Shown: positions 1 through 64,000 of the stretch, in pieces
Layout: every line of letters begins with the position of its first letter
How positions within the stretch are numbered: position 1 is the stretch's first letter
Made by a program: the position numbers and the translations under genes
Assembly: GCA_010015585.1 (NCBI GenBank)
Contig: ML975164.1
Length of the DNA: 64,000 nucleotides
Source of the DNA: Eremomyces bilateralis CBS 781.70
Lineage: Eukaryota
Reading direction: 5' to 3' (one strand)
The notes under the pieces: model-generated
Databases searched by the model: none
Told to the model about the DNA's origin: nothing
Seen by the model: the letters and a program-made list of their open reading frames with translations, nothing else

Positions 1-837
1 ACATCGAGGGCCGAGAGTTCTCATGCAACTATTAAGCGACGGATCACGCTTCGACGAGGCGATATAATGAATACCATCGATCAATTAACGCATTCAATCC
101 GTCGTACAAACCATGAGGCTACTGTCGCAATGGAGGACTCTGCAATCCGTGTCAATCCGAAGTATCGCGCCGTTTTCTCTCCGGAAGTGATCCAACATGT
201 TTCTCCGCAAGCGCTTAAGAAGATGTATCGAAGTATCATTCGAATCAGGCTTGAAGAACGTCGACGGCGAGATGAAGAGCGGCGACAGAGAAATGAAGAG
301 CGTCAACAGAGAAATGAAGAGCGTCAACAGAGAAATGAAGAGCGTCAACAAAGAGATGAAGAGCACTCAGGAGATTACTCGAACCAGTCTCCATGCATAC
401 ACATATATCAGACTTCTCTTGGACTTCCTTACTTCCATACTATTCGACGTTGTCTATCACAAAATACGCAAATCCAGCTTCCTATGATCGACTCCTATTG
501 GTTTTACAAGTTACCTACACTCCCACTACCCGGATCCTTCGCGACAGTACGCGATCCAGCTATGGCACGACTTCCTCCTAGACTAAGAGACCGGCCAAAC
601 GACCCTTCTTCGCGTCGACTCCCGTCTGCCTTCGAACAGGTACGTGCAACACCATTACAACACCAAAGATCGGGAGGAGGAGCACAGCCCCAGCCAGCCC
701 CTCCGCCGCAGATGAACGGGCAGGAAATTACGGAAGAAGCACGAAGGTTACTTGCGAACTATCGACCAGGGGAGACGTCATTCAGCGATCTCATCCAAGA
801 GCGCATCAGCGGCCTTACGCCAGCTTCTTTTGAGTGA
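1..837 (+). mobile_element. MULE/Mutator-like transposase C-terminal remnant (runs off the window's left edge)
   Basis: The frame is open from base 1 (TSRAESSHATIKR, like the fungal MULE TSRxExxHxxLK motif). It later contains CIHIYQTSLGLPYFHTI, a degenerate SWIM-like C..GLPCxH motif. Confidence 0.6.
271..364 (+). repeat. 21-bp tandem repeat, about 4.5 copies (NEERQQR)
   Basis: AATGAAGAGCGTCAACAGAGA units lie in direct tandem. Confidence 0.95.
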
Positions 838-1271
838 AACGAGGACCTAAGTTAGCGTTTTTGATCATCCGTGATCCTCCGTACGATTAGATACATTGAA
901 TTACAGAGTTTGAACGCAGAATGGTCGGCTTGACTCGTATAAAGCATCATATACTGGACCATCCCAATCTGCGTCAGAGATTCGAATGGATTGGTATGTC
1001 ATGTGACCAGGTAGGGTGTGAATGGAGCCGGGTGGCGGGTGTGAATGGAGCACAGCGGGGTGTGAAAGGAGCTTCACCCCATGAACACGACATGTCACGT
1101 GCACCCATCGCCTCCGCCTCTCCGAAGTCCAAACCGATGGTGTCTGGTGATTCCCAGCCCCTTCACTTTGTTCTACATTGAATTCGCCAATTCTTCCATG
1201 ATGTATTCGTGATCCCGTTTAGCAATGTTTCAGAAAGCGGCTTATCCCTTGTTTTTACGATTATGCGCATA

Positions 1272-3112
1272 ATGGAACCTTCAACGCCTAGTAGTACACC
1301 ACCAAGGTTCTCATATCCGGGTATACCTGGCCCCGGCGTTCGGCGTTCATTTACTGCCCCTACGAACGGATCGCTAAGGCCGTGTACGACGGGGAGTCCC
1401 CACGCCGAGTCGAACACGTCCCAAGGCGACGTTGAGGTCATTACCACTTATGGCGATGCGAAGATTGTCAAGTTTGGAAACATAGCACGCCTAGGCTCGA
1501 GTAGAGGGAACCCGGATCCAGCTGGAACCTTGCCCTGGACTTCGGCGACGGAGCGGACTCAAGCGGCTGGTATGCTCGAGCAGACGCGGATATGGCAAGA
1601 CACTATCATCTAACAATCGTAGGCCCGCTTAGTATTTATCGCGTCAAGAGTTCCGGCGTCTGTTTCCTTAATTCTGGCAAATTCCTCCTCTCCATCTTCC
1701 CGAGATCGCAATTCTGGTGTGTGGACGGAGAGTCGATCTTCGTGATGCCAATGCGAGATGAATACTACCGAATTGAACTCTCAGTAAAGAGCGAAGAGGA
1801 TAAGGCTGGGGTGGAGGAGTTTAAGACGAAGATTGGCACTGTCCTGCTCTACGAGAAGACTCCATGTCCATTTAAACGAAGATTCCATGTTGAGCTGCCA
1901 GACCAACCGCAAACACCGGCCCGGAAGAAGAGAATAGGCAATCCGGACAAGAAGGCCAAACGTTGGACGCTGGACAGGGTCTGGAAACCAGAAGATGGCT
2001 CTGCCTTGGACCGTACAGACGACTCCTCTGGACACAGCAGTGAGACCACCCCATCGGTTGAAGACGAGGAAGAAGATGAAAGCAAAAGCGAGGGAGCCGC
2101 AAACCGTGTCGATTCTGTCCTCGGTGACAGTCCTTCTTCGCGGCAGATCACCGAAATGCGATCACCAGAAACCACGGAATCCTCAAGACCATTCCGGCAT
2201 CCCATCCGATCCCTATCAGACCGATCTATCACGGTGCCGCCAATGCTCCAGCTTCAACAGACGCGATTTACTCGTTCGGATGTACAGGCATCAGAGCCTA
2301 CCCCTGTTCCATCGCAGCCAATACCCACTCCCGCCGAACCATCGTGCGACCCTGAAACCGCCAGCCTCTCGAGTGTCGATTCATTCTACTCTACCTCCGA
2401 AAACGATGCAACCCTCTCCTTCCTCGAGCCCCCTGCCCTCGAAGATCTTGCCGACCCCGACACTCCCCGCCAAGCCTCCCACCGCCGAGACGACTTCGAA
2501 ACCACCGTCATCTCCTCCGAGAATTCCGACATATTCTCTCCGACCCGCTTCTCCGAAGACAACGCCATCCCATCTCCGCCATTCTCACCAGGACCTGATC
2601 TGCCTCCCGCCTTCCGCACCACCTCAACCGCACCTACATCCACCTCCACCGCCATCTATCCATCCCTCCGACGCGCCCACTCCCCGCTCCCGCACCCTTC
2701 AAACCTCGCGGTCCCGACCCATACGCCTAGCACGCTGGGTACGCTCATCGGCGCCGGGATCGCCGGCAAGTTGACCCGCGGGCTGCTGCGGCTGATCATC
2801 GGCCCGCCCGCTGGGCTGGTCACGTTGATGGTGCGCGTGGCGAGGCGAATCATGGAAGGGACCGCGGAATGGGGCGTTGTGGATACGCGGGATATCTTCA
2901 GTGAGGTGGATGGGCAGGTTGGGGGATGGCAGTCGGGGGAGGAGGACGAGGACGAGGAGAAGTGGGCGGAGGTGGTCGAGGATGGAGTGTTGGTAGGGAG
3001 GACGGAGGACGGGAAAATTTATGAGGGCGTGGTGAGGCGGAACGTGAGAACGCAATCTAGTTGGGAAGATCGTGAAGGTGAAGCGACTGTCTCAGGGGCT
3101 GATGTGGATTGA
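1272..3112 (+). CDS. INP1: Inheritance of peroxisomes protein 1 (Inp1)-like; intron 1570-1622
   Basis: Motifs AKIVKF, LPWTSATERT, PLSIYRV..FLNSG..PRSQFWCVDGES..YYRIEL and EKTPCPFKRRF match the fungal Inp1 domain. A GTATGC..CTAAC..TAG intron joins ORFs 1209 and 1592 in frame. Confidence 0.75.
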
Positions 3113-3548
3113 TTTTCGTGTGCGAATCTTCTGCAGCGCTTTGATTTGGAAACATCTTCGGCATAGCTATGGTTTTCGCCAAGGTTTGGCTCCTCTCCAG
3201 GTTTTCAGCAGCATGTTTTCAGCAACGGAGTTCAGGTTCGAGTGTCGTGCAGCGTCAGCCTGCCCGGGCTTCCAGGTCCGCTTTGTTAGTCTGCGTATTT
3301 ATCGGCGTCATCCCATTGTACGAGTCCATGTCACGGCCTACAGTCTTCGCACGCATCGCGTCTATCTTCTGAACATGTCATTATAAGTTACAAATCGACC
3401 ATCTCCTTGCCGCGAAACTGTCACCCCTATCTCTCAGAACTCCAAACCTGCATGGACTTGATATCGGAGAAATGCGGTAAGAACGGAACAGAATCAAAGA
3501 AAGGCATCATTGCAATCGTATATTCCAGGACCCCCCTTCCGCCCTCTT

Positions 3549-4976
3549 CTACGCTGCCTGAATTACCCGGGTTATACGATACGGCCCAGTCGGATCTGGC
3601 CGCGCCCACTCGACATGCATATTTTCCTGCGACCCGATTAGTGTGAACACCCGCCAACGAAGCCCTCCATCATCATCCGCATCCACGATATCCGTGATCT
3701 GTTCGATTTCTTTCTCTTTCTGCTTCTCCTTCATCTTCGTCTGCCGTTCGATCTCCTTCTGCTTCACTTTCTCCTTCCTCTGCTGTTCGATTTCGTCGCC
3801 GGGTTCGAGAACCTGCTCCGCTGCCTTTGCCATCGCCGCTTTCCCCGCCACGGCTTTCTTATCCGCCACGGTCTTCTTCGCGGCTTTCCTATCCGCCGCC
3901 GCCTTCTGTTCCGCTGGGGTCTTTGCGGGCTCCCTGGCGGCCCCCCTCGCGGCCCTCTCTCCGGTCTTCACCACCGCCTTCGCTGCCGCGGCGTTCTCCA
4001 TCGCCACTCTTTCCCTCTCCGCGTCTTCTTTCATCTTCTTCGTCACAGCTCTCTTCGTTATCGCTACTAGCTATATTCCAAAAGCAACTATTAGCCAACA
4101 CTCATCAAACAGTGCGCGAAGAAACCAAAGCGAACCCAAGTGAACGTCAGAATGTCAGGCCATCACAAGCGACTTGTTTAATCACCCGTCACACCCGCAG
4201 CCAAGAAAAGCAACCCCCAAGAAAGGGGAGAAGAAGGCATGACCCACCACTAAGAACCCCCCCCCGCTTCTCCCCCGCCCTTCCCGTCTACCAGATGAAC
4301 GACACCACGCCAGGACTGTCATGCCCCTTTCCGACCACATAATCATTAGTCTGGAGAAAACTTTGGGAGATGTCCCGCCAGTGCACCCCGCCGCCGCCAC
4401 ACCAACAGCGCCCATTTTCGCACGGTTTCTTCGTGCTCTCGCATAACGACCCGGAGATGATGCCGTAGTACATGCCCTTTGTGGGATGCGCGGGGAGCTG
4501 GGTGCCTGGTTTCCCCGGTTTAGGAAGCGCTGGCGACGCTGGCTCCTCGTCGCTTGTATACACGTGTACTATGCGACTCGTGTCCCACCGTGGATGCGAG
4601 TCGCTGCCATACTTCCCCAGAGAGATCGGTACGGCTCGAGCTCCGGCGTAGTTCGACTCTCCACCGTGGCGCGACCGATTTCCTGGCTTCGTGGACGTCT
4701 TGGACGTCTTGGGCTTCTTGGTCACCTTGACCTTCTTGACCTTCTTGGACTTCTTCACACGCGCGACGTTCATTCGAATTACCTTTTTAGCATCTTTATT
4801 CAGCGGCTTCGTCATCGTCTTCTTGCCGCCTAGCGCCGCACCTTCAGCGATCGAGGGGAGAGATGGGAGATCTAGAGATGGGGAGACTTACTGCCACTCC
4901 CGGTCGTCGCGAACTCCTCGTTGTGGAAGTACCGGCGCGGTTGGAGCTCGGCTCGGTTACGGAGTTTGACGACCAT
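3549..4976 (-). CDS. Hypothetical Lys-rich/coiled-coil protein, multi-exon (model uncertain)
   Basis: ATG 4976 (MVVKLRNRAELQPRRYF) and a GTAAGT..TAG intron at 4891-4830 join in frame to ORF 4288-4815. A CTAAT..TAG acceptor near 4071 leads into the charged coiled-coil ORF 3549-4046. The middle junction is unresolved. Confidence 0.4.
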
Positions 4977-5978
4977 CTTGACGAAGAGCGCTGTACGCGA
5001 GGATGAGGCTTAATGGCCAGGGGAAATCAGGAGAGATGGAAGTGCTGGGTGGCGAGAGTGCAGCGATTCTGTAGGGTGATGTCAGTACGGCCGTCATCCA
5101 TCCACACGGCGCAAAACTCGATCGACAGAACCAGTATACCAGGACCGACGACTAAGTTCCACGGATCTCGCGCACAGGTATACAGGGGACTTACAATAGC
5201 GAAGATCACGACACCAGACGACTCAATCGAGCGAAATAAAGTAAGTAATCTAGATCGACAAAACCGACTAATAATGAAGGGGAAAAGAGACCAAAAAGGA
5301 GGTACAGAGAGCCGGTGGTCGAAGGGACTTCAAGTACGGATCCGAGTGTTCTGGTTCAGTGGCCGAAGAAACAATGGGTTGCGGCTATCTGGAAATCTAC
5401 ATTCCACAACTCGCCGACAGGTATCCTAAATCGGCGAAACAAAGGAACACAGAGTGCCGGACGCATCAACGCTTATCGACTTATTCATGTTTGAAAGAAT
5501 TCACAATGAACCGACAAATTGACAATCATTAATCGGTTGATACGATAACTGATTCCCGAATGCAACCCCTTGCTATTGTATTTTTTGGACCAGTTGACCT
5601 AGCCCCGACCGATATATCGGACGCCGTCGATGAAATGCAACAATAGCGATATCGATCTCATCCCACCCGATCTGTTTCCAGCACGGTTGTCTACGGTCGG
5701 ATAGTTTTTTGTGACGCCTGCATTGCGCCGAAGATTCCAGACCCGGACCTCCGGCCCTGCGTTCATCGATGTTGAAAATGGAAGACGTGTATTGTGGTCA
5801 TATTTGTTGAGCGCCATTATGGTATAGACATCTGGGGGGTCTGCTGCGCTGGGATACTTTTGAAATTGTGAGATGTAAGGAGAGCCGACATAGCCTTCTT
5901 TCTTGAAGCTCCAGTCCTGGGGTTACCCGAGCCTCCCATAAGTACCTCCCATCCTATCAGAAGATGAGAAGGTCGGGT

Positions 5979-8900
5979 CTATTTCCCAATCGTCTTCATC
6001 TTCTTGCTCATGCTGGGAGAAGGTTAGTGACCGTGAAGGGGATGAAAGGAGGGAGAGGGACGTACAAATCAAAGAACGCAAACTGGCTCGCGGAAATGCC
6101 ATATTCATAGACGAAGCGACTCGCAAGGTAGCTACCGAAGATAGACCGAAGATAGCTGTCTGGAACCTGTAAGGTTATAGTTAGCCTCAGACTCAATACA
6201 AAAATGCAAGATTCGCCAAAAACTCACCCTCTCCACCAACTTCTCAAATCCCACCTGCTCCATCAACAACTCCGGCAACGCCTCCCTCAACACCCCCTCC
6301 CTCAACCCCCTATTCTCCCACAGCTCCGTCTCCTGCAACTCCTCGTCCAGCGCCGTGATCGCCGCGCTCAGCCGATCGCTTACCATGCTGCGCGGCGTCC
6401 CCGTCGCCGCGTGCTCCTTCCACACCGCCTCAAACTCCAGCCGCGCGTTGCGCCGAATGATCGCCTGCACCTGCCGCACGTACGTCTGGTAGAACGCGGG
6501 CGCCGCGCCGTCTGCGCCAACGCACATGTGCGCGATGAACTCGGCGTCGCTGAAGGAGAGGGAGGCGAGCACTTCGAGGGAGGAGGACGTCACGCCGCCT
6601 TTGTTGGAGGAGGCGTCTTTGTAGAGGATGCAGCCGGCCTTCTCGAGGCGGAGCTTTGCATCCTGGGTGATGAAGAGGTTCGCGCCCTCGACGATGTACG
6701 GTATCGTCGCCTTGCCGTCGACGATTAGCTGCCCGACGTTGCTTAGGTCGATGCTCTCCGGGCGTCCGCCGCACGGGACGAACACATCGTAGAGCTCTCC
6801 GCGGGCGCTCCCGCCGCGTAGGTGGAAGGTGTTGCGGAAGGTGGTGCCGTTGTGGACGAGCTCGCCGGTGGGGAGGCGGACGTCGGCTTCGTCAACGAGC
6901 ACACGGTATCCGGACGCGGAGAGCTTGGAGATGTCGAAGTGCACGATCATCTTGCGCTCCTTGGCGAGGCGGATGAGCTCGTCTCGGTTTAGACCTTCGG
7001 GGTCGACGAGGACGCCGGAGCCGTCGACAATGGCGCAGTATTTTTCGCGGCTGAGGAGGATCTCGTTGGAGCCGAGGTCGCCGTCCGGTCCACCCGTTTG
7101 CATCTTGCGGACGGTGGTCTCGTCGAGCCCGAGTTTGCGATAGATTCCTGTGACGTATTCGCGGACCGAGAGGGTCGTCATGCCGTATTTGTCGTGCGGG
7201 ATGCCACCCAGACGCGGGGACTTGCCGGTGAAGAAGGACTTCCACCAAGGCGCCCCGCGGATGCGGGCGTGCTCGGTGGCCCAGTCGACGAGCTCGGCGG
7301 TGTTCTCGTCGGGACCCATGAAGAGGATCTCGGGCTTGCCGTGTAAGTCTACGATGGGGTCTTTGATGCCGGGACTAGTGGGTGGCAGGAGCAAGTCCAT
7401 GATGCTGTCAATGTACTTCTCGAACGCACCAGCGGCTTTGTCCTGGTGATTGAAGTCAAGGAGGATGACTCCCTTGGAGCCACCTTCGGGGATATCCTTG
7501 TTCTTGCGTTGCTGTGTATTGGCGAGGTTGTAGTTCTCATCGAACATGCTCCTTGCGTTGATCGCGTACGCTTCCTGGCTCCGTGATTTGACAATACGGA
7601 TGCCTCCGCGGGAAATATCCCGGAACCGCAGATGGAATCCGCGGAACTCGGAGCTGATCACTAGGAACATGCCATACAACGGCTGTGGATATTCCTCCGC
7701 GGGGAGGAAAGCGGGGTTCAGACGGAACGACAGGGCAACCTTCGTCGGGGTGTAGAAGTTCGTCTTGAGCACGGAGACGTTGAAGACGCAGAATGCTTGC
7801 ATCACCATCTCATGGTACTCATTCACCACAGTGTTCCCGATGAGCTTGACGAGCTCTCCATGGTTCAGCACTTTGTCGACCTTCGTTCGGAGATACGACA
7901 GGGTCGGGATGAAATCGTCTTGTTCGCCCCGCATGTGAACGTAATGTGTGTTGGCAAAGCTCAAATAGAGTGAATGGATGAGCTCCGGGTAGCGATTGAT
8001 GATCTCCAGGATGTACTCCGCCGTGAAGGTTTCGGTTCTGAGTCGCTTCTTCAGCCTCGCGAGCAACTCCGCATGCACGCTGTTGTTCTGATCGAGGATC
8101 GAGGCTAATGTCGTGTATTCTGAACCCAGTCGGTTGAGGAAATGTCCCACAAACACCCAGACGCAATGTGCGTAGATCGTCTCCTGCAAACTCAGCCGAC
8201 CTGACGCAAAGTGTGCCTGAAGCTTGTTCTGCGGAACGCAATAAAGGAGCGAGATCTCCTTGATGATTTGATGAATGGAGGCTTCAATAGGAGGAAACCT
8301 CTTGGTACCATCAAGTTTCGCCGGATGGAGATAAATCGACATGACGGTGTATCCATTGGAGAACTGCTCGACGTACTTCCGCGACGATGTGAGGCCGTAG
8401 TAGTGGTAGAGATCACTCAACGCGCTGAAGAGGCCCAACGCAGTTCGCTGCTTGTATGCGACAACCAGCCGCACCTCCGGGCTATCTTCCATCTCGTAGT
8501 ATTCAATGACCGGGCCCGTCCTTGCCACAGCCTTCTCGATGACCTGCTGGTAGATCTCCTTGGTGTTCTTCGTCGACTTCTGCAAGAACTTCCTTTCTCC
8601 GACGATGTCGAGATTCGTCTCGTTCTCCGGGGGGTTCGGATGCTCGAAATCGCATTGGTACACGAAGTAGCATCGGAGTTGTTGCTCATGAGCGCCCGGC
8701 AGAAGCCCAGCGGATCGGAAGGTCTCGACTCTATAATTGTCCTTATTGCTCGAGACGTTCAGATATTTCTCATCGATCCGTTGTTCGTATCGTGGGCCAT
8801 CGATGACTGAGATACCTGGTCGAGAGGTGTCAATGTACACCGCATGGTCTGTTGCTTCCTTGTCCAGTCGAATCTCCAACCGCTTGTCGTCTCGAGCGTA

Positions 8901-9338
8901 TGCGGCAACTTTAGCGGCGTAGAGGGAAAGAACATGGCTCGCAATCCTGCACGTCGTTAGTTATAATCCCCATGTCACTGCTTGAAATCATTGCTGCACT
9001 CACACGTCCACCGATTCGGTCGAGAAATACATATCGTCGATGCCCAAAGCATTATAGAACCAATCCGTCTCCTGCTCCACGAATTCCGGCGGCAGGAACC
9101 CCTTCTCCTCCACTAAATCCATTACCGCCTCCTTCTGCTTCTCCTTTCCCTCGAACGTTGGCGCCACATATCCGGAGCCTTTCTCATGAAGGATCCTCGT
9201 CGGGCCGCCAGGAGTACCGGGAGTGCCGGGAATGCTTAGATGTGTTGGGAGGGGGGAGGGCTGTCGGCCTGGCGTGCGGATGACTTGCTCGAGGAGCTTG
9301 TTGTGGATGTGATTCGAAAGGGGAGTTGGTGAAGCCAT
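5979..9338 (-). CDS. GDH2: NAD-specific glutamate dehydrogenase; introns 9003-8947, 6227-6167, 6065-6013
   Basis: Contains FRGFHLRFRDISRGGIRIV, KNKDIPEGGSKG, GPDENTA, TGGPDGDLGSNEI and VEGANLF. Spliced, it ends ...SQFAFFDFMSKKMKTIGK*. Confidence 0.97.
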
Positions 9339-9940
9339 GGTGGCTGTGGTTTGTGGTGTTTGATGCTGGAATGATGTGATCTATTCTAGACTTTCGCGAA
9401 ATCGTGTTAGTATACAATTCTAAACGTGTCTATACGCTAGAATATCTGAATTGAGCGCAATTGATAACGATTTAGGGGAGTCGGTTGGTGGAATGGCGTG
9501 CGTCAAAAAGAGCGGTATGCTGTGCTCCCAAGAACAAGGAGCACATGCAGCTCGTCCATTGAATGTTGTCCGACATTCTGGCCACTGCCAAACTCCGTCC
9601 AATGACTGAATTGCCCGTATCTCTGCTGACAAGCTGACTGAATACTGTCTTGCACGTGAGATATTCCCTATTCGAGGAAAGCCGTCCAACCCGAATGTCT
9701 GAAGCCATCACGGTCTCCAGATGCCATATCAATTATCATGATGAACATGGGTGATATCATCGGCGGGGCTACGGAAGCAGGAACAAGATAGCGCTGTTGC
9801 ATGGCGCCTCCAGGGATCCATGATGAATGCTGCTGTGGGATAGAGGGGCCAAGAAATGCAGATCTATGGTTATTTGCCAGACTTGAAAACCATTGCGACC
9901 GAGATATGGTTGTGTATTCGCTGGATGAAGAAGAAACCAT

Positions 9941-9947
9941 TGACTCA
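9941..9947. promoter_or_regulatory. TGACTCA Gcn4/CpcA-type site upstream of GDH2
   Basis: Perfect TGACTCA about 600 bp upstream of the GDH2 ATG. It overlaps a GTGAGT splice donor on the minus strand, so it may be coincidental. Confidence 0.3.
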
Positions 9948-11666
9948 CCGATGAGATCTGATATTGTAGTCATCTAGAAATGAAAGTGAAGTGAAGTGAT
10001 CAAGTGAAGCTCAATCGATGTTTCCAGAACTAAATGTCGTTGGTTCCGATCGGCACGAAACCCAAAGAATGATGACGCTGTCTGTATTGCGTATTGTGGA
10101 TTGTGGATTGAGTGGAATTGGAGTTCCCCAGCCAGATCCTATTTATCCTCAATTCAATGACGAACTGAAAATGCACCCTTCAGTATAGAGCAGTCTAGAT
10201 CAGGATTTCCAATCACCGCCATTGAGTGATTTTCCCCCTTTCACAAAAACCGGGGCATGGCGACCGTTGAAATAGTTTTTCCCCCGATTCCGTTTTGCCG
10301 TCCACGGGACTGGTTTTTCGTGACATCGTGACATTTTCTCGTGCGTTGCGCTTGGTGTCGGCATGACGAAATTGTAGTCTCATCCTGCCGCATTGCTATC
10401 CAACCACTGCAGCGGCCTGCCTGCCTTCGTCGCTCCCCATCTCACTTCTAACTGCATTCTTAGTCTCTGAAATGCGTAATAAACACGAATCATGCTGCGA
10501 TGCCGATGTCAATTCAGGGACGGTGATTTCGCTGAAGGTACCAAGTCCACGATAGCCATCTGCGAGATTCAAAGATTTCTGAATTCCGATCCAGCCCAGC
10601 TCAGCCCCAAATCCCTCCTTCAGTTAGCGCTTAGCAGTTAGCACCCACCAGCAGCCGGTGCCTGAAGCCCTGAACCCCCCTCTCGCCCCTCCCCCGCCAT
10701 CCCTCCGCGCCTACCGCATGCGTCTCGACGCCTCTCGCCCTCTCACGGTCTCACCGATCCGCCACGTATCCGTCTAGCACGGGCTGCACTGCACCCAACC
10801 GCAAAAAATCTCTGCACACCATTACGTAGCCCCCGGCCCAATCGCCGCTGCTCCGACCTGCATCGTGACTGTGAAGCCTGGGATTGGTTGGGGAGGGTCA
10901 GCTGTGGGCCAGCGGGCAGGGGAATTGGAAGGTGCGATGGATACCGGGGAAGGTGGGAGTGATAGGAGGGGGTGCATGCATGATGTCTGGTTGGGGAATA
11001 AATCATACAGGCTGCACTCTATGTGTAGGGGGTAAGGGCGTTGGCGGGGGGCCTGGGGGGTTTAGGTTGGGTGCAGGTATAGGAATAGAATGGAGAAGGG
11101 GGAATGGTCCAACTGAAGTTCCATTGGGTCCGAGTCCGCGTGAGGAACATGATTCATGCTTGGTGGTAATTAGGAGGGGACGGATGGATGGGCAGGATCT
11201 ACTACGAGAATTCTAGATTGATGGATCGGTGGAGAAGATTGGAGACGTTGGGAGTCTGGAACGGGGATTGGGTCATCAATTGTGCAGAGGAAGGTGATCT
11301 GCCAGTCGGTCATATCTGGATTGGGCGGAACAGATACTTTGCTAAAGGTCGCTTTTGGTCGAATTGATGGGTGTTTAGCAGATTGTGTTGGGTATTGTGT
11401 TGATACCTATCTATATTGTCGGGCCGTAGAGCTATTGTTAGATTGATATGAAACATTGACATGCCCTCAATTCACAGGATACAATGGGTGTTGGAGGGAG
11501 ACTGACCATGCTCATATCACTGGCTGTCATTGCAATGTCTAGATGTTCAAGATACAGTACTTTTGGGTAGTCTCGTCAGTGCCTACACGTGTCTATACAC
11601 TCTCTATCGAATTATCGATACTTCCCCCCCCATCCACCACCCACCACTTCCGCTCCCTCCATTCAC

Positions 11667-13224
11667 CTACGAGGAGCCCTCACCCACCGGCAACGTCCGA
11701 TGCAACCACGGCTTCTTCCCCTCCCCCTCCCCATAATCCTCACTCACCTGCCCGTTTCCCTTCACCACCCACTTATAAATCGTCAACCCCTCCAACCCCA
11801 CTGGCCCCCGCGCATGGATCTTATTCGTGCTGATCCCCACTTCCGTCCCGAACCCGTACCGCTGCCCGTCCGCCAGCCGCGAGCTCGTGTTCCAAAACAC
11901 CCCCGCGCTGTCCACCCCCGCCAGGAACCCGTTCGCGATCCCCTCGTCCAAAGTCAGGATCACGTCCGTGTGGTGCGACCCATGTTTGTTGATGTGCTCC
12001 ATCGCCGTCGCCAACGCCGCGCCCGCCGACGCGCCTGACGGGATCGTCTTCACCGCGAGCGTGAGGTCCAGGAACTCCGTGTCGAAGTCCCGGTTCTCGT
12101 CAGCAGCCTTGACCCCGGTTGCTGACGGTAGCGCGGCGGTCAGGAACTCGCGGACGTGCGCATCGCAGCGCAACTCGACGCCGCGCTCTAGCAGCGCGGA
12201 CGCGACGGGGAGGAAGTTCCCGGTGTCGCGCAGGAGGCAGGCCTCGTCGACGAGGAGGGTCTCGAGGGAGTTGCAGGCGGCGGGGTAGGAGGTTTTGGCG
12301 TCGAGGATGATCCTGGTGGCGAGGGCGGCGGGGTAATCGGGGCGGAGGTAGGCGGAGCAGAGGCCATCGGCGTGGCCGAGAACGGGGATCTGGGTGTGGG
12401 ATTTGATGTGGCGGACGAGGTCGTTGGAGCCGCGGGGGACGACGAGGTCGATGTGGGTGTCGAGGCCGAGAAGGGGGATGATGGCGTCGCGGGTGGTGAG
12501 AAGTTGGAGGGACGCGGAGGGGACAAGGGTGGTTTCGAGGGCGGCCGAGAGGACGCGGGAGATAGCGATGAAAGACTTGGTAGACTCTTTGCCGCCTAGG
12601 GAGGGTTAGCTCGGTAGAGAGAAAGGGAGGGAGGAGTATACCTTTGAGGATGGCGGCGTTGCCGGACTTGATGGCGAGCGAGGCAATGTTCGCGATAACC
12701 TCTGGACGAGCTTCAAAGATAATGAGGAGGACACCGATGGGGCATGATATCCGCTCGAGGGTCAGCCCTTCGTCGAGGAGTGTCCGTCTATCGATTTTGC
12801 CAACTGGTATGATGCGTTAGTCCATGTTGATATTGGGGCTTCTTCGATTGACACCAGCAGCCTTGAACTCTGGAGGCATCATAACCGACGTTCAACAGCA
12901 AGACTATCAAAATCCCAACTTACCCGGATCTTCCAAGTCCCGCACACTCAGGATCCCGTTCAACATATCCGCATACTTTCCCTTCTTCCCCAAATCCAAC
13001 CTCTTCATCAAACTCGGGCTAATCGACCCTGCCAGCACCGCCGCCTCGGCCAACTGCATATCCTCCGCATTCGCCGCCAGGATCTCGTCCTTTGCTACCG
13101 ACAGGGCATAGTGCATCGCCGTCAGGGCATCGTTCCGAGCGGATGTGGGAAGGATGGCCAGCTGCCGGGAGGATTGGCGGGCCGCGATGGCGGCGTTGAG
13201 GGGAGTGGTGTCGGAGAGGGACAT
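11667..13224 (-). CDS. PRO2: Gamma-glutamyl phosphate reductase (glutamate-5-semialdehyde dehydrogenase); introns 12923-12804, 12641-12596
   Basis: Contains [50 protein letters not shown] and [28 protein letters not shown]. The reading frame is continuous after splicing. Confidence 0.96.
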
Positions 13225-13279
13225 GGTGGGATGTCCGGCACTGAGGAATTGAGTGAGGAGACAGTGAGGATGGAGAAAT

Positions 13280-13286
13280 TGACTCA
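13280..13286. promoter_or_regulatory. TGACTCA Gcn4/CpcA-type site upstream of PRO2
   Basis: Perfect TGACTCA 56 bp upstream of the ATG of an amino-acid biosynthetic gene. Confidence 0.4.
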
Positions 13287-14495
13287 AGGCGAACAATAGG
13301 AGCTCTGAGATGAGGTCTGATGCTGGACAAGCACAATACAACTTGGACAATAGCAGTCGGAATTGAGAGATTTAATAGACTCTGCGAGGGATCTCGTATC
13401 GTAGAATGCTATGAAATTGAAAGAAAGCACTTTTATCAAATTGGTTGGAGATTTCGACGTCAAAATTACCCTTTTTTCATTCCAGTTGTGTCACGGATGA
13501 TAGATGAGATGTATTAATATTCTCGGGATGATTTGATATTTCCCTGCCGGTCGGGCAGATGACGTGTGGGGCAGGAACGAGAACTGCAGGTGCACGAGAA
13601 GAGCTCGGGCGCAGCTGCCGGTTTTCCCCTCATAATGCCTCAGGCAGTCAGGCAGTCATAGAGCCATTCAATTTGATTAGGTAGCCACCCCCTCGATCGG
13701 AACTCGGACCCTGACATCTGATGGATCACATATATGCATGGAACCCATGTCACACCCCCTGCACCCGCCAAGTCCCCAGCCACACTCGGCAACATCCCCC
13801 CTGCATCTTTCATCCGTGCCTGCCGCCGCCCTCAACACTTCACCAGCCCTCTTTTTCCTCCACCATCCACGATCGTATCCATCACTGAAACATCTGGCCC
13901 CCCATCGGCCCCATAGGCCATGAATCGCACTCTCTCAGGAGAGATCTAGCCACCATGACTCTCAATATTGATTCTGATTTGCCCTATTGCCAGTCTGGGC
14001 ATCAATATTCCCACCACACCTTGGTAAAACTGGGGCATCTCTATATTAAGCGGCACGAGCAGGTGCTGACTCTCCTTGGATGGGGCCCAGAACCACCATG
14101 AGAAAAGGAAAATGGAGTTAGAGAAATAAATGGCTGGAGCATAGCCTTCCCACTTTCAAGAGGAATAAGAGTCGTGTAACATCCTGCTAACCTTCCATTA
14201 TTTTCGTTCACATCTGATCTTCATCGTTGACACTTGATCTATCTCGGAAGCAGGAACCCGTCTTCCCGCTCCTTTTACATCTGATATCTTTTTGTTTGCA
14301 GGGAATCATCCAATTGCTCCTACCCTTACTCGGTCACCAACACTCACCACCTCCTCTCTTCCCGCTCTCCAACCTCTCACTCTCTTCCCACTCTCCAACC
14401 TCGCAGTATTACCTCTCACCACCCGTCTCCCACAGAAATACATCTTATCTACCATCCCAAGCCTTCCATCTCGTCAATTCTTCACAGTCGTATTC

Positions 14496-16183
14496 ATGTG
14501 GTCGACTCCCTCCCTCCGAGCAATCGCTCCTCTAGCATTGCTACTTTCTCCTGCCGCCGCTCAAACGTGGAGTTCATGCAACCCCCTCACATCTGGAAGC
14601 TGCCCTCCCAATCCCGCCCTCGGCCGGGAAGTCAGCATCGACCTCGCCTCAGAATCAGATAGCTTCACCGTCACCGGCGGATCGGTGAACTATGGCGCAA
14701 GCGGTGCCGTTTTCACCGTCGCAAAATCCGGCGATTCCCCCACCATTTCCTCCATATGGTACATCATGTTCGGTCGGGTGGAAGTGGTCATGAAAGCGTC
14801 TCCCGGCGCCGGCCTCGTCAGCAGTGTGGTCCTGCAATCGGATACGCTCGACGAGATCGACTGGGAGTGGCTCGGTGCGGATCCCGCGCAAGTTCAGACC
14901 AACTTCTTCGGGAAGGGAAATACCGATACCTACGACCGTGGCGCATTCCACCCCAACCCAGGATCGCAATCGGAATACCACACCTACACAATCGATTGGA
15001 CCCCAGAGCAGATCGTTTGGCAGATCAATGGGCAGACCATTCGAGCTCTCAATCAGGCGGACGCGGCTGGCCAATACCCCCAAACTCCGATGCAGATCAA
15101 AATGGGCTCCTGGTCCGGAGGTGATCCAGCCAACTCCCCGGGGACCATCGAATGGGCTCGTGGACCAACCGATTACTCCCAAGGTCCCTTCTCCATGTAT
15201 GTCCGGTCCATCAAGGTTACCGACTACTCCAAAGGCACGCAATACCGCTACAAGGATACCTCCGGCACCTGGAAATCCATCGAAGCAGTCGGCGGCTCCG
15301 TCAATGCCGTAGGCGGCGGTTCTCCCGTCGAATCCGCTGCCCCCGCGGTGACATCCAAGTCCACCGGCCAACCTCTCCCCTTCGAAGGCACCCATCGCCA
15401 ATCGGAGTCTATCACCACTCGAACCGGCTACCCCTGGGTCGCAGAACCGTCCAACCCTTCATCCACATTCGTGACGTCGTCGTATCCGGGTCTTCCGTCT
15501 GGATGGACCGTATCCGGCTCCGGCAAGGTAATCCCGGCCAGCTCGGCCCCTGTGAGTATGGACGATCATTCCTTTTCTTCTCCGACCCCTCCCCCCAATC
15601 CAACAGCCGGTGCGCAAGGCCCCTCGACGACGCCGCAAGGAGGCTCCTTAGCTCCACAACAAACCGACGCGTCTCCGGCGGTCCAACTAGGTGATCCTTA
15701 CCCACTCCTTCACCCAGTTGACACCTGAACTTCTCTCCGCCCTTCTCTCCTCCATTCTCCCCTTCCACTGTCGTCGTCACCCTCTTGGAATTCTCGCTAA
15801 TGTCGATATCATAGTCACCCCCTCAATCCACCACCTCTCCCTCGCCTTCCTCCTCGCCTCCACCGGATGCTGGCTCCGCCTTCGATTCGACATATGAGTC
15901 CATCTCCGGCTGGGACAACCGTGGCTTCGCCACTGTACAAGTCGTTCCCGCCCGCTGGGCCTCCCGGTCTAAGAGCTTCGACGAGCAGGGCTTCGAAATC
16001 ACCGCGGCACCGACACCGGCAAGCGCGGACACGACAGCCAAACCTCTAGCGGTGAGGGCGCAGGATCCTTCGGAGGTGTATGGAGCAGGAGCCGGGCGGA
16101 GGGCAGGAGAGAAGGAAGTAGGCTATGCAGCCTGGGGCATGGGAATCGCGGTGGGCGCGATGATGTTGATTGGAAGGCTTTAG
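14496..16183 (+). CDS. Crh-family GH16 chitin/glucan transglycosylase, GPI-anchored; intron 15552-15814 (alternative donor 15556)
   Basis: Signal peptide followed by QTWSSCNPL, catalytic DEIDWEWLG, YPQTPM and a Ser/Thr/Pro linker. The terminal exon 15815-16183 ends in hydrophobic AAWGMGIAVGAMMLIGRL*. Confidence 0.9.
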
Positions 16184-17926
16184 AAGAAAACTAGAAAGCG
16201 TGGCGTCGATTGTGTTGCATAAGCGTGGCGTTTGGGTTGTTTCGGATGGATTATAAGATAGAAATGGAATGAGGAGCTGACATGGCATGTAGATAGATGA
16301 GATGGGATGAATAAGGGATGAGTATTGCGACCAGGACTGAATGCTATTGTTACCTGCGGTCGACGAGTCTATCGGACGTTAGACGAATGGATAATGGGAC
16401 TTGGGCCATTTGAATTGGTGCAGATGTGATATGGTCTCTTTACAAAACTGTGATCATGCAGGACCGCGCAGTAGGATGGTATTAAATGATATAACCTTTC
16501 TATTCCTTAGCCGATTCTCCTCTCGATGTCTACGGTAGTGAAAATAATTCCAGTTACACCCGACAACCTCCCCAGTCATCATGTACCCCCTCAATCCTCA
16601 TCCAAGCTAGCGCACGCCACCCTAACTCCAACTCCACCTTGCCCAGTTTCCCACTGCTGACTGACATCCCACCACAGTCGTACTGCATCATTTCTCCAAC
16701 TCCCAAGTCCACCTCCCAACCGGACCCTCTATCATCTCGCCGCCATCATACCACCATCCGTCCTAGCATCTGCCGTGCGACTGGATCGGGCGACGAATGG
16801 ACACCTCGGAGCTATATATCAGCCCCGGACCAGCCAGGGAAGTTTGTGGACGGCTCTGTGGTCCTTTGAATTGATTGTCCAGACTGTTGTGGGGGGGTTG
16901 ATATTGAATTGTCAACTACCTGTGCCGTTGAACTCCCTGAGGACGAGAGGGATTGTCCCCAACGGAAGGCAACCTCACCTTGCGGGGCTACCGCCGTCTG
17001 GTAAACGAAGCGACCAAGATCCCAACGCCTCTTCTCCCCACTCCTTAAACCGGCATCCTCTCAACGTGAATGAGAAACGGGAATGACCATCGCATATCCG
17101 ACTCATTAACTCCAATGTCGATCCCTGCTCTTCTTAATAACCGACGACGCCGTTGACATGACCCATCGCCTTGGAATCATATCACGATAGATCAATGCGC
17201 ATTCACTGTCCGCAAGAATCGCCGATTGAGCCCGTTTGATCGATGATCTTCCCTCCCGTCGCATTCGACTCATCTGGTTGGAAGCGAGAGAGAATTTAAT
17301 TGTCAACTGCCGTACGGGTAGCTGCAACGCGACGTTTGCATCCGGGCACTCACTCACTCCTCACCACGCCATCTCATCTCACGGACGGTTGAGCGGCATC
17401 AGTCGGTATTGCAATCCGGTTTGGTTGCGCTTGCTGTTTGGTGCGATCGCGTGGATAAAAACGCGGTGACTGACTGAAGACGTTAATGTGTTGTATGAAT
17501 TCTTGCGAGAGTCACATCACCCATCCGCAGTGTACATAGTACATATTGACTTCCCGCACTTGATTTTGCTCCCTGCACGTATTTTCTTCCTTTTATATGT
17601 CCTTGCTGTTCACATCGCTCTTCTTCACCCCTGTACATGCGTGCTTAATTACCTTACATACGCGAGCATTCCATTCCACTGCCATTGCGTTCCGAGTACA
17701 ATCTCCCTGTCCCATCGCACAGAACCCAGGAGGCGGATTCGGAGGTCGGGCAACGTCGCTCAGATCGGTGGTGCTACTGGAGTTCGGGTGTGATTACGCG
17801 GGGACGGATCAGCGCTCGCATCTCACGACATCGTGTTCGGTGTTGTGATATGTGAGGTTCTTCACTCCACACCACAACTCTTCAGCTTCATCTTTCGTAG
17901 TCTGAGAAGTCTCTGCGCGACTCACG

Positions 17927-19840
17927 ATGCGTTTTTCCTGGGTGTTCACCACCCTCGTCTCTTCCTCTCTTCCGCTACTCGTTTCGGCAATATGGCCTAT
18001 TCCTTCCGAGTATAGTACTGGCAACTCAGTACTCTGGGTCCGACAAAACTTGCAAGTCTCCTTGGCTGGAAAAGATGTAGGAATTCTTTCGCAGTTTTCT
18101 TCGTTTGCTTCATTTGATTCATTCGCGAGCGTCCTTGATAGATTCCTTGCCTCTTATTTACCACAACAACTAACCGAGCAATTCGCATTTCTGCAGCGGC
18201 CGACCGGGAATTATGAATTGTTCACACAGACCGGGAAGAATTCCAGTTGTTTCGCGGTGGATCCGGACCCGGCCAGTTGCCCGATCGGCTCCAATACCAT
18301 CTTGCAAGCCGCCGTTGCGAGGATGTTCGACACGCTGTTCGAGCGGAACTTCATCCCATGGAAGTTCTATCCAAAGCGCGCAGTGTTCGAGCCCGGGAGG
18401 GACGGCACGTACCGCGGCCCGCGGAAGGAGATCACGAAACTCACACTGGTACTGAAAAAACCAGACCCGGAAACCCTCCTGCGCCCACTGGCAGGCTCGG
18501 TCGACGAATCGTATGAGCTAGCCTTGAACACTGATGGGACGGCGACAATAGCCGCAAACTCCACGATCGGGCTGGTGCGGGGTCTGACAACGATGACGCA
18601 GCTTTTCTTCAAGCATTCGGATGGCCAGGTATACACGAAGCTTGCTCCAGTGAAGATCTTCGACGCGCCAAAGTTCCCGCATCGTGGACTGAACATGGAT
18701 GTATCACGGAGCTATTACCCGGTCAAAGATATCAAGCGCCAGATCGACGCTCTGGGGTACACCAAGTTCAACCGCCTGCATCTCCATATCACGGATTCGC
18801 AATCGTGGCCGCTCGTTATTCCTGATTTGCCATGGCTTACTTGGAAGGGAGCTTATCAGTATGATATGATCTACACCCCTACCGACATCAGCGATATCCA
18901 ATATTACGCTGCCCTGCATGGCATCTCCGTGGTCATCGAAACCGACATGCCTGGCCACACCACCAGCATCGGATATGGCTATCCAAATCTCATCACCGCC
19001 TTCGAAGAAGACGACTGGGCCACCTACGCCGCGCAGCCCCCATCAGGCACCCTCAAACTCAACTCCCAGGAAGTCTTTGTCTTCCTCGAAAAACTGTGGA
19101 ATGACCTGCTCCCCCGCCTGAAGCCCCTCTCCGCATACTATCACACCGGCGGCGACGAGGTAAACAAAAACGCCTACCGCTTCGACGAAACCGTCAACTC
19201 CTCCGACCCCGCAGTCCTGCAACCCTACATGCAGAGCTTCGTCAACTTCAACCACGACGCCGTCCGCCATGCCGGCATGGTCCCCATCGTCTGGGAAGAG
19301 ATGCTCCTCGAATGGAACCTCACCCTCGGCCGCGACGTCGTTGTGCAAACCTGGCAATCCTCCGCCGCCGTCCAGCAAGTCGTCGCTAAAGGCCACAAAG
19401 CCCTCGTCGGCAACTACAACTTCTGGTACCTCGACTGCGGACAGGGGCAGTGGATCGACTTCCCCCCGGATTCTTCGGAGGGGTTCTGGCCGTACGCGGA
19501 CTACTGCTCCCCGCGGAAGAACTGGCGGCTAATCTACTCGCTCGACCCTCTGGACGGCATCCCGGCGAACCAGACGCATCTGGTGATCGGCGGGGAGGCG
19601 CATATCTGGGGGGAGCAGACGGATGCAGTGAACGTGGATCGGATGGTGTGGCCGCGGGCGGCGGCGGTGGCGGAGGTGCTGTGGAGTGGGGCTAAGGATG
19701 CGGAGGGGAGGAATCGGAGTCAGGTGGAGGCGAGTCCGCGGTTGGCGGAGATGAGGGAGCGGTTGGTGACGAGGGGGGTGGGGAGTGAGCCGGTTCATAT
19801 GCCATATTGTACGATGGAGGATAAGGGGTGCATTTGGTGA
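17927..19840 (+). CDS. Secreted GH20 beta-N-acetylhexosaminidase (probable in-frame intron 18077-18196)
   Basis: Signal peptide plus IWPIP, FPHRGLNMDVSR, HLHITDSQSWP, HTGGDEVN catalytic pair, WYLDCG and GGEAHIWGEQTD. Confidence 0.95.
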   Translation: MRFSWVFTTLVSSSLPLLVSAIWPIPSEYSTGNSVLWVRQNLQVSLAGKDVGILSQFSSFASFDSFASVLDRFLASYLPQQLTEQFAFLQRPTGNYELFTQTGKNSSCFAVDPDPASCPIGSNTILQAAVARMFDTLFERNFIPWKFYPKRAVFEPGRDGTYRGPRKEITKLTLVLKKPDPETLLRPLAGSVDESYELALNTDGTATIAANSTIGLVRGLTTMTQLFFKHSDGQVYTKLAPVKIFDAPKFPHRGLNMDVSRSYYPVKDIKRQIDALGYTKFNRLHLHITDSQSWPLVIPDLPWLTWKGAYQYDMIYTPTDISDIQYYAALHGISVVIETDMPGHTTSIGYGYPNLITAFEEDDWATYAAQPPSGTLKLNSQEVFVFLEKLWNDLLPRLKPLSAYYHTGGDEVNKNAYRFDETVNSSDPAVLQPYMQSFVNFNHDAVRHAGMVPIVWEEMLLEWNLTLGRDVVVQTWQSSAAVQQVVAKGHKALVGNYNFWYLDCGQGQWIDFPPDSSEGFWPYADYCSPRKNWRLIYSLDPLDGIPANQTHLVIGGEAHIWGEQTDAVNVDRMVWPRAAAVAEVLWSGAKDAEGRNRSQVEASPRLAEMRERLVTRGVGSEPVHMPYCTMEDKGCIW

Positions 19841-21036
19841 ATGAAAGGGATGAAGGAAAGAGGGATGGTAGAGTAGTGGTGAATGAAAATGTGGCCGAGA
19901 CGCTCTGAGGTTCGTTGGTAAGGGTTAGACACGATCCCACTGAAATTGTCATGATTGCGCCATAGCAAGTTAATGAATTTTTTTGGCTTAAAGCAGCTTT
20001 AGGATATCACCGTATACTGTCGGGTGGCCCATGATGGCCAACGGACCGTATCTCAGCTTACCTCCTTTACCACCTCCACTCACCTGTCCATACTCCTGTA
20101 GCTCTACCACATACACAAGCACCAGTACACGAGGTAGTAACCAATGGGAAGCCGGTATTAATGGGAGTAGGCTGTGCCACGAAATGTCGACAGCAGCCTA
20201 GATACGCAAGCCCCAAACAAAAGCAAACGACCGCATAAAAGATCGCCCCTGACCAGACTCGAACCTGCATCCACCTCCCCATGACCTTCCCCCACCTTTC
20301 TCCCCCTCTTCTCTCTCTCCCTCCCCTCTATACCCAGCAAAAAGGAACGGACCGTCGAGAAGCAAAACTATAACTCACCTTCGAGGGTGGGATAGAAAGT
20401 CAACCATCTCGTAGGCCCTAGGTGTCTGTTCCATGGGACTGGTATCATTTTTTCAGCTGTACTCAATCTGCATCAGTCGCGAAACCAACTTGACCATTTC
20501 CACTGAGAGTTAAATTGATCGGTTTAAATAATATAGTGCTTTTCGAATATCTGTTAACACAAAAGAAGGGAGGAGGGAGGTGAATTCATGTGAAGTTGAT
20601 AGGGAGGAGGGAGGTACATGATAGATCACGTGGACGATATGGATGCCCCTGGCCCCCTGCCCTCATGTTGCCCCACAATTGCTTTGACGCGACGCCGGCA
20701 ACACGACATTGATGTTGAACATCGACAAGCTCCATTTCACCAGAATTTACTGCCTACGCTCGATGGTCCCACGCATTCCAAGTTCAACATACCAGTTGAG
20801 TGGATAAGTACATACCCAGGCGAGAACCGAGGGACAGATTTGGATTCTTGAACTATAGACGCATCAACACGTGGTACACTCCCGTTCATGAATGCATCAA
20901 CTCGTCTCAATATATCAAAGTGGTCTACTGGACGAATTGCGGCGGTTTATTGTAACGAGCGTCGATTTGTTACTCTATTTACATGTCTGATCACAGACTC
21001 GCAGGCTGACAAGCTATATTCTGGTATCTCATGCCC

Positions 21037-21573
21037 TTAGCATGGTCTGGGTCTGCATTGAGGTCCTCTTCCAGGTCCTCTTCCAGGTACTCGATTCCCG
21101 ACTCCCTGGTTGTAACCACCTCCTTGGTTCCCGTATCCTCCCCATTGATTACAATTCCCTCCCTGATAACCCCCATATCCTCCACCTCCTCCCTGACCCC
21201 AATTCCCTCCTTGATTACCTCCATATCCTCCACCCCATCCTCCCTGATTCCAATTCCCTCCTTGATTACCTCCATATCCTCCACCCCCTCCTCCCTGACC
21301 CCAATTCCCTCCCTGATTATTCCTATATCCTCCGCTCTGATTCCCGCCGGGGATCTGGTCGCGGATGTTCTGATCCAACTGGCCCCAAGCCTGATCCTCC
21401 GAGTTACACCACCCGGTATGCGCCAACGGCGGGCCATAGCCGTTCCCGGTGTCCTTGTGGACCACGCAGCAGCATCGCCCTCGGTTGGGAACCTGGCAGT
21501 TGACATTGTACTTACCTGGGCCCCAGACCTTTTGGCAGTTGTTGTAAACGCGGTCGCGGCGTCCGAATGTCAT
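21037..21573 (-). CDS. Small orphan protein with a Cys-containing N-terminus and a Gly/Asn/Gln/Tyr/Trp low-complexity repeat domain
   Basis: 178-aa ORF with GGNWGQGGGGGGYGGNQ-type repeats. A TATA-like TATAAA lies on the minus strand near 21681-21695. Confidence 0.55.
   Translation of the reverse strand: MTFGRRDRVYNNCQKVWGPGKYNVNCQVPNRGRCCCVVHKDTGNGYGPPLAHTGWCNSEDQAWGQLDQNIRDQIPGGNQSGGYRNNQGGNWGQGGGGGGYGGNQGGNWNQGGWGGGYGGNQGGNWGQGGGGGYGGYQGGNCNQWGGYGNQGGGYNQGVGNRVPGRGPGRGPQCRPRPC
21140..21330 (-). repeat. Imperfect tandem repeat of about 48-51 bp, 3-4 copies
   Basis: CAATTCCCTCC(T/C)TGAT..CCATATCCTCCACC units recur on the + strand. Confidence 0.85.
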
Positions 21574-22191
21574 GATGGATGATGGATGGATGTCTTTATT
21601 TGGATGGAGTTCAAGAATAGTACGTTAAAAGGTTTGAGTGTAAGTCGTAAGTTGTCCATTCTTCGTTCTGTCCTGGACGGTTTATAGCTTTATATGTATA
21701 GTGCTGGCCCTGACTCGACCTCATGTGGGGAGTAAACCCTTAGGAATGATGTCTTTCCTTGTACCATTATGGCGGCTATTGCCACAGTATAATGTTGATT
21801 GCACGTAAGTGAAGATGCTAACCAGACACGCCAGTAGAGCCAAAGTGGAAGTCTCATAAGGAGTTGAGGACCCTGATGTAAGAGCGGACGCGGCCACGTG
21901 ATCTCCGCCACATACCACAGCGACATTGACGTCAGAAGCGTGGCGCTCTAGCAAAAGGCTGCGGGATCACAACATCAGATGTCTGGCCTTCATAAATGCT
22001 AATAGAAATGGATGGAAGCATGAGGGTCACCCGGCAGCTCCTCCAGTTTCTCCACTTAAACCAATGCTCCTAGGTTCTGCAAACACGGAGCACCCGCCAG
22101 CTTGAGCAACGAATGCAGGGAGTGAGGCGGCTATACCATCGCGAGTGGGAGGACGACTTGGCCATCCTAAGCCAAGCCCACCGCTCTCACA

Positions 22192-24079
22192 TCACCCCTT
22201 GGACTTCTTCCCCTTTTGATTCAACTTCCTCGTCTCCCACCACCGCATAATCTGTTCCCAATACGCCGCTAAGACGACCGCGAGAATGCTCAGCGGTACC
22301 GCGGTGACGAAGAAAACGCCGTACACCATCGCACTGCGGTGGTTGATCTCATCGCTCATGCTCAGAAAGCCCGTGACGAAAGACCAGGGCACGAACACGA
22401 AGGCGAGGTAGGTGATGCGGCTCATGTTGCGCGACTCGACCATCGCTTTCTTGCTCTCTTCTACGCTGATGATCGCGGTGGCCATGGACATGATCTTCTC
22501 AGTGCGGTGCTGGAGGGTGTTGAGGTGGTCGAGGAGCGAGTGGTAGTCGCGTATAATGTCGGACTGCCAGTTTAACGGCGGTGCGGATGAGGGTTGTGGC
22601 ACGGAAGTTTCAATGGAAGTGTCGCTCTGAACAGCGTAGCGCCCTCTGAGGTTCGAGATGCTATCTTTAATCCAGCTCGAGTAAAACGGGAGTCGGCGTT
22701 GCCATTTGTGGAGATTGTCCAGGGCACGGTCAAGATCCTCTGGGCTGTGGCGACGCTCCGAGTCGAGCACCCACTCGATCTGGAAGAGGCCGGTGAACGT
22801 GTACTGGAGCGTGACGAGGATTTCAGCGAAGATGAACGGATAGATCTTGCTAGTGATGTACTCCGGATCCGAAGAGAGCCGCGTGGCGTCTTCGGGGGTG
22901 AGTGAAGTGACGCTGCTCATGAGATTATCGAACAAGGGATTGTTTGGTAGAATTATACCGTTCGACTTCTCATTCATTCGGGGAGGGCTGTCGAATCTAC
23001 CGTAGCCTTTCCAGAGAGGGTAACCCTCCGTAAGTGAAGGGTCGACGAGGATGATGCCTTTGACCAGCAATCAGTGTAATGCGCATCATAATAATAGATT
23101 CGACTTACCGGTCCAACCGGATTTATCTTCCCTACTCCATATGGAGATTTTCCGCCGCAGCAGTCCAACCTGATGAGGAGATGGTTCCCACCATGCTTTA
23201 GCACCCGACCTTACCTGGGCTTCCAAATCGATTCGTCTCAAAATGTTCCACTCCCCAGCTTGCTCCTTGGCCCGCTGCGATTCATCCGGATTGTCGAAAA
23301 ACCGCGGTTGCATATATCGCAGATTGACGAACGACCGTTGTCTCGCCTGCGACTCCAACTCCGGCATCTCGACCCAATCATCCTTGATATTGAACCAGGT
23401 ATGGTCTTCCAGATGACCTCGGAAGAAGGTTGGGTCAATGTCAAAGGCTGTTCCGAAAAGCTCGATGACGGCCTGAGAGAGATCCTCGACGATGAAGAGG
23501 CAGTTGCGCTTGGATGTCGTCGGCTGAATTGACGTTTGTAGAAGACTAGCAAGCTGTTCACGACTCTCCAGTGCATGCTGGACCATGCGATTTGGCGCGG
23601 TAAAATCAATATGGGCGACCTTCACCCGGGATTGCCTTTCCATAATTTCCAACGGCGGAAGCGAGGCACTCTTTTTGGGGACTGTCGACGCCTCCATAAA
23701 CTCTGCAAGGTATCTCAGTCGGGGGAATTGATCCGACACGGATTTGACATGATTAAAATACGGCTCGGCACTACATCTCGTCAGAGCCCGTTAATTCTCC
23801 ACAGTACCTTGGCCTTGAGGTGGTGTACCATTGAGCTTTATCTTTAGCTAGCCATGGTTCTTCATGATAGATCGTTCCAGTAAAGTATGGATCACCAACA
23901 TGAGGGTGGATTCCCACCTCGACAACCGTGGGACCCTTCTTGTTTGGGCTCGCCACCGAACGTGTAGCGGTAAGGCTGGACACGGCGCCCTCGGTCGCGG
24001 CACGAGATTGGCGAGAGGCAGCGCTGAGTGTCCTGTTTTCTGAATTATTGGCTTCTTCAAGCCGGCGCGGAGACTCCAT
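22192..24079 (-). CDS. Fungal CorA-like Mg2+ transporter family protein; introns near 23828/23807-23771 and 23108-23058
   Basis: Contains FIVEDLS..IELFGTAFDIDPTFFRGHL, GIILVDP, and a C-terminal ISVEESKKA..ITYLAFVFVPWSFVTGFLSM with two TM segments. Confidence 0.8.
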
Positions 24080-24531
24080 GACGAAGAGAATATAGATATA
24101 GCAGAAAAAAGTCTCAGACAGCGCGCGAGACACGATATGCGGTAAAGGCCAACAGAGGGGGAGAGCACATGGCGATGCCACCGAAATAGTCAAGAAAGCG
24201 GATTGTCATTTATCCCCGGGCAATGCGCGAATTCGATACCGTACCTACCTGTAACGAGGCTGAGGCTTGATAGGACATGGCGGAATCCTGATACATGATG
24301 CCACTGCAGCCTGCAGGATGCGTCAAGGCGAATAGGGCTCAGGATTTCGACTGTGAGCGAAAGGAGGCGTTGAAGAATAGGAACTGGAAGTTTTGATAGG
24401 TTGAAATTCCCGAATATTACCCTCCCACGTGACCCTTGACTTATCATACATGTACCGGCCAATTAGCAACGTTGGAAAGCTCTACTAGTAATGAGACTAA
24501 CCAGAAGCAGTCATAATTACCGAAATGGCCA

Positions 24532-24570
24532 ACGCGAACGCGTCTTGTGTGTCCCCACCATCCCGCGTCA
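24532..24570. promoter_or_regulatory. MCB (MBF) element cluster upstream of SLD2
   Basis: ACGCGA at 24532, ACGCGT at 24538-24543 and CCGCGT near 24563, about 80-115 bp upstream of the ATG of a G1/S replication gene. Confidence 0.6.
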
Positions 24571-24647
24571 ACCACACGCCATTTACTTTCATGACAATCT
24601 AGGCTTTCCGTGACTTCAAACCCGCCAAATACAGATGCTATTCCAAA

Positions 24648-26500
24648 ATGGAGAGCTCTTCTGCTTCCGAAGAGTATGTTTCACAACTCCGCCTTGAATT
24701 GAAAGCATGGGAACGCGATTTCTCCGCCCGCAATGCTGGCCGCAAAGCCGGCCGCGATGACATCAAACAAGACGAGATTATAGGTTAGTATTGCTTTTGA
24801 GTAGAGGCTCAATTCATGACGCTAACAATACATTCTCCAGCCGGGAAATACAAGGAATACAACCGTTTACGATCCGCCAATTCCAGCAAGCCTCCACAAT
24901 CTCCATCTCAATCACGCCAACCCTCGAAACCGAAAGACACCCCCAAGCAGCTGCTCGGCACCCCTCGTGTCTCTCGCAAGCTTTTCCAGAAGCAAAACGC
25001 ACCGCCCCTCCCACCATCATCGCCTTCTCCACAAGGCCCCAAACCCATCCTATCCCCTTCTAAGGATCCGGCAGCTGAGGCCGCCACCACCCCTTCCCAC
25101 CCCCGCGTCTTCTTCACCTCCGTTGGTCCCACTCCCCAAAAGAACGGCCGCGTCCTCGGTCTCTTCGACCTACTCTCCTCCGGCGAACCCACACCCCCAA
25201 GCCACCGCCGCCGAGGAGCCGACCTCTTCTCTCCCACGCGAGCCGCGCTGACCGAAGCATCGGGTCGCATGAACGTCCTGGTGACGCCGAGCGCGACGCG
25301 ATATACCGATGCGGGCAACGCAAAGCCGGCGCACGATGGCACTCCTGTCAAGGCGGGTGCGGAGAACGGTGCGGAGGAAGACCCCGAGGAGATCATGACG
25401 GGACGGAAACGTAAATGGGCACGCACGCCCGGCAGCGGCAACGGCGGACGGTTCTGGATGGATTTGTTCGTGACGCCGGGAAAGCGGCGGAAGTTGTTCG
25501 ATGCGGAGATGGGGGCGGTGGGGGAGACGCCGAGGAAGGAGATGGGGGGAGAGACGCCGCGGTTTTTGCGGAGGGATCAGGGGCAGTTTGAGGGGCTGGA
25601 TGCGGTGACGGAGGAGGATGACGGGGCGGAGGTCAAGAGTCCGGAGGTGGTGGTGAGACCGTGGAAGAGGGGGTTGCGGAGAACGGTGAGTAGTGTGGTG
25701 GAGAGGCTGAGGAGGGTGGAACAGGAGAGGAAGGTAGATGAGGAGGAGAGAGCGAGGAGGGAGGATAGCATTCTTAGGGAGGTGGAGGCGGGGTGGGAAG
25801 AGGAGGAAGAGAAATCGAGGAGGACCCAGGAAGGGGTGGAGCAGCCGACGACTGCGGTTGGGAAGCAGACTGAGGCTCCCCACGAAGCTCTCGACGAAGC
25901 CCCCGACGAAGTTCCCGACGAAGTTCCCGACGAGGGTCCCGACGAGGGTCCCGAAGAAGCCTCTGACGAAGAACCCCAGCCTGAGGAAGACTACGTGGAC
26001 ATGGTCCCAGAGACACAAGATATTTTCGCGACGAAATCAGGCGAAGAAGATCGATTCGATGAAGATCTCGAGGCAGCAGAAGATCCCAGGCCGGAGGACA
26101 CATCGCAAGGTTTTGTGCGGAAGAAGAAGGGGCAGAAGCGGCAGACGAAACGCGTTATCAGTAAGTCTAACCATCTGGATTCTCCCATTTGTTCTATGTC
26201 ACTAACGATATCCCAGTGCGCCCTGTCCGCAATGCGCCGAAAACCAAGGATGTCGCAAACGAACCTGTCTACGCGAATGCCAGTGACTCAGACGACCTAG
26301 AGGACGGTGCCGGCTCTGAAAATGGCTCGGCCTACGGAGATGAGGAGATCGGATCGGATGCTGAACACGCGAAGGACACATCAAAGCCAAAGCTAAAGTC
26401 TAAGAAGAGGACGGTGAATCCACTTGCTCACACCAACTTTAGAAAACTGAAGATCAAGAATCAGAATTCCAAAGCAAAGGGGCGTGGAAGGTATCGTTAA
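24648..26500 (+). CDS. SLD2: DNA replication regulator Sld2/Drc1; introns 24784-24840, 26161-26216
   Basis: Contains LRLELKAWERDF..GRKAGRDDIKQ..IAGKYKEYNRLR, VGPTPQKNGRVLGLFDLL, many S/T-P CDK sites, KKKGQKRQTKRVIMRP and NFRKLKIKN. Confidence 0.92.
25878..25970 (+). repeat. 12-bp coding tandem repeat (PDEV/PDEG/PDEA) in SLD2
   Basis: CCCGACGAAGTT / CCCGACGAGGGT units, about 7 copies. Confidence 0.85.
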
Positions 26501-27139
26501 GTTAGGTACCGATGTATTGGTATGAGATGGGATACCCAGACTAGAGTTTTGGGGCTTCAACGAATATAAATGTGCATGAATATATGAGATTCCAACAACA
26601 ACAAGGCAATTTGATATCCGTGTCAGGCGATGCGGGTTACGAAATGGCATGCCTCATGATCACCTTAACCATCGCTGAGACAAGGCAGCGATCGAGTCAT
26701 CTGCCACTTGCTGAGGCGCAGGAACAAGATATACGCACATATAAAGAGTCACCCCAGCTTGGCCAAATGCTCTACGTATCGATATCCCTTTCAAATATTA
26801 ACGTAGAGAGTATTAACAATGGCTCGCTTTATTCTCACATCATGGGTGATGGGAGCTGTGAGGTTTGGGATGCGGCTCTTCTTCAGACGGAGACGCCAAG
26901 CCCAACTACCAACTGCTGCCTCAGGCTCCAAGGCTGAACGCTCGACATCACTACATCTTGCAACGACGGCGATTCCAGAAGAGATTCCAGAATCATCCAG
27001 ATCGCCTCCAGCTTTACCAACACCAACGCCAATTCCCAGCCTCATACCCGTAGTCACGACCTCAAATACCTCTCCGTCCACCGACTCAACCCCCCAGAAA
27101 ACTACCACCCCTCCATCCGAACCATCCACACCGCTCACC

Positions 27140-28017
27140 ATGGCTGACACCGAGCTCCAAAACATCATCCGCCAACTCCACCAACAACACACCTCCCTCA
27201 ACCCAACCACCGCCGCCCAACTCCTCTCCACCGCCAAACGCGCCCTCCTCACCCTCAACGCCCTCCTCCCCTCACCCTCCTCCTCCCCGCAACACCTCCA
27301 AGCCGCCCGCGAAGTCCTCGAGCTCGGCGCACTCATCTCCATCCGCCTCCAAGACGCCGACTCATTCACCCGATACTTCGCCCAGCTGCAGCCGTTCTAC
27401 GCGGTGCCGGAGGCGCGGCTGCCGCGGGAGGGCTCGCAGCGGAGCAAGATCACGGGGCTGTATTTGCTGTTGCTGTTGAGCCAGCATGACTATGCTGGGT
27501 TTCATACGCTGCTGGAGGGGCTAGAGGTCGAACAGGAGAAGGAGGGGGAGAAGGGATTGGAGAACGATCCATTTGTGCAGTATCCGATAAGGTTGGAGAG
27601 GGCGTTGATGGAGGGGAGCTATGATCGGGTGTGGGGCGCGACGAAGGGGGAGAACGTGCCGAGTGAGGAGTTTGCGTTGTTCTCTGGGGTGAGTTCCGTC
27701 GTTCCAATGGCCCTTGTGGGTGGATGCTAACGTGATTGAAGGTCCTGATTAATACCATCCGCTCTGAGATCGCATCATGTTCCGAGAAAGCCTACCCGTC
27801 GATGCCGGTCTCCAATGCGAAGAATCTCTTCTTTCTCGATAGCGAGGGCAGCGTTGTGCAGTTTGCGCAAGAGCGGGGGTGGGTGGTCAAGGATGGACGG
27901 ATTTTCTTCCCGCACCCGGATCAAGAAGGAGGCTCGGAGAAGGATATCTTGGCGACCAGTGACAAGGTGATCGAGAATACCCTGGGCTATGCACGAGTTT
28001 TGGAAACGATCGTTTAG
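27140..28017 (+). CDS. RPN12: 26S proteasome lid subunit Rpn12; intron 27689-27741
   Basis: Contains AREVLELGALISIR..FTRYFAQLQPFY, ITGLYLLLLLS, LERALMEGSYDRVW, TIRSEIASCSEKAY and LGYARVLETIV. Confidence 0.93.
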
Positions 28018-28317
28018 AGTGCAGATAGCGGGGATTTGCGGCTCTCAATAGATGGACATTCATAAGACGGTCACAGCATGGCGTTCAAATGCGGAAATCC
28101 GGTTTATATCAAGAGGTTCTGCACGTCAGGCTCATTAGAGCAAAGATTCCGCCAAGATTGGCTTCATATGCTGGATATACAGTGAATGTACAGTGTAAAG
28201 GCGCTCTCCGTCTATGATCCAGCCGGAACCCACAAGAACTCCATCCCAATGCACGTTTCTCCCCTTGCGCCCAATCCGTCATTTGTATCTGACCGACAAT
28301 CATCGCTCTGCCCTCGC

Positions 28318-28908
28318 TCACGGCACCACCACCACCCCACAGCTCGCCGCCTGCGCCACCACACTCTTACACAACCCCTCCAAACTCATCCCCTTCAACC
28401 TCTGCTCCCCCTGCTTCACCTTCGCGATCTCATACACATGCTTCAGGCTGACCGTGCCCACCGTCCCCGTATCCGACATCCCCGGCGCCGCCAAGTTGAA
28501 TTTCCGACTCCCCTTCTTCCCTTCCTGATTCTCTTTCGGCCCCGGCACGTTGCCCGCTCCCCGGACCTTCCCTCGATCGGGCTTCACGCCCGCGGCGGCG
28601 AACAGCATGGTCGAGGTGGGTGGCGTGCGGACGTCGAAGGTGAAGGACCGGTCCGGGCGGACGATGACGCGGGCGGGGATGGGGGTGCCGGTGATGAACA
28701 TCGAGGTGCGGGCGTTGAATTCCTAAGGACGGTGGGTTAGATTCGGATGGAAGGAGGAGGAGGAGTCGATGGCGCATACTTTGCAGAAATCCATGCTCTT
28801 CACACCTTTGCTACCTAGTGCTGGGCCGACGGGGGGAGAAGGGGACGCTTGCCCGGCGCCGACGATGAGTTTGACGATCACATCTTTCTGGAGCGCGGCT
28901 CGAGCCAT
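28318..28908 (-). CDS. MRPL19: Mitochondrial large-subunit ribosomal protein uL11m; intron 28779-28723
   Basis: Contains [39 protein letters not shown] and [14 protein letters not shown]. Confidence 0.93.
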
Positions 28909-29010
28909 GGTGAATTGACTGGTGCGGCTCAATTAGCAGCGTGAGCTTTGCCAAATGATTGTATCGAATGTGATGTGGTCGAGACTTTCTACAGATATCA
29001 ACGATCTAGG

Positions 29011-29026
29011 CACGTGGGCACGTGAC
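29011..29026. promoter_or_regulatory. Tandem CACGTG E-boxes in the compact divergent MRPL19/PRP3 promoter
   Basis: GGCACGTGGGCACGTGAC lies in a 240-bp head-to-head intergenic region. Confidence 0.5.
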
Positions 29027-29150
29027 ATGGCAGGGCATCGTCACCAAAACTTGCTTCATCTTCACAACTGAGATTCCCTTCAATGTCAAGTGATTATCAA
29101 CGTCCCTTCTTTACCTTTTCGCGTCGTTTTTGACGCCCACGACAATCAAG

Positions 29151-30878
29151 ATGCCGGAGAAGCGTCCACACCCCGAAGATGGCACCGACGTCGCCAACGG
29201 GCACAAACGGCCACGCTCCAACAACGCATCTCCCGCACCACCGAGTAATGGTGTCTCCAAGAAGAAACCTGATCTCAACGCCCAAATCGCCGCCGCTCGT
29301 GCCAAAGCCGCCGAAATCAAAGCTCGACTTTCTGCCAAAAATGCCGGGCCCGCCTCTCCTTCTCCCGCACCTCCTAGTGTAGCCGCACCGTTTGATCGAG
29401 CGAAAACACTCGAAGACATCCGAGCACGTATTGCAGCGGCGACCGCGAAGAAAGCAGCCACCGCAGAACCGCCGCCACGGGCGGGCTCGTCCAGATTTCC
29501 TCCCCCGAACGACTTCGACGAGGGGCCGTCGCGGGCGCGTGGAGGGCTGGGGATCGGGCTACATCCGGCGCTGATGGGCGACGTCGGAGCCGATCGGTCG
29601 AAGAGCCGGTCGATGCACCCGAAGTTCGCTACGACATCTGGAAACCGGCGGACGGAGTCGCCGCTGAGGCGGCAGCAGCTGGATCTAGCCGGGCCGAACG
29701 TCGAGGAGCTCAAGAGCAACCCATACATGGACCCGAACTTGAGCCTCATGCCGCGGGGACGGGTGCCGAAGAACTTGGTGTTTAATCAGAAGGGGAAGTA
29801 TATACAGCAGGGGAACGCGCTACGGCGGCAGGCGGCGCTGGAGGAGATGAAGAAGAGGATTGCGGAGCAGGCGAGGAAGGTTGGGTTGGATGAGGATAAT
29901 GACAAGTCGTTCCTGATCCAGGCGCCGCCTGAGATCGAGTGGTGGGATGAGGCGTTGGTGGACGGGACGGATTACACCGGGGTGGAGGATTCGAAGAATC
30001 TGAAGATCGACACGGAGGATTCGATCATTACGCGATATATCCAACATCCCGTCCTGATCGAGCCGCCGCAGGAAAAGAACGCGCCAGCACCGAAACCAAT
30101 GTTCTTGACGCAGAAGGAAATGGCGAAAAAACGTCGGCAGACGCGGATGGCGATCCACAAGGAGCAACAGGCGAAGATCCGACTCGGCCTGGAGCCGCCA
30201 CCCCCGCCGAAGGTCAAGAAGAGCAACCTCATGCGCGTGCTCGGCGAACAAGCCGTCAAAGACCCCACCGCCGTCGAGGCGCGCGTGAACAGCGAAATCG
30301 CTGAACGCGCAGCCCAGCACGATGAGGACAACGAGTCGCGCAAGCTCACCAAGGAAGAGCGACACCAGAAGCTCGCGGAACAGCAAGAGAAGGACGCGCT
30401 GAAAGGCGTGTTAATCGCTGTCTTCCGGATCGAGAACCTCTCGTACGGAAAACACCGCTACCAGATCGACATCAACGCGAAGCAAAACGACCTGACCGGG
30501 ATGACCATCCTGCACCCGAAATTCAACATCGTCATCGTCGAAGGCGGCGCGCATAGTATTCGGAACTACAAGAAACTCTTGCTGAATCGGATCAAGTGGA
30601 CCGAGAACGCGGCGCCGGCGAGCGTGCGGGAAGGGAACCGCGAGGTGGAGAAGGAGTGGTTGAAGAGCGTCGCGGATAGCGGTGAACTGAAGGATCTCAG
30701 CTTCAACAAGTGCACGTTGGTGTGGGAGGGGCAGGAGAAGGAGAGGAAGTTCAAGAAATGGGGAAGTAAGGTGTGTGAGACGGATGTGGATGCGAAGGAT
30801 GCATTGACGAGGTTCAAGATGGAGAATTTTTGGACGCTAGCAAAGAGTTTGGGACAGGCGGATGGGTTCGAAGGGTGA
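29151..30878 (+). CDS. PRP3: U4/U6 snRNP protein Prp3
   Basis: Contains PPEIEWWD, ITRYIQHPV, KIRLGLEPPPPPKVKKSNLMRVLGEQAVKDPT, YKKLLLNRIKW and CTLVWEG. Single exon. Confidence 0.95.
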   Translation: MPEKRPHPEDGTDVANGHKRPRSNNASPAPPSNGVSKKKPDLNAQIAAARAKAAEIKARLSAKNAGPASPSPAPPSVAAPFDRAKTLEDIRARIAAATAKKAATAEPPPRAGSSRFPPPNDFDEGPSRARGGLGIGLHPALMGDVGADRSKSRSMHPKFATTSGNRRTESPLRRQQLDLAGPNVEELKSNPYMDPNLSLMPRGRVPKNLVFNQKGKYIQQGNALRRQAALEEMKKRIAEQARKVGLDEDNDKSFLIQAPPEIEWWDEALVDGTDYTGVEDSKNLKIDTEDSIITRYIQHPVLIEPPQEKNAPAPKPMFLTQKEMAKKRRQTRMAIHKEQQAKIRLGLEPPPPPKVKKSNLMRVLGEQAVKDPTAVEARVNSEIAERAAQHDEDNESRKLTKEERHQKLAEQQEKDALKGVLIAVFRIENLSYGKHRYQIDINAKQNDLTGMTILHPKFNIVIVEGGAHSIRNYKKLLLNRIKWTENAAPASVREGNREVEKEWLKSVADSGELKDLSFNKCTLVWEGQEKERKFKKWGSKVCETDVDAKDALTRFKMENFWTLAKSLGQADGFEG

Positions 30879-31065
30879 GGTTCTTGCATAGCGGACGAGA
30901 TACGCGACATATACGAACGGCACAGCGTGTACAGATCAAGTTAATTCATCCACTAAGGCGACATTTGCATCGGTTGCGTACCGGTCCGATCAATGCAATA
31001 CATTGAAACCGAACCCCTTGTGTCGTCCATCATTTGCTGCAAGGATGCGTCTTATCCGCCCAAAT

Positions 31066-34000
31066 CTATCCGTAATTGAACTGCTGCCGACAAAGGGGAC
31101 ACGTCGACGAATTGCTCGACTGGAACCATTTATGCAGGCAAGACGCATGGAACATGTTCTTGCACGTCACGCATTTCTTGCTAGGGAACTGGTTGTCCTC
31201 GCTGATCAGCGACTGGCAGATCGAACACTCCGTTTGACCCTTCAGCGAGCCGTTGATGTTCTTCCTCCATGCGATGATGCCTTCGACGATACTTCCGTTC
31301 TGGCGGTTTGTTAGTGGCGTGAGTAAGCAGGTCGAGCGGACGTGGGACTTACCGAGAACGTCATAACACCCTTCGTCACTAGCAGCCAGGTCTGCCACTT
31401 CCTGTCAGTCACTCCCACACGCTTGTCGGTCAGCGCGTCAGCGGGACGTAGTGGATAGCTAGGAGGCAGACTGATCACAATGCTAGCCGCCGTCTCGTCA
31501 TCCAGCTGATAGATCGCGACAGCTTGTTTCGATGCTGGGGATGTTTTGACGGAAAGTGCCTCATTCGCATCGTCCTGCTTCATGGTATCCACCCATTCGC
31601 GAACGACCTTCAGCGCCGTATCGGAGACGAGTGGCGAGAAGTACCGCTCCGTCCATTCCTCGACGGATTTGGAGACGTGTCGCGGGCAGGTGAACCACCA
31701 TTCGCGAACCTTGTTCGGGAGGTGTCGGAGGCAGAGGAAGTAGAGATGGGCAAGTCGCTGTCGCTTCTGCTTTACTTCATCTTCGGAGCCGTCGACCTCT
31801 CCATTCACGAGGTCAAACTTCGATACATCCTTCGGGCGCCCAACAGCATGACCAAGGGCATCCACTACATAGTCAAGGAAACTCTTCACTGCGGTGGTTG
31901 AGGCTAATTGCTGGGCATACTCGGCCTTGACCTTGAAGGACGTCGAAGGCGCTTGGAAGTGAGCAAAGACTAGCAGCCAGGCGAAAAGGTACCCTCGAAC
32001 AGGTAGTGGCGAGGTGCTCTGCCAATTAACGGTGAGTGGTTGGTCCACTTCATACTCCCCTGGAGACTCCTTAACCATATCGATCAGTATAGACGGTAGT
32101 TCCACAGTCGCATCTCCCAATGCGGCTTCGACGGATATCTCTTTCTGTGCTTCTTCGACTAGACCGTGCAGGATTTCGTACATGTCCTTCTGTATTGCGG
32201 CCGAGTTGGCGTTCAGGAAGCCGAAAAGTTCGGATGGTGGCGGGAAATGCGTGAGAGGGATTTGCTTCAGCGTTCGCATCAGAAGCTCGTTGACGTTCTC
32301 TTTCAGCAAGATGGGCGGATGATCATGAATTTCGGCCATCACGCGCGCCAAATGGACCAGAGAATCGGCGACATTTTGGGTAGACGAACCTAACGCCTCT
32401 CCAAGATCCTCGTTTGCATTCTCCTTTTTAGCTTCATTCCGGAGCGTTGCGTAGAGCTTTAGCGATGTGTGTAGCAGCGTGATTCGGAGGCTTCTTGGTC
32501 CGGTGCACATATCAGCGGTTGTAGTGGACCATATATCTGCGACCAAATCCAGAATGACAGACCAATACGAACCATACGTCTCGATCATGGTGGGTAAAAG
32601 CACTCGAAGCGTTTGAAGGACCTCTGACTGTATTTCATCTTGGTCACTGTGGTCTTCCAGTGCCTTGATCAGACGCTGAACAAGGAAAATAAGTCGTTGT
32701 TTCGCAATTGTGTCCGCCAATTCCGGACAAACGCTAAGCGCCGCGTTGATTACGACCAGCGCAGATAGCCCGTCCTTCTTGAATCTGTCAACATTGTAAC
32801 CAGTGACTTCTGCACAGAGTCGGTTGAAACGATCCGCACTTTTAGTATGCTTGCTTAACAACCCCCGGAGACTCTTTAGCGTAGCTGCTGTGGATATGGG
32901 GCTTGCCAATGGATTTGCCCAAGCTTCCAACTGTTCTTCTTCGAACACCGCGGATTGAGGTTGGCCATAGGTGCTTGCAGCCTCTTCCATGATTTCTACG
33001 TAGCTGACAGCATTGTAGAATGATCGAGTCGTTACCCCCGCCATGTGATTCTTCAAGCGCCTCATGACACTGTATATGAATGACTGGCCCTCCGAACTTT
33101 TGCCGCGCCACAGTTGGGGGAGGACATCGTCCTTCTTTATCCAGTCTTCAATAAGCCTTTTGCCGCCATCAAGAAAAGAACCAATCTCTTTACGCTCAGT
33201 GTAATCGTGTTGAACCCAAAAGCCATTACAGTGGGGGATATCGAAGTTGTCGTTTGCTAGGCGCAGCGAGAGGAGAAATAGCTCGGCCAAATCGACATGA
33301 TGTTCGCGTGGAAGGCAGTCGAGTGCCCCGGGAAAACGCATCGCAGCACCGTAGTACATTGCCATCCGCAAAGGAATGGAATACTCTCGAGAGTCTACTT
33401 GTGGAGCTGCAGAAGACGGCTTGTATTCTTCTCCAGTATCCACGAGATACGCCGCACCGCCCAGAGGATTACTCATGGAAGTTAAAGGAGAAGGTCTGAC
33501 GCCGAGGAACCTCGTGTTGAGAGCATCTGTCCACTGAGCGCGATCGGGGAACAGACCAGCGGGCTCTCGGCTTTCTACGGTGTCGTACTTGAAGAATTGA
33601 TGGGCGAACCAGAGGAGAGCTTCAATACTAGGCGATCCTTCATCGGCAGTAATGAGGTTCTGTTGGATCACGGACGACCCTAACGCGCTCCGATCTTCGA
33701 TGCTTAGCTTCTGGAATGTTGTTATGCACTTATCCTCAATGAGATGAAAGTCATCAGCGAAATTCTCGGGGAGAGAGCTTGATAGATCCTTGGAACACAG
33801 TATTTTCGAATACCAGTGCACGCCCTCAGAAGACTTGAGGAAGGGCAGTAACATGTCATTCCCCCCATGCTCGAGGAAATCGGCAAGTTTCCAAACCTCC
33901 GCGAGTGGAATGGCTTCGTCCCTTAGGCCACCGAGGCTTCTAATGATCTTTGTGATAGTTGTATCGGAAAGCCTTGACGGATGTTTTGCAGCGCCGACGA

Positions 34001-36074
34001 GCAACTGCCATCTCGACGATTCTGCCGTGGATTCTTTTTCTGCAACCTCGAGGAAGAAAGACTGGATAGACTCGTCTTCTTGAATCAGTTCCGACTGTTT
34101 CACCTCTTTTGAAGGGAATAGTAAACTCTTCAACGCTGCAGTTTTGGACGGAGCCCCAAGCGCAAAAATAGCTGCAACTGTGTCGTTCCACAAGTTTGTA
34201 AACGACGGATCTCCCCGAACTGCGTAAAGGATGGAAGCTAGGATGGGACCTGAGGGTGTGAGAAGTAGCCCTGGTAAATCGCCCTCGAGAAAGGCGAGCA
34301 CAAGTTCGCGGATGGTAACAGTCTCTGGGCCAACCCTCCTGTACTCCCCAGAAACGATGGAGTCCAATACCGATGCGACGCCATAGTTCTCTCCTTTTCC
34401 CAACGTCAAGAACTCGATCGCTCTGGATGCGACCAAATCCAGAGAGCGTTTCAGAGATTCTCGAACTTCTTCATTTTCGATGCGTTGAGCTAGGCGATAC
34501 ACCGACGCCCATCGCCGGCCTTGCACCTGCAGAGATTCTTGAATTTTTGACGAGTTCCTCGCTTCCGCGTCCGGTTTTGGCTCATTCTGCGCAACTGGAG
34601 TAGCCTTTTCCATTGTTGCAACAAAATCATCACTGATTTTGCTCCATTGATTCCCAATGACTAGATGCATCCCCGGAGTCCGAAGCACACTCTCGATGAC
34701 ACCAGCGCCTCCTCTTTCAGCCAGTGACCAGCCCATGTTCTTACCATTTTCCAAAACACAATTAGAGACTAGAGGGCACAAATATTGCTCAATCGCGAGC
34801 GGCACGCAGGGCTCCGGAAGACCCTGGATGAGGTCTTGACAAAGCAAGACGTATGCCTCCAAAGTATCCGTATCTTGATGTAGCCCTCTACTTTCCTCCT
34901 TGCTCGTGGCTGCGGATCGCAACGCATCAAGCAGTTCAATCGTCGTCTCTGGATCTTTAGGGAGTACTTCCGGAGGCAGTTCGTTGAGTAGCTTATGGAG
35001 CGATTTCCAATATCGAGGGCCACCACGCTGAGCGCCGCGTTGAATTAAGTGTAAAAGGGACGATTTCGGTGATTTCTTTGCTCTGTAGTACTTGGTCCAG
35101 AAATAAGTAAATTCCCTTGTCAGGAGGCAGAGAGCGTCGAGGAAAGCTGTCGACGACCGTGTTTGATCTGATTTCAACCCACTCCCGAGGTAAATACGAC
35201 AGATTGAATCCGGTGAGGCATCGACCAAGTCGGGTGTCTTGGTCAGGAAGAGTTGAAGTAGGGTGTGGGTAGATTGGCGCACTGGAGGGTCGGAATATAA
35301 ACCAAGCTCCCAAACTCTCAAATCCCCAACGACCTTCCCCCATTTATCTGCGTGCGTAGACAGAGTTTTGGTGTCAAGGTCTCGTAGCAATGCACTCAGC
35401 TGCTTCAGAGCAGCGGAAGCGACACGAGCATATTTTGCCTTGGAGTCTTCCTCGTTGACATATCTCTCGTCGCTCAAAGTCTTAGGCGATTCTCGCGCGA
35501 TGGCATCATAGCAGAAATCAATTATTTGACCCTGAAATGCGATTTTCAGGTTTTGTCTTTTTTCGTCGGAATCAAAGACAGCGCTGACGGACTCTTGCGC
35601 CGCTCTGGCGACAGCGTCGTCGGCTTCGTTGCAACTTGCCATCCATGGTCCTATGAGGCGAGAGAGATGCTTTGCCAGTCTCTTTCCTGCCGCTTTACCC
35701 AGAATTCCTAGGATGGTGTGCGCGAGCTGTCGAACCTTTCGAGCATTGTCGATGGAAAGGCGGGGGTACAAAGACACCCAAGCGTCCAAGAGTGCTCCAT
35801 CTTCTCCAGGGTTGTTCTGTGACACATAGTCGGCCAAATCTTGCAGTGCCTTTGATCTTGTGATATCTTCTCTCTTGGACAAGTTCTTCAACAGGACGAC
35901 AACGTTCGGATCCGATATTCGGGATAGGTCGGGGGCCTCGGCGAGATATGAAATGGAAGACGACGAGAACGTTGACTTTGAAGACGAATCGAAGGGATTT
36001 GCAAATCCACCAGAAAATGCTCCAGCAGCAGCACGACTGCTGCTTGCTTGAACTTTGACCTGTCTCTTACTCAT
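31066..36074 (-). CDS. RKR1: E3 ubiquitin ligase listerin (ribosome quality control); intron 31352-31300
   Basis: N-terminal KNLSKREDITRSKALQDL..YPRLSIDNARKVR, HEAT repeats, RWD-like LPPSYPL and a C-terminal RING ECSICQS..CVTCKNMFHASCLHKWF..CPLCR. Confidence 0.93.
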
Positions 36075-36359
36075 TTCCAATGATACCCCAAAGCTGCATT
36101 GTTGAAACGATTGACAGCGTAATGCTCGGAATCACGAGTATATCAAGGCAAGAGAGTTCTCTAAGGATAAATGGTATCCTTCGGCTAGAAATGAAATCTC
36201 TTAACGACCTAACACCTTGATTTGAAATTGTAGGTGATCCGGTATAGACACCGGTGTTCCCAGTTCCGGCAGATGTATGTACAATTTGTCGTCGTCTCGC
36301 CAGGCCAAAATAGCTGCCTCAGGCACACAATATGCACGTCATCCAATCCAGTCTTTCGG

Positions 36360-37915
36360 CCAATCACCCTTCCTTCAGATTTGAGGAGCAAAACAAACCG
36401 CCCTGCCAGGCCTGCTCCGAAGGGCTTTTCCGCTTCCGGCCGCGCTTTCCTTTGCTCGTCTCAGCTTCTTTTGCAGCACGCTTCGCCCGCGCCTCCTCGA
36501 AGTCTTCATAGCTCATCACCTTCGCCCTCCCTAACACGGTAGACTTAGTCGACCGGCGACGTTTGGCTTCATCATTCTATTTGACTAGATTTTGATTGTC
36601 ATTCTCGAGCAGGGCACGTTCCGCGAAGGATATTTGGGCGGCGTTAAGCAGTTTCTCTAGGCACAGCTTGCTCTCGTCGTCAAGTGCATGAGTGTCCATT
36701 TCGACTAGACCACGTAGCGAACGAAGAGCGTCTACTGTTACGGGAGTCTGGAGTACTTCGTCTTGAGAACATGACCCAATGTTCACGTCATTGGCATTCG
36801 GAACAGTTACCTCCGCCGGTGGCTTCCAAATGTCTCTGAGTACCCTATCTGGGTTAAATGGGTACAAACCGCTTCTACCCCAGCCGGCCCTTATGTTATG
36901 AGCAGTGAACGCTTTCTCCCGCGCAGCGCTGTAGAGGGTTGTGAAGTGCTCCTTGCCAACTGTGTTTGCACCTCCTCGATAGAACCGCTCGGCTTCGTCG
37001 CGGTAGGCTGCCTTCAGGGGGCCAAATACTCCAATATCACAGGGCTTGAGCTTGTGAGAAGTGTGAGATGGGAGACGGCACAGGCGAATGTTATTTTCAA
37101 GGCAAAACTGTAAGATTTCGAGCGTTTCGAGCGTTCCGAAACCATCGCAGATCAGGACACGCGGTTTCTGACCCGCCCGCTCTTTGGTTTGCGGATCGAA
37201 CACTCGCGTCAACCACTCCAAGCTGATCTTAGAATCTGTGTATCCTGATTCGGAGCATGCATAGTGCCACCCAAGAGTTGAGAAGGTGGTCCAGTTGCTC
37301 CGATGGGTCGTTGGCGGCCAGATTACGAGAGGGGAGAGATACCTACCATCGCAGGAAATACATTCTACAGCTGTAATCATTGTCCGCTTGACACCCGCAC
37401 CTCTGTAATTTCGCGAGTCGTCCTTACCTACCAGGACTTTGACGGAACCCAGCATGCAGAGCATGACGCCAGTCTCATCCATGTTATAGACATTTTCTCG
37501 GGGAACGCCTGGATCCTCTAACACCTTTCCGATCACCTCAAACCAGTGTGTGACCTTATCATATATGTTGTTATCATGGCGATTCCAATCTACGGCCTTG
37601 ACCTTTCTTGCCTTGAGCACTGGGTTGCGTATCTCAAAGCCTTTTGGCCAATTCTTGTTCGGGGGCTTTGTCGCTGCTTTTGACGTAGAACGTCGACTTG
37701 CGATGCAAAACGCAAGCGACCGGACATGCTTGATTGGAATAGGGTAACCTAGATCGGCCGACCTTTTCAAGTACTGAGCGAAAGCTTTCTCTTCCGCCGG
37801 AGTTAGGTACTGTTGGCTCCTCGCCTTGTCTTATTTGGAGCGTCGTCCGTGGGCCCGATGCCATAGGGTAGATTTGGAGACTTTACCATGTTCCGATAGG
37901 GCACGGTATGTGCAA
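36360..37915 (-). mobile_element. Fot1/pogo-family DDE transposase pseudogene
   Basis: HTH region STLWHRAHGR..QQYLTPAEEK, then YNMDETG, LICDGFGT, LPSHTSHKLKPCDIGVFGPLK and the tail NDEAKRRRSTKS..AKVMSYEDF. Premature stops at 37833-37831 and 36579-36577. No TIRs were found. Confidence 0.9.
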
Positions 37916-38822
37916 GGTTGAGATTCAGGGGGACCATCTACGAGGACTTGACTGGCGCGGTCCATGCTCACTGTGGTTGTGGTGGGGGTGGTGGTGACGA
38001 CGAGGAAAGAGACCAGAGAGCGAGCGCAACGGCCCAGGCGCTATCTGAGGTGGAAATGAGCCAGAACCCGAAGGAGGGTTTCTTTTTGGGCCCCATCTAT
38101 TTTTAGTTACCCACATTTGTTCGGTTTCTTGATGCTTCGCTGGGTGACAGTCGAGGAGAAGGCTTCTCGTGGTTGCGGTGAAATCCAGCATTGTCGATGA
38201 ATCTTGTGAAAGTTTTCAAAGTCAGCTCTCGCGAGCTTCCCTACAAGTCTCGCATCCCCTGCCACACGCTGAGGGTAATCTGGAACGGAGCGAATCACAG
38301 CCTTGAAGCAGATGATCGTGGCTTGCTGCAACCAGCTGCCAAAAGATACAAGCCACAAAACTATGCTGTGGCGTTCAACGCTCAGAGATCCTGAAAGTCA
38401 CAAACAGATACACACACACACAATTTATTATGCCCGGTGGCGATACAGAGACTTGCAAAAATCAGCTTCAGCTTTTTACATGCGCACGTTGTTTCTTACC
38501 TCAGCTCAGCCTCTTGTAGCCGCTCAGCGCTTGAATGCCCCGTTCGCCATCAGCTTCAATGCCTGCCCGAGCGACTGCTGCATTGTCGCCTCCCTATTAA
38601 GAAACCCCGCCTAAACAGATTTCATCAAGTCACGTGACTACACAGCGCAGGGTAAGCCAGCTTACCCTGCACGAGACGGCACGGGACGGCAGAGACAGGG
38701 AGACCCGCTCACCCGCGCCTACGTTCCCCAACTTTACGTGTTTCGACATTCATTATCATCATCCGACTCGTCTTTCATCACCCCATTTTCATGACACTCT
38801 ATTCTAAGGTGATTTAGTGCGA

Positions 38823-40031
38823 TGATGCTCTCTTCATGGCCGTTCATGCGCGGACTTATGCTACTGCTTAGCAGTTTGTCACTCGTTTTCGCCACTTGGG
38901 ATGATAATTTTGCGGGCCTCTTCCCAGAATATAACAATGGATTTCAGCTGCTCTTGCGCAACAACTGTTCCTCACAACACGCCATTTACCTAGAGGATCG
39001 AGACGGCGATACCAGGGTCGAGCCGATTCTAAAGGCATTTGGTCTAGATTCCGCGGCAAATAATGTTGTCCAGTGTCTTCTCACATCTACCCCAGAAGCC
39101 ATCAAAGTTAAAATGGCATCAGCCCAGGTCGGTTCTTTTTTTCTTTTTTTCGAAAGATTCGTTAACGAGCCTCAGGTTATTCTCGGGTACATTCGCTCTC
39201 AAGCCAGTGGTAACTGATTGCTAAAATTAACCCTTACATAGTCTTACTCCATCAATCCTCGCAACTCTCGGCGCCAGCCCCCAGGAGACCGCTATGCTCT
39301 CCGTTTTCGCTAAAAGACCATTGTTATCAGCTCTTCTCGCCGCCGGCTCACCTGCAGTCTTTCCCCTCCGATCATTCGAATACACAAGGACTATCGAGGA
39401 TCTGCTGGAGCGCGATTTTCAAAAACCCGCAATTTTCAATGACCTTGATCCCGTTATTCTCGTCCTGGAGTATCTTCTCGCTGCTGCATCGGTGGGAAAC
39501 ATTGGCGAGCTATGCTATCGACTAGGAGGACGCGTCCTCAGTGCTATATTTACAGGCGACGAACAACATTATTTTATCTGGGCTTGGATTGGTTTGGCTA
39601 TTCATGGTTTTGGAGCGCTTACTCTTTACCGTAGAACGAAGGTTACAACTCTTGGAGGAGAGTACGACCAGCACCATGGGCACACCGTTTTTAACCAGTT
39701 CAAGCTACAGGCAAGACAAACTCGACTTTGCATTGAGATTCGCCGAGAATCCCTTCTCTTCCTAGCTATCTACTGGTTTACCACCTTACTAACAGTGTGC
39801 CACATCGTCTACGGCACGATTCTATTTTCCAGTATGCTGTTTATCTCAGTGGAAGATGCCATTTCTGTTATCGCCCGGCTGATGGGAAGCGTCATCGTGT
39901 GTCGGATTGTTCTAAGTTATGAGTTAGTTAACCTCCAAAGCATCGTTAAGGAGATTAAGAAGGAAAGAATCGCAGATATTACAGATGCGACCGCTGAGAG
40001 GGAAATGGAGGAGAGGCAGGGATCGAAATGA
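38823..40031 (+). CDS. Multi-pass membrane protein of unknown function; introns 39128-39175 and 39187-39241 flank an 11-nt micro-exon
   Basis: Signal-like N-terminus. The spliced junction reads KMASAQ|VILG|LTPSILATLGASPQETAML..RPLLSALLAAGSP, and several hydrophobic segments follow. Confidence 0.7.
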
Positions 40032-40738
40032 ACGCTGACGCAAATTGACACGAACAGCGGCTCTATGTAATGTCTATGTGGATACTTCACTTACTAAAAA
40101 ATAAAAACCGAAATAGTCCAAATCTACGCTTAGTTAACTTGTCGCCTGCTGAAAACCAAAGGATATAACCAGTTGATATTCTTTCTCCTTTGAGCATGGT
40201 CGTCACCTACGGTACGGGGCGAAATAGATGGTGTTGAAATTCATTGCGTTCTTCCACGCTAGGACACAGGTAGCCTTTAGGAATGGAATCGCCAAGCCAG
40301 GCCCCCAGGTCCGAGCTGAGCCACCACACCAGACGGCAGACATCTTGCACTTTTGGCGCCTTAGAGCATAAGGCTAAAATTACATTACAAGCCTTACATC
40401 AGCCGCGCTTGGCCTTGGCGCGCTAACCGGGACAGAGTCATCATCTAACTAGTTAGAGGTACGTACTAACTTTAATGAATGGTCCGACAAAGCGCACCTG
40501 TACAGTGTGGCCGTGCAACCATCACGAGGTATAACCAACGTACTGGGCTCGCCTGCGCTCCACCTACGAGGAGAAGAAGCCACCACGGTCGGACCCAAAA
40601 CTTGGATCCTGAAGAAATAGTTCTATCACAATATTACCACTTCATCCCTCGTACCAATCTCATATCTTACAGTTACCGCACCATATATTCACACTGAACC
40701 CCAGATCCCTCGATGAAAGAGATATTAAGAAGAAAAAA

Positions 40739-43700
40739 TTAAGAAATAGAGTTGAAGCTGCACATCCATACCTTTCCAGATCCCACGCCGATACCTACAG
40801 TCTTCGCGGACACAGATGAACATGACGGCCGATACTCTGAAGGTAGCCACAAAATGTTCTCAGAATCATATGTGATCCACACTCCAGTTGAACTTAACCC
40901 TACCCCTTTATATTGGAGACCTTGAGGATGTGTTTCAATCGCGTTCGTAAAGGAAGCTGATGACGGGTCTATCGCGATAGTCCCGATATCAGTTTGAAGT
41001 AAAGAACTGGTAGCGTCGAATAGTACGTTATGGAGACTCTTTTCAACCTCGAGCGTCTGGAGACACGCGCCGCTGTTCGCATCCCAGATCTTGACGGTGG
41101 TGTCCATCGACGCTGAAGCGAGCCGGGTCGAGTCGGACGAGAAGACCACCGACATGACCCAACCGATGTGGCCCTTAAGGGTCTGGAGACACACGCCGCT
41201 ACTTATATCCCAGATCTTAACGGTCTCGTCGTCCGACGCGGAGGCGAGCCGGGTCGAGTCAAGTGAGAAGGCCACCGAGCGGACTAGCTCGCTATGGCCC
41301 TCGAAGGTCTGGAGACACGCGCCGCTGCTCGCATCCCAGATCTTAACGGTCTTGTCGTACGACGCGGAGGCGAGTGCGGTCGAGTTACATGAGAAGGCCA
41401 CTGAGCTGACCCCATTGCTGTGGCCCTTAAGGGTCTGGAGACACACGCCGCTACTCGCATCCCAGATCTTGACGGTCTTATCATCCGACGCTGAAGCGAG
41501 CCGGGTCGAGTCACGTGAAACGACCACCGACATAACCCTCTCGCCGTGGCCCTCGAGGGTCTGGAGACACGCGCCGCTGCTCGCATCCCAGATCTTGACG
41601 GTCTCGTCGTCCGACGCGGAGGCGAGCCGGGTCGAGTCAAGTGAGAAGGCCACCGAGCGGACCCAATCGCTATGGCCCTCAAGGGTCTGGAGACACGCGC
41701 CGCTGCTCGGATCCCAGATCTTGACGGTCTCGTCGTACGACGCGGAGGCGAGCCGGGTCGAGTCACGTGAGAAGACCACCGAGTAGACCGGACCGCTATG
41801 GCCCTTAAGGGTCTGGAGACACGCGCCGCTGCTCGGATCCCAGATCTTAACGGTCTTGTCGTACGACGCGGAGGCGAGCGCGGTCGAGTTACATGAGAAG
41901 GCCACTGAGCTGACCCTATTGCTGTGGCCCTTAAGGGTCTGGAGACACACGCCGCTACTCGCATCCCAGATCTTGACGGACTTGTCGAATGATGCGGAGG
42001 CGAGCCGGGTCGAGTCACGAGAGAAGGCTACTTCACTGATCCTACCGCTATGACCCTCGAGGGTCTGGAGACACGCGCCGCTGCTCGGATCCCAAATATT
42101 GACGGTCTTGTCTTCCGACGCAGAGGCGAGCGCGGTCGAGTTACATGAGAAGGTTACTGAGCTGACCCGATCGCTATGGCCCTCGAGGGTCTGGAGACAC
42201 GCGCCGCTACTCGCATCCCAGATCTTGACGGTCTTATCGGACGACGCGGAGGCGATCCGGCTCGAGTCACGTAAGAAGACCACTGAGCTGACGGAATCGC
42301 TGTGGCCCTTAAGGGTCTGGAGACACGCGCCGCTGTTCGCATCCCAGATCTTGACGGTGGTGTCCCTCGACGCTGAAGCGAGCCGGGTCGAGTCGGACGA
42401 GAAGACCACCGAGCCGACCCAACCACTGTGGCCCTTAAGGGTCTGGAGGCACGCGCCGCTGCTCGGATCCCAGATCTTGACGGTCTTGTCGTACGACGCG
42501 GAGGCGAGCCGGGTCGAGTCACGTGAAAAGACCACCGATATGACCCGATCGCTATGCCCCTCAAGGGTCTGGAGGCAGGCGCTCCATTCATCGCTTATAG
42601 CCGGCTGAATCGTGATCCCGTTCGGCTCTTCGTGCTTGAAGAGTCCTCTAATTAGACTGCGCGCCGGACTGAATAGTAGTGCAGACGCATACGCCTGGAG
42701 AGGACTGGTTTCTATTGCCAGCTTGTGAGACATGATAAATCGGCGCGCATCTTTGACGAGTTTGAGCAATCCAGACTCGTCCGCGTTTCTCTATATCAAG
42801 TTAGTGTATTATGTATGCAAAGGCTGGGCTAAGGATTACTTGAATGAGGTCCTCGAGTTTCGCCATAGAGACCACCCCTTCCGACATACTTCTACAAAGG
42901 CTCAGAGCCTCGAGCCAGTAGAGGTATCTCTGACGTAGGAATATGTTGATAGATCCACCATCTTGGAGGTCATTAGTCGCATTCTTAGTCGGTGCACAGT
43001 CCAGCAGATGGTCGATCCAATAGATACTCGAGTATCGCACTGAAGATAGCGGATCTGGATCGGGTTGCTTGACTTGATCAATGGGGAGCCCCGGAGCACC
43101 TAGACCATAGACGTCACGTCTTAGGGTTTTAGACATGACTTGAAGTGATTGGGAGAATATGGTGCGATGTGTGTCTTCTATCCCAGATGGATGGATCTCG
43201 TTGCGTTGCTTGTGGGCCAAGAAGTCCTTCGCCGATTGGTGAACAAGGTATATAGTGTGCTCTCGGATATTCAGAAATGAGCCACAAAGCCCAATAATCT
43301 CCGATAGAGCTTCGTATTTGCCAGCAACTCTGTTAAGCATATTGACGAAGCATACCAACTCGTCTAAAGTAATTGGCCGGCGTACTGTCAAGACGATGGC
43401 CAATATGCTTTTGCATAGCTTTGCATATCTCGAACTGTAGATCTGATCCAACATCCGTTTGTACAGAAGATCGAGACCTGGTGGAAACGCTAAAGCCATC
43501 TCTTCAGCTTCCCATTCAGAGGCATTGGCGAGTTCTTGGCACACCAAAGCCACCCAAAGAAAAGTGCCCTTTGCGTTGAGCGACAGGTAATGATGGACAT
43601 CGTCTCGTGTATCATCGCTGTATCTCTTTCGTTCCGCTAGCATATCCACCTTGAACTGGATGAATGTCGTAATGGCAGCAGCGACCGATTTTTCGTTCAG

Positions 43701-45086
43701 TTCAAGACACAGCCTCACCTTCTGCGTCGCAGCGTCGAGATTCTCCTCGATACTAGGCCAGTTTCGACTAGAAATGATCCACTTGATGCGGGGGGATGTA
43801 GACGACATCTGTACAATGAAGTCCAACAGTTTCGGTAAGCCTTCCACGCATTCGTCGAGTGCGTCGACGACCAAATACGTCGTAGTTAAGCTCCGGTCGT
43901 GAAGAATGTTGGTGAAGATCTCAGATAGAACAACCCAGGCATTTGCGTCCTCGAAGAGTGTTTTGCCGGCATGATCGTACTTCTCCCGTACGTGTGAGAT
44001 CAGAGATGGCTGTTGGTCGATAAGCAAATATATCAGACCTCGTAGCACGGCCGTGGCATTGTTGATTCGAGAATCAGTCGCCTGACAGAAGAAGTAGGAG
44101 AGAAGATCCGACTTGGCTATACATATATTTAGCTCGTCGATAATACCGCAGAGCAGCATAGTTTTTCCCTTTCCGGGATCGCCCTTAATCCAGAGCAGCC
44201 GGCTGCTTTGGTCGTTGCGCCATTGTTGAAAGTCGGAGTTGTCGAGGATCCAGCGGTACGAGTCTTCTAGTAAGCCACCCTTCGTAGCTTCGATACGCTT
44301 CTTGTCATGGCGCGGGTCGGTGAGTCGTAAATCTTGGATACATTTCTCTAGCTTATCGATCTCTTCTTGAAGCCGTTTAAACGCGCTCTTCATCCCTTCG
44401 CCATAACGAGGTGATATATATACGCCGAAAATGCCTAGCAATGAGTAGGCTCGATCTTCCTTAAGCTTCGTCTGGCGGGATTGTATCCATGAAAATCGTT
44501 CTTCGACGCTGAATTGAGATAAAGGGCCTCCTTGAAGTGCTGACTGAGGAATACCCGTTATCTCGTAAGTTTGTTGCTTTAGCGAATTTCCGTCACCAAG
44601 TCGCTTGCCTTCCCGGGAGAAGAATTCGATCGACGCTGGCACCAGGAGCTCTTGGAGTGTCCATCCCCGAGTGAACCACCTGCTTTTCCGGAAATCCGGT
44701 TCCCAACTGTCTCTTGAGTCCTCACACAATTTCCTCTTCCTAGTCGAAACATCCGACAGGTACACGTAGCACCGAGTCGCCTTGCGATACCACTGAAACA
44801 TCGAGTTGATCGCGCGCGAGAGTTCGCCGTGGTTTGTCTTGTCGATGCAGCAGGTATCAATCCAAAAGTATTGTAATCCATCTTGTCTGGTTTGATCTCT
44901 ACAGAACCGGATCTTCTCATACCCAAGCTTTTTCTCGCCGGTGCCATTTGTCACATCTTCGAAAGTCACCTCCTCGGTATCCGCTCCCCATGTGTGCGAG
45001 AGTATGGCATAGGGAGGAATCGGATCGTCGCCGACTAGGTCCTTTGTGAGCCTGACTCTGCTTTTCTCACGTTGTAGAAGTCGCAT
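40739..45086 (-). CDS. HET-NACHT-WD40 (HNWD, het-d/het-e-like) fungal NLR; intron 42839-42791
   Basis: HET domain (YAILSHTWG, YFWIDTCCIDK, WFTRGWTLQEL), NACHT P-loop WIKGDPGKGKT, Walker B LVVDALDEC, ISSR, VHQSAKDF and 12 WD40 repeats. The ORF is intact. Confidence 0.95.
41066..42577 (-). repeat. 12 x 126-bp highly conserved WD40 tandem repeats
   Basis: CLQTL(E/K)GH..V.SV.FS.DSTRLASAS.D.TVKIWD.SSG units with an exact 126-bp period. Confidence 0.97.
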
Positions 45087-45779
45087 GGTAGTGGGGGGAA
45101 GCTTGGCGCTAGCAGATGTCGGATCAGCGAGCAGTACGTGAAGCTGCTATCGGAGTGAAAAAGTGTAGAGGCCCCCGGCCCTACAGATATACGAGAGTCA
45201 CGGCAAGATTATTAATGCAGTTTGTAGCCTTGGACTCCTAGAGCTCATGCCTTGGCCTGCGACAATATGTTACGTGCATAATCATTCCACGCTGGCTAGG
45301 ATTGTTCATCGTTTCGAATAGAAGTACCTGCCTGTATGCCGAACTTGCGCGATCTTGCACGCTATGGCACAGACATCTCTGATGATGATTTCTAAATATC
45401 TTAATGTGACTCTAAGGCTCGGATAATGGTCTTGGATGAGTTTTAAAGGCAAGAAGGGTATAATAGTGGTGCTGTATGGTAATCGAGGAGGTCTGCTATG
45501 AGGATGATGACATACTTTCCGAAAACCAGGCGAGAACGTGGCCACCCCAATGAATTTTTTCAATTCAAATTGTCTAGCAAATTAAGAAATGGCTGTAAAG
45601 CACGATTCATCTTAAGTTATGGGATTATAATTGTATGTGCAGAGCCTGGATTGCTTTGAATTCGAAGTACCTACGAATTTGCCCGTCACGCAGGGATGCC
45701 CGCCATAGCTACAGGGAGGGAGGTTACTATTTTGTTGACTTGTTCGGAAGGTTTTTGGCGACGATATACTCTACGGAAG

Positions 45780-46322
45780 GGCCTACCAATCCCGATACTA
45801 ATCGATGACTATAATCATTATATGGGCGGCGTTGATATCGCAGATCAGCTCCGGTCCTGCTCATCAACGCAGCGCGTGTTCTTTCGGAATTGGTATCCAA
45901 TTTGGTTCTGGATTCTTGATACAGCTATCATCAACGCTTTTCTTATATCGAGGCAGATCTCCGAAACAAGTCTAAGCCAGAGAGACTTCCGGAGAGAGCT
46001 CGCCGCAGCGCTATTTAAGTACTCCGACGAGGTCTATAGAGACCATAGGACAGAGCTATTCCATAGGTCTACGACTCCGCAACCGCAACAGCTCAAAAAG
46101 CCTATCTCAGAGCACCGTCTAATTGCTCTAGATAAACAGGCTCGTTGCTATATCTGTCGAAGCGTCTTTTTTGCTACAAAGAAACGGAAATTTGGCGACG
46201 AGATTGTCGTCAACGGAGTTAACCGTAAGCGTCCTGGAAAGACAGGCTTCGGCTACTCTGTTTGTAATATCCCTATCTGTACAGGAGGAGGCTGTTGGCA
46301 TCATCATTTGAGCGAAATCTAG
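45780..46322 (+). mobile_element. piggyBac-like transposase C-terminal fragment
   Basis: Contains YNHYMGGVDIADQLR, WYPIWFWILDTAIINAFLI, QRDFRRELA and a C-terminal Cys-rich CYICR..YSVCNIPIC..CW. The N-terminal part is missing. Confidence 0.8.
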
Positions 46323-46567
46323 CTTGGAATTTTACAGTGGCAGCAAATATACGGATTTCATTGGTAGATGACCCCTGTACAAGTGTCACCGTGCCATCCT
46401 AGGCTAGGGGGCATGTTTTCAGCAGACGAAGGGATAGGACGGCCATGAGCAAATGAAAGCATATCAACCAAATTAATCCAAAAGCCGAACTATTTAAGGA
46501 CTCAATGGGACTGAACAAAGAGCTGCCTATTCCGAATACCTAATACCTTATCCAAATTTGGTACATC

Positions 46568-47342
46568 ATGTCGGAACATATTCTCGTTCTCGGTGCTACA
46601 GGCAAGTACCAATCCAGCGCTCCTCGTCCAAGATCTAATCTTCTTCTTCCAGGTGTGACTGGGCTAGCATTTTGTACCACTGCTTTGAAGGCGGGTCATC
46701 AGTTGACTCTATATGTCCGAAATCCAAGCAAACTACCAGCGGAGATTTCCGGCGACTCCAAAGTCACGGTGATCGAAGGATTATTATCCGATGCAACTGG
46801 ACTACAGAAAGCTGCGGCATCAGGTGCAAAAATTTTCGTATCCTTTGCAGGGCCTACCTACGGCTCCAAAGGCACAGTAGGTCCCTGTCTCCTTAGGCCT
46901 CAAAGTCCTTCCGGGTGCAGCGATAACTTTAATGCAGCCGGTTACCGATGCCATGAAGTTGATATTCCCTCTTCTGATCGAAAATCACTTCAAGAGGGCA
47001 TTGGTGCTAGGCACCTGTTCCTTCACGGCGCCCGAAGACAAAGGAGCACTGAAATGGAAAGCATCGGTGGTCTTGATCAAGATCATCGGCGGTACGGCTT
47101 TTCAAGAATTCCAGGGCCTCGGCGCGTTCGTCAGCTCGCAGGAGGTGTCTCAATTGAAGTGGACTCTTTTCAGAGTTCCTTTCCTCGGGAATGGTCCTGA
47201 GAAACCCGTGCACGCTTCATACACAGGCTCGGGCGAAGACGGCATGTTCTTATCGAGGCAAAGCATCGTCACTTGGGTTTTGACGGAGCTGAAGGAAGAT
47301 TCGGATTGGGTTGGGAAGACCCCTGTTCTTTCAAATTGGTAA
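46568..47342 (+). CDS. NAD(P)-binding Rossmann oxidoreductase (atypical SDR / flavin-reductase-like); introns 46602-46652 (GC-AG) and 46877-46937
   Basis: The spliced N-terminus is ILVLGATGVTG (GxxGxxG), followed by YVRNPSKLP, WTLFRVPFLGNG and WVGKTPVLSN. Confidence 0.88.
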
Positions 47343-47953
47343 TGACCCTCGGTGGATTTTGTTTAATAGCACGGCATTGGTACGTACTGCTTGCAACTAC
47401 AAGCTGCCAGTCTGTTGCACCATGCAGCTCTTACAGAGGGTCTCGACAGATTGCAAGCACGGGACCGAAGGCTTAAGCTTTTCACTATCATTGAAATAAG
47501 CGTTGTTACAATCTGGTGTTTCCCGGGGCTCCACCAGCGTGAATACAATTGACTATGCGGTTAAAACGCTCTATGCACGCAATAGCAATCCCGTTATCAA
47601 CCTCGTTCCGGGGAAGGCCTAGTCGAAGAGAAGGAAAACTTAGACAAAGGCCACTGGAATTTCCGTGACTCTAGCGAAGACGGAGGGCAGCTGGGTGGTC
47701 CTGAAATTCACGATCGATCTTTTCCACCCCGGAAGGAATTGATTAGCTTGACTACTTTTATTGTCCGATGGGCCATAGACGGGACGTTTCTCAACAATGT
47801 TGTATAGAGGAACTATCGAAAAGATTGTGAGATACATATTGTTTCCATCTGTTCGTGTCTCGCCACAATGATGGTCCAAGAGTACCTATATTGTCTCCGT
47901 CCCATGTACGCACGAGCGAACTTGATATATCGACTTGATATCCAAGCAGCAAC

Positions 47954-49895
47954 CTACCTTAGAGCAGTCTTTCCATTGCCAAGCAAGACAGTTTGCGGTT
48001 GGCCCGGAGAAGGACTGACCGATTTCTTCTCGTCGACATACTCGCCCTCCGTCGTCAGTGGTTCAGGCTGCAGCTGAGTAGTGTTCCGACGACGACGGAA
48101 ATGATCATCAATGTATCTGATGGCGGCGAGAGTCAAGCCGGCTGATAGGACACCGATGTTGATGCTGAAGCCTCGGCGGTACTTGGGTTTGTCCTCGGAA
48201 CGGAAGATCTGCGCGCCGTAGATACCAGCGATATTGGCACCCATGATCACCCTGGAGTTCATGTCGCGTTAGTACCGGCCGGCACAAGGAATGAAGGGTC
48301 GGGACATACATGGCCATAGCAAGCGCTCGCTCTTCCGAATCAGTACAGGTGAGAGACATCCAGGTAATGTTGAGCGGGTGAGAGAATGTCCCAAAGATCT
48401 GCGTCCAAACCACGCCGAAGTATTTGACCCCCTGGCGGTTGTTGAATTCGGTGAAGATACGATTGAAGACGTAGCCTAGTAGATGGCAGCCGAAGCCAAG
48501 CATGACCGTTTCTCCTCGTCGATTGCTGAGAGACGTTAGCATCGCTCGACACATTATTGGGGTAGGTTGCGTCCGGCTTGGACCAAACTTACAAGTGATC
48601 GGAAATATAGCTGAAGGCGAAGGATACCGGAACTTGGACGAATAGACCAACGGAGGCCATCGCGTTACTCGTGAGGGCAGGGAAGCCAAAGCCAGAGACC
48701 AGCGATGGAGCGTAGGTATCAAAGGCACGCTGAGGGCCGTTGTTGCACAATGTAATGAACAGATGAACCCACATCCGCCAGTGGGTGAACTAGTGACGTT
48801 AGATCCTTGGCCTGTAAATGTGATGCATCCTTCCAGAGCTTTTAGAGCATAGTATGCCCCGGGTTGTAAGATTATAGGCAACAGGATGGAAACTTACAGC
48901 TTTCTTGAACGCACTCAGTCCGATGGTCTTCTTCTTTTTGCCTTTCATGGGGTCATCGAGTTGAACACGAGTGCGGAGAATATGTAGCTCCCTCTTGGTG
49001 AACAGGGAATAGCGAGGGATAAAAGTGCTGCTCGGGTTCTTGAACGAGTCAGGGAGGAGGAATCCAAGAATAAATCCACTGAAGATCGTGAATCCCCCCA
49101 TCAGGACAAAGAGCCAGAACCAACCAGGTCGTCCACCAACGCCTCGCATATGAAGGATGGCATATGCAAGGAGCTTCGCTGACGCTTGGCCGAGCTGGTT
49201 GCCGAAGTAGAAGATCATGATTCGCTTCGCTGTCTCCTTTCGGGTGTACCAGGTCGAGACTGCCGAACGTTAGAAACCGAGCGAGACTTCGATGTTCGGG
49301 TAACATTACGCGTCCAAAGTCCACCAGGGATAAATCCCGACTCCGTCATTCCAAGGATGAACCGAGTCGCAATGAAGGAGCCATAGCTACGCTGGAATGC
49401 TTGGAAGGTGCTGACGGTGCCGAAGAGGAACAACTGAAGTGTGAGCCATTTGCCGGGGCCGACTCGATAAAGAATCATGTTGGATGGGATTTCGAAAAGC
49501 ACGATGCCCAGGGAGAGCATTTGTTGGCCCACATTGAATTGGTTCTGCGTGACGCCGATATCTTTCATGAAGTTGTCCGTGATAGCGTTCGCAATGTTTC
49601 CTCTGTCGAGCTCTGCAAGGCAATGATTGAGAAGTTGTTCGTTGGGAGTAGAAGGTCGATGTCAACTTACGTAGACAGAAGAATCCAAGAGTGAGCAGAG
49701 GCATAATAATGCAATCTAGCCTAAATAGCCATTAATCAAAACTTGCCACAGTCCTGGGATTGTGCACACTCACTTCCGCTTCGCCCTCCCCTCCTCCTCC
49801 TTCGTCCAGTCGACATGTACTGCAAGGGGCAACTCATCATCCCTGGGAGCAGGGTACTCGTCCGGATTGGCAGATTTGAGATCTACGCCGACCAT
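47954..49895 (-). CDS. MFS anion:cation symporter (Dal5/allantoate permease family, alternative sulfate transporter-like); 6 introns (49773-49721, 49670-49613, 49309-49260, 48897-48790, 48592-48526, 48309-48252)
   Basis: Spliced sequence DWTKEEEGRAKRKLD..FFCLQLDRGNIANA, FEIPSNMILYRVGP, ESGFIPG, GWFWLF and AGIYGAQIFRSED.PKYRRG. The start codon is approximate. Confidence 0.88.
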
Positions 49896-52800
49896 TGTTG
49901 CTGACGAAAGTGTCTCTCCAGTTCAATTGAGGAAAAATTCCGCTTGGATACACAAACCAACTGTAGCCGAATCTTTCCCCTCCTTATAGCTTCCGTCGTT
50001 TGCTCGCCAAGGTCGATACGCAGAGGCATAAGCTGGGCCAGACCGTCTGGGCATTGCTGTGGCGTGTCGTGATACCAGCCACAGAGCGCGCATGATGCCG
50101 CAGTGGGGGGGATATCCCACGGATCGATCCAACAATCAGTCATGAATTGACTAAGATGGCCTTGGCCGCACAACAAAGGACGTTGACTCTGAAAGATCAT
50201 GAGGGGATAGAAAGACTGGCTGTAGGATGCCTTATCAGAAAGCACCTGAGGCTGTCGATGTTCGCTTAGCGTACCCATGAATGGCGCCTTGGGTCTGTAG
50301 TCGAGAAGGCCAAGAAACCTATCAAGCATACCATGGTTACGATTGCGTGCTTGATGTAACAGATGTTACAATATCGCCCAGAAACAGCGGCTTAACCAAG
50401 AGAATAGGCAACCTGGGGACTTGAAAATTCGAAATGCTTATATTGAACTTCAAAGACAATAACGAAATATACACAGCATCAAATGCAAAAGGTAAGCTGT
50501 CGGTGCGTAGGGGACAAGACTCAAACGAAATTGAACTAGTAGTAGTGGTCTGTGACTGGGGTGACATGGAGCGGTCCAGATTGACTCCGCGATTTCGTGA
50601 GATCCAAATCGACACTAGGATTTAACAAGCAGGATCGGCGGTTTGCTGCTGTGCTGTGTCAAGCACGATACTCGTTGAAGTAGGATCCATGCATGTATGC
50701 CAGTGTGGCATCGGAATCTTTCCTGAACACGACTTACTCGACAGGGGCACCGGATGCCATTCGTGGTCCATCTCCTTTCTTCTTCAGTTGGCTGCTGGGC
50801 AACACAGAGACACTCGTTTGATTCAAGGAAGGAACTCAGCTGGCCGTGGGATGGGACCACTGCTCCCACTCTGGGAGACTGTGACTCTGAAAAAGGCTGG
50901 ATACCAAGCATGAATGCAAACCATCGATGGCTTTAATAGTAGAAGATGCATCAAAACGCGAGCCAGGTTGAAAAGCACGTCACTGTGGCGCTGGCGTATT
51001 TGGCTTGTATAGTGCGCTGGAGTCAGGGGTTGATACGAGAGAGGCAGAGAGGATACTGACAGATACCTCCAGCCCGTCCAATTCATTGCTGCACTTCTGG
51101 AATCTGGAAATATTCTCTGTCGTTCAGCAGAGACTTCTTGCATTTCTGACTCTGTTCAGTGATCATAGTCTTGTATCAATTCAAGCACTATTGATAAACT
51201 TCCTAGGCCGCTGCGAATATTTGAGGGGGAATGGGTCATAGTTCAAAGCTCGTTCTTCATCTACCGACATCATAGCATTTGCCAGGCCATTCAGGGCAAA
51301 TATCGAATCATTGTAACTATTGGTATGCCTTACTACTTCAGCTTCGCCGCGGAGATGCACTTCTCTCACACTTGGAGGCTATCCCTACTCTTTAGCGTCA
51401 CATCATCGTTCCTGCATTCACTGCTCTATTTAGCATCGCATGTGCCGTATCGGCTCTAAGCTCAAAGTCTTCTTCTTTTTCTTCTTTTCTACTTCAAGCT
51501 TGTTAAATTTGTTAGTCGAGAAGGAAGCGAATGGAACACGCTTCTGCTCATGACGATAGCATTCTTACCTTGCCATATCAGAGTTGCTGTATGGCTGTGT
51601 CAACATATTATCGACAATTTGATAGGCCTTCAACCGGCTATATTATGTCCTAAGGGGGGATCGATATGCGAGCATCCAATTTTGTACTCGGACGAAGTCG
51701 CTTCGTGCAAAAAGGATGTCCGGAGGTCATGAGGATGCCGTCACCATTCACTCGAAAAGTGCTTAGTAGGAGCGTACCACGGACCATAGAATTCTATTTG
51801 GTACGGTTATACGCCCTTCCAAGATCGCGGATCTTGGAGGAGGTCGCGAGTGTTTTCTCTTGATCATTCCATGAACTAGACCCAGATTCATGATGGGTTT
51901 CCCCAGAAGAGAGCTGCAAAGTCGCCTGCTTGAGGCGATGGGAGACCTGCGCTGGTAGCACTGAACAATTTGAGGAAATGTCATGTTGTCTAGCAGATGA
52001 GAGTGCCACAGCAGGGTCTCTTTCAAATAATTCGATCCAACGCTAACTCGTTCCAACGGAATAGTTATAGACATACTATCGACCGATGCGATTCGAAGAT
52101 TCGGAATACACTCATGGTGCAGTGTTGAGACCGGGAGCTAAACCGACCGATAACTTCGAAAGGCCTGGGAGTCCGTGTTTCCACCACTCTCATTTGATAT
52201 CTGTTGCTCCCTGTGAAACAGGTCTCTGCGACATGGGCGACAAGAGGCATACTGGAGTGTCATTTAGGATATCCCTCGTGATTTGGAGATGATTTGGAGA
52301 TGAACTTGTAGATGGAATGGGTCTCTAAAGTGGATATCCGGGCAGACGGTCCTGCGTCTCAACATTTCCAAATCAATCGTCCTTGCTAGGAACGGAGTCG
52401 GCGTGAAGGAGACCACCTCACAACTTAGCTGAAATGCGGCCACCCATGAACCACCGCTTCCCTAATGGTTCGGCCCGAGTCGATTTTGCGAAAGAGTACT
52501 GGGACAGGCAAACCCCCCACCTGGTCAGTTTTCTTCTTAGAGCCGTCTCCGACCCTACCTCTCTGATTCCAGACACAGAGCAGGTTTTCCCAACGGACTG
52601 TCACTTTATGAACCTGGCGAAGCACTCTACTGCGGAAATTCCCCAAGGCTGAGGTTGAACTAACCGAGCAGGGGATGGTTCATATGCGATGTATTTTCCG
52701 TGGTATGTCTGCCACAGGATCCCTCAGCAACTATCCAACACGAAGGGGTGGTAAAAGAATGACCAGGCGCGTCTTCCAATTCCGGACCGAACACTTAACA

Positions 52801-54933
52801 TGGGACTTTCTATGGGAGCAAAGCCCGATGATATGCCGGCTCACAGGGCGTCTCCACTCCGTGCAAGAGGTGGAAGAGATATATCGAGCTCTCTGACCGG
52901 AGGCAGATACCCATGGCACTTGAAATTCGGACTGAAGGATGTTGAGAAGGAACAGTGACTGGAAGTTTCCGAAACCAGGGAGGGATATATCAGGACAATT
53001 AATCCGCAACGAAGGCGAAATTGGCTCAGTCGACGACTTTGCTATTGCTTCCACATCACATTCACATGTGGGCCCCGTCCGAATAAGATGGCCATGGCAA
53101 CAGACGACAAGTGTGACCGTCCAACCGGGACGACCGTTTGCTCGGACGGAACTTATCAGGAAGCAAGGATGGGATACCGGATACTCCTCGCTGCCAGCTC
53201 GAGGCAGATGTCCACAAGAGATCAGAGTTCAAGTAAGGACGATATTCCCTCCAACCTAACTTGGCCTCCGTGTCCCCAAATCGTGTGCCACACAATCGTT
53301 GTGAACCCTCAATTGTTCCTTCGGGTGGCACAACCGGGCGCACTGCAGTGACGACCACAACCGCCAAGCAGGCATCCAACCCAGCTTGTGTAACCCAGGT
53401 TACCGTATCCGCACACTGTTTAAACTGAAACGAAGGATGCCCAACAACAACAACAACTAGGTATTCGGCCCTCTGGATAGTTCCGCACCTCGGAACAATT
53501 CAAGCTACTGTCAAATACATTGGCGACCGATATAAGCTTCATCAATAGAGAATGACGTCGCTTACGACACGCGCTAAAGCCTATTCGCATAGATAAGGAA
53601 CAGATCACCGAATTTGTGTGATTCGAGGATTGCGATGGATTCCCATGTGTGGCACCTCGAAAATAGATTGCGGCCAATATCGGGTCCTGAGACGGCTGGT
53701 CCTTGCGCCACACACATATCTCAGGACTATTCCTCAAGGACAAGGATGATCGGCGGCAAAGCAACGGAGGATCCTGCCATTAGAGGCGATGAATGAATGT
53801 GGGCGGTTAGGCGGTTGGAACATCAGCAGATCTTGGAAAGGACGGATGATGCGTGTTGCCTCTAGAAGCACTTCTGAGTTCTGACTGTTACTGGAGAGAC
53901 GACCGGTTAGCCCCGAAAGACGCATGAACACCGTTGTCAAAACCCTCCAGCCTGGTAATGAATCTAGATTATGCGAGAATGCGAGGGGATCCTACGCTGA
54001 CGGAACACCCTGGACCTGAATTTCGAGAAGGCAACCGGAAGAAATACTGCCTGTGAGGCTGGATGGATTCTAGGCCTTGCTATTATTACAAAGTCAAGAC
54101 TTTCAAGTCGCCTGTTCAGCATCGAGGAGTGGAGCTGTACGTCATACAGTCGGGAATATTTTTACGGGCTACGATCGATCGCTGGTCGGCAAAGGAAAGA
54201 TCTGCGATGGCTCGGATTCAGAATAAAGATAGACGAGGATCTCACGCGTGGTTGCATTGTCGAGGGCCCGGAGGATTGTTCGAAGGAATCTGGGCCAAAA
54301 ACTTGGTCTTCCCCAGGCTTGCGTTGTTGAACTTGAATTATGGATTGGCCGTAGATCTATCGTACAGACAAAAATTGTCTCCCAAGGTATATGCCTCGCC
54401 AAAACCAATGTGACAACGCAATGGCATCTTGTCTAGAAAGACCAGAAAAAACCCGCCCAGATGAAAAGGGTATTAAAGCTGAGGATCATTGACAGCAACC
54501 CCTGGTGTCTTGCTGTATATAACGCCAGGCGCGCCAGCTCAGCAATGCTTCCCAGTATTACAATATGTGCATAGATCGGAATAACTCTGAACTTTGAATG
54601 TGTCATGATAAGAACATGTTGACATTTTGCGATGCTTGGAAGTTCTCTCGTTCGACCCAGAGAAAGTATTGACATGAAAGTACCACACACATCGAAAGTC
54701 CAATGTATTAAAAAGCAAACACGACAACCCGTTGAAGGTTAAAAGTCCAACGCGTGCCGTGCCCTGCGCATTAGAACCAGAAATTCGATCGGGGCGTGAC
54801 AGGCGATTCGTCGCTGTTTGGCAGACTCCAGATTCCCGCTGCCATGCGTTGACGAGTATTTCCCATACCTCCTATCTTCACCACATGGACAATCCAACTC
54901 CACTGATCACCACCGCTCGCGGTCGGAAACCGC

Positions 54934-55441
54934 TTACAGGAGGTAGGCAGCCATGCCGAAGATGGCAGCCAAAGCACCACCGGAGACGGCCATCTGGCTG
55001 GCGGCACCGGTGAACTTCGGCGGGACGGCAGAGGTCTTGGCGGGAGGAGCGACGGACGGGGAGCTCTTGGTGGGAGCGGGGGTGGTGCCGTTGCCGTATG
55101 GCTTGGAGGTCGGCGCCGGCGGGGGCTTCTCGCAGGTGGTGCACTTGGTCACGACCTGAAAAAGGTCAGGTTCAGGATATGCACTGAAGAAGCGTTGGAG
55201 TACTTACGGCGCTGGAGACGGGCTTGGTGACGGTGCAGCCAGTTGGACATGGCAGGGTGATGGTGGTAGCCTCGGTGATGGTGTAGGTGTTGCCGCCGTG
55301 GGTAATGGTGGTGGGCGCCGGGCAGTACGTGACGTAGTCGGTCACGACCTCAGTAACGACTGGAGGGGCGGTGCCATTCCGGCCACCGGCACTGACACCA
55401 ACGGCCAACAGGGTGGCAGCAGCGATAGTTGAGAAACGCAT
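54934..55441 (-). CDS. Small GPI-anchored cell-wall protein, ccg-6/Mmc-like; intron 55207-55156
   Basis: Signal peptide, VTEVVTDYVTYCPAPTTITHG..YTITEATTITLPCPTGCTV, and GPI signal FTGAASQMAVSGGALAAIFGMAAYLL. Confidence 0.85.
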
Positions 55442-58400
55442 TCTGATTGATTTGCTGGAGTATTAAGGGTTACCGAAGTAAAGAGATCGAAAAGTCGAGT
55501 TGATCGTGAAGTTGGCGTGAGAAACGTGAGTACGGATGTGATAAAAACGAGAGACTGTCCGTAGATGTTGTAGTGAGTGGAGAGAGGAAGAAGGACGGGA
55601 GGGAAACATGGATGGAGGGAGTTTTATATGACATGAGAGCAGGAGACCAACAAAGTCAGCTACCGCTAGAGTGCTCCAGTGAGACGCTAAGCCAGCGACA
55701 GTGAGCGACTGGTCTTCCTGCACGGATAACCGAATGGGTCGTCGCTCTGGTGGGTGACCCAAGCACTTTTCCACCAACGGAAGCGAAAACCGCATCGAGG
55801 GTGGAAAGTGGTTCCTGTGGACACAAAAGGGGCCTGGTCGGGATCTTGAACAAGTTAGGGGCTAACCTTGCATGTCCCCTGAGGCACCGCTGCACTATTG
55901 ACTATTAGCAGCTGATCTGACCACTCACAGACCGAGCTTTCGGCTTCGCGCTGGCTAGACTCATTTAGTTTCCGTCCCATCTCGATACCCATGCTCGTCA
56001 TCGGCCATCCTCACGAATTCGGCATGTTTTGTTCCCTTGACAAAGGCGAGGTAGCGGTGCAACTCAGTGGCGCTCAACATTGACGCCTGGTCTTTGCATG
56101 CCGAGATTACGAGTGTGGAACGGTCGCTGGGGTCCTGGATTGCTGTGCCGTTTGTCAATCAGTCTTCAATATCTCCTAGTTAGATTTGGGTCTTGCTTCG
56201 GTCGCGTGAGTGGATCAACAAGACGTTGGATTGTCAGGATCATGGCCCCCTCCACAATCAACCTTTTGAAATCCCCATGTTCCTCTCCCGTCTATTGCAT
56301 GTTGCTGACAGCTGGAGACCGCGGTGGGCGGTGATCACTGATCAGTGGGAGTCGATTTGACAGCGCTAAAATTACTATGACGGCATTGTCCTTCTGGAAC
56401 CTGCTTCCATGCTCTGGGGCATGAAGGTTGCATAAAAACAACCCACCAACTGATGAAAGAGATGCGGCAGATACCCGCACCGGACCATTGGCTTGGATGG
56501 CGTGGTGGCCGCAATTTCCGGACGATTGACGAGGCGTGACGAGAATAAAGTGGCGAGAAAGTTAACTCCCAAGTCTTGGGAGTGGAAGTTGGGACCGTGG
56601 AAGCGGGCAACCAAAGTTTGTCGCTGTGAAGTCTGGACCCTGGGGCCTGGTGTGGGCGTCTCGAGACATCACGAGTTCCATACTGGTAGACTCGACTCAT
56701 TGAACGTGAGCCATGGTAACAATAATTGGGCATTAATTGTAATTTGATTCAATATTGTGCTGGCGAAGACCTATGGGAAGGCCGCCAACAACACCACAAA
56801 TGGGTCTGTTGTAGCTTGCCGAAATCTGGCGGCAAAATATCGAGTCACGGATGGATGACTCCATAGCAACTTAAACCAGCAGATGTTCGCTTTCGCTTCC
56901 AGATATGCGACCATCTGATAGTTGGCCCGAGAAATTGTGTCCTGATTCCTGAGATCATTATGGTAATGTCGTTCAACATTACGGCACCCGTAACCGCGGT
57001 GAGAACGTCGAATACCAGATACTGGTGGAGATGCGCCGATCACAGTGTCGGTTCCAGTATTCCAATTGTATGGTGGCCCGACTGTCACGGAGCATCAAGC
57101 CCGTACTACGATTTGGCTCCCATCACCAATTGCAACGACACAGGCCAACCGTCAACCCCTCCCTAAATGCTTGTAAAATGTATCTGCTGTCATAAGCCAA
57201 AGCCAAGTGATGAAGCACATTCTATGCATCTCCAGGGCTCATTGGTGTATGCTCAAGCAAGGGCGGGTTCCTGCAGAAATCCTCCTGCGCTGCGAAATGG
57301 TCGAACCAATGATATGTGGACAGCGTTCTAGACCATTCGGTTTGTTGTCAGTACCCGAGTGGAATCAGTCATCCGCTGCCTGATCCAGGCACCAGAGCAG
57401 GAGTACGAAGGATGGTGAAGTCAGGAGGAGAAGCAAGAACTTGAACTCTCCCGAATCCATACGGAGCAGTGGCTTCTTTAGATCGGAATCTCGTGACTCT
57501 TCCCAAGCCCTTTTAAGATCTTTTCCGACATATTCACGTGATGATGATGCTGAACGTTTCCCACCTTGTGAATCCCATGGATACGACAATAAATGCTAAG
57601 AAACGGTCTTGGTTAGCCTCGGCAGTAATTTCCTTCTTCTACCAATAACAGTAAACAGACTAACTATGTTCGCATCTTATCTCCTAATGAGGTTGGAATA
57701 ATCAATAATGAATGAACGAGATCATCAGTTGACCCACCGCGATCGTGCGCTGTGCCCATGTTTGCATGTGCGGAAGCAGATCCTCGTTGATTGTTGAAGC
57801 CGTCCGGCATCCGGGCAGAGCTGCAATGGTGATGTTTGTACGGAGTACTCCATAGAGTATCTACATTACAGTATCTACAGCTTGAATCCGATGTTCCAGT
57901 ACGACAACAATCACACCTAAGGTACTAGTCCTATAGTATCTCAAGATACACCTTCATAATTTATAATGGGCTGCACCTCGCAAAATATCCATGCACCACA
58001 TCCCCACCCTTCTAGACTCAGCAGTGAGCAGCCATCCCCAGTTTTACTTTTTAACATGCAATCGAGAAGCTTCATAGGCTCATGGACTGTGGAGTAGTCC
58101 ATGCGGAAACAGTGAGTGAGACACATCTGAGTTCTGACATCTCAAATTTCGATCCTTCGTTCTCCTGATCTTTCAGGGGAGGGATGGACCATGGAGCCAT
58201 CCAGTTTGGCTTCTGATCCATCATCCTACCCCATTGCTTTGAGGACGACAAGCAAATCCGGAGTCCTGAAAAGGAAAAGGGCACCTTTAGAATCGGAGAA
58301 GGATGGCTTCTCCGACAATGACCATATCGTATCGTCCATGGTTCACGGCCTCTTTTTTCCCAAGCTGTTTACAAGTCTGATGGATCAAAAAGTGGACATT

Positions 58401-58673
58401 GAAGGCCCTAACTCCTGAGGGCTGCGGGCTGACGGTTCTGATAAACTCCACTCTCCTACTCCATCGAGGTGGATTCCTAGCCCCACGACCTCGGAGAGGC
58501 TGGAAATATTTCCAGTGATCAGACACTTCATCCCCAACTCTGCCTCAGGCGATCATACGATCCAGCGACCTCGGTATTATTATTCAATATGAATTATTTG
58601 TGATCTCCTTTCTATCTCATCCAATTCCACTTGTGCCAATTCTACGCGACTCTTACTACGATCGCCCATTTCA

Positions 58674-59438
58674 ATGCCGCTACCAGCGAAACAGACCTTA
58701 CCACGGAACTGGCCCTCTTCGATCACGTATACTCCCATACCAGTTCACTCGCCGAACCTCTCTTCAACGGAGCTTCGAACCCTCCATCCGCCTCGATCCA
58801 CGTCTTCTCTGGTTCCAGCACTGAAAATACCTCTGCATTCTCCGTCGTATATCTCCATCCTTCCGATCACCACACCTGGGCATCCGGCGAGAGGACAACA
58901 CGGTCTCTTCGCCGCCGAGGACCTGCGGCCCGGTTCGCACATTATATTCTATATTGGCTTCGTACATGGGAACTCGGACAAGGAAAACCATAGCACGAGC
59001 GACTATGACCTGAGCCTTGTGCGGGAGGCGGTGAGTGTCGCTGGTGCCAAAGGTGAAGAGCAGGGGCAAGATGTCATTGTAGAACTTGGAGTGGATGGCG
59101 AGCAGATGGGCAACGAGGCTCGTTTCGTCAATGACTATCGCGGTGTCCCTGCTTCCCCTGCCCCTCACAAGTCTTCCTCGCATGCAAATGGAATCTCACG
59201 CTCTCAAGCATCCACTACAAAAGGTGCCTTGGTCCAAGCACCGAATGCTGAGTTTCGCGACGTATGGGCCGAATACGCCCATGGCAAGGAGACGAGAATA
59301 GAGAGATGCATTGCGATTTTCGTAAGAGAGGCCGGCAAAAGTGGGAAATGGAAGAACGGAATCCGTAGAGGTGAGGAGATTTTGGTAAGTTATGGCAAAG
59401 GATTTTGGGGCGCAAGGAAGGAAATGGATGAGGCATAA
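58674..59438 (+). CDS. SET-domain-like protein
   Basis: GQHGLFAAEDL, YIG, GNEARFVNDYRG and GIRRGEEILVSYGKGFW resemble SET motifs. Confidence 0.7.
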   Translation: MPLPAKQTLPRNWPSSITYTPIPVHSPNLSSTELRTLHPPRSTSSLVPALKIPLHSPSYISILPITTPGHPARGQHGLFAAEDLRPGSHIIFYIGFVHGNSDKENHSTSDYDLSLVREAVSVAGAKGEEQGQDVIVELGVDGEQMGNEARFVNDYRGVPASPAPHKSSSHANGISRSQASTTKGALVQAPNAEFRDVWAEYAHGKETRIERCIAIFVREAGKSGKWKNGIRRGEEILVSYGKGFWGARKEMDEA

Positions 59439-60722
59439 CGGCTGTTGCCGTGCTACCATCCTTACCTTCGTCGACCAGATCCTTCATGCAGGCAGACTCT
59501 GGGAAAGAATTTTCCTCCAACGACGATCCGTAGCAGCATCGTGGAGCAGAGGAGGTCAATCGCCTCATGTTCTAGAAGCCATATGACACTCCCTAAGTGT
59601 GGTTTCCTCTCTGGAAGCTAGCAGTTCATCCAACTGAGCTGTGTCAAAAGACGGTCCATACAAATTTTCCGGGAGGTCACCGCCCTGCTTACCAAATGGC
59701 GAAACGCCATATTCACGTTCGATGGAGCAATACATGCTGGAAATTATGGATTGGCCGATATTCAGCAATATACACCGCGAAGGATTTGATCCCTTTGAAG
59801 GCCTCGTGGCCTGCAGGAAAAAGGTTGGGAAAGGATACTTTTCGATATTCATGGACTCGGAATCAAGCGGTGCGATTGGTAATCGAGCCAGTATCGGTAG
59901 ACAATTCGACATATAGGTCCAGGATCACCGACTGGCCTTCTGCATTTGTCAACGATCCTTGATGTCCTCCTTCATGTCCTCCCATGGATAGTAAGGACAG
60001 AGGCCTGCTAGGATGATAATAAAATGCCTCGGAAGTTCATGCAGGAAGTGATTGCATGCTAATCTACAAATCTGCATGTCTATCTATCCTCTGGGGTGCT
60101 TTATGGTCGACAGATTTGGGCATTGACCTCAATGTGTTTGAGATAGACAATTGAGGCTCAACCTCAAAATCACGGGATGAAATGACCCAACTGACCTTAA
60201 AGCACTAAGCTACGATGGTATTCCTTAAACAGTTCCATAGGATTGATACCTCACCGCAAATGGCTCCCAGATCCGCTAGAATCCTAATCTTACACGATGG
60301 AATCATGGAAGGCTGCGAGATGCATATATCGTCATGGATTCCCCGCTCCTTCGACACAGATCGTCCTCCGATTCGATCCCTCGCCATTACTACTGACCAA
60401 CTCCACCACTCAAACTCACTCACAACTGCCACGCCTTGAGAAATTTCAGTCAGCATTAGGCTTAATTGGGGCATCATGACCCGGAATCTGGATTCGCGCG
60501 GACGAAGCGAGCGGCGTTATGAGATCAATAATCCTTCCGTTGGTGCGATGTACGGAGGGCAGCGGGAACGACGACGTTGGTCCCGCGGTAAGAACAGAAT
60601 AGGCAATTACGTTGGTTGCAGTATTATATCTCCTTGATCCGGTCAATATTAGGTTCTTTGTCTCTCGTATCGTGCGATTTATCTTTGCTTTGGGGTATTG
60701 CCATCATTAATTATTCTTCAAA

Positions 60723-62533
60723 ATGCGTGTCAATTCGATATTGGTCGCGTCATTGTCATGCCTTTCTAACGGTCTTGCTGCGCCTAATGGAGGAGGCCGT
60801 CATTCAGATCTTCCAATTGTTGACTTGAAATATGAACTACACCAAGCCATTTCATTTAATGTAAGGACTCAATTGAAATTTCCCAAGGGAGCATCAGTCC
60901 CATACGTGGCACTCTACAATAGCCTGTGACCCGGATGACGACTTTGAATGGCACAAGAGATGAACAGGACATTAACAATACGTACAGTCCACTCGACAGT
61001 ATTATAATTTTTCAAATATCCGATATGCGCAACCCCCCATTGGAGAATTCCGATTCGCCGCACCTCAGCCTCCCAAGGTCGACAGAAAAGAAGTTCAAAA
61101 AGGGGACCTAGGCAGAATATGTCCTCAAGCCTCCCCAGCGTGGTTCGCGACGCAGACAGGGTTCATCTTAGACTACTTGGGTATCCCCATACCGCCGAGG
61201 AATTCGTCGTCAGTTCCTTCCGTAAGCATCGACCCGCGCACCACGGAGGACTGCCTATTCCTCGACGTGCTCGTCCCGAAGAAAGCCTGGGATGGGAGAT
61301 ACGGACAGAAGAAGGCTCCGGTCCTCGTCTGGATCTATGGCGGTGGCTACACGGTAGGAGAGAAATCGTCGTTCTTGGGATCGCCAGTCGGGTTGCTGGA
61401 GCGGGCTGAAAATGACCTTGTCTTCGTCTCGATGAACTATCGCGTCGGCGCGTTTGGATTCCTATCAGGCCCTACGTTCCAAGCGGACGGGGGAACCGCA
61501 AACGCAGGACTTTTGGATCAGCGACTTGCGCTGCAATGGATTCAAGAGAATATCTCCAAGTTTGGAGGTGACCCTGATGAGGTGACCGTGATTGGCGAGT
61601 CAGCGGGCGGTGGCTCAATCATTCACCACATTACTGTACGGTATTCCAAAGTTTGTGCTTCAACGTCACTAACATAGCGGACAGGCATACGGAGGGCTGA
61701 AAGGCCGTGCTCCTTTCGCTCGTGCAATTCCCCAATCCCCTGGCTTTCTCCCTACGACCAGCAGTCATCAGCAGGAATCGACGTTCCAGAAATACATGTC
61801 ATTGCTGAATGTCTCCACCCTCGCAGAGGCACGGCGTGTCCCAAGCGAAGCGGTCATCCGCGCCAACATCGCCCAAGTCAACGAATCCATCACCGGCACG
61901 TTTGCGTTCGGCCCGGTTGTCGACGGCAGCTTCACGCCTGCCCTTCCTGGGCAGTTACTCGCTCGAGGACAGTTCGATAAGCGGTTAGATGTCATGCATG
62001 CGTTCAACTCGCAGGAAGGCTTGTTGTTCACTCCCTCGTACGTCACGAATGAGGAGGCTTTCCGCAACTACACTGCCATCTCCCTACCCACGATCGAACC
62101 AGAAACCCTGGATTATCTTTTCACCGAGTTATATCCACCGGTATTCGATGGAAGCACCCCATACAAAGACCACATCGGCCGTGCCGCCTTCTCCACATCC
62201 GAGTCGATCTTCATATGCAACACCCGCTACCTCGCAACGGCATATGGCGGGAAGACCTTTGGCTACGAATTTACCATCTTTCCCGGCCTGCATGGACTCG
62301 ATCTTCCCTACACGTTCTACGATGGCGAGCCGGCGAAGGTAACCGGCAACGTCAACATTGCGTTGGAGCACCAGCGTGCCATCGTGTCCTTTGCGAAGAG
62401 TGGCGATCCGGGATTCCCGGTGTACGGGGCGAATTCAACCATCCGGATTTACGGTTCGGCCGGCGTAAGTACAGCGAGAGATCCGAATGCTAATAAGAGA
62501 TGCGACTGGTGGCAAAAGGCTCTGTACGCTTGA
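60723..62533 (+). CDS. Secreted type-B carboxylesterase; introns 60861-60987, 61636-61684
   Basis: Signal peptide, YYNFSNIRYAQPP, EDCLFLDV, WIYGGGY, nucleophile GESAGG, QEG and GLHGLDL. Confidence 0.92.
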
Positions 62534-64000
62534 TTTGATCTTTCTGTGCCAGGGAAGTATGGTGATCCCGCATCATATGGCAATTTAAAGTCGAAGGTGC
62601 TGTTAATACGCATTCGTCAGGTTCATACCTGATGGGCCGAAGAATAATGAAGTACTGGAGAATATGTAATGTAACTCTGACGGACTTCTAAAACTCTTAG
62701 TTAACTTTAATTATTATATCATATCAATAGTCTGGTGAATTAGGGCATTCAGCTACTGCTATTGCCCGAACAAAGACACTCTCCGGCTCTCAGACAGGAG
62801 ACTCAGATGCGTCGTAAGCTTAACTCGTCCCAATTCAGATCGTTGAATCGGGATGATTTCCGAAATTCTCCGATCTTAGGTTGTTGAATACCCGTTTTAT
62901 GCGATTTGGACCCTTACCTACCTAAGTAAGATGGCTTCTCGGCGTGGATTCATTTAGAGGTTGGCAGTCATTCCCGTCAAATAGGACGGAATGAAGACGC
63001 TCTAGTGTGGCGTCGCCTCCTACGTCATCTGAATTATGATCGACGATGCATGTTCTCTATTTCGATTCTCAGGAAGCGCTTACACTAAGCTGAGAATGAA
63101 GTCTATAAGTTTCACGACTATGATCTAGATCTTCTATTATGTCTAGGAACCCCATGTGAAGTCTCAAAATCCTATCATGATATCCAACTTTGCGCATGTC
63201 TCCGCCACTGTCTGCCACACCTTAACCTTGTGTTGAGACCATACAAAACTGACAGAAGCACAACCAGTTCTCTAAGCAGCAGTGATAGGCAGGCACTGAC
63301 GAAGGCGAGTTAGTCGGGCGTACATAATGGAAAACGTGGGCGTCTGACGGGCTCGTTCGGACGCAAGGAGCGGCTGAGCGAATTCGGTAGTTGATCAGTC
63401 ATGGCTCGCCATCCTATTTCGGAAAATACGAAGCTTGTTTTGATGTGTTTGAATCAAGGAAGCAGTCGAAATACCGCAGGCTGTTGATTGGGAGTGGGGC
63501 GGGGCGACCGATGACGTCCTTTTCGAGCACAATGTGAATCTAGGCCTTTCCGGATGTGACGAGAACATAGGCTGAGGAACGAGTGAGACTAGATAACTAG
63601 CGCAGTGTTTGCGATAAAGTTGAAGCTTATCTTGCTCATACGGTTATCAAATCGACGCCGAAGTAAATAGACATATCAGAACAGGAATCCGAAGGGGAAA
63701 CAGGATCACCCTTATCACGTACTAACCTTATCGGACTACCCACCCGTTCGGCGGAAATATGTCCGAAAGACCAATCAGGATCCCCGAATGATTCAACCTA
63801 AAATCCCGCCACCATAGTACGGGTACCCATCACCCAACTTGGTTCGGCAGACCGGTCCGGATGCATGGACAGCGGATCGCAAGTTCGCTGCTCGAAAGTC
63901 GAACCCTCACGTCTCTCAAACGAGTGGTGAGAGTGTGAGAATGTGAGACACGAAGCGATAATGCTCACTGGTGTATTCGACCAGATCAGAGGGGGAATGG

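Follow-up and report, generated by a model that had tools for sequence, protein, structure and literature searches.

The window, a stretch of 64,000 nucleotides from Eremomyces bilateralis CBS 781.70, carries on its plus strand a gene that begins with the ATG at 14496 and whose open frame reaches 15551 in phase 0, as read from the sequence and the stop-to-stop list. This constitutive exon 1 (14496..15551) encodes 352 aa ending in PSGWTVSGSGKVIPASSAP and comprises an N-terminal hydrophobic leader, recognized by eye, a GH16 domain and a conserved linker. Its product is 100% identical to the first 352 aa of the public model P0001, which NCBI names 'cell wall glucanase [Eremomyces bilateralis CBS 781.70]'. 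The catalytic domain (residues 57-222; 14664..15161) matches Pfam PF00722 with an E-value of 1.9e-48 and a score of 164.7 bits against a cut-off of 22, and the closest solved chain is Aspergillus fumigatus Crf1 (6ibu_A, 'Probable glycosidase crf1', E 3.4e-84). The translation contains DEIDWE, which has the form of the E-x-D-x-E motif that we take to define the catalytic site of Crh/Crf1-type GH16 enzymes. Judged from these features, the gene encodes a Crf1/Crh-type GH16 enzyme with predicted chitin-glucan transglycosylase activity.

The end of exon 1 reads CCT/GTGA/GTATGG (15549-15561, plus strand), where the slashes mark two possible cuts before the GTs at 15552 and 15556, and this 4-nt spacing places the site in the GYNNGY class of tandem donors. 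The first donor, GTGAGT (15552..15557), is in phase 0 and gives a long tail and a 474-aa isoform. The second, GTATGG (15556..15561), lies 4 nt downstream in phase 1 and gives a short tail and a 380-aa isoform, which is the public model P0001. A third donor, GTGATC (15691..15696), is also in phase 1 and lies 139 nt downstream of the first; it leaves an intron of 124 nt, adds 46 residues before the short frame is entered, and gives an 'extended short' isoform of 425 aa by script translation. The plus-strand segment 15552..15690, which is open in frame 0 and is covered by a contig at 15526-15660 with a depth of 5971, is thus intron when either of the first two donors is used and a Ser/Thr/Pro-rich coding extension of 46 codons when the third is used. 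All three junctions lead to 15815 through a sole acceptor, the TAG ending at 15814, which is preceded by a branch-point-like CTAAT at 15797-15801. If the intron is retained, frame 0 runs into a stop codon at 15726..15728, and the product is 410 aa long. In a local alignment of the intron/extension sequence (15556-15814) with exon 2 and with the end of exon 1, the scores of 20 and 21 were close to the shuffle mean of 19.7 (sd 2.7), and an origin by duplication of either was rejected.

The first part of the terminal exon (15815..15897, plus strand) is coded in two frames. Frame a, which starts at 15815, encodes a Ser/Thr/Pro stalk beginning SPPQSTTSPSPSSSPPPDAG and continues for 122 aa to the TAG stop at 16181-16183; frame b, which starts at 15817, encodes TPSIHHLSLAFLLASTGCWLRLRFDI and ends at the TGA at 15895-15897. 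The rest of the long tail consists of a conserved core with two xDxxGF motifs, WDNRGF and FDEQGF (15893..16000), followed by a spacer and a hydrophobic C-terminal end, AAWGMGIAVGAMMLIGRL (16001..16183). The original prediction had placed two donors, at 15552 and 15556, before one acceptor and had read a single terminal exon in two frames; the sequence agrees with the former, and translation into either a 122-aa tail or a 26-aa hydrophobic tail bears out the latter.

The RNA evidence consists of the assembled contigs of a single run, X1, whose type is only guessed ('RNA?') and whose depths are rough and silent on regulation. It was regarded as derived from RNA on account of the GT..AG junctions in its contigs, which have depths of 1000-4800. 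Exon 1 is covered without gaps. The GT..AG junctions 15551^15815 (first donor) and 15555^15815 (second donor) are each present in one contig, with depths of 1821 and 1053, respectively, and the objection that a single junction is used accordingly fails. The third-donor junction, 15690^15815, derived from a junction reported as 15687^15812 'GT..AG (cut +3)', is present in one contig with a depth of 4792, the highest of the three. The picture of two donors was therefore right in that both are used and incomplete in that the donor at 15691 had been missed. At the level of contigs in this one run, most of the junction depth is carried by the short frame (1053 + 4792 vs 1821), and among the spliced RNAs the bases 15815-15897 belong to the coding part of two frames. 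A further contig (15662-15841, depth 939) crosses the boundary between the intron and exon 2, and its depth together with those of the three junctions sums to 8605, compared with 8268 for the exon 1 contig. The original prediction had also named an unanchored third form with the intron retained; its stop at 15726-15728 and the lack of a hydrophobic end stand, but the intron-containing contigs may represent unspliced precursor rather than a third protein form. A second run, X2, yielded one contig of 361 nt (15268-15628, depth 2.9), which contributed nothing further.

The conservation of this arrangement was examined in 81 sequences, namely 80 related metagenome loci and the window. The full design was defined as an in-frame GTNN/GT tandem donor, one acceptor, a long tail and a hydrophobic short tail of 21-30 aa. 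It is present in 43 of the 81 sequences, 40 of which are distinct; relatives thus retain the second donor and the hydrophobic second-frame tail, whose absence from orthologues would have spoken against the original prediction. Every one of the 40 distinct loci has a short tail of 21-30 aa that ends in a stop codon and a second donor of the form GTRNG (GTAAG in 27/40). CTAAC/CTAAT-type sites lie about 13-25 nt before the acceptor in the related loci. The intron is 263 nt long in the window and 60-87 nt in the 39 other distinct loci, and none of the related loci has one as long as that of the window.

The in-frame tandem donor is absent from 11 of the 81 sequences, and therefore the design is not universal in the wider family. 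Among these 11, two loci (L071, L076) are intronless and encode the short tail directly, two (L072, L078) have a single donor, and one (L006) has lost the GT of the first donor; the first four are distant loci of Sordariomycetes and Eurotiomycetes. The anchor pattern used in the search missed seven loci, which include five with GRVVP in place of GKVVP (L008, L010, L012, L013, L025) that lie outside the 43; all five have the tandem donor, L025 shows both frames, and L008 gave no exon 2 candidate. In three loci with a tandem GT (L023, L075, L027), no exon 2 was identifiable: the contig of L023 ends 41 nt past the donor, and L027 has no motif. The GTCGGT of L075 lies inside the codons CCC GTC GGT and is therefore probably a false hit; a GTAA/GTACG occurs further on.

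Both forms, seen as spliced contigs or as paired gene models, exist in Dothideomycetes and Leotiomycetes. Compared with their genomic counterparts (L016, L032, L037), the spliced contigs L021 and L036 use the first donor and L031 uses the second. The models P0122 (376 aa) and P0123 (473 aa) are identical over 349 residues and diverge at the junction, and each is 100% identical to the genomic locus L051 over a query segment of 131 aa. Likewise, the Botryosphaeria dothidea models P0097 and P0101 are identical at 339 of 340 upstream positions and differ in tail type. Lecanoromycetes have models of each type, but in different species. Among the 240 homologues listed, 39 are short hydrophobic models and 66 are long models.

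The GT at positions +5/+6 belongs to the ordinary donor consensus, and the tandem GT alone is unremarkable for that reason. The openness of the short frame was likewise set aside as evidence, since stops occur once per 39 codons in the same frame further down the exon and about 25 open codons are then expected by chance. The features that go beyond chance are the use of both donors in RNA and the retention, in relatives, of the second donor together with a hydrophobic short frame. The mean hydropathy of the short frame is +1.05 in the dual part and −0.75 in the same frame further down the exon, and it is higher in the dual part in 40/40 loci. When the TCN codons of a serine-rich stalk are read in the shifted frame, the product tends to be hydrophobic, and the signal is partly compositional; this within-gene control reduces the compositional concern without removing it.

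Substitutions in the dual part were analyzed in 10 independent close pairs, which provided 118 substitutions that create no stop, under the assumption of uniform mutation. Fewer changes than expected are non-synonymous in both frames at once, with 23 observed against 51.8 expected. Among the 64 changes that alter the long-frame peptide, 41 leave the short-frame peptide unchanged, where the share of opportunities is 0.357 (p = 3.7e-6); conversely, 47 of the 70 changes non-synonymous in the short frame are synonymous in the long frame, where that share is 0.412 (p = 1.1e-5). Even the least conserved codon-position class of the dual part has a nucleotide identity of 0.476, compared with 0.389 and 0.364 for flanking single-frame third positions. 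These substitution patterns indicate purifying selection in both frames.

GPI signals carry a small-residue triplet ahead of a hydrophobic run, and polar or charged residues after that run are unusual. The tails were classed as GPI-like by a crude sequence rule of our own, which is not a validated predictor; it was passed by 37 of the 40 short tails, 27 of the 36 complete long tails and 1 of the 40 third-frame controls. In the same number of short tails, 37 of 40, a small-residue triplet lies 5-13 residues before the hydrophobic run, which spans 14-20 residues and is often followed by W-R/Q-x. In the window, the long, short and extended-short tails pass the rule and the retained-intron form fails it. 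The short tail of the window is itself atypical: its hydrophobic run is followed by six polar or charged residues, and it bears little resemblance to the PSRF.Y consensus.

In an alignment of 31 long tails (A2), F38 is invariant, and T31 and G37 are conserved in at least 90%. The AlphaFold2 model of the long tail has strands at residues 27-33 and 39-45, with pLDDT values of 81-91 over residues 31-60, and the conserved core is thus predicted to form a small beta-hairpin module. The confident part covers about 35 residues, the mean pLDDT of the whole tail is 64.8, the spacer has low confidence, and a helix is predicted at residues 109-121. A search with the 122-aa tail among longer proteins gave no match at E <= 0.01, and Pfam assigned neither the long tail nor the retained-intron peptide to a family.

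With a probability of about 0.7, the locus contains a dual-coding switch of long standing, built on a GYNNGY tandem donor, by which a Crf1/Crh-type GH16 enzyme acquires one of two GPI-signal-like C-termini. The choice of splice donor would set the C-terminus of the enzyme. A cut at the first GT would keep phase 0 and append the Ser/Thr/Pro stalk, the predicted beta module with its two xDxxGF motifs and a hydrophobic C-terminal signal. A cut 4 nt later would shift the frame, and the first 81 nt of the exon would then be read as a spacer and a hydrophobic stretch followed by a stop; this short tail resembles a GPI-attachment signal placed right after a conserved small-residue cluster (..SSAP). 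The third donor of Eremomyces (15691) would add its 46 residues and lead into the same short frame. The tandem donor and both frames appear to be ancient and to have been maintained by selection in Dothideomycetes, Leotiomycetes and lichen-forming lineages. The data themselves show the layout of the sequence, the three junctions in RNA, a conserved design and two constrained frames; beyond this, we infer that each mRNA is translated, that each tail serves as a GPI signal, with the short one wholly cleaved off, and that the isoforms would differ in how far from the membrane the enzyme is held or in the wall and membrane pools to which it belongs.

It is very unlikely that the second junction is splicing noise, in which slippage occurs between GTs 4 nt apart, the shifted TCN-coded stalk merely looks hydrophobic and only one isoform matters. 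Such noise would agree with the description of GYNNGY alternative splicing as 'primarily splicing noise' in human and mouse in the account of PMC4267661, with the unexceptional openness of the shifted codons, and with the source of the isoforms, which are known here from RNA contigs and gene models alone. It does not account for the greater junction depth of the short frame, for a downstream donor that is a good site in 40/40 distinct loci, or for a tail length and hydrophobicity kept in all of them while the same frame turns hydrophilic further down. The near absence of GPI-like third frames (1/40) and the avoidance of substitutions that alter the short-frame peptide (p = 3.7e-6) also argue against it. 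A somewhat less remote but still improbable explanation is regulated unproductive splicing, in which one junction class tunes the other through an unstable mRNA or protein and the peptide has no role of its own. Regulated mammalian GYNNGY sites are mostly coupled to nonsense-mediated decay according to the same source (PMC4267661), and beyond the short-frame stop a long 3' untranslated stretch begins at 15898. That stop, however, lies in the last exon with no intron downstream, and in the one run available, transcripts in the short frame outnumber the others at steady state. A purely regulatory frame could do with a stop alone and would have no need of a hydrophobic, GPI-signal-like peptide that is conserved and constant in length.

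A further alternative accepts both isoforms as real and takes the short tail as a C-terminal membrane anchor or an ER/vacuole retention element instead of a GPI signal, so that the switch would decide between a GPI protein bound for the wall and a form that is intracellular or integral to the membrane. The hydrophobic run of 14-20 residues, often followed by W-R/Q-x, is compatible with such an anchor, as are the six polar or charged residues in the window, an unusual feature for GPI signals. Botrytis BcCrh1 is reported from vacuoles and ER during saprophytic growth (PMC8042016), which would bear on the gene described here if the two are orthologues. Against this alternative, which is considered unlikely, the small-residue triplet ahead of the run in 37/40 short tails is GPI-signal-like, and Crh proteins are generally GPI-anchored (PMC2721682).

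The GYNNGY tandem sites described in PMC4267661 resemble the present case in that both GTs 4 nt apart are used and the choice shifts the frame. The mammalian sites of that account are mostly noise or coupled to decay, whereas here both frames encode conserved peptides across fungal classes, and the shift of frame yields a short but complete C-terminal signal instead of truncating the protein. Human dual-coding regions (bioRxiv 10.64898/2026.05.28.727796, PMC13247117, PMC1868773), as far as these sources present them, likewise have one exon whose two frames, translated in different isoforms, are both constrained; here, the protein is a fungal secreted wall enzyme, and a disordered Ser/Thr/Pro stalk overlaps a hydrophobic signal. 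In the fungal PTS1 isoforms of glycolytic enzymes (Freitag et al. 2012, as cited in PMC4207609), splicing at the 3' end also alters a C-terminal sorting signal, and the device is similarly conserved among fungi. Their signal is a three-residue peroxisome signal, whereas two GPI-signal-like tails in overlapping frames are selected here by a 4-nt donor shift.

Within the same family, several C-terminally different products, Crf1, Asp f9, Asp f16 and Crf2, have been claimed from the single A. fumigatus gene crf1 (PMC2721682). In that account, Crf2 consists of Crf1 residues 1-327 joined in frame to 390-395, with no splice sites found there, and Asp f16, the existence of which is doubted in the paper, is distinguished by frameshifts. 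The passages on these products mention neither a tandem donor nor an exon read in two frames. No description of a tandem-donor or dual-frame Crh gene was found in the main texts of the openly accessible literature searched; the term 'alternative splicing' does not occur in the Crh papers PMC6458159, PMC7389268 and PMC8777122, and GPI, splic-, isoform and intron do not occur in the BcCrh1 paper (PMC8042016).

The preferred reading of a dual-coding switch can be carried further, tentatively and at somewhat less than even odds, to the proposal that the switch predates the split of Dothideomycetes, Lecanoromycetes and Leotiomycetes and that one Crh gene yields two differently tethered cross-linker forms, with donor choice setting the site in the wall. 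In one form, the GPI link would follow immediately upon the catalytic module and linker; the other form would be raised on about 100 residues of stalk that include the small beta module, and would have a GPI signal of its own. On this proposal, the peptide of the short frame would serve purely as a cleavable signal overprinted on the serine-rich stalk (TCN read as NTC), and the third donor would make the linker of the short form longer in Eremomyces.

Tandem donors that shift the frame by 4 nt are commonly put down to noise, and functional alternative splicing is considered rare in filamentous fungi. In the present case, a 4-nt tandem donor and both of its frames appear to be kept across three Ascomycota classes in a highly expressed chitin-glucan cross-linker. 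The arrangement explains why public annotations disagree, with models of about 370 aa and about 470 aa for the same gene and chimeras such as P0155, and it provides a clean natural example of overprinting, in which a disordered Ser-rich stalk is set against a hydrophobic signal. Fungal wall biology has long asked how the sequence close to the GPI site determines whether a protein stays at the membrane or enters the wall; the switch offers a testable mechanism by which membrane-proximal and outer-wall pools could both be supplied from one Crh gene.

The coding region of the Crf1/Crh-type GH16 gene begins with exon 1, a single open frame running from the ATG at 14496 to 15551, which encodes 352 residues with the GH16 domain at residues 57–222 (PF00722, E 1.9e-48); among solved structures, Aspergillus fumigatus Crf1 (6ibu_A, E 3.4e-84) is the closest match. 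The sequence directly after the final exon 1 codon reads CCT/GTGA/GTATGG, giving GT sites at 15552 (donor 1) and 15556 (donor 2). The sequence CTAAT lies at 15797–15801, and the acceptor TAG ends at 15814. Exon 2 is open for 122 codons in the long frame from 15815, with the stop at 16181–16183 (474-aa isoform), and for 26 codons in the shifted short frame from 15817, TPSIHHLSLAFLLASTGCWLRLRFDI, with the stop at 15895–15897 (380-aa isoform). The intron read in frame 0 meets a stop at 15726–15728. When the sequence was re-read and the frames were translated, every coordinate of the original prediction proved correct, and the GT sites and open frames confirmed its two donors, one acceptor and two exon 2 frames. 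Its set of donors was incomplete, as it had overlooked donor 3 (GTGATC at 15691), which keeps 46 extra frame-0 codons before entering the short frame and yields a 425-aa product. The public protein P0001 (380 aa) of this Dothideomycete, named 'cell wall glucanase [Eremomyces bilateralis CBS 781.70]' at NCBI, is 100% identical to the 352 exon 1 residues and corresponds to junction 15555^15815.

The use of these donors was determined from contigs of sequencing run X1, which contains 97% of the sampled words from 14300–16400 and whose type was guessed as RNA. Every junction placed on the region was GT..AG and was represented by one contig. The two junctions proposed for comparison, 15551^15815 and 15555^15815, were both present, with contig depths of 1821 and 1053, respectively, and the donor 3 junction 15690^15815 (reported as 15687^15812 '(cut +3)') had a depth of 4792. 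A contig retaining 15526–15660 had a depth of 5971, and one spanning the intron–exon 2 boundary (15662–15841) had a depth of 939. The three junction depths plus 939 give 8605, near the exon 1 contig depth of 8268, and 4792 plus 939 gives 5731, near 5971, so that the depths agree with one another. Extended-short transcripts would make up about 56%, long ones 21%, short ones 12% and unspliced ones 11%; these are rough proportions only, because they derive from contig means of one run of guessed type. A further X1 contig of 4110 nt begins precisely at 15815 and reaches about 19925 with a mean depth of 1284; it extends far past the stop of the gene, which suggests that transcription continues into, or overlaps, downstream sequence. 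In run X2, labelled as a different organism, a single 361-nt contig (15268–15628, depth 2.9) is identical to the window and crosses donors 1 and 2 unspliced, a possible carry-over between runs.

Both splice forms also occur in other fungi. Among metagenome loci, L021 matches the genomic locus L016 at 98.6% and 98.5% identity in two segments flanking a 64-nt skip from donor 1, L036 matches L032 at 99.9–100% identity around a 62-nt skip at donor 1, and L031 matches L037 at 92–96% identity around a 58-nt skip that begins 4 nt later, at donor 2. Spliced L031 also skips 60 nt upstream in the gene (L037 2209–2268), so that some relatives have an extra intron where the window has a single exon 1. The short-tailed protein model P0122 (376 aa) and its long-tailed counterpart P0123 (473 aa) share 349 identical residues and split exactly at the junction, and each is 100% identical to genomic locus L051 over a 131-aa query segment, whose neighbours are Leotiomycetes such as Rhynchosporium, Diplocarpon, Hyaloscypha and Lachnellula. 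The Botryosphaeria dothidea models P0097 (short tail) and P0101 (long tail) are identical at 339 of 340 upstream positions, and both model types are found in lichen-forming lineages, for example the short Lasallia pustulata P0083 and several long models.

To evaluate the conservation of the arrangement, an alignment of the exon 1 C-terminal region and its counterparts in 17 orthologues was used to scan metagenome contigs, which gave 188 pattern matches, 110 of them encoding a relative. A locus counted as full design when an in-frame GTNN/GT donor was followed by a short intron containing a branch-point-like site and by a single acceptor, and when the exon beyond encoded both a long tail bearing the motif and, in the shifted frame, a short one. 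Among the best 80 of the 110 loci together with the window, 43 of 81 showed this design, including the second donor and the hydrophobic second-frame tail sought in orthologues, and 40 of the 43 were distinct, the window counted. Exact duplicates of full-design loci accounted for 17 of the 81; 11 were without an in-frame tandem donor, 7 were missed by the anchor pattern, and 3 had a tandem GT without an identifiable exon 2. The short tails were 21–30 aa long and stop-terminated in all 40 distinct loci, whose donor contexts were GTGA/GTAAG (12), GTCA/GTAAG (10), GTGA/GTGAG (5), GTAA/GTAAG (3), GTGA/GTATG (3, including the window), GTTA/GTAAG (2) and five singletons. In 40/40, position +3 of the downstream donor was a purine and position +5 was G; the upstream donor often had a non-consensus C or T at +3. 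The 11 loci without the tandem donor comprise the spliced contigs L021, L031 and L036, the intronless L071 and L076, which encode a short hydrophobic tail directly, the single-donor L072 and L078, L079, which runs directly into a Ser-rich tail, L006 (59% identity), in which the donor 1 GT is lost, and the ambiguous L044 and L054. L071, L076, L072, L078 and L079 are more distant relatives (40–45% identity in the query region) and, with L006, are useful for judging which frame is ancestral; the intronless L071 and L076 point tentatively to the short tail as the older state.

The short frame could be a by-product of the long one, and its openness alone is no evidence otherwise, because the same frame farther down the exon has only one stop per 39 codons. 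However, its mean hydropathy was +1.05 in the dual-coded segment (15815–15897 in the window) versus −0.75 in the rest of the long-tail coding region, and was higher in the dual-coded segment in 40/40 distinct loci. A crude GPI-like rule of our own, in which a hydrophobic run ends within 7 residues of the C-terminus and a small-residue triplet lies 5–13 residues before it, was passed by 37/40 short tails, 27/36 complete long tails and 1/40 third-frame controls. Across 29 sequences of the main clade, the three position classes of the dual-coded segment had nucleotide identities of 0.476, 0.701 and 0.560, compared with 0.389 and 0.364 at flanking single-frame third positions. Conservation was highest at the second position of short-frame codons, which sets hydrophobicity there and in the stalk frame only exchanges Ser, Pro, Ala and Thr for one another. 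Substitutions between the members of 10 independent close pairs included 23 that were non-synonymous in both frames (51.8 expected), 41 that were silent in the short but not the long frame (28.8), 47 that were silent in the long but not the short frame (36.3) and 7 that were silent in both (1.0); the expectations come from a simple uniform mutation model, and the counts are modest. The short frame was spared by 41 of 64 long-frame non-synonymous changes (opportunity share 0.357, p = 3.7e-6), and the long frame by 47 of 70 short-frame non-synonymous changes (share 0.412, p = 1.1e-5); such symmetrical sparing is what constraint on both frames predicts. Hydropathy, the GPI-like rule, codon positions and substitution classes all count as evidence that the short frame is more than a by-product.

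In public protein models, the tails following the conserved ...PSGWTVS.SGKV.PPSSAP fall into three groups: long tails, in which a Ser/Thr stalk precedes two xDxxGF motifs and the end is hydrophobic; short tails of the form V-[ILN]-(D)-[IV]-P-S/T-R-F/L-x-Y followed by about 14 hydrophobic residues, frequently ending in W-R-x; and 'VSK...' tails, which are intron read-throughs by gene callers blind to introns. Two sets of 120 listed proteins each were classified. The first, which includes P0001, contained 20 short-hydrophobic, 48 long, 2 long without a hydrophobic end, 13 read-through then hydrophobic, 33 other or read-through, 4 truncated and 0 without the anchor; the corresponding numbers for the second, a Leotiomycete clade, were 19, 18, 5, 16, 52, 5 and 5. 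Some public models are chimeric: in Drepanopeziza P0155 the short frame continues into the long one, in Cudoniella P0174 (983 aa) the long form is joined to an unrelated protein encoded downstream, and P0010 ends oddly. All three resemble artefacts of annotation due to the dual-frame exon.

An alignment of 31 long tails shows the core T-x-[YW]-D-x-x-G-F...K-S-[YF]-D-x-x-G-F, with F38 invariant; some Alternaria-like lineages (L007, L016, L032, L045) are without the second xDxxGF motif and have long tails of 94–96 aa. The AlphaFold2 model of the long tail has low overall confidence (mean pLDDT 64.8), with pLDDT 81–91 at residues 31–60, and contains a predicted beta-hairpin (strands 27–33 and 39–45) and a predicted helix on the hydrophobic end (109–121). 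The beta module begins at 15893, where the short-frame stop falls, and the dual-coded segment is therefore exactly the low-confidence Ser/Thr/Pro stalk. The long tail matched no family in a Pfam search, and none of the longer proteins searched was found to carry it. The intron of the gene in the window (15552–15814) is unusually long at 263 nt, compared with 60–87 nt across the other 39 distinct loci. Its additional sequence is rich in Ser, Thr and Pro, is open in frame 0 and becomes coding when donor 3 is used; comparison with exon 2 and with the end of exon 1 revealed no significant similarity.

These results show that the frame in which the terminal exon is read depends on a GYNNGY tandem donor, that both outcomes exist as RNA, and that both frames are conserved, which supports and extends the splice-switch interpretation. 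The TCN-rich Ser stalk and the NTC-rich hydrophobic signal make overprinting easy in either direction. The long form would be a stalked enzyme with its own predicted GPI signal, and the short form may be GPI-attached at the small-residue cluster right before the junction, in which case the entire short-frame peptide would be a removable signal. In yeast, sequence near the attachment site steers membrane versus wall fate, and the two forms may sit at different depths or pools of the membrane–wall interface.

In mammals, GYNNGY donors form the most frequent class of alternative 5' site and are judged mainly noise or decay-coupled (PMC4267661). Human surveys have described dual-coding exons under constraint in both frames (bioRxiv 10.64898/2026.05.28.727796, PMC13247117, PMC1868773), and 3' alternative splicing creates peroxisomal targeting signals in fungi (Freitag 2012, as cited in PMC4207609). 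For A. fumigatus crf1, PMC2721682 describes two claimed variants, Crf2, an in-frame internal deletion in the C-terminal part, and Asp f16, a doubtful frameshifted form; both differ from the tandem-donor, dual-frame mechanism of the E. bilateralis gene. No description of a tandem-donor or dual-frame Crh gene was found in the literature searched, which covered few subscription journals, and the term 'alternative splicing' is absent from the main Crh family papers found there.

The evidence supports a dual-coding splice switch that is conserved among relatives, with a third donor specific to this species and a putative function at the protein level. Tandem-donor splicing, dual coding and signal switching by splicing are already known, and the Crh switch is a variant of these.
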